Source: an uncultured Methanosarcinales archaeon (lineage in GTDB: Archaea > Halobacteriota > Methanosarcinia > Methanotrichales > Methanotrichaceae). Taken from it: a stretch of DNA of 64,000 nt. The DNA lies in the NCBI GenBank assembly GCA_963843555.1, contig CAWJKV010000012.1, positions 1 through 64,000 of the forward strand, in the 5' to 3' direction. The notes under the pieces were generated by a model that worked only from the letters and a program-made list of their open reading frames with translations, did not search any database and was not told the DNA's origin. Positions 1 through 64,000 of this stretch are shown one piece after another. Positions within the stretch are counted from its first letter, which is position 1; each line of letters begins with the position of its first letter. A program made the translations under genes and the position numbers.

Positions 1-380
1 GGGGTCACGGGTACGGGAGAAGGCGCGACAATCGGCATTCCCGTCACGGCTGAAGAAGTCTGCCGGCCCGCGTGGTTGATCTGGACCACGATCTTCCCCG
101 AAACGGCATGCACGGCGTCGATCAGGCGCCGCAGGGGCGCATATGATCGTCGCTGCTGATCATGAGCATGTTGGCACTGGCCTTTCCTTGTTGGATCATA
201 CCGGCGTGTTCGGTGTTGACATTCTCATGTCCCTCTTTCGCACGTTCCCGGTAATAGGCGATCAGGCGTGTTGGGTAACCTTGGGCGAGGCAAAATTGGT
301 CGCCATGGGGGGCATGACAATGCGATTGTTTATTTTCGATGGTTCCTATGGAGACCGAGCGAGATCATGTCTAAGGCCAT
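1..380 (-). CDS. NADH:flavin oxidoreductase (Old Yellow Enzyme family), 5' part, frameshifted, runs off window start
   Basis: Manual minus-strand translation gives NRIVMPPMATNFA..RLIAYYRERAK and LRRLIDAVHAVSGKIVVQINHAGRQT. AGGAGG RBS precedes the ATG at 380. Several indels. Confidence 0.85.
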
Positions 381-680
381 ATATCTTACCTCCTAAAAAA
401 TGTTGTTTTTGTAAATGATTTTGACCGTATCCCCCTTGGCGGGGACGGTCAGGTGGTCAAACCAGTTGACCAGAAAGTACCAGCCGTGGTTGATTACGCC
501 CTCAAGATATTTATTGGAATTTCTTCCCCCGGGGAGTTTCACGGAAAGGAAAAATCGGGCCTAAACAGGCCCCCAGGCGCCGCTTTTTCCCCAGGTGTTT
601 CCGCGGGTAAGCATGATACATGTAACTACTTATAATAATTGTTGAATAACCTTATAAAAATCTATTGCTGAAAAATCTTC

Positions 681-708
681 TTGACAGGCAAGGCAAGCCT
701 TACATAGT
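681..708 (+). promoter_or_regulatory. Putative sigma70 promoter for the ABC transporter operon
   Basis: Perfect TTGACA at 681-686 and CATAGT at 703-708 (16-bp spacer). Confidence 0.4.
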
Positions 709-975
709 TCTCACAAGACTGTCAGAAGTAACGCTCGATATCTGCTCCTCCCCTGTTATAAAGGGAGACTTTGCCGGGAACTGCATCGATGGTTACCCCC
801 GATGAACGGGGAGATGATTGAGGCGCTCCGCGATAGGTCCAGAAACCATCATTAAATCTTAACACATTTGGAAAAGGAGGTGAAACTGCTTTACGTAGGA
901 TAAGAAAGAGCTTCAAACGGACCGTTTTGTAATGAAAATGGGATTTGGGGGTCTCGCTGTGAAGAAAGGAGTGAA

Positions 976-2313
976 ATGATGAGACGAGGAATCTGATCGC
1001 TAATTCTGATTCTTGAATGACTTCATTTGCCTGGGGAGCCGAGAAAAAGGTCGTCCGGATTTGGCATACGGGAGTATGAGGGCGCAGACGATCGCGGCGT
1101 TCCAAAGTATCATCGATGAGTATGAAAAAACACACACGGACGTCACTATCAAGCAGGAGGGGTTGGCTTGGGGCGATCTGGAAGCCAAACTGACCGCGGC
1201 CCTGGCGGCGGGGGTACCTTGCCTTGAGGCCAGCCATGGACAGGCGATCACCTGCGCCTCCTTTTACCAGAAGGGACTCCTCAGGGACCAGGAGGATATC
1301 GCCGAGTCCGTCGGTAAGGACAACATCTTCGAGGCGTGCAGGAACCTTTGCCGTTTCGAGGGGAAGTACTACGGGATTACCCACTCGCCCAACACCAATC
1401 TTCTGATCTACCGCAAGGACATCTTCAAGAAAAAGGGGTTGAAGCCTCCCAAGACCTGGGATGAATTCATCAAGGTGGCCGAGGCGATGATGGAAAAGGA
1501 TGCGAAAGGGGCGGGTGACCCGCTACGGTCTTTCTCTCCCGGGGGTTCCCCTGTTCGTCAACATCCTGGTGGCAGAACTGACCAATGCCAACGGCGGACG
1601 GCTCTTCGACCTGAAGACCGGCCGGCCCACCTTCACGGAAAAACCCGTCATCGAGGTACTCGACTTCTACAAAACGAACGACAAGGTCCTGCCTCCGGGT
1701 TGGTTGGGGCACGGTTACCTGGATACCTTCACCAATCTCGCTACCGGTAAGGTCGCCATGGTTTACCAGGGTCATGGCCGCAGCGCCGGGTATATCGGGA
1801 AATACGCTCCCCGGGGAATGGGGACGCCCAGTACTTCGGCGTCATGATCAAACCTCACGGACCGTCGGAAAGCAGACGGCGGCCCAGGTCGACGCCGAGC
1901 CGTGGATGATCTTCAAGAATTCCAAGTACCCGGAGGAAGCAGCGGACTTCATCAAGTTTTTCTTCACAGACGGACCGCCCATCAGATACCTGCACTCCGT
2001 TCCGGTTCACCTCTTGCCGACTTTGAAGTCCGTCCGAGCCTCCGCAGCCTACCAGGACAACGCGATGTACCGACGCTGGACGGAATGGGTGGAGATGGAT
2101 TACTACTACTTCGAAAAGGATCTGGCGAAGCCGACCCTGGTAGTGAAGTGGGACGACCTGAAGCTCCCCTTCATGCTGGAGATCTTCGGGTCTAACATCC
2201 TGGTCGATATGGTGACCGATGCCGTCCGGGGCATGCCGTCGGCGCAGGCAGCGGCCAAGGCCCAGGGGCGAGCAGAAGAGTTGATCGCCAAGCTGGGGCA
2301 TAAGCGCTGGTAA
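976..2313 (+). CDS. Carbohydrate ABC transporter substrate-binding protein (CUT1), split by indels
   Basis: AGGAG RBS and ATG at 976. The pieces 1013-1750, 1500-1847 and 1774-2313 join into one SBP (LLIYRKDIFKKKGLKPPKTWDEF, FTNLATGKVAMV, KYPEEAADFIKFF). Confidence 0.85.
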
Positions 2314-2335
2314 ATACGGGTATAGGCAATAAAGA

Positions 2336-3339
2336 ATGGATAATCTTTCTAATCCGCAGAGGCGGCAGGCGCCCCCTGCCGCCTCTGATTCCCAGATGGA
2401 GGCGGTCGGGGCCGGGCATCGCCTGATGAGGTTTGCGGGGGATTTTTTCCGCGTTACAAAAGGGGAGCGGAGCGAGCAGGTGGCCGGATACCTGACCATC
2501 ATGCCGGCCCTGTTTTTGATCATGGGGCTGACGCTCTATCCGGTGATATACTCCATATGGCTGAGCCTCCTCGATAAGCACTCTTTTTTCCCCCAGGAGC
2601 GCTTCATCGGTCTTGAGAACTACATCTACCTGTGGAGCGATCCCGAGTTCTGGAGCAGTTTCTGGTTGGGTCTGGTTTACTCGTTCTGGACGATCGTCTT
2701 CCAGATTATCCTGGGGGTAGCGGCGGCGCTGATCTTGAACGAAACGTTCATCGGGCGGAACCTGATCCGGGGGATGGTGCTGTTCCCCTATATGATCCCG
2801 ACGATCGTGGCCGTGATCCTCTGGAAATGGCTGCTCAATGACATGTACGGGGTGGTCAACTACTGGCTTTTGGCCATCGGTATCGTCGAGGAACCCATAA
2901 GTTGGCTGGGCGCCGACCACATCATGTTTTCCGTGGTCGTGATGAGCATCTGGCAGTTTTTCCCCTTTGTCCTGCTCACTATCCTGGCCCGCCTGCAGAC
3001 GATCCCGGAGAAGCTTACGAGGCCGCCAAGGTGGACGGGGCCTCGGCCTTCAAGCGCTTCATCCACATCACCATCCCGCAGATCCGCGGGATCCTTTTCG
3101 TGGTCATCCTGCTGCGCAGCATCTGGATGTTCACGAAATTCGATACAGTATGGCTGATGGGTGAAGGGGCGGGGGCCGGGCGCTTCATCCGCACGCTGCC
3201 GGTCTACGCCTATATGAGGACCATGACCTACTACCAGGCGGGTCTCGGGGCGGCGCTGGCGGTTATCATGTTCCTCCTCCTGGTGATCTGTACCATCGTC
3301 TATTTCCGGATGTTTCGCGAGGAGGCCGATATAGGATGA
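2336..3339 (+). CDS. Carbohydrate ABC transporter permease (MalF/UgpA-like), one frameshift near 3015
   Basis: FIGLENY motif, TM helices and EAA loop (YEAAKVDGAS) across ORFs 2336-3157 and 2902-3339. Confidence 0.9.
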
Positions 3340-4178
3340 ACTTCCCGCGGTTACAGCGCATTTCGATGCGTACCCTTCTCTACATCGGCGCGGCGGCGCT
3401 GGCCTTCCAGGCCGCCTTTCCTTTTTTATGGATGGTTTCGACCTCCCTTAAGCCCCCGCCTGAGGTGTTCGCGACGCCTCCCGCGTTCATCCCCGACGAG
3501 CCGACCCTGGAAAACTTCATCCGGCTCTTTTCCGCCACCCATTTTCTGACCTACTTTAAGAACAGCATCGTCGTTTGCGGATGGGCCGTGGTCCTGACGA
3601 TGATCGTCAGCGCGTTCGGCGCTTACAGCCTCACGCGCTACCGCTATCCGGGACGGGAAAAGTTCGCGGGGCTGATTTTGTGCACCTACATGTTCGCCCC
3701 CATCATGGTGGTCATCCCCTTCTTCATCCTGGCCAAGAAGATCGGCATCGAGAATACGCATCTGGCCCTGGTGCTCTCCTTTACCTCCTTCTGCCTGCCC
3801 TTCACCCTCTGGATGATGCGGGCCTTTTTCATGACGATCCCCCTTGAGCTGGAGGAAGCGGCCATGGTGGACGGCTGCGGCAGGTTAAGGGCGGTTATAT
3901 TTGTGGTGCTTCCTCTGGCCCTGCCGGGGATCATCGCGACGTCCATCTTTACGTTCATCCTCGCCTGGAACGACTACATCTTTACCCGGATCCTCATCGC
4001 GTCCGATGAACTCAAGACATTGCCCGTCGGCGTGCAGGATCTCTTCAACTCGTCGATCATCGATTGGGGCCTGATCATGTCCGCAGGGATGATGATCACG
4101 ATTCCAGCCCTGGTCTTCTTCGTGGCGGTGCAGCGGTACCTCATCCGGGGCTGGGGTGCGGGAGCGGTCAAGGGGTAA
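3336..4178 (+). CDS. Carbohydrate ABC transporter permease (MalG/UgpE-like)
   Basis: EAA motif LEEAAMVDG and C-terminal GAVKG. ATGA overlap with the previous gene. Confidence 0.93.
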   Translation: MNFPRLQRISMRTLLYIGAAALAFQAAFPFLWMVSTSLKPPPEVFATPPAFIPDEPTLENFIRLFSATHFLTYFKNSIVVCGWAVVLTMIVSAFGAYSLTRYRYPGREKFAGLILCTYMFAPIMVVIPFFILAKKIGIENTHLALVLSFTSFCLPFTLWMMRAFFMTIPLELEEAAMVDGCGRLRAVIFVVLPLALPGIIATSIFTFILAWNDYIFTRILIASDELKTLPVGVQDLFNSSIIDWGLIMSAGMMITIPALVFFVAVQRYLIRGWGAGAVKG

Positions 4179-4495
4179 GCGCCTTCTTCCTCCCGCATCG
4201 AGGGCACTCCCCTGCCTGCTTGTTCTTGGGTCCTCAACCCACACAAAAGTACCTTCTTAAGATTTCATGCATCACCATTTTAAAAAAAGCATCATCCGCG
4301 GAGGTCCCGGAAAAAGGCGAGCCCGTTGACAACCGCCCACTGCCACCCCCTACTCCTCGGAAGGAAACGATACTCGGATATACGATTCGGAAGCGAGGGA
4401 ACTCAAATCTTTCAAAGAGGAGAGCTCAGGGCGGGGAAGATTCTGCATGTCGGGAAGGGCGTCACGTTTAGGTTGGGAAGGTTCGAGATGCAATT

Positions 4496-4750
4496 TCAGT
4501 ATACTTGTTTTCGATGTTTTACGGTGAGGATGGAGATGGTACGGGCGGCAAGTTCATAAACGACCCGATAATCACCGACCCGCAAGGAGAATGCCCCTTT
4601 GTGGTTGCCGACAAGGGGCTTGCCTGCCCTTGGATTCTCCTGAAGGGATTCGATCTTGTTGACGATCCGCACGAAAAAGTTTCTGTCGGCCCGGTAGAGA
4701 TGATCGATGTCCGAAGCAGCCTCCCGGGAGAACTCGATGGCATAGCTCAT
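4496..4750 (-). CDS. relE: RelE/ParE family type II toxin
   Basis: 84 aa with ENPR..GKPL and SLRVGDYRVVY motifs. Overlaps the antitoxin stop. Confidence 0.9.
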   Translation of the reverse strand: MSYAIEFSREAASDIDHLYRADRNFFVRIVNKIESLQENPRAGKPLVGNHKGAFSLRVGDYRVVYELAARTISILTVKHRKQVY

Positions 4751-5025
4751 GACAGCTCGTACTTCTTTTTTACGGCAGCCAGAGATACGGTCTTCCCTTT
4801 TTTTACCTGTGCCTTTGCCCGCGCGATAGCCTCCCGTTCCTCCTTGCAGGAGAGGATGTCCAGAGTCTCCAGAAGTCCGTCATACTCCTCGTTGCTCAGG
4901 ATCACCGCCTTACTGACGCCGTTTTTCGTGATAGTAAACCGGTCGAACTTCTCTTCCACGTCCTTGATGATGGCGGAAAATTGCTTCTTTGCCTTTGCCA
5001 GTGGGATCATCCTGCTCATGGCCAT
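4747..5025 (-). CDS. Phd/YefM family antitoxin
   Basis: IPLAKAKKQFSAIIKDV..FTITKNG..AVILS..EYDGLLETL pattern. AGGAGG RBS; start may be 5019. Confidence 0.9.
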   Translation of the reverse strand: MAMSRMIPLAKAKKQFSAIIKDVEEKFDRFTITKNGVSKAVILSNEEYDGLLETLDILSCKEEREAIARAKAQVKKGKTVSLAAVKKKYELS

Positions 5026-5168
5026 CCTCCTTTATAAGCTTAAAAGTGGTCACAATTATAGTCTATCAAAATGCAAAAGGCAAGGAGAAACTTCCCCATC
5101 ATTTATCCTTGGCCGATATCACCTGCGAAGGCGCATCACCCCTTGTTTGTTTGATTCTTTGTTTTTTC

Positions 5169-5244
5169 TGGAGCCGATGCGCAGGATCGAACTGCGGACC
5201 TGCTGATTACGAATCAGCTGCTCTACCGTCTGAGCTACATCGGC
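5169..5244 (-). tRNA. tRNA-Thr(CGT), CCA encoded
   Basis: Reverse complement GCCGATGTAGCTCAG...CTGATT-CGT-AATCAG...GTTCGATCC...ATCGGCTCCA, 76-nt cloverleaf. Confidence 0.95.
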
Positions 5245-5454
5245 TTTGGTTTATGCGGCGGGCTTTTTCTTCTAAAGAGTCGTCTTTCTATCGCAAGAAA
5301 TACCCCCTGTCAAGTTTTTCATGTACGAATCACCTCTTCCGCCATGCTTGCGAGAGTATACATCGCATAGAGTCTGCCTTGACTTTCGAGGCTTCTCTGA
5401 TATGATTTCTTAAATTTTCCCAGACGTATGGCCACACTGGAGTGATTTGAGAAG

Positions 5455-6415
5455 ATGCTTTTAAAAGAAAATCAGAAATACCGCAGTTGGGTCGAGGTCG
5501 ATCTCGGCAATTTCGCCGCGAATTGGGAAGAGATGAAACGACTGGTCGGCCCAAACGTTCAGATCATGCAGGTGGTCAAGGCGGACGCTTACGGCCACGG
5601 GGCCATCGAGATTTCCAACGTCGCCCTGAAGAACGGCGCCTCTTGTCTGGGCGTGGCGAACGCCGATGAAGGGGTTCAGCTCCGGGTAAGCGAAATCACA
5701 GCTCCCGTGATCATCCTCTCCCCCCCGCCACGGATTCCGAGATCGACCAGATCATCAAATACAACCTGATCCCCTCCGTCTCCGATCTGAGCTTTGCGCG
5801 GGAATTTCAAAAACGGGCTCGCAAGGCAAGCATCCGGGCGCCTCCACGTCGAGGTTGACACGGGAATGGGACGGGGAGGCACCTTGAACGAGGAGGACTT
5901 CGCAGGTCATCCGCGAGATCGCCTCTTTCCCCAACCTCGCCATCGAGGGGATCTTCACCCATTTTTCCGAAAGCGAGATCCTCTCTTACTACAACGACCT
6001 CCAATGGAGCGCTTTTGGGGAACTTCTGGAGAAACTCGATAATTACTGTCTCCGCATACCGATCCGTCATATCGCCAACAGCGGCGCCATCCTGAACTAC
6101 CCCCAGTATCGCCTCGACATGGTGCGGCCGGGGATCATGTCCTACGGGATCTATCCCTCGCCGGAAACACGAAACAAAGCCTCCCTCGCCCCCTGCGATG
6201 AGCTTCAAGACGGGGGTCGTTCTCATCAAGGAGTTTCCCGAGGGGTACAGCATCGGTTACGGCCGGACCTTCATCACTAGACGTCCCACACGGATCGCCA
6301 CCATCCCCGTCGGCTACGGCGACGGCTTCGGCTGGATTCTCGGTAATCAGGGGGAGGCCCTGATCAGGGGGAAGCGAGCCCCGATCGGCGGGTTTCGATG
6401 GACATGTGCACTCTT
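5455..6415 (+). CDS. alr: Alanine racemase, frameshifted and truncated at the ~6415 junction
   Basis: PLP-lysine motif VVKADAYGHG, HVEVDTGMGR, IPVGYGDG and VSMDMCT. Sequence becomes unrelated immediately after. Confidence 0.9.
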
Positions 6416-6979
6416 GAGTTCTGCAATGAGGTATATTTTAACGATATGAAATTCTCCAAATTACTAATCTCTTGGGATTCGATTAGAGATAATTTAGAAT
6501 TCAATGGTCCAACTTATCTTCTACTAATCAAGAATTTCAGGGATATGGAGCAATTCGAAGATGCAGATAATTGCTACTATCAATACCGCGATGAGAAACG
6601 ACAAGGTCGGCCATTGGGTTGGGCAAAGATCTTCGATTATATAGCCATGATCTCTTGTGGTTATGGAGTTCGTTGGCAGAAGACTATACTTGCGTCAATC
6701 GGAATGACGGTCCTTTTTGGAATATACTTTTCATTGAAAGGGGGCATCTTAGGTTCAAAGGAAGCCAGAAAGCTCCAAAAATTGAAAGAATGCCTATTTT
6801 TTAGCTTAACATTATTAACATCCGCTCCAACAGATTGGTATGTGAGCCTATTTGGCATTGAAAAGTATAAGGATATTGTAACATCCAATAAATACTCGAT
6901 CTTCTTAGAGCGCGTTATAGGTTGGAGCCTTCTAATATTGCTTGTCAACACATTAAGCAGAATTATGATAAGATACTAA
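6416..6979 (+). CDS. C-terminal part of a methanogen pentapeptide-repeat/2TM ion-channel-like membrane protein (5' end missing)
   Basis: AT-rich. ADNCYYQYR..ISCGYGVRW, FFSLTLLTS and LERVIGWSLLIL resemble the C-termini of Methanosarcinales pentapeptide proteins. Confidence 0.6.
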   Translation, partial: EFCNEVYFNDMKFSKLLISWDSIRDNLEFNGPTYLLLIKNFRDMEQFEDADNCYYQYRDEKRQGRPLGWAKIFDYIAMISCGYGVRWQKTILASIGMTVLFGIYFSLKGGILGSKEARKLQKLKECLFFSLTLLTSAPTDWYVSLFGIEKYKDIVTSNKYSIFLERVIGWSLLILLVNTLSRIMIRY

Positions 6980-7221
6980 AAACAACCGCAACAGACTAAG
7001 CCCCGATTGTAGACAGTTGGTTAAGCAACATTATTTGAGGCGACTCCATTTTCGAATTTCTGGAGAGTTGTAATCAAATGCTCCGTATTCATTCAGATAT
7101 ACCTCCTCGACCATTAGGTTTTGACAAAGCCATGTATAACTTTGACGAATACAACATACCAACAAATGCAGGAAAACTCTTGAAAATCGATATTAGGAGA
7201 ACGATTTACTTAGTAATTATA

Positions 7222-7294
<73 letters not shown>

Positions 7295-7299
7295 GAAAG

Positions 7300-7373
7300 T
7301 GGGCCCGACGCGATTCGAACGCATGACCTCCGCCATGTCAAGGCGACGTCATAACCAGCTAGACCACGGGCCC
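7300..7373 (-). tRNA. tRNA-Val(GAC), tandem with tRNA-Phe
   Basis: Reverse complement GGGCCCGTGGTCTAGCTGG...CGCCTT-GAC-ATGGCG...GTTCGAATC...GGGCCCA. Confidence 0.95.
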
Positions 7374-7553
7374 GCAAGCAGGTTTCATATCTTCTCCTCG
7401 CAGATAAAGGCTTCGGTCCTGCGGAGAAAACAGGCAGGAGAAGCCCGGAGGCTTGTCAAGACGGGCGGGAAGTGCAGAACCTGGGCCAGCCCGGAAATTC
7501 GATTTGAAAATTTGGGCGCTTATCGAAGCTGTTACTGTCCAAGGCCGTCGATC

Positions 7554-7690
7554 ATGCAGGAACAACGTTCGCACATCTTCCGGGGTTCCGCGAGTCGGCC
7601 TGCGGGCCTCCCGCGCTTGGTCGGGGCGCCGCTCAAGGCCGCGGCCGGCCGAGCGACGGCGGTTAAGCTGCAGACTTATTGAGGGCAAAG
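7554..7690. repeat. GC-rich structured repeat, copy 1
   Basis: Aligns over ~135 nt with 7910-8058 (shared CCGCGAGTCGGCCTGCGGGC and GGCCGCGGCCGGCC). Confidence 0.8.
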
Positions 7691-7762
7691 TACTGTCGAT
7701 AGATCTCTTTCATCAACGTTCAACGATAAAGGGCAAGCTTCATAGATTGTTCCCCGCGGCCG

Positions 7763-7843
7763 CGGGGTTAGGGGGGCCGCCACGGCCTGGAGTGGGCCCC
7801 GTCACCCCAGCGCGTTTAACCGCGCGGAACCCCGGAAGGTGTG
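7763..7843. repeat. Inverted, partial relative of the same GC-rich repeat
   Basis: CGCGGAACCCCGGAAG(G/A)TGTG and the CCAC/GTGG vs CCGC/GCGG stem match the reverse complement of copy 1. Confidence 0.65.
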
Positions 7844-7909
7844 GCTGGATGTATTTTGCGTCTAGATAAGAGAATTGTTAATACATTCAACTGCAGATGG
7901 AACTGTCTG

Positions 7910-8058
7910 ATGCAGGCAAGGACAACATTAGCGCATTCTTCTGGGGTGCCGCGAGTCGGCCTGCGGGCATCCCGCGCTACGGTTGAGGGGCGCCGTTCAG
8001 GGCCGCGGCCGGCCAAGCGACGACGGCAAAATTGCAGACTAATCGATAGGGCCAATGT
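7910..8058. repeat. GC-rich structured repeat, copy 2
   Basis: Diverged direct repeat of 7554-7690. Confidence 0.8.
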
Positions 8059-8174
8059 ATGGTCGGACTCACGACATTTCGAATTTAAATCGAGTTCGAT
8101 GATGTTAAAACATCTCGATTTTCATCCGCCATGTATGAGCTCCGACCTGAGGCCATGAGTGTTTCACTCCCGAT

Positions 8175-11100
8175 TCAGGTGTAGTAAACCTCTTTATGAT
8201 ACTCATCCAGCGCCTTGATGGTGATCTGATCCTTCTTGGCCATGACAATGGCATCCGCCGCCGCCTGCGCCGCCTGAATGGTGGTGATATAGGGGACATG
8301 GTAGTCCACAGCGCTGCGCCTGATCTGGAAGCCGTCCTTGACGGACTGCTTCGTGGTGGGCGTATTTATTATCAGCTTCACCTCGCAGCGTTTGATGTAG
8401 TCCAGGACATTGGGGCTGCCGTTGTAGATCTTGTTCACCCGATCCACAGGTATGCCTGATTTCTTGAGATACTCGGCAGTGTTGTCAGTGGCGATGATCT
8501 TCAGGCCGGCATCAACCAGCTTTCTGGCTGCTACCGCCACCGCCGCTTTATCGTCATCCTTCACCGATATGAAGACCAATCCCCCCAGGGGAAGCGGGTT
8601 GTCTGCAGACAGCTCTGCTTTGAAGAAGGCCAGGCCCAGCTTGTAGTCTATGCCCATAACCTCTCCTGTGGACCTCATCTCCGGCCCCAGCAGAACATCT
8701 GCGCCTGGTAGCTTGTCGAAAGGCAGCAGTACCTCCTTGACTGAGACGTAAGGGGTCTTCGGCTCCTGGAGAAAGCCCTGCTCGCGCAGGGATCTATCGA
8801 TCATGACATTGGCCGCAATCTTGGCCAGGGGCAGTCCAACCGCCTTGGAGACGAAGGGGATGGTCCGGCTGGAGCGGGGGTTGGCCTCCAGAACATAAAC
8901 CGTGCCGTCTTTGTAGGCCATCTGCAGGTTCACAATTCCCACGACGTTGAGGCCCAGGGCGATCTTGCGCACATAATCCCGCACTACCTCCAGAACCACG
9001 CCCGGCAAGGTCTGAGGCGGAATCATGCAGGCGCTGTCGCCCGAGTGAATGCCCGCCTCTTCGATGTGCTCCATGATGGCGCCAATCAGGACATCAGTCC
9101 CGTCGCAAACGGCATCCACATCGATCTCCACGGCGTTCTGCAGGAAGTCGTCTATGAGAACAGGATGCTCGTGAGAGACCCTCACCGCCTCACGCATGTA
9201 GACCTCCAGACCTCCTTCATCGTAGACGATCTCCATGGCCCTGCCGCCCAGGACGTAGCTCGGTCTGACCAGAACTGGATAGCCTATCCTGGCGGCAACC
9301 GCCTTGGCCTCGGCCGGTGAGAAGGCGATGCCCGCATTGGGCTGGGGGATATTCAACTGGCTCATGAGGGCATTGAACCTCTCCCGGTCCTCAGCCAGGT
9401 CGATGCTGTCCGGAGTTGTGCCCAGGATCCTGGTCTTCAGGCCGCGGCGAGCGATCTCCTTTTCCAGAGGCATGGCCAGGTTTATGGCGGTCTGCCCTCC
9501 GAACTGCACCAGCAGACCGTAGGGCTGCTCCTTCTCGATGATGTTCATGACGTCTTCCAGGGTCACGGGCTCGAAGAAGAGCTTGTCCGATGTATCGTAA
9601 TCCGTGGAAACCGTCTCGGGATTGTTGTTGATGATGTGGGCCTCTATGCCCTGTTCGCGCAGCGCCATCACGGCATGAACGGTGCAGTAGTCAAACTCGA
9701 TTCCCTGGCCGATCCTGATGGGACCGGACCCCAGGATCAGCACCTTCTTTCTGTCCGAGGGCACAAGCTCGCATTCGGTATCGTAGGATGAGTAGTAGTA
9801 AGGCGTCTTGGCCTCAAACTCGGCGGCACAGGTATCCACCATCTTGAAGGTGGGAATGATGCCCAGGGAGATGGCGCATATCCGTTATCTCTTCCCGGCT
9901 CTTGCCGACTAATGCAGCTATCTGCTCGTCTGTGAATCCGGTGCGTTTGGCCTTCCTGAAGGGTCTCGGGATTCAGACCTTTTTTTATCTCCTCTTCCAT
10001 TGTGACAATGTTCTCGATCCTGTAGAGGAAGTAAGGCTCGATGCCGGTGATGGCAGAGATCTCCTCCGGGGTGATGCCCCTCTTCAGGGCCTGGTAGATG
10101 GCAAAGAGCCGCTCGTCCGTGGGATTCAGAAGGAGGTTCTTGATCTCCTCATCCGTCCAGGTGGTGTACTTTCCGGAATATCCGAAGTCCTTATCGATAT
10201 CCAGGGAACGCACAGCCTTCATGAGGGACTCTTCGTAGCTGCGACCGATGGCCATGACCTCACCCGTGGATTTCATGGCTGTGGTGAGAGTGTTATCGGC
10301 CTTGACGAACTTGTCGAAGGGCCAGCGGGGAATCTTCGTCACTATATAATCCACAGTGGGCTCGAAGGATGCGGGCGTCTCTTTGGTCACGTCGTTCCTG
10401 ATCTCATCCAGTGTCATTCCGATGGCGATCTTGGCTGTGACACGGGCAATGGGGTATCCAGTGGCTTTGGACGCCAGAGCGCTGACGACCGGGAGACGCG
10501 CGGATTGACCTCTATAACCCGGTACTCGCCGTTCTTGACAGCGAACTGGATGTTGCAGCCGCCCTCGATTTCCAGGGCTCGAATGATGTTTATGGCGGCG
10601 CTGCGCAGCATCTGAATCTCTCTGTCGGATAGGGTCTGGATGGGAGTGACGACAATGGACTCGCCGGTGTGAATGCCCATGGGGTCCATGTTCTCCATGT
10701 TGCAGATGGTGATGCAGGTGTTGTTCGAGTCCCTCATCACCTCGTACTCCAGCTCAGTCCAGCCACCCACGCTCTCCTCCAGCAGGACCTGGCTGATCCT
10801 GGACCTTTTCAGTCCCAGTTCACAGATGCGGAGAAGATCTTCGCGTGTCTTGGCAATGCCTCCGCCAGAGCCGCCCAAAGTGTAAGCGGGCCTTACCACC
10901 AGAGGCAGTCCCAGCTCTTCCATGACCTGCAGAGCCTCATCCAGGGTGTTGACCGCTTTGCTTCTCGGCACGGGTTCCCCGACCCGCTGCATAGCCTTCT
11001 TGAAGAGGTCGCGATCCTCTGCCTCCCGGATGGATTTGACGGACGTTCCCAGGACCTCGACGTTATACTTCTCGAGGATTCCCATCTCCGCCAGCTCGGA

Positions 11101-11397
11101 TGTGATGTTCAGACCGGTCTGACCGCCGATACCGGCAATGATTCCATCCGGCCTCTCCTTCTCAATTATCTTGGCCACAATCTCGGGCACAAGCGGCTCA
11201 ATGTAGACTTTGTCTGCCGTATCGGGATCTGTCATGATGGTGGCCGGATTGGAGTTGACCAGGACAACCTCTATACCCTCTTCGCGCAGCGATTTGCAGG
11301 CCTGAGAGCCGGAGAAATCAAACTCTGCTGCCTGGCCGATCTGGATGGGACCCGAGCCTATGAGCAGAACCTTGTGGATATCGTTTCGCTTGGGCAT
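8175..11397 (-). CDS. carB: Carbamoyl-phosphate synthase large subunit, split into 3 ORFs by indels
   Basis: [30 protein letters not shown] start, second [15 protein letters not shown] repeat and C-terminal MGS domain. Confidence 0.97.
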
Positions 11398-11399
11398 CT

Positions 11400-12506
11400 C
11401 TACCGCCTCCCTGGATTGGGAATTTTGCCATCCATAACGCGCTGAACAGAGCTGAAGAAGGGGTCTAGCGTACAGAGAGGTCCGGGGTGGGCTTCAGGGT
11501 GGTACTGTACGGCTAAAATGTTGAGCTTGTCGCTCCTAATGCCCTCAACTGTTCCGTCGTTGGCATTGAGCTGGGTGACCTTGAGGTCTGTTCCCTCTAC
11601 AGAATTTGGAACCACGGCAAAGTTGTGATTCTGAGAGGTGATGTAGACTATCTTCTTTTCCAGATCTTTGACGGGCTGATTGCCGCCATGGTGGCCAAAC
11701 TTGAGCTTGAAGGTTTGAGCTCCCAGGGCCAGGGAGATGACCTGGTGCCCCAGGCAAATTCCGAAGACAGGGATCTCGCCCGCGAAGTGCTTGACGGCTT
11801 TGATGGCCTCCGCGGCTCTTTCTGGATCGCCAGGACCATTGGAGAGGAATAGAGCCTCCGGACTTGTCGACTCAATCTCGGAGATGCTGGAATGGGCGGG
11901 AAAGACATGGATATCAAATCCGCGAGCGGATAGACTCTTCAGGATATGCCTCTTCATGCCCAGGTCGATCATGGCGATCCTCTTGCCGCGGCCTTCGATA
12001 TGGTAGCGATTGGCGCAGGTGACATCGCTCAAGAGATCCTGCGCCGAGATGTCGGGCAGAGATCGGGCCATTTTGACCACATCCAGTCCGGATATTTCAT
12101 CCTTCTCGCCCACGGCGATTGTCGCCCTCATCACGCCCTGCGTCCTCACCTTGAGTGTGAGCATGCGGGTATCAATCCCGCATAATCCGGGCTTGCCTTC
12201 CTCTTTCAGGAACTGATTCAGCGTCTTTAGAGATCGATGATGTGTGGGCCGGTCCCAGTATTCTCTGCTGACCATAGCCTTGGGCCATATCCGGTCTGAT
12301 TGAAGATCGTCTCCGCTTACGCCGTAGTTGCCCTGCAGAGGATAGGTGAACATGAGCATCTGTCCGTTATATGATGGATCGGTCAAAGCCTCCTCATAAC
12401 CGGACATAATGGTAGTAAAGACCAGTTCACCCGAGACCACACCGGGCGCGCCAAAACCGGTACCTTCCACCCTTGTACCGTCTTCTAACCCTAAGACCCC
12501 AATCAT
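11400..12506 (-). CDS. carA: Carbamoyl-phosphate synthase small subunit
   Basis: [33 protein letters not shown] and QYHPEA motifs. Start at [10 protein letters not shown]. Confidence 0.97.
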
Positions 12507-12630
12507 AGTATCGGCAACACAAGAAGCTAAGTCACCTAAATACATTTCGATGCCTGAAAATAGACTCCTGGCACGGCCAGCTCCCTGAAGATCACCATCT
12601 TTTTTAAGCTGGAGCCCATCTCCTTCTGGC

Positions 12631-12975
12631 ATGGAAGTATCCGTGGAGATTTTGCGCAGTTCCGATTTCAAGCAGGTCTATGCCATCGGCGCGATAGGCG
12701 GCCACAGCCCCTACGACTTTAGGATCGCTTTTTACAACGACTCGCCCAAATCCATGGTGGAGGGCGGCAAGAGTGTGACGGTCATGGAGCGAAAGATAGA
12801 GACGGAGATCATCCTCTCGCCTCTGGCTGCCAAGGAGCTGGCCAAATGGCTTGGCGACCACATCAAGGACTATGAGAAGGTCTTCGGAGAGATCAAGAGG
12901 CCTGGATCCGGGTCCAATGGCTCAGGCAATCCCGGGAAATCCGGCGACGTTACGCCCATCCAGGGCTATATGTGA
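12631..12975 (+). CDS. DUF3467-like protein
   Basis: QVYAIGAIGGHSPYDFRIAF..EIILSPLAAKELAKWL pattern. Confidence 0.7.
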   Translation: MEVSVEILRSSDFKQVYAIGAIGGHSPYDFRIAFYNDSPKSMVEGGKSVTVMERKIETEIILSPLAAKELAKWLGDHIKDYEKVFGEIKRPGSGSNGSGNPGKSGDVTPIQGYM

Positions 12976-12981
12976 GGCCTC

Positions 12982-13476
12982 ATGAATTCCAAAGAGAAAG
13001 TGCAGATTCACAGAGGCATGGACAAGGTCAAGAAGAAGGAGTACGATGCTGCTCTGGAGATCTTCGAGCGCGTCCTGGCCGCGAATCCGGATATCCCCGA
13101 AGCCTGGAACAATAAGGGCGTGACACTATATGGTCTTGGCCGCATCGAGGAGGCCAATGAATGCTACGATCGATGTCTTGCCCTCGATCCTGAGAACCTG
13201 GATGCCTTGAGGAACAAGGGTTTTTTGCTGCGAAACCAGAGGAAGCTGGAGGAAGCTCTGCAGGTTTACGATTCAGTGCTCCAGAAAGGAGGCGACGCCT
13301 TTGACATGGAATCCACAGCCGCAGTGCTTGCGGCTTTGGGAAGGCTGGAAGAAGCCTTGAATTGCCTCTACCTAGCCAGGGAGGCGATGCCCCTGGAGCG
13401 CTTCGAAGAGGAGATCGGGATGATTCAGGATAAGATTTCCGCAAGAAGCGGTACTGACACCGAGGGGAATGAATGA
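12982..13476 (+). CDS. Tetratricopeptide repeat protein
   Basis: EAWNNKGVTLYGLGRIEEANECYDRCLALDP-type repeats. Confidence 0.9.
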   Translation: MNSKEKVQIHRGMDKVKKKEYDAALEIFERVLAANPDIPEAWNNKGVTLYGLGRIEEANECYDRCLALDPENLDALRNKGFLLRNQRKLEEALQVYDSVLQKGGDAFDMESTAAVLAALGRLEEALNCLYLAREAMPLERFEEEIGMIQDKISARSGTDTEGNE

Positions 13477-13487
13477 GGTGACCGGAT

Positions 13488-13721
13488 TTGAAGGGTTTCA
13501 TTATGATAAACGTTGAGCCTGGAACGGAAAAAGCGGTCCACGATTGCCTGGAGCAAGTCAAGGGGATTCGTGAGGTTGTGCCAGTCTACGGGGAGAGGGA
13601 CTTCATCGCCATAGCTGATGTGGAGAGCATATCCGATCTCAATCGTGCCGTATTGAATATCAGGGAGATCTCTGGAGTAACTTATACCCAAACGATACTT
13701 GGCATGGAGTTAAAGTTCTAG
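13488..13721 (+). CDS. Lrp/AsnC ligand-binding domain protein
   Basis: 77 aa, FIMINVEPG..VYGERDFIA..IREISGVTYTQT. Confidence 0.85.
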   Translation: MKGFIMINVEPGTEKAVHDCLEQVKGIREVVPVYGERDFIAIADVESISDLNRAVLNIREISGVTYTQTILGMELKF

Positions 13722-13727
13722 AAAAAG

Positions 13728-14924
13728 ATGCGATCTTTTAAAGATTTCGGCTCGCTCGCGCCTCTTTATCTGGCCGTCTTCGTCGTCGTCCTGGGATTCT
13801 CTCTGGTCGTGCCATTCTTTGCGAGCTATGCCTTGAATCTGGGCGCGTCCTACACCATGCTCGGGTTTATCGTCTCCATCTATGGAGCGGCGCAGCTCGT
13901 CACTCAGATACCTGTAGGCCGTCTCTCTGATCGGGTGGGGAGAAAGAAGTTACTTCTGCTGGGACTGGTCACCTTCTCCTTCCTGCCTCCACTCTACATC
14001 TATGCGAATAACGCTTATTCTCTTCTGTTCATCAGGGCTCTGGGCGGAGTGGGGGCTTCCTTAGTCTGGCCTACGGCCATGGCATTGATCATCGATCAAG
14101 CCCGCCCCCAGAGCAGAGGAGCCGCCATGGGCCTCTACAATGCTGCTTTCTTCTCTGCTCTGGCATTGGGGCCGTTTATCGGGGGAGTGCTCTATGACTT
14201 CCTGGGCAGCACGGCCCCCTTCTATTTCTGGGCTTTTCTGGGAACCGCATCGGTCGTCATAGTCTATCGCAATGTCGCTGAGCCGATCAAGACGGAGGTG
14301 CAGATTGGATTATTGCCGCAAAAAGGAAAAGAGCCGCTCATCGCCTCAGGGTACCGTAACACATTTCTTGCCTGCTGCTCCGTCGTTCTTTGGTCGGGTG
14401 TTGTGGGCGGCTTCAACTTCATCATGCTGCCGGCTTATGCTGCCGGGCTTGGCCTCTCCACCACGGATGTGGGACTGATTTACCTGGTCTACGGAGGCTG
14501 CACGGCTCTGTCGAATATCTATTTTGGCCGCCAGGCCGACCGGGGCAGAAGAAAACTGCTTATCTTCGCCGGCTGTATGGCCGGATTGGTCTCTTTTGCC
14601 TTTCTGTTGGGGGCTGGGACAATGGTCCAGGTCTCCATCCTCTTCGCGGGACTGGGATTGGGCCTCGGCATGAGCAGCCCGGCAGCCGCAGCGCTCATCG
14701 CTGATACCACTTGCCCGGCACGCAGGGGCGAGATCTACGGCATATTCAATACCGCTCGCATGTCTGGTGTTGTGGTGGGGCCTCTCATCGCAGGATTGAC
14801 AGCAGACCTGCATGGAATTGACGGCGCGATCTTTGCCTTCACTTTATTGGCAGCCGCCATTACTTTTGGGACTCTGATCATCCGAGAGCCGCGAGATCGA
14901 ATGATATGCAGCGCTAAGATTTAG
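13728..14924 (+). CDS. MFS transporter
   Basis: About 12 TM segments. Motif A GRLSDRVGRKK and GRQADRGRRK. Confidence 0.93.
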   Translation: MRSFKDFGSLAPLYLAVFVVVLGFSLVVPFFASYALNLGASYTMLGFIVSIYGAAQLVTQIPVGRLSDRVGRKKLLLLGLVTFSFLPPLYIYANNAYSLLFIRALGGVGASLVWPTAMALIIDQARPQSRGAAMGLYNAAFFSALALGPFIGGVLYDFLGSTAPFYFWAFLGTASVVIVYRNVAEPIKTEVQIGLLPQKGKEPLIASGYRNTFLACCSVVLWSGVVGGFNFIMLPAYAAGLGLSTTDVGLIYLVYGGCTALSNIYFGRQADRGRRKLLIFAGCMAGLVSFAFLLGAGTMVQVSILFAGLGLGLGMSSPAAAALIADTTCPARRGEIYGIFNTARMSGVVVGPLIAGLTADLHGIDGAIFAFTLLAAAITFGTLIIREPRDRMICSAKI

Positions 14925-15011
14925 ATCATATGATCAACCTTGAGGGTTCAATAGGATCTTCTCGTCCGGAAGGAAAAATAGAAAATACAAAATTTTTAAA
15001 TTTCTTTTATC

Positions 15012-15409
15012 TCACAACGCTCCTGAGGTTTTCAAAGTAGTCCAGGAACCTTGCGCGCCTACCCTTAGAGAGGATTTGCTCTGGGCGTACTTCATATTGT
15101 TTTCCAGGTGTTCACCAAAGGTTGCCTGGACCGGTGGAAGTGCACTGGGACTCTTGCTACCGATTTGTATGGTGCTGGATTTGTTGGTAAAGCTAACTGG
15201 TATGGCGTCATTGTAGAACCCTTCGCCCAGGAGCGGGAAAAAGGAGCATCTACGATTTCCAGAGCTGGCATATCAGCCGGCTTGAATGTGGCGCTCTGCA
15301 TGGGCGTTCCCATCTGGAAAAAGCTGGGATCGTCGTGAAGCCACATTGTCCCCAAAGCGGAACCCGCCAGAATGAAGAGTATGGCCACGGGAATCAGGTA
15401 TTTCGTCAT
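15012..15409 (-). CDS. Secreted hypothetical protein (probable frameshift near the 3' end)
   Basis: Signal peptide MTKYLIPVAILFILAGSALG. A plausible continuation in another frame reaches a stop at 15012. Confidence 0.55.
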
Positions 15410-15688
15410 GGATTTTCCACCTGACTTCAAGAGGATTTAAAGCTATCTGATCTTCAACTTCAGTCTTCTTCTAGATGCTTGTCCAAGAGTGCATTCCGCC
15501 GTAACTCCAATTCCCGAAGACCAAATTTACGTCTGGATCTGCAATATCAAGCCATTTGTATCTAAAAATATTGAAAATCAAAAAAGAGAGATGAGATGGG
15601 GCTGTCTTTTGCTCCATCTCCATGAGATCTTTTCTGACAGACGATACGCTGAGCCATTCGATTACAAAGGTCAATTACTGGCCTTCTA

Positions 15689-18600
15689 TCACCTGGCCAT
15701 TCCCAGTGGAACCACTCTTCTGCCCACCAGATTGAGAAGACGGTAGTCCTGGCCTACCGCGCTGTCGTAACCAGTTGGCGGAGAGTGCTTTCCGTCTCCG
15801 ACGTAGACGAAGATCGTGTAGTTGCCTGCATCAGATGGAGAACTCAACCACGTCCACTGGTTCTTGGTCGACCAGTCCTGCACTATACTCCAGGCATTGC
15901 CCGTAGAGGGGCCCTTCAGCCAGAACCGATAGAAGACCGGATCTTTATTGACATCAGTGGCCGTAGCAGTCCATCTCACTGGCGTTCCGGCACCCTGCGG
16001 GCTGGGCCGGTTGGCAGCAAGAGCTGTCAGCCTGGGTGGCTGATTGGAGATGAGGATGTAAGGTGCTCCCAATGCACTGTCATAACCGGTTGCTGGATTA
16101 TGCCGACCATCCCTGACGTAGACATAGACTGTATAGGCTCCTCCATCGTTGGGAAGACTTGGACCAGGTCCACTGGTTTTTAGTCGACCAGTCCTGCACT
16201 ATCTTCCAGGCGTAGGCTGTGGAGGGTCCCTTCAGCCAGAATCTGTACTGCAATCTATCTCCATCCGGATCTGCTGCCATTGCGGTCCAGATAATTGGCG
16301 CACCTGCAGTCTGCGAACTGGGTTTATCCGGCTTCAGGGAGATCAGAGTCGGCGGCTGATTAGGCCGCAGCACTGTGAAGAGGGCCCCAACATCGTCATC
16401 CCATCCGCCGGGGCTGGCGTGCTTGCCATCCATCACCTGCAACTGAATCTCGCTCGTTCCCGCGTCAGCAGGAGTTGTGGGCCAGACCCATGTTGGATCT
16501 GTAGACCAATCACGGACCAGTTTCCAATATCCTCCTGTTGAGAGTCCCTTCAACCAGTACCTGTAGTACACCAGGTCGCCTTCACGGTCCATGGCCGTGG
16601 CTGACCACCGGATAGTGGCGCCTATGGGCTGCGGACTTGGTAGATTCGTGCCAAAGCCTGTGATAATCGGCGGTTGGTTCAGGTTGACGATGTAGTAGCT
16701 GGCGACATCATAGTCGTCCGAGCCACCAGGTCCGGCATGCTTTCCGTCCCGAACTGCAACCAGCACCTGGCTATAGCCTACATCCCTCGGGTTGGTTCTC
16801 CAGATCCAGCGGTTGTTCTTGCTCCAACCGGTCTGGTCCATCCAGAATCCGCTTGTAGAAGGCCCGCGCAGGTAGAACTTGTACTGCAGGGGATCGCCCT
16901 CAGGATCAGAGGCGACTGCTGTCCACTTGATCCAGCTTCCTGCAAACTGGGGTGCCGGCCGATCGGCGAAGAGCACACGAACTCTCGGGGGCAGGTTGGC
17001 GATGGTCAAGGTGAAGGAAACCGTCTTCTTAACATCGAAGCCCTTCGCATCGGCGTGCTTGCCGTCTCTTATCCAGACCTCGACCTGATATGTTCCCGCC
17101 GCCTTGCCGGCAGTGTTCCAGGTCCAGACGTTGTTTGAAGAGTAGCCGGTATCCAGGTTTGTCCCGGGTCCTTTTACAAAGAACCTGAACTGCAAGGGGT
17201 CGTCATCTGTTGCACCCGCTGTCCAGATAATTGGCGTTCCGGACTTCTGGGGGCTGCTCTTGTCGGGAGTCAGTGTGGGGTTGACGGGCAGAGGATTCGA
17301 GTTTCCGAAGTCCTTTCCTGTGGCACTGGTTGTGGTTGCATCCAGTGTTACTGTATGCTTGCCCCCTGCCGGAGCCCTTGCCGTCCAGCCAGTCTGCTGA
17401 ACCTCGCGGATCACATAGGTCCCGGGCGCTAGACCCGTGAAGCTGTAGGAGCCGTCTGCTGCCGTGGTCTTGGTCTGTTTGACGGTTCCTTCTGGCTGCT
17501 CCAGGTTAATGGTCCAGCCTGCCAGGCCCAGCTCACCTGGATCTCTGGCGCTGTTGGCATTCAGGTCGTTGTACTTCACGCCCGTGATGGATTGAGCTTC
17601 CACTCTATTTCCAAAGTCGTTGTTCTTGGATTCCGTGGGCGGGGCTTTGAAGGGGAAGGATATGGTGAAGCTTCCACTCGCCGGAGCGGTCTGGGTCCAG
17701 CCGGTCCTTGAGATCTCGCTGACCTTGTAAGTGCCGGGGATGAGCTTTTCGAACTTATAGGTCCCATCTGCGGCCGTTGTTGTGGTGCGGGTGGGAAGCG
17801 GTTTGCCAAACCAGGTAGTTCCATTCAAGACCATGTCCCAACCGGGCACAGCCGGCTCACCCGAGTCCTTGGCTGCGTTGCCGTTCAGGTCATTGTATTT
17901 CACGCCCGAGATAGAATTTTTTCCAACCATTCCGAAGTTGGCATTGACCACATTAGTAGTCCTGACTGTCTCTGTGATGGTAGGAGGGGTGGTCAGGATC
18001 AAACCGGCCGGAACTGGATCGTTTATGGCGTAGGTCCCGGGAAGGACGTTCTTGAAGCTGTACAATCCGTTATCGTCGGTGGTGGTATTGGCCACAACCT
18101 TGCCGTCCTGGACCAGGCTCACATCGCCGCCTGGAATACCCGGCTCATCAGCATCTTGAACTCCGTTGCCATTGATATCGTAGTACTTCTGGCCGGAGAT
18201 GGACAGATCTCCACGGTTGCCGAAATCCCTAGCGGTTGCATCGGCGTCCTTGAGCTCCACGGTGTGAGAGCCCTCAGGCGCGGTCTGAACCCAGCCATCT
18301 ATTGCCGCCTCGCTTATGGTGTAAGTGCCCGGAGCAAGGTTACGGAAGGCATAGGACCCATCCTGGCCGGTTGTGGTGGCGTTGATGACATTGCCATTTT
18401 GTGAGAGCTGAATGCTGCGATCAGCCTGGCCCGTCTCACCATCATCCCTGACGCCATTGCTGTTGGAGTCCAGGAAACTGGTTCCGGATATGGCAAAGGA
18501 GCCATGGTTGCCAAAGTCTTTTCCTGTTGCATCGCTATCGGTCAGATCTATGGTGTAGGATCCTTCTTGGGGTGCAGTCCTGGTCCAGCCGGACTGCTCG

Positions 18601-21600
18601 ACCTCGGCCACTGTGTAGCTGCCGGGCGTCAGGTCCGCGAACTTGTAGGTTCCGTCCTGCCCGGTGATGGTGGTATTGACCGCGCTGCCGTCTCTGGAGA
18701 GCTGAACCGTCCAGCCTTCCATTCCCGGCTCGCCGTCAAAGGCTCCGTTGCCATTGAGGTCGTTGTACTTCATGCCGGATATGGTGTATTGAGTCAGCTC
18801 ATTGGCGAAGTCCAGGTTGTTGGCATCGCTATTCGACAGATCCACGCTATGAGATCCGCTTTCGGGATTGATGGCCCTCCAGCCGGATGGTAAGGTTGCG
18901 CGGACGGTGTAGCTTCCGGCTTCGAGTTGTCCAAAGCTGTATGATCCATCCTCTTTGGTCATGACGCTGACCTGGCTGTTATCCGGCTTGACAAGTTGAA
19001 TTGTCCAGCCAGCCAGAGCTTCGCCGCTATCTATCTGACTGTTGCCGTTCTTATCCTCATAAGCCGTGCCTGAGATGTTCAGCGTGGGCTCGTTGAGGGT
19101 GAAGTAGCCGGACAGCTCGTTGTCAAAGCCGTCTTCAGCCGCGTGCTTTCCGTCTCTCACCTGGGCTTTGACCTGATTTTCGCCCGCGTCACCCGCGGAT
19201 GTCTCCCATGTCCAGGTGCTGGCGGTGCTCCAGTCCGTCTCGGGCTGCCAGGCGCCGTTTGTTGCCGGTCCATTGAGGAAGAACCTGTATAGCAACGGAT
19301 CCATATCCGCATCAGTGGCGTTGGCGGTCCAGGTTACGGTCACGCCCGGCCTCTGGGGGCTGGCGATATCCGGTATCAGAGAGTTCAGGATAGGTGTCTG
19401 ATTCTCCACCGTAGGAGCCGTAATCGCCGTCTCATTTGCGGGCGCCTCTACTTCGGTCACGTTTTCAGGTGCGATTGGTGTGGTGATGTTCTCCTCTGAG
19501 GGCGGAGTGACAGTCTCCGGGGCGATCACTATGGGTTCTGTCACATTCTCTGCCGGAGCGGTGACGTTTGCCGCTGGGCTCACTTCAACCGGCTCAATTT
19601 CGGGCGCAGGTGCGCTAATGGTGAACTCGGCGCTCCTGTTGCCGTTCTCGCCCTGCGGTCCATCGTGCTGGTCGTCTCTCACCTGTACAGTAACCAGGCT
19701 GGTGCCAGGCACTGCTGCCGTCCAGGCGAATTGACTCTGAGACTGCCAGTCAGAAGCAGGCGTGTCGTTGACCAGGAACCGGTAAGAGATCTGATCGGAT
19801 TCAGGATCACTGGCCTCAGCCGTCCAGGTAACAGTGGTTCCCAGGAGCTGCGGGCTGGCCTGGTCTGCGGCCAGATTGGTAATGCTTGGCGATTCGTTGA
19901 GAGTGACCGGCTCGATAACGGCGGGCGCAATCTCAACTATTTCGGGCACTACTTCTGGAGCGCTAATGGTGAACTCGGCACTCCTGTTGCCGTTCTCGCC
20001 CTGAGGTCCATCGTGCTGGTCATCTCTCACCTGCACAGTAACCAGGCTGGTGCCGGGCACTGCTGCCATCCAGGCGAATTGGTTTTGGGACTGCCAGTCG
20101 GAAGCTGGAGTGTCGTTGACCAGGAACCGATAGGAGATCGGATCGGATTCAGGATCACTGGCCTCAGCCGTCCAGGTAACCATGGTTCCCAGGAGCTGCG
20201 GGCTGGCCTGGTCTGCCGCGAGATTGGTTACTGCAGGCGGATTGTTGGGCGGAGCCTCTATGGCGAAATTGATCGCCTGAGAGCTGTCCCCCTCCGGGTT
20301 GTGATTATTGTCCCGAACTCTGACCTCGATGCTGTGCGATCCGATGTCCGTAGCGGATGTAGTCCAGGTCCAGCTCGGATTTTCGGAGAAATCGGTCCGG
20401 GGCAGGCCGTCCAGGAGGAATATGTACTGCAGTGGATCGTTCTCAGGGTCTGATGCCGTTGCCGTAAAGGTGACTGTGGCGCCGACAACCTGCGGGCTGG
20501 CCTGGTCTGCAGCCAGATTGGTTACTGCAGGCGGATTGTTGGGCGGAGCCTCTATGGCGAAATCGATCGCTTGAGAGCTGTCTCCTTCTGGGTTGTGCTG
20601 ATTGTCACGAGCTCTGACCTCGATGCTGTGCGATCCGATATCCACTGCGGATGTAGTCCAGGTCCAGCTCGGATTTGCAGAGAAATCGGTCCGGGGCAGG
20701 CCATCCAGGAGGAATATGTACTGCAGTGGATCGTTCTCCGGGTCTGATGCCGTTGCCGTAAAGGTTACTGCCGCGCCAACAACTTGCGGGCTGGCCTGGT
20801 CTGCAGCCAGATTGGTTACTGATGGCGGATTGTTTGGCGGAGCCTCTATGGCGAAATTGATGGCCTGAGAGCTGTCTCCTTCTGGATTGTGCTTACTGTC
20901 GCGAGCTCGGACCTCGATGCTGTGCGATCCTATGTCGACAGCGGATGTAGTCCAGGTCCAGCTCGGATTTGCAGAGAAATCGGTCTGGGGAAGGCCGTCC
21001 AGGAGGAATATGTACTGCAGTGGATCGTTCTCCGGGTCTGAGGCCGTTGCCGTAAAGGTTACGGCCGCGCCAACAACTTGCGGGCTGGCCTGGTCTGCAG
21101 CCAGATTGGTTACTGATGGCGGATTGTTTGGCGGAGCCTCTATGGCGAAATTGATCGCTTGAGAGCTGTCTCCTTCTGGGTTGTGCTTATTGTCACGAGC
21201 TCGGACCTCGATGCTGTGCGATCCTATGTCGGCAGCGGATGTAGTCCAGGTCCAGCTCGGATTTGCAGAGAAATCGGTACGGGGCTGGCCGTCCAGGAGG
21301 AATCTGTACTGCAATGGATCGTTCTCAGGGTCTGATGCCGTTGCCGTAAAGGCTATTGTGGCGCCAACAACTTGCGGGCTGGCCTGGTCTGCAGCCAGAT
21401 TGGTTACTGATGGCGGATTGTTAGGCGGAGCCTCTATGGCGAAATTGATCGCCTGAGAGCTGTCTCCTTCCGGGTTGTGCTGATTGTCACGAGCTCTAAC
21501 CTCGATGCTGTGCGATCCGATGTCGGCAGCGGATGTTGTCCAGGTCCAGCTCGGATTTTCAGAGAAATCGGTACGGGGCTGGCCGTCCAGGAAGAACCTG

Positions 21601-22406
21601 TACTGCAATGGATCGTTCTCAGGGTCTGACGCCCTTGCCGTAAAGGTTACGGCAGCGCCAGCAACCTGGGGGCTGGCCTGGTCCGGGGCCAAGCTCCCCA
21701 TAGCGGGGGGCAGATTTACGGGTATAATTTCAACTGGAGGGACGATCTGTTCCGGGATCTGTACGGCCTGCTGTTCGGGCGCGCTTACTGGCGGTACCAA
21801 TTCCGCGGCAGGAGGCGCGGCGATGGCCGGAGCCTGTGGCTGAATTATCTGGTAGTCCACTATTCTTTCAACGGGTTTGGATTCCGGGCCCGCATGCGCC
21901 GGGTCTCGGACCCATACGCTGATCTGGTATCTTCCAGCGTCTCCAGAAGTGGTATTCCAATACCAGATATTTTCCGGGATCCATTGGGTTGCAGGCAACC
22001 ATACATCTCTGGTGGAAGGCCCTTTTATCCGGAACATATAGGATAATGGGTCATCCTCAGGATCCGCTGCTCGAACGGTCCATTTTATGGAACTGCCTGC
22101 TTCCTGGGGCCCGGGCTTATCGGGCTCGAAGCTGATGATATTTGGCTCCTGGTTGAAGCCCTGCTCTGCCATGGAATCGTCCTGAGAGAAGGGACTCGTC
22201 TCACCTGGGAATCCCGGCATCTGGTCTTGCGCGCTGGCCGGTGCATTAAAAAGCACTCCTAAAACCAGAACCATTGCAAAGACGAGAAATACGTTCATGT
22301 AACTCTGTTTTAGAAATAGTTTGAATTTTGCTTTAATTTCGCTCTTGCTATCCTTTTTATGCATATCCTCACTCTCCACTTCCTCTAACCCACTCATTAT
22401 AAGCAA
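15689..22406 (-). CDS. Giant cell-surface protein (~2200 aa): Ig/PKD-like repeats, six SdrD-B/CnaB-like domains, Y_Y_Y-like repeats; frameshift near 16130
   Basis: N-terminal hydrophobic signal, tandem 98-aa units, DxNGNG..D.GE Ca-binding-type loops and DFGN domain ends. ORF 15689-16072 continues the same repeat family. Confidence 0.85.
19612..21716 (-). repeat. Intragenic tandem repeats: five ~294-bp units plus two related units
   Basis: NNPP.VTNLAADQASPQ...EGDSSQAI.FAIEAPP recurs every 98 codons with near-identical DNA. Confidence 0.95.
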
Positions 22407-22581
22407 TTTTCACGATCAAAAACTGGGCACCGATGATTATGAATCTATTTTTCACATTGATGCCTTATCAATGCCCATCTCCCTATGCAATCTCATGTGA
22501 GTTCTCTGTGAGCCTTGTATGGATTTAATCCCTGAGCTCCAGGGAAGGTTATGTATCCATGAGACCAAAGAGTCCTTATCT

Positions 22582-23089
22582 TCAGGCAAAGGGATGTTTC
22601 GCAGAATCCCTTTTGGCCAGTATCTCCATCGGCTTAGGCTCTTTAGCAACTGCGCGTTCGATGGCAAGCTTTGTGGCCTGATAGTTATATTCGAAAACCT
22701 TCTTCTTGTCTTTAGCATCCCACTCTATGAATACAGATACTATAATAAACAAATCTTCGGCGAGCTCTTCTGGCAGGACCCCAGCGCTCACGCAGTCCAT
22801 TACCGCTTTTGCGACAGCCATCTGGGCGGGGCCGAATATAAGTACAGCCTGCCCGGCATCTTTAATGGTAACCTTATTCACCATTAAAGTGTGTGGCTTC
22901 GCGGGCAAATTGGGCTCAAGGACAGCCAGCAAAGGCGTGTGTCCCATGGCAGGCGACGCCAGAGAATTAACAAATGCCTGTTCCACAGTGCTGCCTCTGG
23001 ACCCTATTACCAGATCGATATGCGCGACTCTCGGATCCTTCTCCGACCAGCGCTTCTCCTACCAGTACGTTTTCGAAAGCATGCATCAT
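22582..23089 (-). CDS. fae: Formaldehyde-activating enzyme (stand-alone Fae), frameshift near 23030
   Basis: VLVGEALVGEG..AHIDLVIG, GHTPLLAVLEPNL, FGPAQMAVAKAV, YNYQATKLAI and C-terminal HPF. Confidence 0.92.
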
Positions 23090-23203
23090 ACACAACGTTA
23101 CTCTTTTTCCTATAAATTTGTACTCTAAGCCTGCGGTAAGTACCTACAATGAAGTCCTATCCGCCAAAAAATATATCATCATAATACAGCCCTTTGTGCT
23201 GCA

Positions 23204-23749
23204 ATGCGAATACTCGTAGTCAACAACTATGGACAGTTCAATCATCTCATCCGGCGCAGCATCAGAGAAAAGGTGGAGGCTGATCTCATCTCCAACCAGA
23301 CGCCACCTGAGGAGATCATCGCAGACGGTTTGATCCTGGGCGGAGGACCTGCATTGGAGCGCGCCGGACGTTGCGGCGATTACCTGCGGGATTTGGATAT
23401 CCCCATCCTGGGAATATGCCTGGGCATGCAGCTCATGGGCACGACTTTTGGAGGGCGGGTTGAAGCAGGCAACATCGGCGGCTACGCAGAAGTCGATGTG
23501 AAGGTCATCAAGGAGAACGACATCCTTAGGGGATTTCCGCCTATTTTCAAAACATGGGCATCGCATATGGACCAGGTGGTGGAGCTTCCCCTCGATTTCG
23601 AGATTCTGGCCTCATCCAATGTCTGCGAGATCGAGTCCATGAAGCACTTGAAGAGACCTCTGTACGGAGTGCAGTGGCATCCCGAGGTCGTGCATACCGA
23701 ACACGGGCAGGAGCTCCTGGACAACTTCATCGCCATATGCAAGCATTGA
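23204..23749 (+). CDS. guaAA: GMP synthase subunit A (glutamine amidotransferase)
   Basis: NNYGQFNHLI, GICLGMQ and GVQWHPEV motifs. Confidence 0.93.
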   Translation: MRILVVNNYGQFNHLIRRSIREKVEADLISNQTPPEEIIADGLILGGGPALERAGRCGDYLRDLDIPILGICLGMQLMGTTFGGRVEAGNIGGYAEVDVKVIKENDILRGFPPIFKTWASHMDQVVELPLDFEILASSNVCEIESMKHLKRPLYGVQWHPEVVHTEHGQELLDNFIAICKH

Positions 23750-23756
23750 TCGCTAT

Positions 23757-24392
23757 GTGGTGGTCTGCAAGAAGATGTTTCAAAGAGATTTGCAGATAGC
23801 AGATCTGCAGGTTGCCCTGGAGAGAGCGAAAGCCCTTTCCGTGGAGGCATTGTCCACCCAGATTCGCGAAATCGGCTTTAAGTGCCTGGGCTGTGGCGAA
23901 TGCTGCTCTGGCGAAGATAACAGCGTGGTCGTCTTTCCCTTCGAGGTGAGACGCATTCTTGCGGCCACGGGTCTCGGGTGGCTGGAGGTCGCAGGGCCGC
24001 CAGATGTGGGCGAGTGGGATAAGGATGGCTGTTTTCACACCCTGGAGTGGCGTCTGAAAAAAGTGAGCCAATCCTGCCGGTTTTTTGAAAATGGCAGCTG
24101 TAACATCTATCCAACCCGACCCGGTCTTTGCAGCACCTATCCCTTTTATTTGGACGAAGGAGTACTGCAGTGCTCCATGTGCAGCGGCATTGGCGGCTGT
24201 ATAGAGCCATCAGAAGCAAAAGAACTGGCCGAGCGGGTCATCCGGCGCTATGTCTTTGAACTACTGGAAGCCATTGCTCTAACGGAAAAATATGAGGATT
24301 TTGAGCGAGGCGAATCCAATGAAGGCGGGGACTACCTCGTTCACGATAGCGAAGGAGAGCACCGAATCTATGGAGTTGAAAGGCATTATTGA
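23757..24392 (+). CDS. YkgJ/UPF0153 family cysteine-cluster protein
   Basis: FKCLGCGECC and CRFF..CNIYPTRPGLCSTYPF motifs. Confidence 0.88.
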   Translation: MVVCKKMFQRDLQIADLQVALERAKALSVEALSTQIREIGFKCLGCGECCSGEDNSVVVFPFEVRRILAATGLGWLEVAGPPDVGEWDKDGCFHTLEWRLKKVSQSCRFFENGSCNIYPTRPGLCSTYPFYLDEGVLQCSMCSGIGGCIEPSEAKELAERVIRRYVFELLEAIALTEKYEDFERGESNEGGDYLVHDSEGEHRIYGVERHY

Positions 24393-25562
24393 ACTGCGCT
24401 CTTCACCTCATCCACGATCTTGTCGATGAGGCTCTTCTCCTTCTCCGTCTGCTTGCTTCTTCTTCTCGCCAAACTCTGCAGCCAGAGCCTCAAGGAGCTG
24501 CTTTTGCCGCCACGTCAGGGATGATGGTGTCTTGATTTTGACTTTCACATGCAGATCGCCCGAGCCAAGCCCTGCAGCCTGGGCATGCCCTTTCCCCTCA
24601 GCCGGAAGACGGTTCCCGTCTGCGTTCCTGCCGGCACCTTTATCTTGGCCCGTGCCGCCCAGGGTCGGGACCTCCAGCTCGGCGCCCAGAGCCGCCTGGG
24701 TGAAGCTGATGGGCGTCTCCATAAAGCAGGTCGCTGTCCACGCGCTGGAACATGGGGTGAGGCAGGACGTTTATGACCACGTAAAGGTCTCCGCTCTCCG
24801 CCTCCCGGCCCGGCGGCATCTCCCTGGCCGCGCAGCTTGAGGTGCTGGCCGTCCTCCACGCCCGGCGGGATCTTGATGTTGATCTTGCGGTTCTTTCGCA
24901 CCCTTCCCGAGCCGGCGCAATCACCGCAGGGAGCTGACGATGATCTGCCCTCGGCCGCCGCACTTGGGGCAGGCCGAAGAGGTGACCATCTGTCCGAAGG
25001 GAGTGTTCTGGGCGCTGGTAATCTGGCCCGTGCCCCGGCAGTTGCTGCAGGTGGTGGGGCTGGTGCCGGGCTTGGCCCCGCTGCCATGGCAGGTGGTGCA
25101 GCTCTCCGTACGCGGCACCTCAATGGTCGACTCCAGACCCGTGGCCGCCTGCTCTAGAGTAAGTTGGACATCGTAGCGCAGATCCCGACCCCGGGCGGGC
25201 CCTCGGCTGCGGCCACCGCCCCCGAAGAACATATCAAAGATGCTCTCGCCGCCACCTCTTCCTCCGCCCCCTCCAAAGCCCCTCAGCAGATCCTCGAAGT
25301 TCACTCCGCGGAACAGGTCCTCTTGCGAGTACTGGCTATTGATTCCGGCATGGCCGAACTGGTCGTACTTCTGCCGCTTTTCCGGATCGGAGAGGACTGC
25401 ATAGGCCTCGGATAGCTCCTTGAACTTCTCCTCAGCATCGGGCTCTTCCGATCTGTCGGGATGATACTTCATGGCGAGCTTGCGGTAAGCTCCCTTGAGG
25501 TCCTTCTCGCTCGAATCCTTGGGTACTCCCAAGACCTCGTAGTAGTCCTTCTTCTCCGGCAT
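24386..25562 (-). CDS. dnaJ: Chaperone DnaJ, multiple indels
   Basis: J-domain with HPD, G/F region, CxxCxGxG repeats, IPPGVEDG and ISFTQAALG. Confidence 0.96.
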
Positions 25563-25589
25563 TTTATTCAGTTCCTTTGCTTCGGGCCT

Positions 25590-27460
25590 TTACTTCTTAT
25601 CGTTTACTACCTCGTAGTCGGCATCCACGGTCTGATCCGACTGCCCCTGCGACGAGGCTGCTCTGACCCTGCGCCCTGGCCCTGCTGGCCCTGCTGTGCC
25701 TGCTTGCTCCTGATGCCGCCTTCTGGTACATGGCAGCCGACAGCTCGTAGATGGAGCTTTGCAGGCTTTCGGTCTTGGCCTTGATCTCGGAGATCTCGCC
25801 TCCCGTCTGGGCATTCTTCAGGTCGGCAATGGCCTTCTCGATCTTCTCCTTCTGCTCGGCCGTGGCCACATCGCCTGCCTCTTTGAGCATCTTCTCCGAG
25901 GCGTAGACCAGAGAGTCAGCCGCATTCTTGACCTCGATCTCTTCCTTTCTCTTCAGGTCGTCGGCCGCGAAACGCTCTGCGTCTTTGATCTTGGCATCGA
26001 TATCATCCTTGCTCAGTTTGTGAGGTGCAGTGATGGTTATCCTCTGCTCCTTCTTGGTGGCCAGATCCTTGGCTGAGACATGAATGATGCCGTTGGCGTC
26101 AATGTCGAAGGTGACCTCGATCTGAGGAATGCCGCGAGGCGCAGGGCGGAATGCCCACCAATGTGAACCTTCCCAAAGAGACATTGTCTTTGGCCAGGGG
26201 CCTTTCGCCCTGCAGCACATTGACCTCAACACTGGTCTGGTTGTCGCCGGCCGTGGTGAATATCTGGCTCTTTCGAGTGGGAATGGTGGTATTCCTCTCA
26301 ATCAGCTTGGTGGTGACAGCGCCCAAAGTCTCAATGCCCAGTGAGAGAGGTGTTACGTCCAATAGCAGCAGATCCTTGACCTCGCCGCCCAAAACGCCTG
26401 CCTGAATGGCTGCCCCCATAGCCACGCATTCCATTGGGTCTACACCGCGCTCAATTTCCTTGCCCATGAAGCTCTTTACGAACTCCTGCACAACAGGCAT
26501 CCTGGTGGGACCGCCTACTAATATGATCTTGCCGATGTCCGATTTCTCCAGCTTGGAGTCTCTCAGAGTCTGAGACATGGGACCGCGGCAACGCTCAATG
26601 ACATCCTGGATGAGCTCATCGAGCTTGGATCGGTCCAGCGTCATGCTCAGATGCTTGGGGCCGCTGGCGTCCGCCGTGATGTAGGGCAGATTGAGGTTGG
26701 TCTGCATCACGCTGGAGAGCTCTATCTTGGCCACTTCTACCGCTTCCCGCAGGCGCTGCATGGCCATGGAGTCGCCCTCCAGGTCGATGCCCGACTCCTG
26801 CTTGAACTTCCCCAGGACAAAGTTGGTCAGCCGTTCATCCATGTCCCTGCCGCCCAGTTGTGTATCACCGGAGGTGGACCTGACCTCGAAGACGCCCTCG
26901 CCTATCTCCATGATGGTGACGTCCAGTGTGCCGCCGCCCAGATCAAAGACCATGATCTTGTGCTCGCCCACCTTATCCAGGCCAAAGGCCAGAGCCGCAG
27001 CCGTGGGCTCATTGATGATGCGAACGACCTCCAGGCCGGCGATGGTTCCTGCATCCTTGGTCGCCTGCCTCTGATTGTCATTGAAGTAGGCAGGAACGGT
27101 TATTACGGCTTTATCCACGGTGTCGGCCAGGTATGTCTCTGCATCCGTCTTGATCTTGCGCAGGATCTGGGCGGATACATCCTCAGGGCTGTACTCCTTT
27201 CCATAAACCTTGACTTTGTAGTCCGTGCCCATCTTGCGTTTGATGCCCGTGATGGTGCCTTCCGGATTGGTGACTGACTGTCTCTTGGCAGGCTCGCCAA
27301 CCAGAACCTGGCCCTCTTTGGTGAAGGCCACGTAGGATGGAAATGCCTTGCCGCCGATGCTTGTCCCTTCTGCGCTGGGAATTATGGTGGGTCGGCCACC
27401 GATTAGAACTGCAGCCGCCGAGTTGCTGGTTCCAAGGTCAATGCCGATAATTTTTGACAA
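25590..27460 (-). CDS. dnaK: Chaperone DnaK (Hsp70), indels in the 3' half
   Basis: [38 protein letters not shown] and C-terminal VDADYEVV. Confidence 0.97.
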
Positions 27461-27487
27461 GATCTCATCTCCTGAAATTGAAAGTTA

Positions 27488-27509
27488 TCACAACTTGTGA
27501 ATATTTAAG
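27488..27509 (-). promoter_or_regulatory. dnaK TATA box with adjacent palindrome
   Basis: Minus-strand TTAAATA at 27502-27508, followed by TCACAA-N-TTGTGA at 27488-27500. Confidence 0.4.
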
Positions 27510-27520
27510 CATATCATCAT

Positions 27521-28016
27521 TCATCTTTTCGCCACTGCAACCTTTGAGAAGCGAATGACATGATTGTTAAAGAGGTAGCCTTTCTGTATCTCTTCTGCCA
27601 CGATGCCTTCTTCCAGCTCTTCCGTCTGACCTGAAAGAGAGCCTCATGTCGATAGGGATCAAACCTCACGCCTTTTGCCTCTATGGGCATGAGCCCCTCC
27701 CCCGACAGTATATCGAGCAGCTGCATGTAGAGCACCTTACTGCCTTCGTCGTGCTTTGCCGCTACATCCAGGCTGTCGAGCACGGGAAGAAGCTTTGAGA
27801 CGAGCTTCTCAGAGGCGTATTTCACATTGTCTTCCTTCTCGCGGGCCGATCTTTTCATAACGTTGTCCAGATCCGCCCGACAGTGCATCAAGAGGTCGAG
27901 CCGCTCCTCTGCCAGGCTCTGGGCTGAGGAGAGCTGCAACATCAGCTCCTCGACATTCACGCCTGGTAGCCTCCTGTTTCGTCTTCAGATTTTGCATCTG
28001 TATCCGCATCCGCCAT
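27521..28016 (-). CDS. grpE: Nucleotide exchange factor GrpE, indels
   Basis: RADLDNVMKR, LLPVLDSLD, FDPYRHEAL; located directly upstream of dnaK. Confidence 0.92.
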
Positions 28017-28090
28017 AAGCTCCACCCAAAGTTTGTTCTTATAGAAAGAATTGGGCCGGCTTTGCCGGCGCCTTTCAGTTCCTTGTTCCT

Positions 28091-29731
28091 TTAGTAGTGA
28101 GGCATCTGCATCGGAGGCCTGGTGTAGTCATGCGGGCTTTGGCCGGGCTTGGGTGCCATCTCTTCTCTCTTGGCAGCAATGACATCATCCACCCGCAAAA
28201 CCATGGTGGCAGCTTCGGTTGCGGATTTGATGGCCTGGGTTTTTACCTTTAACGGCTCTACAACGCCCTCGGCCAGCATATCTGCGGGCTCTCCCGTGAT
28301 TATAGTTCAGCCCGAAGTTCTTCATGCCCTGACCGCTCTTGGCTCTCAGAGCCGCTAAGCTGTCCACTGGATCGAAACCAGAGTTCTCAGCCAGGGTCAG
28401 GGGAATGGACTCCACAGCATCGGCAAAGGCCCGAACGGCCAATTGCTCTCGCCCTTCCAGGGTGGATGCATACTGTCTCAGATTCTCGGCCACAACGATC
28501 TCTGGAGCGCCTCCGCCGGGCACAATCTTTCCGGAGCGAATGACGTCCATTACCACATTGAGGCATCATCCAGGGCTCGTTCCATCTCTTCTAAGAACTG
28601 CTCCGAGACGCCGTGCAGGATGATGGATACGGCCTTGGCCTTCTCGCAGCCCTCCACGAAGATCATGTGCTTGTCTTTGCCGATCTTGCGCTCTTCCACA
28701 AGAGCCGCCGATCCCAGATCCTTGGAAGTGACGACCATCACGTCGCCCACCAGCCTTGCCCCCGTGGCCAATGCCAGCATCTTCAGATCTTCTCTCTTAA
28801 CCCGGCGAACAGCTAAAATTCCCAGCCTTGCCAGATAGTTTTGAGCAGTAACGCCGATGCCCTTCTCGCAGAAGACAACATTGGCTCCGGCTGCGACAAT
28901 GGCATCAACCTGAGACTTGATAACCAACTCCTCGCCCTCTTTGAAGCTGGCGAGATTCTTGGCATCAGTAATAGTGACCTTGGCATCCGTATCCAGCTTC
29001 TTCAGCTCGAGAGTGCCTTCCAGGAGCATAATCTTGGCCATTTCTATGCGCTTTGGCATCTCCAGGGATGTTCTCTCTTTCTCGATTACTATGCCGTAGT
29101 TTATGACCGAGTCCTCGATTCTGCCGCCCGGGATCAGGACGATCTTGACATTCTCTTCAATGTCCTTGCCCTCAAAACCGGCCACGGCTCGTGCTGCATC
29201 CACGGAGATTTTTGCCAGCGTATCCATGGCGATCTCTATGCCCTTTCCTCGCATGGCTGTCTGGGCAATCTTCAAAAGCACGCTCTCGTCGCCTGAGACG
29301 TCTATGGCCATCTCGGAAAGCACTTTTTGCGCCCTGGCTGCAGCTTGCTTATATCCCTGCACGATGACTGTGGGGTGGACATCCTGATCCAGTAGCGCTT
29401 CGGCCTTTTCCAGCAGCTTGCCGGCGATTATCACCGCGGTGGTGGTGCCGTCTCCAATCTCATCGTCCTGGGCTTTTGCCACCTCGACAATCATCTTGGC
29501 CACTGGGTGCTCAATATCCATCTCTCTGAGAATGGTGGCTCCGTCATTGGTGATGGTTGCCTCTTCGCCAGCGATGAGCATCTTGTCCATCCCTTTGGGT
29601 CCAAGGGTGGTCCGAACAGCCTCTGCGACCGCCTTTGCAGCCATGATGTTCCTGCGCTGCGCTTCTTTACCAGTCTCTCGTTTGCTTCCTTCTTTCAATA
29701 TAATTATCGGTACGCCGCTCAAACCTGCCAA
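28091..29731 (-). CDS. Thermosome (group II chaperonin) subunit, indels near 28555 and 28300
   Basis: [32 protein letters not shown] and VVEPLKVK motifs. Confidence 0.96.
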
Positions 29732-29827
29732 ACCTATAGTCCTCCCCGACTTTTTTCATACTACCAGTTTGAAGTTCTATATAAAAGATTCGCATGATTT
29801 TGGACCGCATTTGTATGCATCCAGCAT

Positions 29828-29858
29828 ATATATAGTCTATATAGGAAGATCTATATAG
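29828..29858. promoter_or_regulatory. Repeated TATATAG/CTATATAG boxes upstream of pstB
   Basis: ATATATAG 29828-35, CTATATAG 29837-44 and CTATATAG 29851-58. Confidence 0.35.
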
Positions 29859-29936
29859 TCATCTCTGCGGAAATCAAGCACAATTAGAACAAATGGCGCA
29901 ATTCAATAGCGAAATGACAATTAAAAGGGATCTGCG

Positions 29937-30683
29937 GTGACATCGAAGATCATCTCAAATAATCTAAATCTCTGGTATGGAGAAAAGCAAGCTCTCAAGG
30001 ATATAAGCCTGGAAATTCCTGAGAAAAAAATTACTGCGCTCATTGGCCCTTCGGGCTGCGGCAAGTCAACTTTTATCCGCTGTCTGAACCGGATGAACGA
30101 TCTCGTGGCCAAGATTCGCATTGAGGGCCAGGTCCTCTATGACGATATCGATATTTATGGAAAAGATGTCGATGTCGTGGAACTGCGTAAGAGGATCGGC
30201 ATGGTATTTCAAAAGCCTAACCCCTTCCCCATGTCCATTTACGACAACATTGCCTATGGCCCCAGAATTCACGGGCAGAAAAATGTCGATAAAATTGTAG
30301 AGCGCAGTCTAAAGGATGCCGCCCTCTGGGAGGAGGTCAGCGAGAGGCTGGACCAGCCGGCCTTGGGCCTATCCGGCGGCCAGCAGCAGAGGCTGTGCAT
30401 CGCCAGGACTCTGGCCATGAAGCCGGATGTTATCTTATTTGATGAACCATGCAGCGCACTCGATCCCATCTCCACCGGCAAGATCGAGAGCCTCATGGAG
30501 ATCCTAAAGGACAACTATACCCAGGTGATTGTGACCCATAACATGCAGCAAGCGGCCAGGATATCCGACTGCACCGCCTTCTTCTTGCTCGGCGAGCTGA
30601 TCGAGGTGGGAGAGACAAAACGCATCTTTGAGATGCCGAAGATAAAGAGCACTGAAGATTATATCACAGGAAGGTTTGGCTAA
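29937..30683 (+). CDS. pstB: Phosphate ABC transporter ATPase
   Basis: [27 protein letters not shown] and C-terminal YITGRFG. Confidence 0.97.
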
Positions 30684-30709
30684 TAGCTGAGGTGTTGAGG
30701 GGAGGTAAG

Positions 30710-31370
30710 ATGAGCCCGTATCGTGAGCGGTATCACAGAGATCTGAAGGAGCTAAAAAATCTTACAAAAGATCTGGCGGATCGGGTTGGAGGAGCTATAG
30801 ATAAATCTGTTTTAGCCTTGACGTGATGCAAATGTGGATCTGGCCAGAGAGGTCATCAAACAGGATCAAGAAATGGATGATTTGAGCCTGAAGATAGAGA
30901 ATTTATGCATGGAGCTCCTGGCTTTGCAGCAACCGATGGCCAAGGATCTGAGACGCATTATCGGCATCCTGAAGATTTGCATCGATCTGGAGAGGATCGG
31001 CGACTTGGCCGTAGATGTGGCCAGAGTTACCACACAATCGCAAAATAAGATTCAGATAACAAAGCTGGAGTATATTCCTCGCATGGCAGAGATCAGCAAA
31101 AAGATGCTCGAACAGTCCATGGAAGCTCTCATGAATAGCGACGCGGATTTGGCCAGACAGGTCACCAAATGGGATTATGAGATCGATGGGCTTTACGTCA
31201 AAGCCAGAACCAAGCTCCTGAAAATAATTATTGAAAGACCTGAAGTGATCAACGAAGGAACGGCTCTGCTCATGGTGAACCGGCATCTGGAAAGGACCGG
31301 CGATCATATCTGCAATATTTGTGAGACCATCGTCTATATGGTGGAAGCAAAGAGAGAACATCTCAATTAG
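30710..31370 (+). CDS. phoU: Phosphate signalling protein PhoU (1-nt insertion near 30823)
   Basis: GGAGG RBS and ATG at 30710. QQPMAKDLR, DLERIGDLA and HLERTGDH motifs. Confidence 0.92.
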
Positions 31371-31378
31371 GATTGCTT

Positions 31379-32380
31379 ATGGACACAAGAAAGGTACAGA
31401 GAACCGGCAAGTCGACCTTTATCGTCTCCCTTCCCAAAAGCTGGGCGACAAAGAACGGCATTTCTGCCGGTTCGATAATTTACATCAACCAGGGGGATAA
31501 TGGATCTCTCACATTATCCACGGATCGCTCCGAGCGCGACCTGCGAGTGCGCCTCGATATTGGCGACAAAATGGGAGAGCATCTGGTAAGGGATATCATT
31601 GGATGCTACGTGGGTGGCTATAGAACGATTGAAGTGACGTCCGGGCACATGTCCTCTCTGCAGAAGAAGGACCTGCACCAGATCGTCAACAAGCTCATCG
31701 GCCCCGAGATCCTGGAAGAGACCATAAACAAGGTTGTCATTCAGGATCTGTTAAGCTCCGAGGAGCTTCAGTCCGAGCGGGCGCTAAAAAGGATCAGAAC
31801 CGTGGTGAAATCCATGATCACCGATTCGCTCAACAGCCTTTTAAATAATAATGAGGAGCTGGCGATTGATGTGATCCAGAGGGACAATGACGTGGACCGG
31901 CTCAACCTTCTTATCTCCCGCCAGTTCACAGAGATCCTGAGATCGGGCTCTGTGAGGCAAGAGACTCTCAATCCCATTACGGCTTTCAATTATATGCAGG
32001 CGGCATCCAACCTGGAGCGCATAGCGGACCACGCCCATCGCATTGCCGAGATCGCCAGCCAGCGAAGCTACAACCTGCCCGAGGATTTGAAAGAGGAGCT
32101 TTCCCGCATGGATTCATTGCTGTGCGGCCTGCTTGACGACTCTATATCCTATTTGCTGCAGACCAACTCCAACAAGGCCAATGAGCTTATCGACAGGATC
32201 AGAGAGGTTCAGAAGCATGCGGAGGGGATAGCCAAATCATCCGACAGCAAAGACAAATCGGAGATGCTGGTTAGGCTGGTCCTGGCGAGCAGTCTGGAGC
32301 GTATGCTTGACTACATCATGAACATAGGCGAATTGACCATAAACCTCAGCCATGCCACCCGCCCGGCTGAGAAGGTATGA
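31379..32380 (+). CDS. Archaeal phosphate uptake regulator: AbrB/MazE-type DNA-binding domain plus PhoU domains
   Basis: MDTRKVQRTGKSTFIVSLPKSW N-terminus, DVDRL and LERIADHA motifs. Confidence 0.9.
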   Translation: MDTRKVQRTGKSTFIVSLPKSWATKNGISAGSIIYINQGDNGSLTLSTDRSERDLRVRLDIGDKMGEHLVRDIIGCYVGGYRTIEVTSGHMSSLQKKDLHQIVNKLIGPEILEETINKVVIQDLLSSEELQSERALKRIRTVVKSMITDSLNSLLNNNEELAIDVIQRDNDVDRLNLLISRQFTEILRSGSVRQETLNPITAFNYMQAASNLERIADHAHRIAEIASQRSYNLPEDLKEELSRMDSLLCGLLDDSISYLLQTNSNKANELIDRIREVQKHAEGIAKSSDSKDKSEMLVRLVLASSLERMLDYIMNIGELTINLSHATRPAEKV

Positions 32381-32489
32381 TGCCTTAAGCTATGATGACT
32401 CCTTTCCTCATTCTTTCCAATGGCAATGAGAACAGAAGGTCTCTCTGGCGCGCCACTTGAATATATCAGTTGCAACAAAATAGTTAGTC

Positions 32490-33041
32490 ATGAGCGATGA
32501 TATAATTAGTGAAAAGGCCATCGAAATTCTCAATCCCGGCCGGCTCTATTTTGCCATCAAAGCCATGAGAAGATCGCCAGTCAGGATATCGTTCGACATG
32601 GGCGACTTGAATATATCATCGGGAGCCGTCTCATCACTTGTGAGCATAGAAGGCAAATTGCCGGAAGAGGTGCGCAACATGGAATGGCTGGTGTCACTGG
32701 AGGATCTGAAGATCGTGGAGGATTTGATCCCGCCGGATACATATTATTGGGAGAACCGGGCACTGGTGCTGGAGTGGCAGTGCGACCTGATTGTCAGCAG
32801 CACCATCGATGAAATAAGCCCTCTGGAGTCGCTCGACCAGGAAGAAGAATACAAAGATCAGCTCTTGATCACTAATAAAGAGTATCGTGAACTGCAGATG
32901 GCATTGGATGACTGCAATTCCCATATACCGCAAGTCCTCTTTTCGATTTATCCCGACCGGCTGAATTTTGCTGTCAATTGCTCAGAGCTTGATGAAATTG
33001 TAGGAACAATGATCCAACTTAAGAGCCAGAAAGAGGAGTGA
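32490..33041 (+). CDS. Hypothetical acidic protein
   Basis: 183-aa ORF with normal composition; no motif recognised with certainty. Confidence 0.7.
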   Translation: MSDDIISEKAIEILNPGRLYFAIKAMRRSPVRISFDMGDLNISSGAVSSLVSIEGKLPEEVRNMEWLVSLEDLKIVEDLIPPDTYYWENRALVLEWQCDLIVSSTIDEISPLESLDQEEEYKDQLLITNKEYRELQMALDDCNSHIPQVLFSIYPDRLNFAVNCSELDEIVGTMIQLKSQKEE

Positions 33042-33043
33042 CA

Positions 33044-33077
33044 AAAAAGGGTTGTGCTGCCATCGAGTGCAGCACAC
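33044..33077 (-). terminator. Hairpin plus T-run downstream of the LTD gene
   Basis: GTGCTGC/GCAGCAC stem next to an A-run (T-run on the minus strand). Confidence 0.4.
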
Positions 33078-33101
33078 TCGTCAAGTTCTAAGTTTCCTGA
33101 T

Positions 33102-33845
33102 CTAGTACTGGATTCGGCTTTCCAGAGGAGGGACCGAATATACAATTGGCGCCGGTGGAGAGGAGATATCATAACTGGATATGACATTTCCCGTTGCATC
33201 CTGCAGAGCTACAATGTTATCGATCCAGAGGGGTGCTGTGTTATTGGTGTAAATGTCGGTGGCTGTACCGATGCCGTTGCCCTCATGCACTTTAATTGAC
33301 AGGCCGTCACCCAGCGAGATCGCCGGGAAGGTGTAGGTTGTATTTCCTGCCGAGACCAGCTTCCATCCCGTGATATCCCAGTCGCCCACTGCCTGATTTG
33401 TTATCTGGACATACTTGTCATCCAGCGTATTTACCTTGGTGATGCTGACCTTTACGGCAGGAGCGGGAACGCCCGCATCACGGCTGAATACCAAATTTGT
33501 GTCAGCTGTCTCTGTCACATCCGAGTATCCGCCGGTGAGGTTCTTACCCAGGACTGCGGATGTTCCTTTGGTATAGTTGGAGAGCTGCGTGAATCTTGAC
33601 GCCGTCTCTTGAGGCGCGGCGATAGGTTCCGCCTCAGTAGCATTTTGTGGAGCGGCAACGCTAGCGGTCTCGGTAACCATCACAGGGACCTCAACGATAG
33701 TGGCGTTTGTGGTGTTCGTAACATTCAAAGCTTCGCTAGTAGCGTTTGTGGCGTTAGTGGCATTGATGGCATCCTGTGACAGGACCTGCCCCGCCGAGAA
33801 AGTCACTAATATCGCTAATAGTATCAACATAGTTGTACTTCTCAT
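33102..33845 (-). CDS. Secreted lamin-tail-domain (LTD) protein
   Basis: Signal peptide, Thr/Asn-rich linker, YVQITN..DITGWKL..TYTFP. Confidence 0.8.
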   Translation of the reverse strand: MRSTTMLILLAILVTFSAGQVLSQDAINATNATNATSEALNVTNTTNATIVEVPVMVTETASVAAPQNATEAEPIAAPQETASRFTQLSNYTKGTSAVLGKNLTGGYSDVTETADTNLVFSRDAGVPAPAVKVSITKVNTLDDKYVQITNQAVGDWDITGWKLVSAGNTTYTFPAISLGDGLSIKVHEGNGIGTATDIYTNNTAPLWIDNIVALQDATGNVISSYDISSPPAPIVYSVPPLESRIQY

Positions 33846-34038
33846 ATGTGTACCTCAATCAAAATGTGTTCGCAGAAAAATATAAGCCTTTCTAAAAATT
33901 GCTTTGTATTCATCAATTATGCTAATGGAATTTATAAATGCTCATTGTTTTCGGAGAATAAATGACAGGCAGGAGAAGACCGGCCTATCGCGTTCCGCCC
34001 CGAAAGGACGGTTTTCAGAGCTCCTGCCAGATGTATCA

Positions 34039-34281
34039 CTAAGCTACGACAGTCTCATTCGTACTGATTGTTACGTTCTCAGTCGCGTTGATGGTAACAT
34101 TTCCAGTAGCGTTGATGGTCGCATTCCCAGTGGCGTTGATGGTTATGTTCCCGGTAGCGTTGACGGATGCGTTCTCGCTGGCGTTCACATTTTCAGCAGC
34201 CATCTCCTCACCGAAGACGACTCCCAAAGAGAGCGCCATCAGGAGAGCGAATAGCACGGATCCACTTGATATTTTGCTCAT
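34039..34281 (-). CDS. Small secreted protein made of N-glycosylation sequon repeats
   Basis: Hydrophobic signal followed by an xNx[ST] tetrapeptide repeat; 24-bp DNA periodicity. Confidence 0.75.
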   Translation of the reverse strand: MSKISSGSVLFALLMALSLGVVFGEEMAAENVNASENASVNATGNITINATGNATINATGNVTINATENVTISTNETVVA

Positions 34282-34505
34282 AATTTACACTCCATTTACT
34301 TTATGCTGCGTATTAGGACGCGGATCTGAATTTAAACTTTTCTCCAGCAGGAATCCATATATTTTATATTGCAATGAGGATTTGTCAATTGGGAATGTAC
34401 TTTCCCTAAATAGAAAATGGATTTACACAAAATCATGGTAGATATCATTTTCATCATTTAGGAACAAGCAGGAAATATTTGTTGACGGGAATGGAGATCT
34501 CTAAT

Positions 34506-35849
34506 TCAACTTCTCACATAGAGCTTGCAGCTCTCAATGAATCGATCTGTGGAGAAGGAATAGAAATGCGCATGCAGGTATCCGCCCATGGTATTGTTCT
34601 CCACCAGGCCGTCCCGACCGTCAACGATTCCTCTGCCCCTGTATAGCCGGTAGGCAAAGGATGCGTCCCTCTCGCAATCACAGCGCGAGTAATGAAACTC
34701 ATGCCCGCGAATGGTTTGACCCAGCTTTGCCAGGGGATTATGACCCGTCACCTCTGCTTTCACATACCCCAGCGCAACAAGCCGTTTTGTCATAATAGTC
34801 GTGCAGGGCAGGGCGCCCACCATCTTATAGGACCCAGTCTCCGATTCTAGGCCGCGACCCAGGTACATCAGGCCGCCGCACTCTCCATAGATGGGCATCC
34901 CATCTTCAGAAGCCCTTTTTATCTGCCCGAGAGCGGGAGCCGCTTCCAGCCGGGAGGCATACAGCTCCGGATAGCCTCCGCCGATATACAGGCCATCCAC
35001 ATCAGGCAGGCTGTCTCGCAGAGGGCTGAAAGATACCAGTTCTGCGCCTCGCCTCTCCAGTTCGCGCAGGTTCTCGTAATAATAAAAGCAAAAGGCTTCG
35101 TCCTGGGCTATTCCTATGCGCACCGATCTTTCCGCCTCTGCCTTCACCTCTGGAGCCGGACGGGCAACCGCGGAGAGCTTCAGGATCTCATCGATGGATG
35201 CATTCTCCTCCAGAAAGGAGGCCAGATACTCTGAATCGTGCTCCTTCTCAAAACCCATTACCAGGCCCAGGTGACGGCTTTTCATTTCCATCTCTCGTTC
35301 TCGGGGCAAAGCGCCGAAGATGGGCTTCTTCAAGCAGCTCTTGAGCATGGCCAGGTGGCGGAGGCTGCCGACCCGGTTGAGTATGGTCCCCACCATACGC
35401 ACCTGTGGGTCAAAGCCTGCAAACCCCTGCTCCATGGCTGCGGCGCTGCGCGACATGCCATGCACATTGATGACCAGAAGAGTAGGGATGTCCAGGATCT
35501 TGGCCACCTGGGCAGTGCTTCCCACATCTGTACCGTCCATGCCGTCGTAAAGCCCCATGACACCTTCTACCACAGCCACATCTGCTCCATCAAGGGCGGA
35601 GCGAAAGGAACGACGCACACCATCCTCACCCATCATAAAAGGATCGAGATTGAGCGAAGGCCGACAGCAGATGGCGGCATGATGGGATGGGTCGATGAAA
35701 TCCGGACCGACCTTGAAGGGCTGAACCACCAGGCCACGAGCACGAAGAGCGGCCATGAGACCCAGAGTAACTGTGGTCTTACCGACGCCGCTATGGGTGC
35801 CAGCGATGAGCACAGCCGGGATCCTGGACAATGTATCAGACGGGCTCAT
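34506..35849 (-). CDS. cbiA: Cobyrinate a,c-diamide synthase
   Basis: AGTHSGVGKTT, FKVGPDFIDP, EGVMGLYDG, GECGG and GHEFHY. The paralog CfbB is not fully excluded. Confidence 0.85.
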   Translation of the reverse strand: MSPSDTLSRIPAVLIAGTHSGVGKTTVTLGLMAALRARGLVVQPFKVGPDFIDPSHHAAICCRPSLNLDPFMMGEDGVRRSFRSALDGADVAVVEGVMGLYDGMDGTDVGSTAQVAKILDIPTLLVINVHGMSRSAAAMEQGFAGFDPQVRMVGTILNRVGSLRHLAMLKSCLKKPIFGALPREREMEMKSRHLGLVMGFEKEHDSEYLASFLEENASIDEILKLSAVARPAPEVKAEAERSVRIGIAQDEAFCFYYYENLRELERRGAELVSFSPLRDSLPDVDGLYIGGGYPELYASRLEAAPALGQIKRASEDGMPIYGECGGLMYLGRGLESETGSYKMVGALPCTTIMTKRLVALGYVKAEVTGHNPLAKLGQTIRGHEFHYSRCDCERDASFAYRLYRGRGIVDGRDGLVENNTMGGYLHAHFYSFSTDRFIESCKLYVRS

Positions 35850-35901
35850 GAAATGACCTTGCTCCGGCAAGGATATTAACACGCCGGAAGATGTTTTTGG
35901 C

Positions 35902-36637
35902 ATGCTGGTTGGCGTAGTTAAGAGAGGAAAATATGGAGAACGCTTGCTGGAGACCATAAAGACCAGGACGGACTTCCAGGTGGTCTCAGTTGAGGTGCCC
36001 CAGGTGTTGCCGGGCTTTATCGAGGACCCGGAGGAGTTTATCAAAGAATTGAACCTCGATCCCAGGATCTTCCAGGCAGATCTGCTCATTCTCTATACCT
36101 TTCATCCTGACCTGACTCCGGAGATCGTGCGCCTGGCCGGCCGGGGTGGGGTCAAAGCGGTCATAATTCCAGGCGGCATCGGACGGGCCGGCTCCATTGG
36201 CGAGCTGGAGAAGATCGCAGAGAAGTATAACATTCACATCGAGGTGGATGAGATCTGCTGCACTCTGGAAGAATGCGGCAATCCCACCGTTGACGAGTTC
36301 GCAAAACGCCTTGGCAAGCCCGAGCTGGAGGTGGAGACCAGGGATGGGCGCATCCGCAATGTCAAAGTCTTGCGCGGCTCACCCTGCGGTGCGACCTGGC
36401 ATGCGGCCGCAGGCATGTTGGGAAAGACGGTGGACGAGGCACCTTCTATGACCGGCCTATTCTGCCAGCAGTATCCATGTCGCGCCGTGCGGGGCGGTCC
36501 TGGCGGCATCCACACCTCAGGAGATCTGCACAAAGATGCCATGGAGAGGGCTCTGGGCAAAGAAACACAACTGAGACTGCCTGAACAGTCCAGGCCCATC
36601 AAGATCGTGCCGGGCAAGAAAGGGAGAGAAGGCATGA
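35902..36637 (+). CDS. DUF166 family protein
   Basis: GKYGER, HPDLT, CCTL, VLRGSPCGATW and QYPCRA. True stop is probably TGA 36635-37, overlapping the next ATG. Confidence 0.75.
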
Positions 36638-37441
36638 GGGAGCAGGTAATAGATGCCATTGTGCGCGTTCTTTTGCGGGCCGAGACGACGTCTTCCCTCC
36701 TGGGTCATGCAAAGTATCGAGGAGGCGGCGAGCCTCGAGACAAATTCGGTGGCCTGTTCTCACCTGCAGTTCATGCTGGATAATGCGAGGCTCGCCGAGG
36801 CCCGAGGCCTCCCTCTCTGCCAGGATACGGGACTTCCTGTATTTCATGTTCAGATGGGCCGCGACCGGATTTTGGACTTCAGCCTGAACGATGCCATCGC
36901 CGAGGGCGTAAGGATCGCCACAGCAGAGATTCCGCTGCGACCCAATACAGTCGATCCAATAACTCGCAAGAATAGCGGAGACAACACCGGACCCGGGATG
37001 CCGGACATAATCCTGGATTATGTGGATGGCCCGGGCCTGAAGATCACTGCCTTTCCCAAAGGAGCAGGCTCGGAGAACATGAGCCTGGTGGGCATGCTCA
37101 ATCCGGCGGACGATCCTTTTGATTTCATCATCAAGACCGTGTCCGAGCGGGCAGCCAATGCCTGTCCGCCCCTTTTTCTGGGGATCGGCATCGGCGGCAG
37201 CTTTGATCTGGCGGCACGCCTTGCCAAAAGGGCACTTTTCAATATGCCTGGGACTTCGCCCCAGGAGCTGCAATTGTTGAAAAGATTGAACCTTTTGGGC
37301 ATCGGTCCCATGGGTCTGGGCGGAGACACAACCGTCCTCGGCCTCAGAATCGAGACCGCCTTCTGCCATACTGCTTCCTTGCCTGTAGCCATAAACTTCC
37401 AGTGTTGGGCCAACAGAAGTGCAACTGAGGTGATCCCTTGA
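36634..37441 (+). CDS. Fe-S class I fumarate hydratase / tartrate dehydratase alpha subunit (indel near 36690)
   Basis: PLCQDTG, PKGAGSEN, ACPP, GIGPMGLGG, CHTASLPV and QCWA. Confidence 0.9.
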
Positions 37442-37972
37442 CAGAGTTTCACCTCAGGACACCTTTGAACGCCGCTGATGTGAAAAAGCTTGCCGCCGGG
37501 GATGTGGTATTCCTGAGCGGGCCCATTTATACGGCGCGCGACAAAGCTCACGCCCACATGCGTCAGAAAGGCGCTCCCGTCTCTTTGCAGGGGGCGGCCC
37601 TCTACCACTGCGGACCACTTATTCGCGGGAATACAGTACTCTCCGCCGGGCCGACCACCAGCGGCCGTATGGCACGCTATACCGAAGAGATCCTGGACCG
37701 GGGCGTGCGAGCCATCATCGGCAAAGGAGGTCTGCCGGGAGAGCCTTTCCTGAACAGGGCCGTCTATCTGGCTTATCCTGGAGGCTGCGGTGCCGCTGCA
37801 GCTCTGCAGCTCCGGGTTATGGATGTGCATTGCCGGGAGCTGGGCATGGCCGAGTCCATCTGGGAGTTCGAGGCTCGAAGAGTTCGGCCCCATGATTGTG
37901 GCTGTGGATTCCCATGGCAAAGATCTCTACAAGGATGTGAGAAGGTCGGCCGAGATACAGATGAAGGATTGA
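37438..37972 (+). CDS. Fumarate hydratase beta subunit (indel near 37875)
   Basis: LSGPIYTARDKAH, YHCGP, AGPTTSGRM, IIGKGG and PMIVAVDSHG. Confidence 0.9.
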
Positions 37973-38605
37973 GACGAGCTGCAGAGGAGGCAAGGTATCT
38001 GGTGAATCGAGGCTACTCCAAGGACTCTGCTATTCGCTTTGTCTCCGATCACCACCAACTCCGGGACGAGCATAGGTTCGTGCTCACAAGAATGATAGTT
38101 GCCGCGGAGCGTGCGCGCTCCAGAAGGGCAAAGGCTCAAAGCCCTGGAAACGCTCTCGGCAAATGAGGTTTTCGTGGACGGATACAATGTTCTCATTACT
38201 ACAGAGAGCCTTCTGGCAGACTATCCGGTTTATTTATGCGACGACGGCTTTCTGCGCGACACGCGAGGGATCTTCAGAAGCTATAAGATCTCCCGGCTCA
38301 CGTCTCCCGCTCTCTCTCTGATCCTTGATCTTCTGGCGCAGGCAAAGCCTGTTCGCGTAGAGGTGCTGCTGGACCAGCAGATGAGTCGCAGTGGAGAGCT
38401 GGCGGAATTGGTGCGATGCATGATGGCAGAGCGGGGCCTGCCGGGAACGGCCAGGACCGCCAGGGATGTCGACCACCAGCTCAAAGTCGCAAAAGCAGGT
38501 GTTGCAACCAGTGACGGGAATGTGATTGACGCCGCCAAGAGGATCTATGACCTTCCCGCAGAGATCGCGAAAAGGCTAGGCATTAGCCCGCGGTTGGTTC
38601 AATAG
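37969..38605 (+). CDS. DUF434 domain (PIN/NYN-like) protein (indel near 38135)
   Basis: RYLVNRGY..FVSDHHQL N-terminus, VDGYNVLIT..DDGFLRD and ATSD. Confidence 0.8.
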
Positions 38606-38722
38606 TCACGAGAGAAATCTCGGGTGATTGAGACATTCATATCAATCGTCATCTTTTTATGGTACAGTTGATTATTATACTATTAGGGTAGCATAAACTT
38701 TGGGAATATTGGGTGAGTGGCA

Positions 38723-39172
38723 ATGAAAGAGAGAGTTGTAGCTTTAGTTGTACTGGTACTGTTGCTTATGGGTGGACTTGGGCTGGCATCCCATCCCATG
38801 TTTTTTCCGCTCAGCGAGCACACCATGGCCAAAGAGATAAGCCCGAGCGGAATGCCGCTCTACAGGACGAATACATTTTCGTCCGACGACGAGCAAGCCG
38901 CCTCCTGGCTGCTGATCTGGCGAGACGCCCAACCTCACACAGTGGAGTGGAGATGGTACTGGCCGGAGGGGAGGACATATGCTCGATCATTCAGCAATGT
39001 GCCTCCTATCGATGGATTCACAGGAATGTGGTCTGCGCCCGTCTGGAGCAAACTCAAGATCAAGGGAACTGATGTCGCTCGACTGCCTGGAACGTGGAAG
39101 GTGGATGTAATAGTGGACTACAGAAAGATCCTCACAGAGTACTTCACCATCAACAGTCCAGAGACTTGCTGA
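38723..39172 (+). CDS. Secreted hypothetical protein, Ig-like pattern
   Basis: Signal peptide, VEWRWYWPEG and PGTWKVDV. Confidence 0.7.
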   Translation: MKERVVALVVLVLLLMGGLGLASHPMFFPLSEHTMAKEISPSGMPLYRTNTFSSDDEQAASWLLIWRDAQPHTVEWRWYWPEGRTYARSFSNVPPIDGFTGMWSAPVWSKLKIKGTDVARLPGTWKVDVIVDYRKILTEYFTINSPETC

Positions 39173-39363
39173 ACCAGGATCTAGGGTCTATCCAAATCTC
39201 GAATTAGGAAAGGCCATCTGAATTTGGCCGGATCTTTAGCTTTGCCTTTCTATTATTTTTATTCACCAGTCTCGTCATTTCTTATCAGCATATGGAAAGG
39301 AAAGTTAAAGAAGACAGTCGACCATATAAAACTCAGAGATCTTCATTGGAATGGTGCTGGAAG

Positions 39364-40083
39364 ATGGAACTGGAGTTTGGTGGCAAGAGGCGCGAGCCCG
39401 ACATTCGCCGGCTCTCCGATATGCGTGAAGTGATCTTTGATCAGAGCTGGCTGGCGGCAGCGGAGGACTTTGAGCTCTATTACATGTATCGCGACCTTTT
39501 CCTGAGCAGGGGAGACGGGGAAAAGCTGCGGGAACAGAACATTCGGTATGATATTACCATCATTCCGCCGGGTATGCTCGGTCGAGAATATATCAAAACG
39601 GCCGGCCATTACCATCCGCTCGTGCCAGGTGGCAGCGTCACCTACCCTGAGCTTTACGAGGTCCTGGAGGGGGAAGCACTTTACCTCCTGCAAAGACAGG
39701 ATCTTGGCGATGTGGTAGCAATAAATGCCTCAGCCGGGGACAAGGTTCTTGTGCCGCCAAATTATGGCCACATAACCATAAACGGCTCCAATAAAAAACT
39801 CAAAATGGCCAACTTTGTGGCCGGGAATTTCTCGTCGCTCTATGGTCCCATCAAGGAAAAAGCCGGAGGAGCTTACTTTTTCACCAAAGAAGGCTGGATA
39901 AAGAATGAACGATATCCAAAAGCAGCAGAGCTACGAAAGGTCGAGGCGCCAGACAGCAGAAGCCTGGCGCGACTAGGCCTGACTAAAGGCAGGGAGATGT
40001 ATCCGCTGCTAAGAGAAAAGGGGCATCTGGAGTTCCTGACCAGGCCCGACGAGCATCTTGAGCTCTTCGAGGGAATCGTCTGA
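39364..40083 (+). CDS. pgiA: Cupin-type glucose-6-phosphate isomerase
   Basis: YDITIIPPG..KTAGHYH..PELYEVLEG..VPPNYGH. Confidence 0.9.
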   Translation: MELEFGGKRREPDIRRLSDMREVIFDQSWLAAAEDFELYYMYRDLFLSRGDGEKLREQNIRYDITIIPPGMLGREYIKTAGHYHPLVPGGSVTYPELYEVLEGEALYLLQRQDLGDVVAINASAGDKVLVPPNYGHITINGSNKKLKMANFVAGNFSSLYGPIKEKAGGAYFFTKEGWIKNERYPKAAELRKVEAPDSRSLARLGLTKGREMYPLLREKGHLEFLTRPDEHLELFEGIV

Positions 40084-40138
40084 GGACGAGAGTTGTCTCG
40101 AAAGCCGGATTAGATACCTCTTTCAGAAGCGGTTCATA

Positions 40139-41062
40139 ATGCATCTGAGCCTCTCCAGATTTAGGGCGCATATTGAGCTGCTCCGCCCCCCCCTGGCCGC
40201 AATGGACCTGGCCATGCCCGCCGCTTCGGCTCTATTGGCAGTCTATGCGGTGGAGGGCGTGCTGCCCCCCCTATTGCCGTTTCTTGCAGCCGTCGTCGGA
40301 GCTTACTGTGCCATCACCAGCTCCTATGTCTATAACGACTGCTGCGACATCGATGTGGACAGAATAGCCATGCCCAACCGGCCGCTGCCATCTGCCAAGC
40401 TTGGAAAGAAAGAGGCCCTGGCCTGGTCGCTCTTCCTTTTTCTCGTAGCTATGGCGGTGGCCCTGTACCTCAATCCGGAAAGCTTCGTGACCCTCATTGT
40501 CGCCACGCTCTTGATCACCATCTACTCCGCCTGGGCCAAGAGAAGTACGCCCTTCTCCTGGATCTTTGTGGGCCTATCCTTTGGGCTGGTGCCTCTGGGC
40601 GTCTGGCTGGCCATGGAGCCGGCAGGGTTTCTAAAAACGGGCCCGGGCCTTCATCCCGCCGCCCTGGTCCTTTCGGCAATGATATGCATAACCGATTGGG
40701 GGTTCACCAACTGCGATGCCTCGCGAGATGTGGCAGGCGACAGAGAAGAAGGAATCCCGACCACGCCCGCCACTTTCGGCATCCCAGCTACCGCCAAGAT
40801 GGTGGCAGTCTTCTGGCTGATCGGCATCCTCCTTTCTCTTGCCCTGGGGCTTCTGGCTGACCTGGGATGGCTTTACTTCTTCGCCGCAGGCGCTGCAGGA
40901 GGCTGGCAGCTCCGGCATACCCTGGACTTCGTTCACAATCCGACTGCTGAAAGAGGTGACAGACTCTTTTACCAGTCTGCCAACTACCGCGCCGTGCTCT
41001 TCGCGGCCATAATTGTCGATGTGCTGCTGCGCACAATCCTGCCCATGGCGATCGGGTTCTGA
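40139..41062 (+). CDS. UbiA family prenyltransferase
   Basis: NDCCDIDVDRIAMPNRPLPS and DASRDVAGD aspartate-rich motifs; multiple TM segments. Confidence 0.9.
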   Translation: MHLSLSRFRAHIELLRPPLAAMDLAMPAASALLAVYAVEGVLPPLLPFLAAVVGAYCAITSSYVYNDCCDIDVDRIAMPNRPLPSAKLGKKEALAWSLFLFLVAMAVALYLNPESFVTLIVATLLITIYSAWAKRSTPFSWIFVGLSFGLVPLGVWLAMEPAGFLKTGPGLHPAALVLSAMICITDWGFTNCDASRDVAGDREEGIPTTPATFGIPATAKMVAVFWLIGILLSLALGLLADLGWLYFFAAGAAGGWQLRHTLDFVHNPTAERGDRLFYQSANYRAVLFAAIIVDVLLRTILPMAIGF

Positions 41063-41124
41063 TCCGCAGCAAAAAGGGAAATAGTTCAGTCAAATGAATA
41101 AGGAAAATAGCGAATCGAATCCTG

Positions 41125-41595
41125 GGTGGGCCAGAACCGATTCACAACGCCCAACTTGCTGGAGCCTATCATTGGAGTGACCGGCCTGGCCCTGCCCGGA
41201 CTCGACATTATGCCAACAGGCGGCACAGCGCTGGAATCGAAACACAGCCTCCTTTTACGGGAACCCATTCATCAAGGTGCCATATGCCTCCTTCAGCTAA
41301 TGGCTTGCTGCCCGCGCCTTTTCCGACCGTGTATTAGCGCGAGAGATCCCGACATTTTGCTGCGCCAACTAAGGCGCGCAACTTTCAGCAGCCGAGATTC
41401 TTATCCTCACAGGCTCGTAGCCGAATGCATTGCCCGAAGGGATAGCATCTCCTGGAACAAGGGATACGATCCGCCCTAGGAGCGAACCCATGCCGCCTAC
41501 CGGTTGGGGCAAGCACCTAAATCATCCTCGCCAAACAGAGCATTATCGGAATCTAGTTAAGCCCATGGCACGCCCGCCATCCGTTTGAAGACACG
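41125..41595 (-). ncRNA. Candidate large structured non-coding RNA (~450-475 nt), family not recognised
   Basis: No credible ORF. At least 9 mutually compatible nested helices found by hand, G-U pairs favouring the minus strand, cUUCGg and T-loop-like motifs, upstream TATA box and T-rich 3' tract. Confidence 0.7.
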
Positions 41596-41617
41596 CGACA
41601 AATTGACTACATAATCG

Positions 41618-41625
41618 TTATATAC
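41618..41625 (-). promoter_or_regulatory. TATA box for the candidate ncRNA
   Basis: Minus-strand GTATATAA. Typical archaeal spacing would place the start site near 41595. The box could also work on the plus strand. Confidence 0.5.
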
Positions 41626-41979
41626 ATTGTAGTTTGCAGTTGAAGGCCCGGCTGAGCGGAGAATGGATATGGAAAATGGAGAACAGGCCCTGGCAATTCC
41701 CCGTGCTCTAAGTATCCGGTCACGAGCTTCTAATCATTTGTTTGCCCACCGTCTATGTCATAATGATAGTCAAACAAAACAGGATTCGCGGATGCTTTCT
41801 ATGAATTTTTATTATTCTAAATGAAAAATATATGTTGACCCACAACCCAAACCTGGATATATACCAAAGAGAGTAAGGCCATTCCCGGGAACAGGCCGCA
41901 GTTACCACGGCTTTTTGTTCTCGATCTGATCGAATCATCTAGATTATGTGTAGGCGTTCTTTTGGTTCCGCTGACGAGA

Positions 41980-42225
41980 CTAAATTCCTGCCAGCTCATT
42001 TACTTGATTGATAGCTTCCAGCAGATTTTCGCCTTTTTGTGTGGTTTCATACAGCTTCTTTTCCCCATGCTGGACCTCTAGTAAATCATTTTTAATCAGG
42101 AGGTCCAAGTATGGTTCTACTGTTTTGAAATTGAGGTTCGCCTGATATACTACTCGGGTCTTAATGGCGCCGTTCTTGCATACATGTAGAATTTGCGATA
42201 TAATTTCTTCTCGGTTCCTCTTCAT
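41980..42225 (-). CDS. Small winged-helix transcriptional regulator (ArnR1-like/HTH_45)
   Basis: MKRNREEIISQIL..KTRVVYQANLNF..YLDLL..YETTQKG. Confidence 0.88.
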   Translation of the reverse strand: MKRNREEIISQILHVCKNGAIKTRVVYQANLNFKTVEPYLDLLIKNDLLEVQHGEKKLYETTQKGENLLEAINQVNELAGI

Positions 42226-42377
42226 ACCACCCACTCTCCTATAAGTTTCTGATCTTCAATCGGGGATTGTGATAATAATGTAACTGCGTTCTTCTGATTT
42301 AAGGATCTATGACACAGATCGAGAATTATAGCACAAAGCATGAACAGTATGCAGTCACTTTTAATTAATTGCGATAG

Positions 42378-42902
42378 TTATAGAAAAGAATTACTCGAGT
42401 ATCCACTTAATTTTGTTTTTTGCGACTCGCTGGAGGATTTGAATATCCCACCTACAGGGCAGGAGACGCTCTGCGTAGCGGTTACATTATAAAAGGTGCG
42501 GGTCCGTCCCTCTGGATATACAACAGAGAGCTTGGCGACGCCTTTCTTCAGCGGACTATCCTTGGAGCCGAAGGGATGGGAATCAAAACGATAATAGCTG
42601 CCGTCATATCTTGCCGCGCCTTTTACCTGCAAAGCCGCCCCGTCCGGATCTGCCTTCATAAGTTTGACATCGTTGTATCCGCTCAAGAAGGAGAGCAATT
42701 CCGGTTCCAAATGCCTGCAACCCAGGGCGAGAACATAAAAACGCGTAAAGGTATCAAGGGAGTAGTTGAGCTCAAATATGGCATTACCTCCATCCAGATG
42801 CATTGTAACATCCTTGACATAGATGCCCTCCCCTTCGGCACTGTTGCAGATGGCCATTGTCGTTATTGCCAGGAAGGCCAGAGTTGCGGCAATGTTTCGC
42901 AT
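42378..42902 (-). CDS. Secreted hypothetical protein
   Basis: Signal peptide; ~174 aa; downstream of the DUF2116 gene. Confidence 0.7.
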   Translation of the reverse strand: MRNIAATLAFLAITTMAICNSAEGEGIYVKDVTMHLDGGNAIFELNYSLDTFTRFYVLALGCRHLEPELLSFLSGYNDVKLMKADPDGAALQVKGAARYDGSYYRFDSHPFGSKDSPLKKGVAKLSVVYPEGRTRTFYNVTATQSVSCPVGGIFKSSSESQKTKLSGYSSNSFL

Positions 42903-42906
42903 TTGT

Positions 42907-43101
42907 TCACCCATTCATCTTAAGAATTGATGGTAGGAACAAAACCAGCCCCAATATTACAATAAATGCCACGAATAACAATTGTTGCCTTCTTTGAGCG
43001 GACCTAAACTTCGATTCGCAAAGCTCATCACAGAAGTTCTCATCCTGGCGCACGGCATTGCCGCAGACAAAACAATGTTTGTGCGGCGATATATCTGTCA
43101 T
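42907..43101 (-). CDS. DUF2116 family Zn-ribbon membrane protein
   Basis: PHKHCFVCG..FCDELC followed by a C-terminal TM helix. Confidence 0.85.
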   Translation of the reverse strand: MTDISPHKHCFVCGNAVRQDENFCDELCESKFRSAQRRQQLLFVAFIVILGLVLFLPSILKMNG

Positions 43102-43541
43102 TAAATCACCAATTACCCCCGGGTTGGGTGATAGAGTAATTAAGGTTTTGCCTGATACGGGAGGTGATCCGCAGATGCCGGTGTCACTTATGCATGATAC
43201 CTGAAAAAACAGGATTTTAGAATGATGGTCTATCAGCTTTTTTAGGCTGCAGCACGGGACATATCCCGGCATGCAGAGAAGTTATTTGGGCAGTTTCCCT
43301 CTGAATTGACACATTTTCCCAATTAGAAAGTTCTATTCGAATCCAATTTAAGACATACAACTCATTAAATAACATTCATAAGTAAATCATACATTTTGAT
43401 ATTATTTGTTGATAAGGTCTTTTCATTGATAAAAAAATTTGAGGTTTATTTTTCCACTGGAAATAAAGGGGTTGCTCGATCGGAATCTCATGCCCACAAT
43501 TCTGCATTAACTATAAAAGGAGCCTTAGCAAGTAGATACTC

Positions 43542-45560
43542 ATGCCAAGACTGATGATGATCATCTTCATAGCTTTACTCGTATGGCTTTCGCCAATTGA
43601 TGGAGCAAGAACCTTTATCGTGGATGATAACGGCTTCGCCAATTACAAGACAATCCAAGAGGCCGTTGTTGCTGCAGATAACGGAGATACGATATATGTC
43701 AAGCCGGGGATCTACGATGAAGAGGTTATCCTGAACAAGAGCCTTACCCTTATGCCGCTCCTCGGCGAGAGCGGCCCGATAATTCTCAATGGAGACGGTT
43801 TGGAGACAGGAATCACAATCTCGTCGAACGACTGTTCTCTGGAAGGTCTTACCCTGCAAAACTACACCGGCACGGCAGTCTATCTTCTTTCTGATGGAAA
43901 CACCATCACGAAGAATGTGTTTGAAGACACCAGCCCCGCCATATTGGCTAGTGGCTCCAATAATAACTCAATAAATGAGAATCTCATAAAGAAATGCCAG
44001 GGTGGAGTGGTCCTCCGGGACAACTCAGACGGCAATATCATCGAGAAAAACGAGATTGCCGGCTGCAATATTTCCATGTTCCTCGGGAATGTTGGAAAAA
44101 ACAGTATACTTGGCAACAAGATCTCCGATACCCACTGGGGGATATGGCTGGACGACACCAGCAATATCGAGATCAATGGTAACGATATAGCAAGCAAGAA
44201 CTACGGCATTTTGCTCTTCAACAGCAGCAGTATCAATGTTACCGATAGCAAAGTGCAGATTGAAGATAAAGACGCTATCAGCACGCGTGGAATCTTTCTT
44301 GCAAATACCAGCGGAATCGAGTTGCAGAGGAATGAGATTGATGGTGGTGCAATAGGCCTCGGCATTTTGAAGAGCCAGAACAACAAACTGGCAGATAACA
44401 CAATAGCAGGCAGCGCAAATGCCATTTTTATCCAGGACACAAACGGGCAAGAGATCGAAAACAATCGCATCAATGAAGTGGATTATGGTATGAGACTGGA
44501 CAATTCCAGCCAGAACTCCATCAGACAGAACATAGTTGAAAACAGTACCATAGGTTTCGACCTTGGCGCGAGCAAAGAGAACACCGTGATCGAAAACCAG
44601 GTCTCAAACACAAAGGACACGGCGGTTCAGATCACATCATCGAGCGAGAACAGCTTTCAAGCAAACAATATAACCAATAGTTTCCGAGGATTTATTCTTT
44701 CAGAATCCTCCGCCAACCTCCTGGCCGCAAATAACCTCCAGAACGTGGATTGGAGCCTTTATGTGGAAAGCGTCACCAAAGAAGGCTTCGATAATTCCAT
44801 TAACGAATCCAATGTGGTGGATCTGGTTCCCATTGTCTACCTATTTGGCGAGTCCGGCGGACAGATCCAGGATAGGAAGCTCGCCCACCTCACTCTGGCA
44901 TATTGCGACAATGTCACTGTGAAGAATACAACTATCACCCGTGATGCCGTCTTCCTCTTCGACTCTAAGAACATCACTATCAAAGACAACAACATATCGG
45001 GATGCTTCGGTATGCGCCTCGTTCAATCCTTTGGAAATGAGATCGTCGGCAATCGCCTTCTGGGCAATAAGTACAGCGGGATCTTCCTGTACGCCTCGGA
45101 TTTGAATGAGATTGGAGAGAATAATCTATCTTTGAACAACCAGATGGGTATATCTCTTCTCTCCTGCAGTCAGAACACCATTCGCGACAACGTGGTGGAC
45201 AGCAATAATGATACTGGGGTCTGGCTCAATCTCTCCAATGATAACCAGATCTACCAGAATAACATCACCAACAATCCACGGGGCTGCCGGGTTGAGTCCT
45301 CCACTGGAAACAAGATCTACCGCAACAACTTCCTCAACAACAAAGAGCAATCGCAAGATGTTGAGGGCAACAATAGCTGGGATGATGGCAATACCACAGG
45401 CGGCAACTACTGGAGCGATCATGTGGCCAAGGGCAATCCCAGCAAGGAATGGCCGAAGCAGATCAAAGGGGGAAATATGCAGGACCGCTATCCATTCCAG
45501 GATGAGAGCGGCTGGCTGGCAGCAAGAGCTGCTGGCCCCTCCCAGGGGGCAAAGGCATAA
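43542..45560 (+). CDS. NosD/CASH-type parallel beta-helix secreted protein
   Basis: Signal peptide, YKTIQEAV..GDTIYVKPGIY, many GIxLxxSxxNxIxxN repeats, GGNYWSD. Confidence 0.9.
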   Translation: MPRLMMIIFIALLVWLSPIDGARTFIVDDNGFANYKTIQEAVVAADNGDTIYVKPGIYDEEVILNKSLTLMPLLGESGPIILNGDGLETGITISSNDCSLEGLTLQNYTGTAVYLLSDGNTITKNVFEDTSPAILASGSNNNSINENLIKKCQGGVVLRDNSDGNIIEKNEIAGCNISMFLGNVGKNSILGNKISDTHWGIWLDDTSNIEINGNDIASKNYGILLFNSSSINVTDSKVQIEDKDAISTRGIFLANTSGIELQRNEIDGGAIGLGILKSQNNKLADNTIAGSANAIFIQDTNGQEIENNRINEVDYGMRLDNSSQNSIRQNIVENSTIGFDLGASKENTVIENQVSNTKDTAVQITSSSENSFQANNITNSFRGFILSESSANLLAANNLQNVDWSLYVESVTKEGFDNSINESNVVDLVPIVYLFGESGGQIQDRKLAHLTLAYCDNVTVKNTTITRDAVFLFDSKNITIKDNNISGCFGMRLVQSFGNEIVGNRLLGNKYSGIFLYASDLNEIGENNLSLNNQMGISLLSCSQNTIRDNVVDSNNDTGVWLNLSNDNQIYQNNITNNPRGCRVESSTGNKIYRNNFLNNKEQSQDVEGNNSWDDGNTTGGNYWSDHVAKGNPSKEWPKQIKGGNMQDRYPFQDESGWLAARAAGPSQGAKA

Positions 45561-45602
45561 ACCGCAATCTACTTAAGAAGATGAAGAGATGAGGTGAAGA
45601 AT

Positions 45603-45776
45603 ATGGCAAAGAATAAGAGTGAAGGCAGCGGTCTTCAGTCGTCCGCCGGCCTGATGAGATACTTCGAGGCCGATGACAATTCGATCAAGCTCAATCCCAA
45701 GATGGTGCTTGCAGCCTGTATGGGCGCGGGCGCAGTGGTTCTGGGACTGGATATCGCCGTTGGTCTCTGGCCTTAA
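45603..45776 (+). CDS. secG: Preprotein translocase subunit Sec61beta
   Basis: GLQSSAGLMRYFEA..IKLNPK followed by one TM helix. Confidence 0.92.
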   Translation: MAKNKSEGSGLQSSAGLMRYFEADDNSIKLNPKMVLAACMGAGAVVLGLDIAVGLWP

Positions 45777-46029
45777 GCGACTATTTGAGATCCACTGCGA
45801 AGGGTGATGCTTTTTTCGCTGTTTGCCGGTGAGTGCTCGAAAGCGCCCTCAACGGCTTTATTCAGTGTAGTGGGAGCCTCAGACGGAGAGGGAGAGAACG
45901 AGAGGGGAGTTTAAAATAACGATCTTGAGAACCAAAGTCAATAGAAATATCACTAAAGTATCAATAAAATTGCCTCAAGATAGCAATTATTTTAAAAAAA
46001 TAGGAACGGATAAACTTCCTGTGTAACAT

Positions 46030-46815
46030 CTATCCGAGAACGCAGATCGCCCGTGGTTCTCTGATCAGAAGCGCCAGGCTTTCTGATATGGAGAATTCCA
46101 GGTTCTCGCCCATCGGCCCGTTGTAGCCGAGGGTCATGTCCTGACCCAGCACAATGGCTGCGTATTGCCTCCCTGATGCCATGAGGACTCCCCCGCTCTC
46201 CAGAATGGGGGCTTTGAAGATGCCGTCTGTGACCAGAGCCTGAAGATACTCGAGCTCGGTACCTCCCTGGGGATAGCGGCGGAAGAGGTGGTTGTAGCGT
46301 TCAGGCGCTAAGGCCAATGTATATGGTCCGTGGAAGCCGGCCTTGTCCAGGAGGGTTATTGCAGCTATGACGTCCCCCACAGCCTTGCCCATAGCTTCCC
46401 AACTGGAGAGCTTGAGCCCCGAGGCTCCTTTGCTATTCAGAAGGCCGGATTCTCCGCTCATTCCTTCGAATATCAGGGACTCCTCCAGCCCGGCTGCCTC
46501 CTGTGCGGCCTTGGCCACAGGAGCGGTGTTGATGGGCATACCATCCTTTTCCGCAGCCGCCAGATCCCTCTTGCTCATGGAGAAGGTCTTATGGATCAAA
46601 GATAAGGGCACAAAGTTGCTTGTGATGATACCATTTTCCGCCCGGACGTCCTGTAAAGGCACTGCCTTGAGTCCAAGTCCGTAGGGGCCTTCGAGATTCA
46701 ACATCCTTCTTCCTGTGAGAACCCCTCGGGCCGCCTCGGCCATAGTGCTGTCCAAAGCCTTCCACGTTTCCGGTCCAATGGGCGCATCTTCCCGCCCTAA
46801 GTAATCATTTTCCAT
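46030..46815 (-). CDS. Family 1 encapsulin shell protein (Linocin M18-like)
   Basis: DYLGREDAPI..W..TGRRMLNLEGPYG, EESLIFEG, GPYTLAL and LGQDMTLGY. GGAGG RBS before ATG 46815. Confidence 0.93.
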   Translation of the reverse strand: MENDYLGREDAPIGPETWKALDSTMAEAARGVLTGRRMLNLEGPYGLGLKAVPLQDVRAENGIITSNFVPLSLIHKTFSMSKRDLAAAEKDGMPINTAPVAKAAQEAAGLEESLIFEGMSGESGLLNSKGASGLKLSSWEAMGKAVGDVIAAITLLDKAGFHGPYTLALAPERYNHLFRRYPQGGTELEYLQALVTDGIFKAPILESGGVLMASGRQYAAIVLGQDMTLGYNGPMGENLEFSISESLALLIREPRAICVLG

Positions 46816-46833
46816 TGATATGTCCTCCTGCAA

Positions 46834-47223
46834 TCACTTCTTTAGCGACCCGATGGTCGTCTGGATAGGCTTCTCCTCGCCCTCAGGCTTTGTCGCCTCC
46901 ACTGTGACCTCTTGAGACGGCAGGGAGATCTCGAGAGCCATCTCATCGACCTCCTGGGCCCCTTTTGCCAGCTGCAGGTCCTCATCTCCTGTAAGAATGG
47001 AGAGCAGCCGGGCGAACTCTCCGATGTGAACTCTCTCCTCATTGGCGATATCGATGAAGACCTTCTTGGCCAGAGGATTATCTGTGGCCTCGGCATGGGC
47101 CATATAAAGGTGAACTGCTTCCTGCTCGGCGGAGAGGTCAAGGCGTATCGCTCTGATCAGCTCTTCCATGGAGAGCTTGCGATCGGGCACTTTTCCGCTG
47201 AATGGATTAACGAACTCAGGCAT
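46834..47223 (-). CDS. Ferritin-like encapsulin cargo protein with C-terminal targeting peptide
   Basis: AEQEAVHLY and IANEERVHIGE di-iron-type motifs; flexible tail ending TIGSLKK. Confidence 0.9.
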   Translation of the reverse strand: MPEFVNPFSGKVPDRKLSMEELIRAIRLDLSAEQEAVHLYMAHAEATDNPLAKKVFIDIANEERVHIGEFARLLSILTGDEDLQLAKGAQEVDEMALEISLPSQEVTVEATKPEGEEKPIQTTIGSLKK

Positions 47224-47612
47224 TTTTTATCTCCTGATCAGTCTGCCAGATTTGGAATTATTGAATGCGGGCTGAGATGCGAATCCGTTTTCACAGCTCT
47301 GCAACCTCCTTTGAGCATCATGCAAAATTTGCACGCTTGAAGGCTTTATAAGCACATTCGTCTCGATAATTCCAATTCCGGTTTTTGATCAATTTACTAT
47401 TAATTAGATATAGCCTAATGTAAATATGTCTTTTGGCAGATCGCTTAATCTTCGTCCTGTTGCACGAGTCGATGGCGGATAAGATAAGAATATACAAATT
47501 AAAATTAAAAGATCCAAAAAAAATCCTGCCCAAGATCCCCAAAAAAGGCGGGAAGCCCGGGATTCCATCTCACCGAGGCCTCCCATGTGATAATCCAGGC
47601 CTTTGCAGGGTC

Positions 47613-48326
47613 CTATCCTTTAAGGGAAGCCATCCTGGGCAGTATGCTGGGATCGATTCCCGCCAGCTGCGTTACATCCTTGAATCTGCTCTCAGTTTCC
47701 TGGGCGGCAGGCTGGGGGACAGTTGTATTATTCTGCTCAGAGATCAATTGCCGCTCTGCCACGGTTGTGGATACAGTCTGGATCGCGGCAGGAGTGTAGC
47801 CGGATGCATCCGGGCTGATCAGTGTGGCTGCAAATTCGCCCCGGGTAGCAATGCCATTGCCATCAGAACGGATGAAGTATCCTTTCATCGAATCGCCTTC
47901 GACGTTGCCGCTTATGTAGGTGGATGCAACCGTCTCCCCTTCAGCTGCGGCCAGGGACAAGGAGATTGCATTTCCTGAGAGCGAACCTGCCACTGCACCG
48001 TTCCAGGGGTTATCGCCTTCGAATTTGGCCGGGCCAAATATGGATTCTCCAGACTGGTTAAAGGCCGCAGTTATCATATTTTCTCCCAGGGAGACTTTCC
48101 AGATGCCCTGCACACTCGCCTGCACGCCAGCATTGCTATTGCCCTCATTTGAATTGGTGCTATTAATGTCTGCACCGACTGTGCTGGAGGCGTCTACTGT
48201 ATCGTTCGCGAACTGATTCGCATTTGCTGAGGATGCATCCCGTGACTGTGCAAAGCATACTGACATCAGCAAAACCAAGAGGAGAACTCCCATCCAGCCA
48301 GAATATCGTACTATCTTCAAACCCAT
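47613..48326 (-). CDS. Secreted hypothetical protein
   Basis: Signal peptide, low-complexity linker and a Gly-rich beta-strand domain. Confidence 0.7.
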   Translation of the reverse strand: MGLKIVRYSGWMGVLLLVLLMSVCFAQSRDASSANANQFANDTVDASSTVGADINSTNSNEGNSNAGVQASVQGIWKVSLGENMITAAFNQSGESIFGPAKFEGDNPWNGAVAGSLSGNAISLSLAAAEGETVASTYISGNVEGDSMKGYFIRSDGNGIATRGEFAATLISPDASGYTPAAIQTVSTTVAERQLISEQNNTTVPQPAAQETESRFKDVTQLAGIDPSILPRMASLKG

Positions 48327-48432
48327 AACCTCCTTTCGTTCAGTTTATTACTTATCTCTTTACCCATCCGCGCTTGGGGACGAAAATGAAATTCGCGAGA
48401 GAATTTAAATATGGATCGAACTAATTCATAAA

Positions 48433-49305
48433 ATGATGGTTTTACTCCAAGCCCAGGTCGGAACAGATGCGTTGAGCTTCTAACTCAATAATGTCTGGGT
48501 TCTATTATTCATACTCCTGTTTCTGGTTCCCATGGCCCAGAGAAATTACCTGCAGTCTGCACGCAAGCGCGTTCTCGCCAAGCTCGGAAAATCGAGAGGC
48601 ACTCAGGTCATAACGCTTATCCATCGCCAGGAGACCATCAGCTTTCTTGGCATCCCTCTGGCCCGCTACATCGATATCGACGACAGCGAACAGGTTTTGC
48701 GGGCTATTCGCAGAGCGGATAAAGATGTGCCGATAGACATCATTCTGCATACGCCCGGCGGCCTGGCTCTGGCAGCCACGCAAATCGCCATGGCTCTGAA
48801 GGCTCATCCCGCCAAAAAGACAGTGATTGTGCCCCATTACGCCATGAGCGGCGGAACCCTCATCGCTTTTGCTGCCGACAGGATAATCATGGACCCGCAT
48901 GCTGCGTTGGGTCCCGTCGATCCGCAGTTGGGAGATATTCAGGGCAGCTATCCAGCCACATCGCTCCTGGCAGTGGTCAGCAAGAAGAAGATCGATGAGA
49001 TCGATGACAAGACACTCATCTACGCCGAAGAAGGCCGCAAGGCTCTGGACCAGATGAGGAGCCTCTTGAGAAAAATCCTGGAAGGCAAGTCAGACCAAAA
49101 GAGGCTGGACATAATAATCGAGGAGTTCGTCTCGGGAAAGTACACTCACGATCATCCTTTCATGGCCGAGGAGGCACAGACTCTCTTAGGTGAATGCGTC
49201 CAGACTGATGTTCCTGAAGAGGTCTATGCCCTGATGGAGCTCTATCGCATGGAAGCTGGCAGAAGCCGCCCGGGCGTGGAGTATGTGCCGCTGATGAGGC
49301 GTTAG
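48433..49305 (+). CDS. SDH/DUF114 family ClpP-fold serine protease (N-terminal TM joined across an indel)
   Basis: LIHRQE, ILHTPGG, YAMSGGTLIA, LGPVDPQ and THDHP. Confidence 0.9.
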
Positions 49306-49374
49306 ACATATCCATTCCGCCGTCTCAGTGGTTCCATTCATTCCTATTTTCAAACCGGTTGGGATCGGCTCCGC

Positions 49375-51940
49375 TCATTTCGATCTGCTACTACGGCGCA
49401 TGCCATTGATCATCTTGAGCCCCTCAAACCATAAGATGCTGGTAATCCCTGCCATGAAGCATATGGCGATGTCGATGAAATGCAGATAGGCAAAGCCGAA
49501 CAGCTCTCTCAAGAATGGAATGTAGAGCACCGCAGCCAGGAATACAAGCGCCCCTCCCAACACCCACCAGAGAGCACGGTTGGGACTGTCTCAAGGTCTC
49601 AAAAATGGTTCGAGACCAGGATCGATTGGTTAGGATCAGGCCCAGATTGGCCACGATGAGCGTGGTAAAGGTCAGGGCTCTTGCCTCTGCTTCTCCCTGG
49701 CCGCGGTATAGAGATGTGGCATAAACGGCCAGGACGATTGCCAGCACTATAAAGCCTTGCAGGAAACTCAGGGCCAGATTCCGCCTGCTGAAGAGCGGCT
49801 TTTTCGGATCGCGTGGAGGGCGTCTGCATGACATCAGCCTCCTCGGGCTCAGCCTCGAAGACCACGGAGCAGGCCGGGTCAATGATCAGCTCCAGGAAGA
49901 CGACATGCACCGGCAAGAGGACGAGAGGCCACTGCAAGAGAACAGGTATCAAAGACATGCCTGCGATGGGCACGTGAATGGCAAGGATGTAGCCCATGGC
50001 TTTCTTGATATTGTCGAATACTCTGCGGCCAAGCCGCGTGGCCTGCACAATGGATGAGAAGGAATCGTCCAAAAGCACCAGACTCGCTGCCTCCCGGGCC
50101 ACATCTGTGCCCCGGCCGCCCATGGCAATGCCGATGTCTGCCGCTTTCAGGGCAGGGGCATCATTGACGCCGTCGCCGGTCATGGCCACAACCTCTCCAT
50201 CGGCCTTCATAGCTATGACCAGCCTCAACTTTTGCTCCGGCACCATTCGGGAAAATATGTTTATGTCCTTTATGCGCTCCTGAAAATCCGAATCGGAGAG
50301 CAACTCCATCTCCGGGCCGGTCAGGACCCTGTCCGCAGACTTAAGGCCTATCGTTCTGGCGATGGCCTGGGCAGTAGCCGGATAGTCGCCGGTTATCATT
50401 ACGACTCTTATCCCCGCGTCATAGCATTCCTTGATGGCATCGGCTATGCCAGGCACGCACCGGGTCGGCAAGGCCCACGAGACCCAGAAACTGAAATTCG
50501 AAGTCGTGCTGTGCCTGCGGCAGATCGGTCTCTTTGAATCTTGCTCTGGCGACGCCAAGGACGCGTAAGCCCTCTTCTGCCATGGCAATGATATTCTCGG
50601 AGAGCTTCTGGCGGGATGATTCATCAAGATGGCAGAGGTCGGCTATGGCCTCAGGCGCACCCTTAGCGGCAATGACGAAATCACTGCCTTCCGGTGACCT
50701 CCAGACGCGGGACATAGCCAGCAGCTTCTTGGAGAGTGGATACTCCTGCACCAGACTCCAATCTCTATGGACATGTTCCGTCTTCTGCAGATAGTCATCT
50801 CCAAGCTTCTGGAAGGCCTTCTCCATGGGGTCGAAAGGGTCTTTCTGCGAGGCCAGAATGCTGTACTCCACGACCTCATGAATGCCGTCAGGAAGAGCGC
50901 CCAGGAGCCCGTCGAGGCTCCAGAATTGGCCGGCAGCAAAGAGCTTCTTCACAGTCATACGATTCTCTGTGAGAGTGCCGGTCTTGTCAGTGCAGAGCAC
51001 TGTGGTCGCCCCCAGCGTCTCCACGGCCGGGACCCGGCGTGTGAGGACCCGGTTCTGAGAGATCCTCCAGGCACCCATAGCCAGGAAGATGGTCAGGACT
51101 ACGGGAAACTCTTCCGGCAGGACGGCCATGGCCATGGTGATACCGGCCAAGAGTCCCTGCAGCCAGTCGTTCCGGGTTATGCCATAGACCACAACCACCA
51201 AGACGCAAAGAGCCAGTCCCAGCGAGGGCCAGCTTCTGCACGAGTTTCGAGGTCTCCTTTTGCAGCGGCGTCTTCTCGGACTCGACATTTTGCAGGGCTT
51301 TTCCGATCTTGCCGATCTGCGTTTGCGCGCCCGTGGCCAACACCTGAGCCGCACCCTGGCCCTGCACAATAAGGCTTCCGGAATAGACGAAAGGCAGGTC
51401 ATCGCCGCCCGGTTGGGTCATAGCGGACGAGCCGTCGGAGCATACTTTGCGAACGGATACTGACTCACCCGTGAGGAGCGACTCATCTGCAGAGAGGTTG
51501 GTGCAGAAAAGAAGCTCTGCGTCTGCGGGTACGCGATCGCCTTCAGAAAGAACAATCAGGTCACCGGGAACAACCTCCCGTCCAGGAATGCGTTTATGCA
51601 CACTGTCCCGGATCACCAGGGCACGGGGGCTGGATAGGTCTCGCAGGGCCTCCAGGGCCCTCTCCGTCTTTCGTTCCTGGTAGAGGGTGATGCCCATCAC
51701 CACGAAGACGAAGCCCATAAGCATCAGCGCCTCCTGAAGGTCTCCGAGAATGAAATAAACCAGGCTGCCTGCCACCAGAAGCAGGAACATGGGCTCCTTT
51801 ATCACCTCCAGAGCGATTGCGAATATGCTGCGAGGTTTCGATTGCGGCAGCTCATTATATCCAAACTGTTTTTGCAGCTCTGCCGCCTCGGCCTCGGAGA
51901 GGCCCTTTGCGGTGCTTATGTCGAAGTCTTCAGCCAGCGA
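49375..51940 (-). CDS. P-type cation-transporting ATPase (Ca2+-like, type II), multiple indels; start approximate
   Basis: TGES, PEE, DKTGTLT, KGAPE, MITGD and GDGVNDAPAL motifs. Confidence 0.95.
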
Positions 51941-52011
51941 TATATCCCCTTTGGGGGCTATCCAGTCCTCTTTCTCAAAACGACTTGAGGTCGCAAAGCT
52001 CTCTTTCCGCC

Positions 52012-52569
52012 CTAGATCCATTTCAGCACTTTGGCTTCTCTGGATTTTGGTTCAGGAGTCTCATTCGGATAGCCGAATATGAGCGGCGCCATCAATTCAT
52101 GGTCCTCAGGTATCCCTATCTCTGCCAGGGCCCTGGGGTCCTGGTTCAGGAAGGCGGCAAAACCGATAAAACAGCTTCCTAAACCTGCCTGGTAGGCGAC
52201 CAGGAACATGTTCTCTGCGGCCAGGCCGCAGTCCAGGAGGTTCACTGTCCTCCATTCCTCTTTCTTCGCAACGCTGATCAAAATGACAAGCGGGGCACCA
52301 TAGAACACTACGTCTTTATTCGACTTGAATGCCGTCAGGAGGTTCTCAGGCAGGGGCATGCTCTGCATCACCAGCTCTTTTGTCCTTCGGGACAGATTAT
52401 CGATGATATCTCTCTTCTCTATGACAGTGAAACGCCATGGCTGGCCGTTCATGCCCGAGGGAGCCAAAGATCCGGCAGACAATATCTTGTTGATGACATC
52501 TTTTGGCACAGCTTTGTCTTTATAGCTGCGTATGCTTCTCCTTCCTGCTATACACGCATCCAGTTCCAT
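52012..52569 (-). CDS. Nitroreductase family protein
   Basis: RRSIRSY, APSGMNGQPW and GLGSCFIG. Confidence 0.93.
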   Translation of the reverse strand: MELDACIAGRRSIRSYKDKAVPKDVINKILSAGSLAPSGMNGQPWRFTVIEKRDIIDNLSRRTKELVMQSMPLPENLLTAFKSNKDVVFYGAPLVILISVAKKEEWRTVNLLDCGLAAENMFLVAYQAGLGSCFIGFAAFLNQDPRALAEIGIPEDHELMAPLIFGYPNETPEPKSREAKVLKWI

Positions 52570-52943
52570 AATAGAAAATCGCATTCTTAATATTAAATGC
52601 TTTACTCGCAGGAACCAGAATGCTGCAATTGCCTGTCTATGACGATTATAGAAGAAAGTTCTTCTTGCATTTTGGATGAGGTATTCTCTGTGTGGCTTTG
52701 CCTGGATTTCGCGAAATCTTGGGCCTGGGTATGATGTGCGATTATATATTCGGCCATTAGCCCTTCCGAAGATGCGTTATAGGCTCGCCTGCATATCGAT
52801 TCTCAGATTGATTTCTCTTTGTAAATATGCCCTGGCCAAAAAGCTTATATCTCGGCAATTGCCGTATGTAGTACATGGCAAAGGTCGAATCTCATTTCTT
52901 TCCCATCAAGATGACTTTTGCCTCCCTCCTATTCATGATTGAC

Positions 52944-53288
52944 TCAGGATTTCTGAGATAGCATCCGATCTTCCTCATACATCCTGGTGTTTGGGCATTG
53001 TTGTATCATGATTTCCGTCTCGTATGATCCTGGCTTGTCGGCGCTCGGGGTGATCTTGTAGATCTTGCCTGACAGATGCACCTCTGTGTAGCCATTTTTG
53101 GCGACGGCATCAAACCCATGATTGGCAAGAACAGAGGCCAGATCAAGGGAACTCATGCCTTGTTTTTCAAATGACGAGATGAGGTCATTCAATTCAGAAA
53201 TATCGCCACCAATCGCTGATGCGGTGCTTATTGATATTGTTACTAAGCCAATCGTCATGATTGCCAACAGACATCTTTCCACTGCCAT
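52944..53288 (-). CDS. Secreted hypothetical protein
   Basis: Signal-like N-terminus; 114 aa. Confidence 0.6.
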   Translation of the reverse strand: MAVERCLLAIMTIGLVTISISTASAIGGDISELNDLISSFEKQGMSSLDLASVLANHGFDAVAKNGYTEVHLSGKIYKITPSADKPGSYETEIMIQQCPNTRMYEEDRMLSQKS

Positions 53289-53426
53289 GTAAATAAGATA
53301 TAATCTATGTGATCATATAGACGATTACGATTGAATCTGATCAGAAATTATACACATTTGACCTAAATATTCATTCTGCACTTCGATCAGTACTAATGTT
53401 CAAGACTTCCAGAAGTTCACTGTACT

Positions 53427-54597
53427 CTAGAACTCCATCAAGCTCCTCTGTACCGGCCTCCCCAGGAGCTCAGCCGTCTTGCGCCACTCTCCCGATGGGG
53501 TCTTAATCCTATTTTCCATCTCCGCCATTGCCTCAGGCAGACTCCCAAAGCGTAATGGTGGTGAGGTCATTGCTTTGCGGGCCACCTCCCGCACCACCCA
53601 GACGCCCAATGGAGCCCAGTAGGCTTCCGAGATCTCCCGCACCGCCAGCACTGCTGCCTGGCGTCCCAACAAGGCCAGGTGCTCCAGCGCCGCCAGGCGC
53701 GCTGCGTAGTATCCGCCCGCCAGGCTGCTGTATTCCTTCTTGGGTCGCGCATCCTCCCGATCACCAGCCTATGAAGCCGTCCTCGGCCCAGACGGAGCGG
53801 GGCATCCAGATCTCAATCAGCTCGAAGCTGAATGGCCGGGGCAGGAGCAATATCTCAAAATGGTTTCCCAAATCCTCTCCGGAAAACAGATAATAATCGT
53901 TGACCAGGGGCTTGTCCAAAACGGCTTCCTTGAGCTCTTTAGCGATCATGTCGTCCGAGGCGGTGATCGACCAGCGCGTGGGCACCAGCTTTCGCTTCCT
54001 CCCCAACAAGCCCAGGGAAAGCATGCGAGAGATGTGATCCACACCAATGCCCGCAGAATAGAGCTCGCCCAATGCAACAGAAGCGACCACGTCCCTATCT
54101 TCCACGACCTCGTCCACTTTGCGAGGGATGAGGGGATTGGTGGTGATCTCCATCTTCTTCAGCTCTCCGGATGGGCCGGAGGGAGAGAGCACACCATCGA
54201 ACTGGAGCCTTCCCTGGGGGGGCTTGAAGAAAGAGACCTCTGTCCCCACAGGCGCGGACGACATGGCGATCTGCTGGCATGCCTCCAGAAGCTTTCCCGG
54301 TGTCTGCGCCTCCAAGACCCCGATCTTTGTCTCAGAGCGAACCATTTGCGATCGCGAAGCTATAACCTCCCCAATGTCCATGCCGAGCAGCGGGGGTTGC
54401 CGGGCTTCACCCAGGGGTACCATGGGCCCGGCTCTCACCAATGGATAGCCGTGTCTCCCCACAAATACCTCTGGAGGGGACATTCCTTCCATGCGGCTGC
54501 CGATTTTGGGGAGGTGAGAGATCTCCTCCAGGCGGCGAAGTATGGGGCAGACGGGCCGACCGCAGTCTCCCCGGCCTTTGCAGGTGATGCATTTCAT
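53427..54597 (-). CDS. nreA: Nre family DNA repair protein (indel near 53760)
   Basis: [49 protein letters not shown] and C-terminal PIP box QRSLMEF. Confidence 0.9.
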
Positions 54598-54645
54598 CAC
54601 AGCTTCAGCAAGACCCTTATAGGATATATCCACTACCATTTTGCG

Positions 54646-54984
54646 ATGAATGATCGGTTGATACCGGCGATCGCCCAGGACTGGAAGACAGGCGAGGTGC
54701 TTATGCTGGCCTATATGAACGACGAGGCATTGGCCAGGACCAGAGAGACGGGCAAAGCACATTACTGGTCTCGCTCGCGAAAGAAGCTCTGGCTAAAGGG
54801 CGAGTCCTCCGGGCACTTTCAGCTTGTCCGGGAGATACGGGTCGATTGCGATGAAGATGCCATACTGTTAATGGTCGAGCAGGAAGGAGGGGCCTGTCAT
54901 ACCGGTTATAGGTCCTGCTTCTACCGCACCTTAGACGGCCAGGTTGTAGGCGAGAAGGTATTCGATCCAGAGGATGTCTATTGA
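54646..54984 (+). CDS. hisI: Phosphoribosyl-AMP cyclohydrolase
   Basis: [22 protein letters not shown] and [10 protein letters not shown]. Confidence 0.95.
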
Positions 54985-56135
54985 TGTCCCGGCTAAAGAG
55001 AGCAAAAGATGCCAATTCCCGTTATACATCCCTTGGCAGTTCTGGCTCCTACCCCCTCTACTGCAATCCTCTGCTCAAGGCTGAGGCCTGCGTAGAGGAA
55101 GGCCGGATTAAGGTGCATGTTGCCGGCCCGCTGGCTCATCTGCCACTGATCAGATCCAGCATGCAGATGTTTGAGGGCCAGGTCGCGGCTCAGGCGGGAC
55201 CGGATCAGCTCTCTCTTTCCACCTGGATTCCTCCTCTGCCCAGCCGGGCTTTCGATCGGCTGGCGAACAGCCGCATGCGAGCCCTGCTGGGGCTTCGCAC
55301 CCCTGACCAGGTTACCATCTCCATCACCGAGGAGTGTCCCAATCGCTGCTCCCACTGCGCCCTGCCCAATTCCGGAAACAAGCTCCGCCTTTCTCCGCAT
55401 ACGGTTCAGGACCTGGTCAACCAGATTCTGGAGATGGGTACAACGCTGGTGATATTCGATGGAGGGGAGCCTGCACTCTACCCGGATCTGCCGGAATTGG
55501 TGCGATCTGTGGACGACCGGGCCATTTCCACACTTTTCACTTCGGGAGCGGGCTTCACTGCCGAACTGGCATTGCAGCTCAAGGAGGCGGGCCTCTATGC
55601 CGTCAATGTGAGCCTGGATAGTCCTGATGCAGAGGAGCATGATGCCATGCGGGGAAGAGAAGGAGTCTATCTGGAAGCCATGCGGGCCGTGAAAAATGCT
55701 CTTCAAGCCGGCCTGCTGGTAGACCTTTATGTGGTCTTGCGCCGCGAGAATATCTGTCATCTGCAGCATTTCCACGACCTGGCTCAATGTATAGGCGCGC
55801 ACGAGCTGACCTTCTTCGAGGTGGTCTCCACAGGCCGCTGGTCTGATCGAGAAGGGGTAGCCCTGACGCCAGAGGATCATATCCAACTGGCGGACTTCGT
55901 CTCGGGCAGAAGAGCACGAGCGCCCAGGATCTTCTCGGTTCCCGAGGCCTACAAGCTTTTTGGCTGCTTTGCGGCCCGCAGCTGGATGCATGTGACTCCT
56001 GCGGGAGAAGTCTATCCCTGCTCCTGCTACCCGGAGTCCTGGGGCAGCATCTTCAAGGAGCCCGTGAAAAAAATCTGGAGGCGTATGGGACGTTTTCCAT
56101 ATCAAGGAAGCAAAATATGCCCCATGAGAAAATAA
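54984..56135 (+). CDS. Radical SAM protein with Twitch/SPASM-like C-terminus
   Basis: CPNRCSHC, GGEP, VSLD and GCFAARSWMHVTPAGEVYPC. Confidence 0.9.
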   Translation: MSRLKRAKDANSRYTSLGSSGSYPLYCNPLLKAEACVEEGRIKVHVAGPLAHLPLIRSSMQMFEGQVAAQAGPDQLSLSTWIPPLPSRAFDRLANSRMRALLGLRTPDQVTISITEECPNRCSHCALPNSGNKLRLSPHTVQDLVNQILEMGTTLVIFDGGEPALYPDLPELVRSVDDRAISTLFTSGAGFTAELALQLKEAGLYAVNVSLDSPDAEEHDAMRGREGVYLEAMRAVKNALQAGLLVDLYVVLRRENICHLQHFHDLAQCIGAHELTFFEVVSTGRWSDREGVALTPEDHIQLADFVSGRRARAPRIFSVPEAYKLFGCFAARSWMHVTPAGEVYPCSCYPESWGSIFKEPVKKIWRRMGRFPYQGSKICPMRK

Positions 56136-56278
56136 GGAGTTTTTATTCCCATTTAGAGCAAAATTGCTCTATGATGGAGAGTTGAAAACCGGATTCGAAT
56201 TAAACTAGATTTGTTTTGGAGATATCACGATCAATAAATCTATATAGGACATTAATCATGAACAATATTGATCGAATT

Positions 56279-57145
56279 ATGGATTTGACACCTGTTCAAA
56301 GAGACATCTTAACCGCATTGATCAACATTCATCGCATTGAAGGACGAGCTGTAAAGGGCGAGGAGATTGCCGAGTTGATAGATCGCAATCCTGGTACCAT
56401 CCGAAACCAGATGCAATCCCTCAAAGCCCTGAACCTGGTGGAAGGCGTGCCGGGCCCCAAGGGCGGCTACCGGGCTACGGGAGCTGCCTACGAGGCGCTC
56501 AGTATCGAAGCCACCGGGGATGTTGTAACTGTTCCCGTAATCAGGAACGGAGTGCTGATGGAGGGCACCACGGCCAGCGAGATCATCTTCAACAAGGTCA
56601 TGCACTCGCAGCAATGCGACGGCGTGATTCGCGTCATCGGCAACATAAGAGACTTCAACGTGGGAGATGAGATCGAGGTGGGGCCGACACCCGTGAACAA
56701 GCTCTACATCCGGGGCACAGTTCGGGGCAGGGACGACACCATGAGCCGGCTCATTCTACACATCGACGAGATGATATCTGTCCCCAAGGTGCCCGTCAAG
56801 AAGATCGCCCGTCGCGCTGTGCGCATCCCTCCCGGCGTCTCGTTGCAGGAGGTGGCGCGTATTCTGGTGCATAACGGTGTTCAGGAGGGCCTGGTGGACG
56901 ACAGCTCACCAGGATTGATCACCCTGGCCGATGTCGCCCGGGCAGTGGCGGACGGCAGAACAGACCAGGAAGCGAGAACGATCATGACGCGAGGTTTCCT
57001 CACCATCGACTCAGAGGAGCCCATCTATGAAGCCATCAAGATGCTGGGCAAGACCGGTGCCAGCCAATTGGTGGTCTCGGAAGAGGGTGTGCTCTGGGGA
57101 TTCGTCTCTCCCACAGACCTCATCAAGTCGCTTACTCCGGCCTGA
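56279..57145 (+). CDS. HTH plus CBS-domain transcriptional regulator
   Basis: VKGEEIAELIDRNPGTIRNQMQSLKALNLVEGVPGPKGGY and a C-terminal CBS pair. Confidence 0.88.
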   Translation: MDLTPVQRDILTALINIHRIEGRAVKGEEIAELIDRNPGTIRNQMQSLKALNLVEGVPGPKGGYRATGAAYEALSIEATGDVVTVPVIRNGVLMEGTTASEIIFNKVMHSQQCDGVIRVIGNIRDFNVGDEIEVGPTPVNKLYIRGTVRGRDDTMSRLILHIDEMISVPKVPVKKIARRAVRIPPGVSLQEVARILVHNGVQEGLVDDSSPGLITLADVARAVADGRTDQEARTIMTRGFLTIDSEEPIYEAIKMLGKTGASQLVVSEEGVLWGFVSPTDLIKSLTPA

Positions 57146-57806
57146 TCTCTGTGCCAGTGTGCCCACCCAGGGCACCTTTTCTTAAATTTTCCAGTTTGCT
57201 GCCCAGGACTATTGATGTGGGAATGGAGCTTCTCTCTATGATCTTGGCAGCCAGAGGATCGACGGGAGAGCGCGAACCTGCTTTCATTTCTGTCTCCATG
57301 GCCAGGCGCACCAGTGCATGGTGCGTCATTGTGGCCAGCCTCTTGGCAGCTGGATCCTTCTCCGGATCGGCGTTATAGACGCCATCTACCGAGGTGGCCA
57401 CGATCAGTTTGTCGGCGTGCACGTACTCCGCCAATAGGGCAGCGACGGCGTCCGTTGTCTGACCGGGGGCAACCCCGCCCATGACCACGATCTTGCCCTT
57501 CTCAGCCAGCCGGGCAGCCTGGGCATAGGAGTCGGGAATCTCCTGCGGTGCGGCAGCGCCAAGAGCTGCCACGAGCAGCGCCGAGTTGAGCTTTGTCGCA
57601 CCGATGCCGATGGTGTCGCAGAACATCTCGCTGGCGCCCAGAGCGCGCGCCTTTTCGATGTACTCGCGGGCAATTTTCCCGCCGCCAACTACTACGAAGA
57701 TCTGGTGCTCCTGGGCCAGTTGCCGGAGGGCATCTGCGTATTCACGCAGGCTCCGCGCATCGCGGCCTGCCAGGATGGAGCCGCCCAGAGAATAAACAAG
57801 TATCAT
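57132..57806 (-). CDS. pyrH: Uridylate kinase
   Basis: SLGGS, VVVGGGKIAREYI, PGQTTDAVAA and VDGVY.ADP. Confidence 0.95.
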   Translation of the reverse strand: MILVYSLGGSILAGRDARSLREYADALRQLAQEHQIFVVVGGGKIAREYIEKARALGASEMFCDTIGIGATKLNSALLVAALGAAAPQEIPDSYAQAARLAEKGKIVVMGGVAPGQTTDAVAALLAEYVHADKLIVATSVDGVYNADPEKDPAAKRLATMTHHALVRLAMETEMKAGSRSPVDPLAAKIIERSSIPTSIVLGSKLENLRKGALGGHTGTEIRPE

Positions 57807-58443
57807 GGAGAGGGAGAGCGAGTGAGGGGATAAATAGGTTGCCGGGAGGTGACACGATGGAGAAGAGCAATTTTAGTAAACGAAATGAAGGTGTAACTCT
57901 TCAAGATTGAGCTTGAACAGATAGTATCTATCTCAACCATTTTTCTGGTTCCTTCTTGCCACTTTTGCGTGGGAGCTTTCCACTTGCTCGAAGATCGTGA
58001 GTGAAGATATTGCCCGTTTGATTGCCTAGGCCCTGACCAAGATCATTCAAACATATGCTCAAGTCGAATAGAGTGCCTCATTCGCTCATTTTATCTCCTA
58101 GATTATGGCGAGGAAGAAATTGCATAGTGTCAAACTGAAAAATGAGGAACGGGAAGAACTAAATCGATAATTTCCTGAAAGCAAGCTGCATCCCATCAGG
58201 ATAGACATGATCCGACATCGACCAGAAAGGAAAAAGTGTTTCATAAAGGTACCGATTAGTGAAGGAGAAACTTTTGGGAGATCCAGAGCGAGGGCCAGAC
58301 TACAAGTCGTTTGACCCTCGCATCTGGTGCTGAATGGACGCATGGAATAGCAAACCATTCCAGTACACTTTACTTTATACAATCTGGTTTTACTTAAGGG
58401 TTTTGGTAAGCTCAAATTATGGGTCAAATGACATACAGCCCTC

Positions 58444-59613
58444 TTAGCAGGAGGGTATCTTGACAGCAGCAATCTCGGTTCCTGACTCCCGGCCGTAGGC
58501 CTCAATCCTTTGCAGGGCATGGTCTACCATTCCTCCTGAGGTCATGATCAGAGAACTCTTGCCGGTTAAAGCCTTCAGGATGCATTTGTCTATGACACCA
58601 TAGGTGAAGTCCAGGTGGATCGAAGACCGCTCGGCCATAACCTTGGCGCTGGTACCCATTGCGCCCGTATAGTCCGCTCCCGTCTTTTCGAGGATCTCAG
58701 GGATTTGCAGAAAGAGATCTTCATCCACATTGCAGATGTAGATCTTTCCCCGGCCCTTTTCCGTAACCGGTTCCTTCTTCTCTGTTCTTGACTCCAATAG
58801 ATCGCAAAGCTCGAGGATGTTCAAGGGAGGCTTAGCCCCATTTACAAGACCACGGCCCGCCAGCTCCTGGTAAAGGTCGACAACGGTAGGAAGCTTCAGC
58901 CTGGCCTCCTTGATCAGCACTGCATCGCCGAATATCTCCTGGCCCTTGCCGCGGCGCAGCACTCCCCCGTCCTTCATCAAGACCACATCGTCCGCCCAGC
59001 GATAGGCCAGGTCAACATCATGGGTGGAGATGATCATGGTCTTTCTGCCGAGGTTCAGCTCATCGAGCATCTCCATGATCTCCTCGGAGCTGGCCGGATC
59101 GAGGTTTGAGGTGGGCTCATCGAGAATCATCACCTCGGGCTCCATGGCCAGGACGCCGGCAATGGCAGCCCTCTTCTTCTCGCCTCCGCTGAGGTGATGG
59201 GGCGGCCGGCGTTCGTATCCCGAGAGGCCAACGTACTGCAGGGCGTAACTCACGTATTTCTTTACCCTCTCAGGCGGAAAACCCAGGTTCACGGGCCCGA
59301 AGGCTACATCCTGGTAGACAGTAGGAGCAAAGAGCTGATCATCGGAGTTCTGGAAGACCATGCCCACTTTTCGCCTGACCTCTCTCAGGGAAGCAGAATC
59401 ATATCTCAGACTCCGGCCGTGAAAGAGGATTTCGCCGTTTGTCGGCCGAAGAATCCCGTTGAACATGAGCATAAGGGTGGACTTGCCGGCACCATTGGGC
59501 CCCACCAGGGCGATCTTTTTGTCTTCCTCCAGGGAGAGGCTCACATTGTTCAAACCCTGGGTTCCGTCTCCGTAGGAATAGTCAACACTTCTGGTTTCAA
59601 GGATGTTCGTCAT
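58444..59613 (-). CDS. cbiO: Cobalt ECF transporter ATPase with C-terminal extension
   Basis: GPNGAGKS, LSGGEKKR and DEPT; ~110 extra C-terminal residues. Confidence 0.92.
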   Translation of the reverse strand: MTNILETRSVDYSYGDGTQGLNNVSLSLEEDKKIALVGPNGAGKSTLMLMFNGILRPTNGEILFHGRSLRYDSASLREVRRKVGMVFQNSDDQLFAPTVYQDVAFGPVNLGFPPERVKKYVSYALQYVGLSGYERRPPHHLSGGEKKRAAIAGVLAMEPEVMILDEPTSNLDPASSEEIMEMLDELNLGRKTMIISTHDVDLAYRWADDVVLMKDGGVLRRGKGQEIFGDAVLIKEARLKLPTVVDLYQELAGRGLVNGAKPPLNILELCDLLESRTEKKEPVTEKGRGKIYICNVDEDLFLQIPEILEKTGADYTGAMGTSAKVMAERSSIHLDFTYGVIDKCILKALTGKSSLIMTSGGMVDHALQRIEAYGRESGTEIAAVKIPSC

Positions 59614-59621
59614 TTGTTTCC

Positions 59622-60404
59622 TCATAGAAGATTGATGCTTCGGGTTAAAGCCGCGAATGCCATAACCAGGATTAAATACGCCACCACGGCAAAGACCTCA
59701 ATTGGCTTTGGTCCGGGGCTCTGGTCCATGAGATCAAGCACGCCGTTGTAGCAGCGTGCGTCCATGGCCACGATAAGCCGTTCTCCCTGCTCCCAGGATC
59801 GCAAAAAGAGAACGCTGGAAAGCATGGCGAAGGAGCCAAGAGAGTTTCTGGCTCCAACATCCCCCAGACGCATCACCTGGGCGTTGTGGATCATGGCTGC
59901 CTGATCCAGAAAGACAAATATGTACCTGTAAATCATCATTGATAGCTCAAGTACTGATTCCGGAATCCTCAGGGACTTCAAAACGGCAAAGATCTCAATC
60001 ATAGGTGTGGTCAGAGCTATGAAAAAGAGAGAGGTCATGCCGCCGAAGGTTCTGGCGATCAGGAGAAGGGCCAGGTTTGCTCCTTCTGCTCCAATGCTCA
60101 GTTGCAGCCCGAAGATGTCCAGGGCGAATAGTGTTTGTCCGGAGCCATGCATGAAGGCCACAATTCCGGCGCTGAGCATTGCGAAGGAGAGGGGCAGGAG
60201 AAGCAGCCGGGAGTAAAAGCGGATAGGAATTTTGGCCAGCATCACAGTTATAAGGCTCATGGTCACGGCCACGAACAGAGGTGTCAGGGGCGTGACTGAA
60301 GATACCGAAATAAGGATGGCGCCCAGGCCCAGGAGCAATTTGAGCCGCGCATCCGTATTCCGCAGAGCGTTGGATTGTGCCCAGTCGTCCAGAAGGTCAT
60401 GCAT
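59622..60404 (-). CDS. cbiQ: Cobalt ECF transporter T component
   Basis: YRYIFVF and AMDARCY motifs; TM segments. Confidence 0.92.
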   Translation of the reverse strand: MHDLLDDWAQSNALRNTDARLKLLLGLGAILISVSSVTPLTPLFVAVTMSLITVMLAKIPIRFYSRLLLLPLSFAMLSAGIVAFMHGSGQTLFALDIFGLQLSIGAEGANLALLLIARTFGGMTSLFFIALTTPMIEIFAVLKSLRIPESVLELSMMIYRYIFVFLDQAAMIHNAQVMRLGDVGARNSLGSFAMLSSVLFLRSWEQGERLIVAMDARCYNGVLDLMDQSPGPKPIEVFAVVAYLILVMAFAALTRSINLL

Positions 60405-60720
60405 CTGATTTTCCTTCATTCTCCTGGACAGCTTTGGCAGTCTTCATCTTCGCTGCAGCTCGGTAGTAACCCAGAAAATAGCCGATGATGAGGCTGCCGA
60501 TGGCCGCCTGCAGGGCAAAGAGGAGGCTCTCAATCTCTCCACTGGGCGGCGTATAAATGGACTGGAACCAGGGCTGGTAGGTGCCGCCGGTCAGATCGGA
60601 AATCACTTCTTCTGCCTGGCCGTCAGCTCCGCCCCACTCGTGGTTTCCGGTTGAACTTACGTAGGCGAAAGCCGCGATGAAGACAACTATAACACCCAGA
60701 GTTACGAGCTCCAGTTTCAT
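60397..60720 (-). CDS. cbiN: Cobalt transport protein CbiN
   Basis: WGGADG..YQPWF..PPSGEIESLLFALQAAIG. Confidence 0.95.
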   Translation of the reverse strand: MKLELVTLGVIVVFIAAFAYVSSTGNHEWGGADGQAEEVISDLTGGTYQPWFQSIYTPPSGEIESLLFALQAAIGSLIIGYFLGYYRAAAKMKTAKAVQENEGKSDA

Positions 60721-61412
60721 GCCGAAGACTCCTTTAAGCTATTCATAGTGCTTGGTGAGACCACATTCATTCTCAGCAGCACATCGCCTCGAAGCTGCAC
60801 TATGTACTTGAACATCAATGCTGTCACCACCCCTTCAACTATGGCCAGGGGAACCTGGGTTATGGCAAAGACTGCGGCAAAGGCCCAAAAGGATGCCAGG
60901 ACTCCTCCAGAGGCTGCCGGGAACGCCAGAGCAAGTTGAAGAGACGTAACAACATATGTCGCTAAATCGGCGAACATCGCCGCCAGAAAAACAGCTACAT
61001 ACAAATTCAACCTTGACTTCATGGCAGCCTTATAGATGATTACTGCGACTATCGGCCCCGCAATGCCCATGGAGAAGGTATTAGCACCCAAGGTGCTCAG
61101 ACCGCCATGAGCCAGAAATACCGCCTGATAAATCAGGACTATCGTGGCCATGACCGAGGTTATCCAGGGACCGAAGATAATCGCACTCATGCCCGTGCCC
61201 GTGGGGTGGGAGCAGCTTCCAGTGACGGAAGGCATCTTTAGAGAGGAAAGAACGAAAATAAATGCACCAGAGACGCCCAATAGTGGCAGTATTTCGCGGT
61301 TCTCTTTTATCATCCTGTTCATTCTATGGACTCCGTAAGCGACTGCCGGCAGGGAGAGTGCAAACCACAACACGCACCACTGCAGAGGCAAGAAACCTTC
61401 CATTATATGCAT
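60717..61412 (-). CDS. cbiM: Cobalt ECF S component CbiM
   Basis: MHIMEGFLP N-terminus, GSCSHPTG and AHGG. Confidence 0.95.
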   Translation of the reverse strand: MHIMEGFLPLQWCVLWFALSLPAVAYGVHRMNRMIKENREILPLLGVSGAFIFVLSSLKMPSVTGSCSHPTGTGMSAIIFGPWITSVMATIVLIYQAVFLAHGGLSTLGANTFSMGIAGPIVAVIIYKAAMKSRLNLYVAVFLAAMFADLATYVVTSLQLALAFPAASGGVLASFWAFAAVFAITQVPLAIVEGVVTALMFKYIVQLRGDVLLRMNVVSPSTMNSLKESSA

Positions 61413-61611
61413 TGCGCCACCATTAATGACAGAGATATTCTGCCATATAAAGTTTTCTTGTGTTATGATCAACTAAGTTTAATTAAAGCATAATTCGACA
61501 GCATTACCCATAAAACCGAAAAAATCTCATTGGATCTCTTTCTCATCTTAATCAGTTTCGGCCCGCTCTTGAATCGCCCTTAAATATTGAGTCTGTCCAG
61601 AAGAATCTATC

Positions 61612-62817
61612 TTGACCCGGATATTTACCGTCACGGACCTGAATGAGAGGATAAAAGACCGCCTGGAAAATGATCCCCGCCTGCATGACCTCTGGGCGCA
61701 GGGCGAGGTCTCCAACTACGTCCATCACAGGTCCGGGCACAGGTACTTCACCCTCAAGGACAGGGACTCACAAATCTCCTGCGTTCTCTTCAAAAATCAG
61801 GCCTCAAGGCTGGACTTTGAACTGAAGGATGGATTGAACATTCTGGTCTATGGAGATATTGCCGTCTACAGGCCGCAGGGCAGAGTGCAGCTGGTGGCCC
61901 AGGGCGTAAAGCAGGATGTAGGCCTGGGATTTCGCCACTTGCAATTCGAGGCTTTGAAGAAGAAGCTGGCAGCGGAGGGGTTGTTCGATTTGGAGCGCAA
62001 GCGCGGCATCCCCCGCTATCCAGAGAGGATCGGCATTGTCACCTCTCCGCAGGGGGCGGCGCTGCGAGATGTCCTGCGCATCATAGGCCTCTATCCGGCG
62101 CGCATCATTCTCTCTCCGGCGCAGGTGCAGGGCGAAGGGGCGGAGGAGAGCATCGTCTCGGCGTTGCTGGCGCTGCAGGGCCAGACTGATGTGGTCATAG
62201 TCTGTCGTGGCGGTGGCTCCACTGAAGACCTCTGGTGCTTCAATTCGGAAGCAGTGGCCCGTGCCATATTCGGATGCGACTCACCTGTCATCTCGGCTGT
62301 GGGCCACGAGACTGATGTCACCATTGCCGATTTTGTGGCCGATATGCGCGCAGCAACGCCCACAGCAGCAGCAAAGATGGCTGTGCCTGATATTGAGGAG
62401 GTGAAAGAGTGGCTGCGTGAGAGCGAGGTAAGAATGGTGCGCGCCCTTTGGACGGTCCTGGAGCGAAAAGAGGAGCGTCTGGAGTATCTGCAGCAAAGCA
62501 TCTCTGCCAGGAGGATGTATTCCCTGGCGACAGAAGCCCGGCAGCGTCTGGATTATCTTGGTGAACGACTGGCTGCCGCCCAGGTGGATGAGCTAAAGAC
62601 CAGGAGGGCGCGCCTGGATCTGGCCCAGGGTCGCCTGGTGGCTGTAGGACCTCGTGCGACCCTTTTGCGGGGCTATGCCATAGCCCGATCGAAGCGGGGC
62701 CTGATACTGAGAGCAGAGGACGCAAGGCCCGGTGAGGTGGTGGAACTGATCCTGGGTGCAGGGAAGGCTCAGGTGCAGGGTTTTGGAGATCGCGGATGGG
62801 AAGGAGGAGTCAATTGA
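61612..62817 (+). CDS. xseA: Exodeoxyribonuclease VII large subunit
   Basis: GEVSN..SGHRYFTLKD, RGGGS.EDLWCFN, VGHETD and ATPTAAA. Confidence 0.96.
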   Translation: MTRIFTVTDLNERIKDRLENDPRLHDLWAQGEVSNYVHHRSGHRYFTLKDRDSQISCVLFKNQASRLDFELKDGLNILVYGDIAVYRPQGRVQLVAQGVKQDVGLGFRHLQFEALKKKLAAEGLFDLERKRGIPRYPERIGIVTSPQGAALRDVLRIIGLYPARIILSPAQVQGEGAEESIVSALLALQGQTDVVIVCRGGGSTEDLWCFNSEAVARAIFGCDSPVISAVGHETDVTIADFVADMRAATPTAAAKMAVPDIEEVKEWLRESEVRMVRALWTVLERKEERLEYLQQSISARRMYSLATEARQRLDYLGERLAAAQVDELKTRRARLDLAQGRLVAVGPRATLLRGYAIARSKRGLILRAEDARPGEVVELILGAGKAQVQGFGDRGWEGGVN

Positions 62818-63027
62818 GTGAATAAGGGAGAAGTCGGACTGGAAGAGGCGCTGGAAGACCTGGAGCGCATAGTCTCGGAGCTGGAAGAGGGAAAGATGAG
62901 CCTGGAGGAGAGTCTGGACCTCTATGAGAAAGGGATGAAGCTGGTCAAGCTCTGCAACGCCCGGCTGGAGAGAGCCGAGAGAAGGATCGAGAGCCTGACG
63001 GGCGAGGTGCCGCCCGATCTGGCCTGA
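62818..63027 (+). CDS. xseB: Exodeoxyribonuclease VII small subunit
   Basis: LEEALEDLERIVSELEEG..LEESLDLYEKG. Confidence 0.95.
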   Translation: MNKGEVGLEEALEDLERIVSELEEGKMSLEESLDLYEKGMKLVKLCNARLERAERRIESLTGEVPPDLA

Positions 63028-63050
63028 TGCGGTGTGCTGTGTGGTAAAGC

Positions 63051-63103
63051 TTAAATACGATATTAGATGTACTTTTTCGTACATTATAGTATTGATTAGT
63101 ACA
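63051..63103 (+). promoter_or_regulatory. trpB promoter (TTAAATA) followed by four TRP-box-like hexamers
   Basis: TGTACT 63068, CGTACA 63078, AGTATT 63088 and AGTACA 63098, at exact 10-bp spacing. Confidence 0.7.
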
Positions 63104-63130
63104 TCAGAAGCATACTAAGCCGGTGATCCT

Positions 63131-64000
63131 TTGAAGTGTTTGATGCCCGAGAATTTTGCGATAAAGTTTGGGAGGTACGGCGGTCTCTTTGTGCCCGAAA
63201 CGCTCGTGCAACCCCTGTCAGATCTGAGTGCCGCCTATGAGGGCCTGAAAGGAAACGAGCAGTTTCAAGATGAACTGAGGTCTCTTCTCAGGAACTTCGC
63301 GGGACGGCCGACGTCCTTATATTTTGCCAGAAATCTCAGCCGGGAGCTGGGTCGCAAAGTCTACCTGAAGAGAGAGGATCTGGTGCACGGCGGGGCGCAC
63401 AAGCTCAACAACACACTCGGCCAGGCTCTGGTGGCGAAGAAGATGGGAAAAACCCGGCTCATAGCTGAAACGGGCGCAGGCCAGCATGGCGTGGCCACGG
63501 CCATCGTGGGAGCCAATCTGGGCTTCGAGACGCAGATCTATATGGGCGAGGTAGACATCGAGCGGCAGAAGATGAATGTCTACCGCATGGAGCTGATGGG
63601 TGCTGAGGTCATACCGGTCCGGTCCGGCTCCAGGACTCTCAAGGACGCCATCAATGAGGCCATGCGTGACTGGGCGGCCAGTTTCGATCACACTCATTAT
63701 CTCTTGGGAACAGCGGCAGGCGCCCATCCCTTTCCAACAATGGTGCGGGACTTTCAAAGCGTAATCGGACTTGAAGCCCGCAGGCAGATTCAGGAGGCAG
63801 AAGGCCGTCTTCCGGACAGCATCGTGGCCTGTGTGGGTGGCGGCAGCAACGCCATGGGGATCTTCGCCCCCTTCTTGAAGGACGAATCGAGGCTTATAGC
63901 AGTGGAGGCGGGAGGCCGGGGCCCCGGCAAGAACGAGAGGATGGCGGACAATGGAGCATCTCTTGGTTACGGCACAGACGGCATTCTGCATGGCGCTCTC
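63131..64000 (+). CDS. trpB: Tryptophan synthase beta chain, partial (runs off window end)
   Basis: Not in the ORF track. Manual translation gives [35 protein letters not shown] and [16 protein letters not shown] precedes TTG 63131. Confidence 0.96.

What the first reader, a model, noticed from the sequence alone, without database searches (positions are those of the whole stretch)
41125..41595. Large, intricately folded, apparently unannotated ncRNA in a methanogen (minus strand)
Seen, folded by hand (plus-strand coordinates, minus-strand RNA). A long terminal helix pairs 41531-41565 with 41127-41162 (UGGGC/GCCCA, AACU/GGUU, GAUUC/GAAUC, AUAAUGCUC/GGGCGUUGU). It continues inward with GAG-UGAUU/GGUCA-CUC, CUUGCC/GGCAGG and CCAAC..AGGCGGCA/UGCCGCCU-GUUGG (41491-41507 with 41213-41225), which closes a large multiloop. 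One branched domain is closed by UGGGUUCG/CGAGCCUG (41483-90 with 41410-17) and holds CUCCU/AGGAG and a cUUCGg-capped hairpin. Further arms are AUCUCGGC/GUCGGGAU (41391-98 with 41346-53) enclosing GCGCC/GGCGC, CUCGCGC/GCGCGGG, CCAUU/AAUGG around CUGA..UGAUGA (C/D-box-like words), and GCUG/CAGC capped by a T-loop-like UUCGAUU (41230-41248). The many G-U pairs work only on the minus strand. A TATA box (41618-25) precedes it and T-rich tracts follow (~41070-41108). It lacks RNase P (GAGGAAAGUCC), SRP helix-8 and group II intron domain-V motifs. Inference: an independently transcribed large structured RNA of a class I cannot name, comparable in size and complexity to OLE/ROOL/GOLLD-type RNAs. It lies between a convergent UbiA prenyltransferase and a small winged-helix regulator.
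Basis: partly seen in the sequence, partly recalled or inferred. Interest (0 to 1): 0.9.

Follow-up and report, generated by a model that had tools for sequence, protein, structure and literature searches.

The report
Multi-copy large structured RNA of Methanothrix
This stretch is a somewhat worn copy of a roughly 490-base folded, non-coding RNA gene that acetate-eating methanogens keep in several copies per genome; it matches no catalogued RNA family, its relatives look very abundant in one sediment RNA sample, and its job is unknown.

Summary
The RNA gene is real, but most of the hand-made fold is not the conserved one. The locus (41112-41599, minus strand) belongs to a family found in 84 of 105 genomes of one order (Methanotrichales), at 1-12 copies per genome. 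It was found in 0 of 76 other genomes of the class. It has no Rfam match; RNase P and SRP RNAs lie elsewhere in the genome.

Two subfamilies give the same three side-by-side domains. Paired columns change together about twice as often as permuted partners (93 vs 44; 126 vs 48). Domains II and III carry duplicated four-way-junction heads with T-loop-like loops.

In one metatranscriptome, relatives' contigs reach summed depth 6,000-227,000 on part of the RNA, against 0-7 on flanking genes. Strand and ends are not shown. This copy is divergent (17 of 156 near-invariant sites changed), lacks the small anti-Shine-Dalgarno-like RNA that usually follows, and is absent from a close relative.

Best guess for function: an abundant scaffold or decoy whose T-loop heads dock tRNA elbows (about 0.3). 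Earlier unchecked notes of this scan seem to describe the same family.

The parts
41600..41643 (-). Conserved promoter block (BRE-like word, then AT-rich imperfect palindrome); sharp upstream edge of family homology
   Evidence: Conserved in both subfamilies. Left end of pairwise matches within -10..+9 of this edge in 185 of 300 pairs. Same BRE-TATA spacing by eye as the RNase P and tRNA promoters of this genome. Profile score 34 here against 51-58 for the other four full copies in the genome. Promoter function is inferred, not mapped.
41112..41599 (-). Large structured non-coding RNA, type A, about 490 nt (ends inferred from the outermost conserved helices)
   Evidence: (105 bits with model R1, a model built partly from this sequence).
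41309..41600 (-). Domain I: 13-bp closing helix, then a nested helix and two branched arms
   Evidence: RNAalifold on types A and B separately. Closing helix 6 compensatory events in 5 pairs in A and 6 in 4 pairs in B.
41356..41382 (-). Hairpin with bulged A and a six-base loop whose 2nd and 4th bases (U, A) are 99% conserved
   Evidence: 84 of 107 members matched by the pattern. Its pair 41377:41362 is the top-ranked covarying pair.
41211..41305 (-). Domain II: interrupted stem ending in a four-way junction; short arm with 8-nt loop (41249-41262) and T-loop-like arm (41229-41248)
   Evidence: (helices 3-5: 91-97% paired, 10 of 13 pairs with two-sided changes).
41114..41206 (-). Domain III: about 19-bp stem ending in a second four-way junction homologous to that of domain II
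41070..41110 (-). U-rich tail (putative terminator); 41094-41104 looks like the last bases of the small-RNA block that is deleted at this copy
   Evidence: Sequence; the same 11 letters close the small-RNA block at the ubiA site of two relatives. Inference.
41094..41979 (.). Segment (RNA gene plus 335 bp of unique DNA) absent in close relative G077, where ubiA and the winged-helix gene are adjacent
52837..52930 (+). Orphan copy of the companion small RNA gene (own BRE/TATA-like block, about 70-nt hairpin, C/U-rich loop and tail)
   Evidence: It follows 115 of 149 type A and 21 of 71 type B copies (loci not de-duplicated).

Best explanation
Shown: a multi-copy family of stand-alone, non-coding RNA genes of Methanotrichaceae, about 460-500 nt, with a conserved promoter block and three independently folding helical domains, two of which end in duplicated four-way junctions. 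Inferred: it is transcribed at very high level and acts in trans as a folded RNA, not through neighbouring genes. Mechanism I think most likely (inferred, untested): each duplicated head brings its short-arm loop and its T-loop-like arm together into a flat T-loop platform. [quoted passage not shown] The RNA would then be a multivalent scaffold or decoy that holds tRNA, or competes with tRNA for its protein partners, and so buffers translation. The companion small RNA with anti-Shine-Dalgarno-like words would act on the same process. The window's copy is a divergent paralogue that may be decaying (about even odds). Confidence that the family is a real structured ncRNA is about 0.93; the number given here is for the mechanism.
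For: Structure: 36 of 57 named pairs show two-sided changes against 20.0 +/- 2.5 in shuffles, 0 of 500 as high. Same-branch co-changes 93 vs 44 (A) and 126 vs 48 (B), 0 of 2000 permutations; 115 vs 47 and 159 vs 61 on larger sets. Not coding: only 23 of 116 and 10 of 74 deletions are multiples of three, and no ORF is shared by both types. Independent of context: 194 neighbour clusters among 303 nearest ORFs, both orientations. Abundance hint. T-loop-like loops: the short-arm loop has U 82%, A 91%, purine 90%, A 88% in 67 of 69 members. The T-arm loop has a G-C closing pair (98%, 88%), U 71%, purine 81%, A 91% and a final U 89% in 56 of 69. Duplicated heads.
Against: No direct test of tertiary structure or tRNA binding was possible. 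The T-loop consensus used for comparison is recalled and short A-rich loops are common. The third arm of the domain III head has a different, shorter loop. All-against-all covariation with a tree null found no pair at E<=0.05 in any alignment; the best were E 0.4 (A), 3.4 (B), 3.6 (A+B). So support is for the model as a whole, not pair by pair, and the model was derived from the same alignments. The family was not found in 21 of 105 genomes of the order, among them two near-complete closed assemblies, so it is probably dispensable. Expression rests on one run of assembled contigs of relatives, without strand, and 41113-41283 had no cover. The small RNA pairs with the large one no better than with shuffles (-41.7 vs -43.4 kcal/mol, 40 cassettes) and showed no common target.
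Confidence: 0.3

Rival explanations
1. A ROOL/GOLLD-like RNA that assembles with itself into a protein-free multimer or cage; the three long stems and A-rich loops make intermolecular contacts.
For: Similar size, many junctions, apparent very high abundance and dispensability, as described for ROOL (10.1101/2024.12.08.627333, passages). Repeated modules suit symmetric assembly. A conserved, unpaired G-rich 5' segment of type A is complementary to the 3' stem strand and could pair between molecules.
Against: No conserved loop-loop helix of 4 bp or more between unpaired segments, apart from one weak G-U-rich candidate in type A. No recurrent phage or tRNA-island context: 0 viral hits, 1 of 36 pattern hits real, none in phage or plasmid collections.
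Confidence: 0.2
2. An OLE-like or sponge-like ribonucleoprotein: the RNA binds a dedicated lineage-specific protein (candidate DUF1699) or titrates an abundant regulator.
For: DUF1699 (PF08004) is the commonest neighbour: 25 of 303 nearest ORFs, beside both types and in more than one arrangement.
Against: It is a minority neighbour. In this genome neither DUF1699 gene lies near an RNA copy. No solved relative and no function for DUF1699 was found.
Confidence: 0.2
3. A non-autonomous mobile cassette (promoter + RNA + small RNA) whose RNA serves its own spread, like the RNAs of IS200/IS605-type elements.
For: 1-12 copies per genome. Sharp left edge. Two copies 97.5% alike with unrelated flanks in one genome. 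Empty site in G077. 48 left-flank clusters among 119 cassettes.
Against: No target-site duplication (7-mers 5 vs 5.2 expected, 8-mers 1 vs 1.5, 6-mers 22 vs 15.9, of 48) and no conserved target bases. The right edge is ragged. No recurrent transposase, nuclease or reverse transcriptase neighbour. Gene order is fluid anyway: DNA behind ubiA falls into 17 clusters in 28 genomes. Relatives keep all or part of the cassette at the ubiA site, which fits old copies lost piecemeal. Gene conversion between copies would also give sharp edges.
Confidence: 0.15
4. A new ribozyme, or a structured mRNA for a tiny peptide controlled by the small RNA (type I toxin-antitoxin logic).
For: Large complex RNAs are often catalytic (PMC5737381, passage). 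A 13-14-codon ORF behind a purine-rich word is shared by 43 of 69 type A members.
Against: The ORF has no spacing to the purine word, lies inside helices, is frameshifted in many type A members and is absent in type B. No match to any Rfam ribozyme or intron model. Only 2 invariant columns in domains II-III.
Confidence: 0.1
5. Not a functional RNA: a dispersed GC-rich repeat that folds by chance.
For: The single window sequence folds no better than shuffles; no single pair is significant in all-against-all tests.
Against: Model-wide covariation, the same architecture from two subfamilies whose members are as little as 43% alike, family z-scores, RNA-library depth with the promoter uncovered.
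Confidence: 0.05

Closest known systems
ROOL (about 580-660 nt) and GOLLD (often over 800 nt) RNAs
   Same: Large, multi-junction, no known function; ROOL reported as abundant as 16S rRNA yet non-essential (passages).
   Different: No Rfam match. Archaeal, chromosomal and multi-copy, not phage- or tRNA-island-linked. No conserved pseudoknot found. Duplicated four-way-junction heads.
OLE RNA
   Same: Similar size class; high expression in anaerobes (abstract listing of PMC3413148).
   Different: No Rfam match; no fixed partner gene; several copies per genome; different fold.
T-loop-pair RNAs: RNase P S-domain, T-box stem I, L1 stalk (and raiA RNA, recalled)
   Same: Two neighbouring loops with a U...A five-base pattern, the candidate for a tRNA-elbow platform described in PMC4919913.
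   Different: Not RNase P (true gene at G000:C14:154896-155199). Not a leader of synthetase genes. Interdigitation not shown.
Methanosarcina mazei sRNA162/sRNA171 (for the companion small RNA only)
   Same: Archaeal small RNA with a single-stranded part able to mask ribosome-binding sites; duplicated gene (passages).
   Different: The companion is about 70 nt with one hairpin, has no Rfam match, and no specific target was found. Homology to sRNA162 was not tested directly.

Membership tests
Any Rfam 15 family (incl. OLE, GOLLD, ROOL, raiA, HEARO, group I/II introns, tmRNA) | Covariance-model score at the family's gathering threshold | tested here: not met
   No hit for this copy, a typical type A cassette or six type B loci (two sub-threshold chance-level hits, 18 and 9 bits).
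Archaeal RNase P RNA (RF00373) | Model match; single housekeeping gene | tested here: not met
   The genome's RNase P RNA scores 223 bits on contig C14; nothing here.
Archaeal SRP RNA (RF01857) | Model match with helix 8 motif | tested here: not met
   The genome's SRP RNA scores 191 bits on contig C3; nothing here.
Box C/D guide RNA | Conserved C and D box words (consensus recalled) | tested here: not met
   Purine-led C-box word in 0 of 107 members; the D-like word near 41296 in 9 of 102.
ROOL/GOLLD-type RNA cages | Prophage or tRNA-island context | tested here: not met
   one viral-collection contig, whose neighbouring genes match this host's chromosome.
ROOL/GOLLD-type RNA cages | Conserved kissing loops or pseudoknots | tested here: inconclusive
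   None of 4 bp or more between unpaired segments except one weak candidate; shorter or non-canonical contacts are not detectable.
ROOL/GOLLD-type RNA cages | RNA-only multimer | not testable with these tools
   Needs biophysics or cryo-EM.
Interdigitated T-loop (tRNA-elbow-binding) RNAs | Two five-base loops with conserved U at 1 and A at 5, purine-rich | tested here: met
   (domain II head: U 82%/A 88% and U 71%/A 91%); the consensus itself is recalled.
Interdigitated T-loop (tRNA-elbow-binding) RNAs | Head-to-tail interlocking of the loops and stacking on tRNA | not testable with these tools
   Non-Watson-Crick contacts; hard to predict in silico per PMC4919913.
Non-autonomous insertion element (MITE/IS200-605-like) | Target-site duplication or conserved target word; two defined ends | tested here: not met
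   left end sharp, right end ragged, no duplication above control.
Non-autonomous insertion element (MITE/IS200-605-like) | Filled and empty orthologous sites | tested here: inconclusive
   Empty site in G077, but the missing segment includes 335 bp of other DNA and other relatives keep parts of the cassette there.
Type I toxin-antitoxin mRNA | Conserved small ORF with ribosome-binding site, and antisense match to the partner RNA | tested here: not met

The most novel reading that the evidence does not exclude
An archaeal large ornate RNA class, built by duplicating a four-way-junction T-loop head, made at near-ribosomal level from several genes per genome. It works as a multivalent RNA-only device that captures tRNA elbows (or self-assembles), together with an anti-Shine-Dalgarno small RNA: an RNA-based translation-buffering or storage system in the acetoclastic Methanotrichaceae.
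Probability: 0.25. Interest if true: 0.92.

Novelty: categorically new. Interest (0 to 1): 0.75.

Why it matters
Large orphan structured RNAs are rare, and the ones studied are bacterial. A family of this size in archaea, multi-copy and apparently among the most abundant RNAs in one sediment library, would be a missed component of Methanothrix, a major acetate-using methane producer (own knowledge). It gives a ready cryo-EM and pull-down target, with natural deletion variants and two subfamilies as built-in controls. It would also matter for reading digester and sediment metatranscriptomes, where such reads stay unassigned. The rating 'categorically new' refers to family and architecture relative to Rfam and the searched papers; the mechanism is unproven. 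Other agents of this scan seem to have reported the same family, so this window adds detail (corrected fold, duplicated heads, companion RNA, a divergent copy) more than a first sighting.

Tried and rejected
Single-sequence folding gave no signal. The first RNAalifold run on 30 sequences paired the 5' G-rich segment with the 3' end; larger sets and type B replaced this with a local domain III stem. All-against-all G-tests with a simulated tree null were underpowered, with no pair at E<=0.05. An event-based scan put two model pairs on top, but 26 of 30 and 10 of 14 candidates were outside the model and scattered. A mechanically mapped family fold of this copy scored -125 because of mis-registered columns; hand registration gave -165.

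No constant neighbour gene, transposase or reverse transcriptase was found. DUF1699 gave no structural or literature lead. There was no small-to-large RNA pairing and no shared mRNA target. The sigma-70 promoter/terminator scan is not informative for archaea. Two hits in bins labelled Patescibacteria and Micrarchaeota lie on 2-3 kb contigs whose ORFs match this genome, so I treat them as probable mis-binning. One partial 20.7-bit hit outside the family is treated as chance. The lack of contig cover at 41113-41283 proves nothing either way. A profile search of whole genomes with the DNA alignment was not available, so single sequences and a covariance model of domains II-III were used; domain I was not searched with a structure model outside the family.

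Full report
1. Observation. The flagged stretch lies between ubiA (40139-41062, +) and a winged-helix gene (41980-42234, -). Rfam gives nothing at gathering score in the window except three tRNAs elsewhere, and nothing up to E=10 on 41000-41750. ARAGORN finds nothing. Alone, the sequence folds no better than shuffles (z -0.69 minus, -0.95 plus; -1.64 with corrected ends), so the hand fold could not by itself be called more than chance.

2. It is one copy of a family. BLAST with the stretch hit 34 of 36 same-genus genomes and 0 of 24 genomes of other families. Record titles of pattern hits name Methanothrix, Methanosaeta and Methanotrichaceae; the bacterial pattern hits had no profile match. 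A second, divergent subfamily (type B, 40 sequences) shares the promoter block and the 3' part. A covariance model of the 3' 216 positions (R1) found 84 of 105 genomes of the order at E<=1e-5 (12 of 16 genera, 1-12 matches each). It found 55 of 74 family genomes and 0 of 76 other genomes of the class, and one 20.7-bit partial hit among 146 non-family genomes of the phylum. These are samples searched with strict filters: not found is not absent. This genome holds eight matches: four type A, one type B, three more divergent. RNase P and SRP RNAs are separate genes.

3. Structure. RNAalifold and averaged pair probabilities on type A (69 sequences) and type B (38) separately gave the same plan. 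Domain I (41600-41309) is closed by a 13-16-bp helix that uses the first bases behind the promoter. Domain II (41305-41211) and domain III (41206-41114) are each a long stem capped by a four-way junction. For a named 57-pair structure of domains II-III on 69 mixed sequences, 89% of cells pair and 36 pairs show two-sided changes, against 20.0 +/- 2.5 in shuffles (0 of 500). A tree-aware count of branches on which both partners change gave 93 against 44 +/- 6 (A) and 126 against 48 +/- 6 (B) for permuted partners. On 102 and 57 sequences it gave 115 vs 47 and 159 vs 61. Limits: the model comes from the same alignments, nearby columns share alignment errors, and all-against-all tests found no pair at E<=0.05. 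Mean folding z of 17 members was -3.0 on the RNA strand and -1.7 on the other.

4. Duplicated heads and loops. A profile of the domain III head scores 62 of 69 domain II heads above the 99th percentile of shuffles, and the reverse holds for 52 of 69 (most shuffles gave no hit). The two heads align on the short arm with an 8-base loop and on the third arm. No conserved pseudoknot of 4 bp or more between unpaired segments was found, apart from one weak candidate.

5. Not an mRNA, not a leader. Deletions ignore frame (23 of 116 and 10 of 74 are multiples of three). The most shared ORF is 13-14 codons in 43 of 69 type A members and absent from type B. Nearest ORFs fall into 194 clusters among 303, in both orientations; DUF1699 is the commonest, at 25.

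6. Expression. One metatranscriptome run was listed, holding 0.04 of the sampled words. Laid at 80% likeness, 308 contigs gave summed depth 5,891-227,216 over 41284-41568, 40 over 41569-41625, 0 over the rest of the promoter side, and 0-7 on ubiA and the winged-helix gene. The promoter block is well conserved in DNA, so its lack of cover argues for RNA, not DNA. Against: these are contigs of relatives, summed; the tool warns that such depths cannot rank genes. There is no strand, no ends, one study only, and 41113-41283 had no cover. Expression of this very copy is not shown.

7. Companion small RNA. About 45 bases behind most copies lies a second promoter-like block and a hairpin of about 70 nt with C/U-rich, anti-Shine-Dalgarno-like words in its loop and tail. 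It follows 115 of 149 type A and 21 of 71 type B loci (not de-duplicated) and also occurs alone, once at window 52837-52930. It has no Rfam match, no special pairing with the large RNA and no common target. At the flagged copy it is deleted but for its last 11 letters (inferred).

8. This copy. It keeps 116 of 146 model pairs (third lowest of 69, median 93%), changes 17 of 156 near-invariant sites (median 1; rank 7 of 102), and its nearest member is 78% alike. In a close relative (G077; ubiA piece 91% alike) ubiA and the winged-helix gene are adjacent and 41094-41979 is missing. Two other relatives keep only the small RNA at this site, and one keeps the whole cassette. Energy cannot choose between folds for this copy: family -165.0, reader -166.5, free -196.5 kcal/mol. 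It may be decaying.

9. Mobility. The left edge of homology is sharp (185 of 300 pairs within ten bases), the right edge ragged, and two copies in one genome are 97.5% alike with unrelated flanks. But there is no target duplication or target word above control, and the DNA behind ubiA is itself in 17 contexts in 28 genomes. One of 36 viral-collection pattern hits is a real member, flanked by host-like genes; phage and plasmid collections gave none. Duplication, gene conversion and piecemeal loss explain the data; true transposition is open.

10. Mechanism. Shown: non-coding, conserved fold, own promoter block, context-independent, lineage-restricted, probably dispensable. Inferred: very abundant, acting in trans. 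My best guess (0.3) is a scaffold or decoy whose paired T-loop heads dock tRNA elbows or compete for tRNA-binding proteins, by analogy with the motif described in PMC4919913 (passages read). Rivals: RNA-only multimer (0.2), protein-bound or sponge RNA (0.2), selfish cassette (0.15), ribozyme or peptide mRNA (0.1), no function (0.05).

11. Novelty. Nine paper searches showed no description of such an RNA; I saw listings and abstract starts only, plus passages of 10.1101/2024.12.08.627333, PMC4919913, PMC5737381 (no 'Methano' word in its main text) and PMC3510493. The library lacks most subscription papers, and I did not open supplementary motif files, which could hold an uncatalogued motif of this kind. 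Look-ups of earlier scan notes by sequence and place found nothing. A word search returned three unchecked notes that seem to describe the same family from other genomes; identity could not be verified, and they are not independent evidence.

12. Verdict. Interest 0.75.

Noticed in passing
window 52837-52930 (+): Orphan copy of the companion small RNA, preceded by a stretch that looks like the worn 3' tail of a large RNA copy.
   Followed up: partly
G000:C8:9036-9510 (-), C16:91264-91464 (-), C16:78715-79130 (-): Three much more divergent family members (41-92 bits with R1); one lacks a detectable promoter block, one is followed by the small RNA. Possibly further subfamilies.
   Followed up: partly
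L275:3026-4598 and L277:2140-3568: A DUF1699 gene flanked by two RNA paralogues: a divergent one upstream and a promoterless, 5'-truncated type A copy directly downstream, possibly co-transcribed.
   Followed up: partly
L005, L009, L018, L189-L191, L205, L206: Natural deletions remove the variable arm of domain I cleanly in both subfamilies, showing that this arm is dispensable.
   Followed up: partly
L279:2769-4445: Tandem type A then type B copy followed by one small RNA.
   Followed up: no
L439 (IMG/VR contig) 2638-3487: Type B member and small RNA on a viral-collection contig next to DUF1699 and an integrase-like ORF fragment; may be host DNA beside a provirus.
   Followed up: partly
window 41644-41979: 335 bp of AT-rich DNA unique in this genome, missing in G077 together with the RNA gene; origin unexplained.
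   Followed up: partly
window 46030-47223: Two adjacent ORFs that look like an encapsulin-type shell protein and a ferritin-like cargo (from their translations; names recalled, not scanned).
   Followed up: no
L003 and L058, behind the large RNA: A 305-aa transposase-like ORF sits between the large and the small RNA, pushing them 1.1 kb apart.
   Followed up: no
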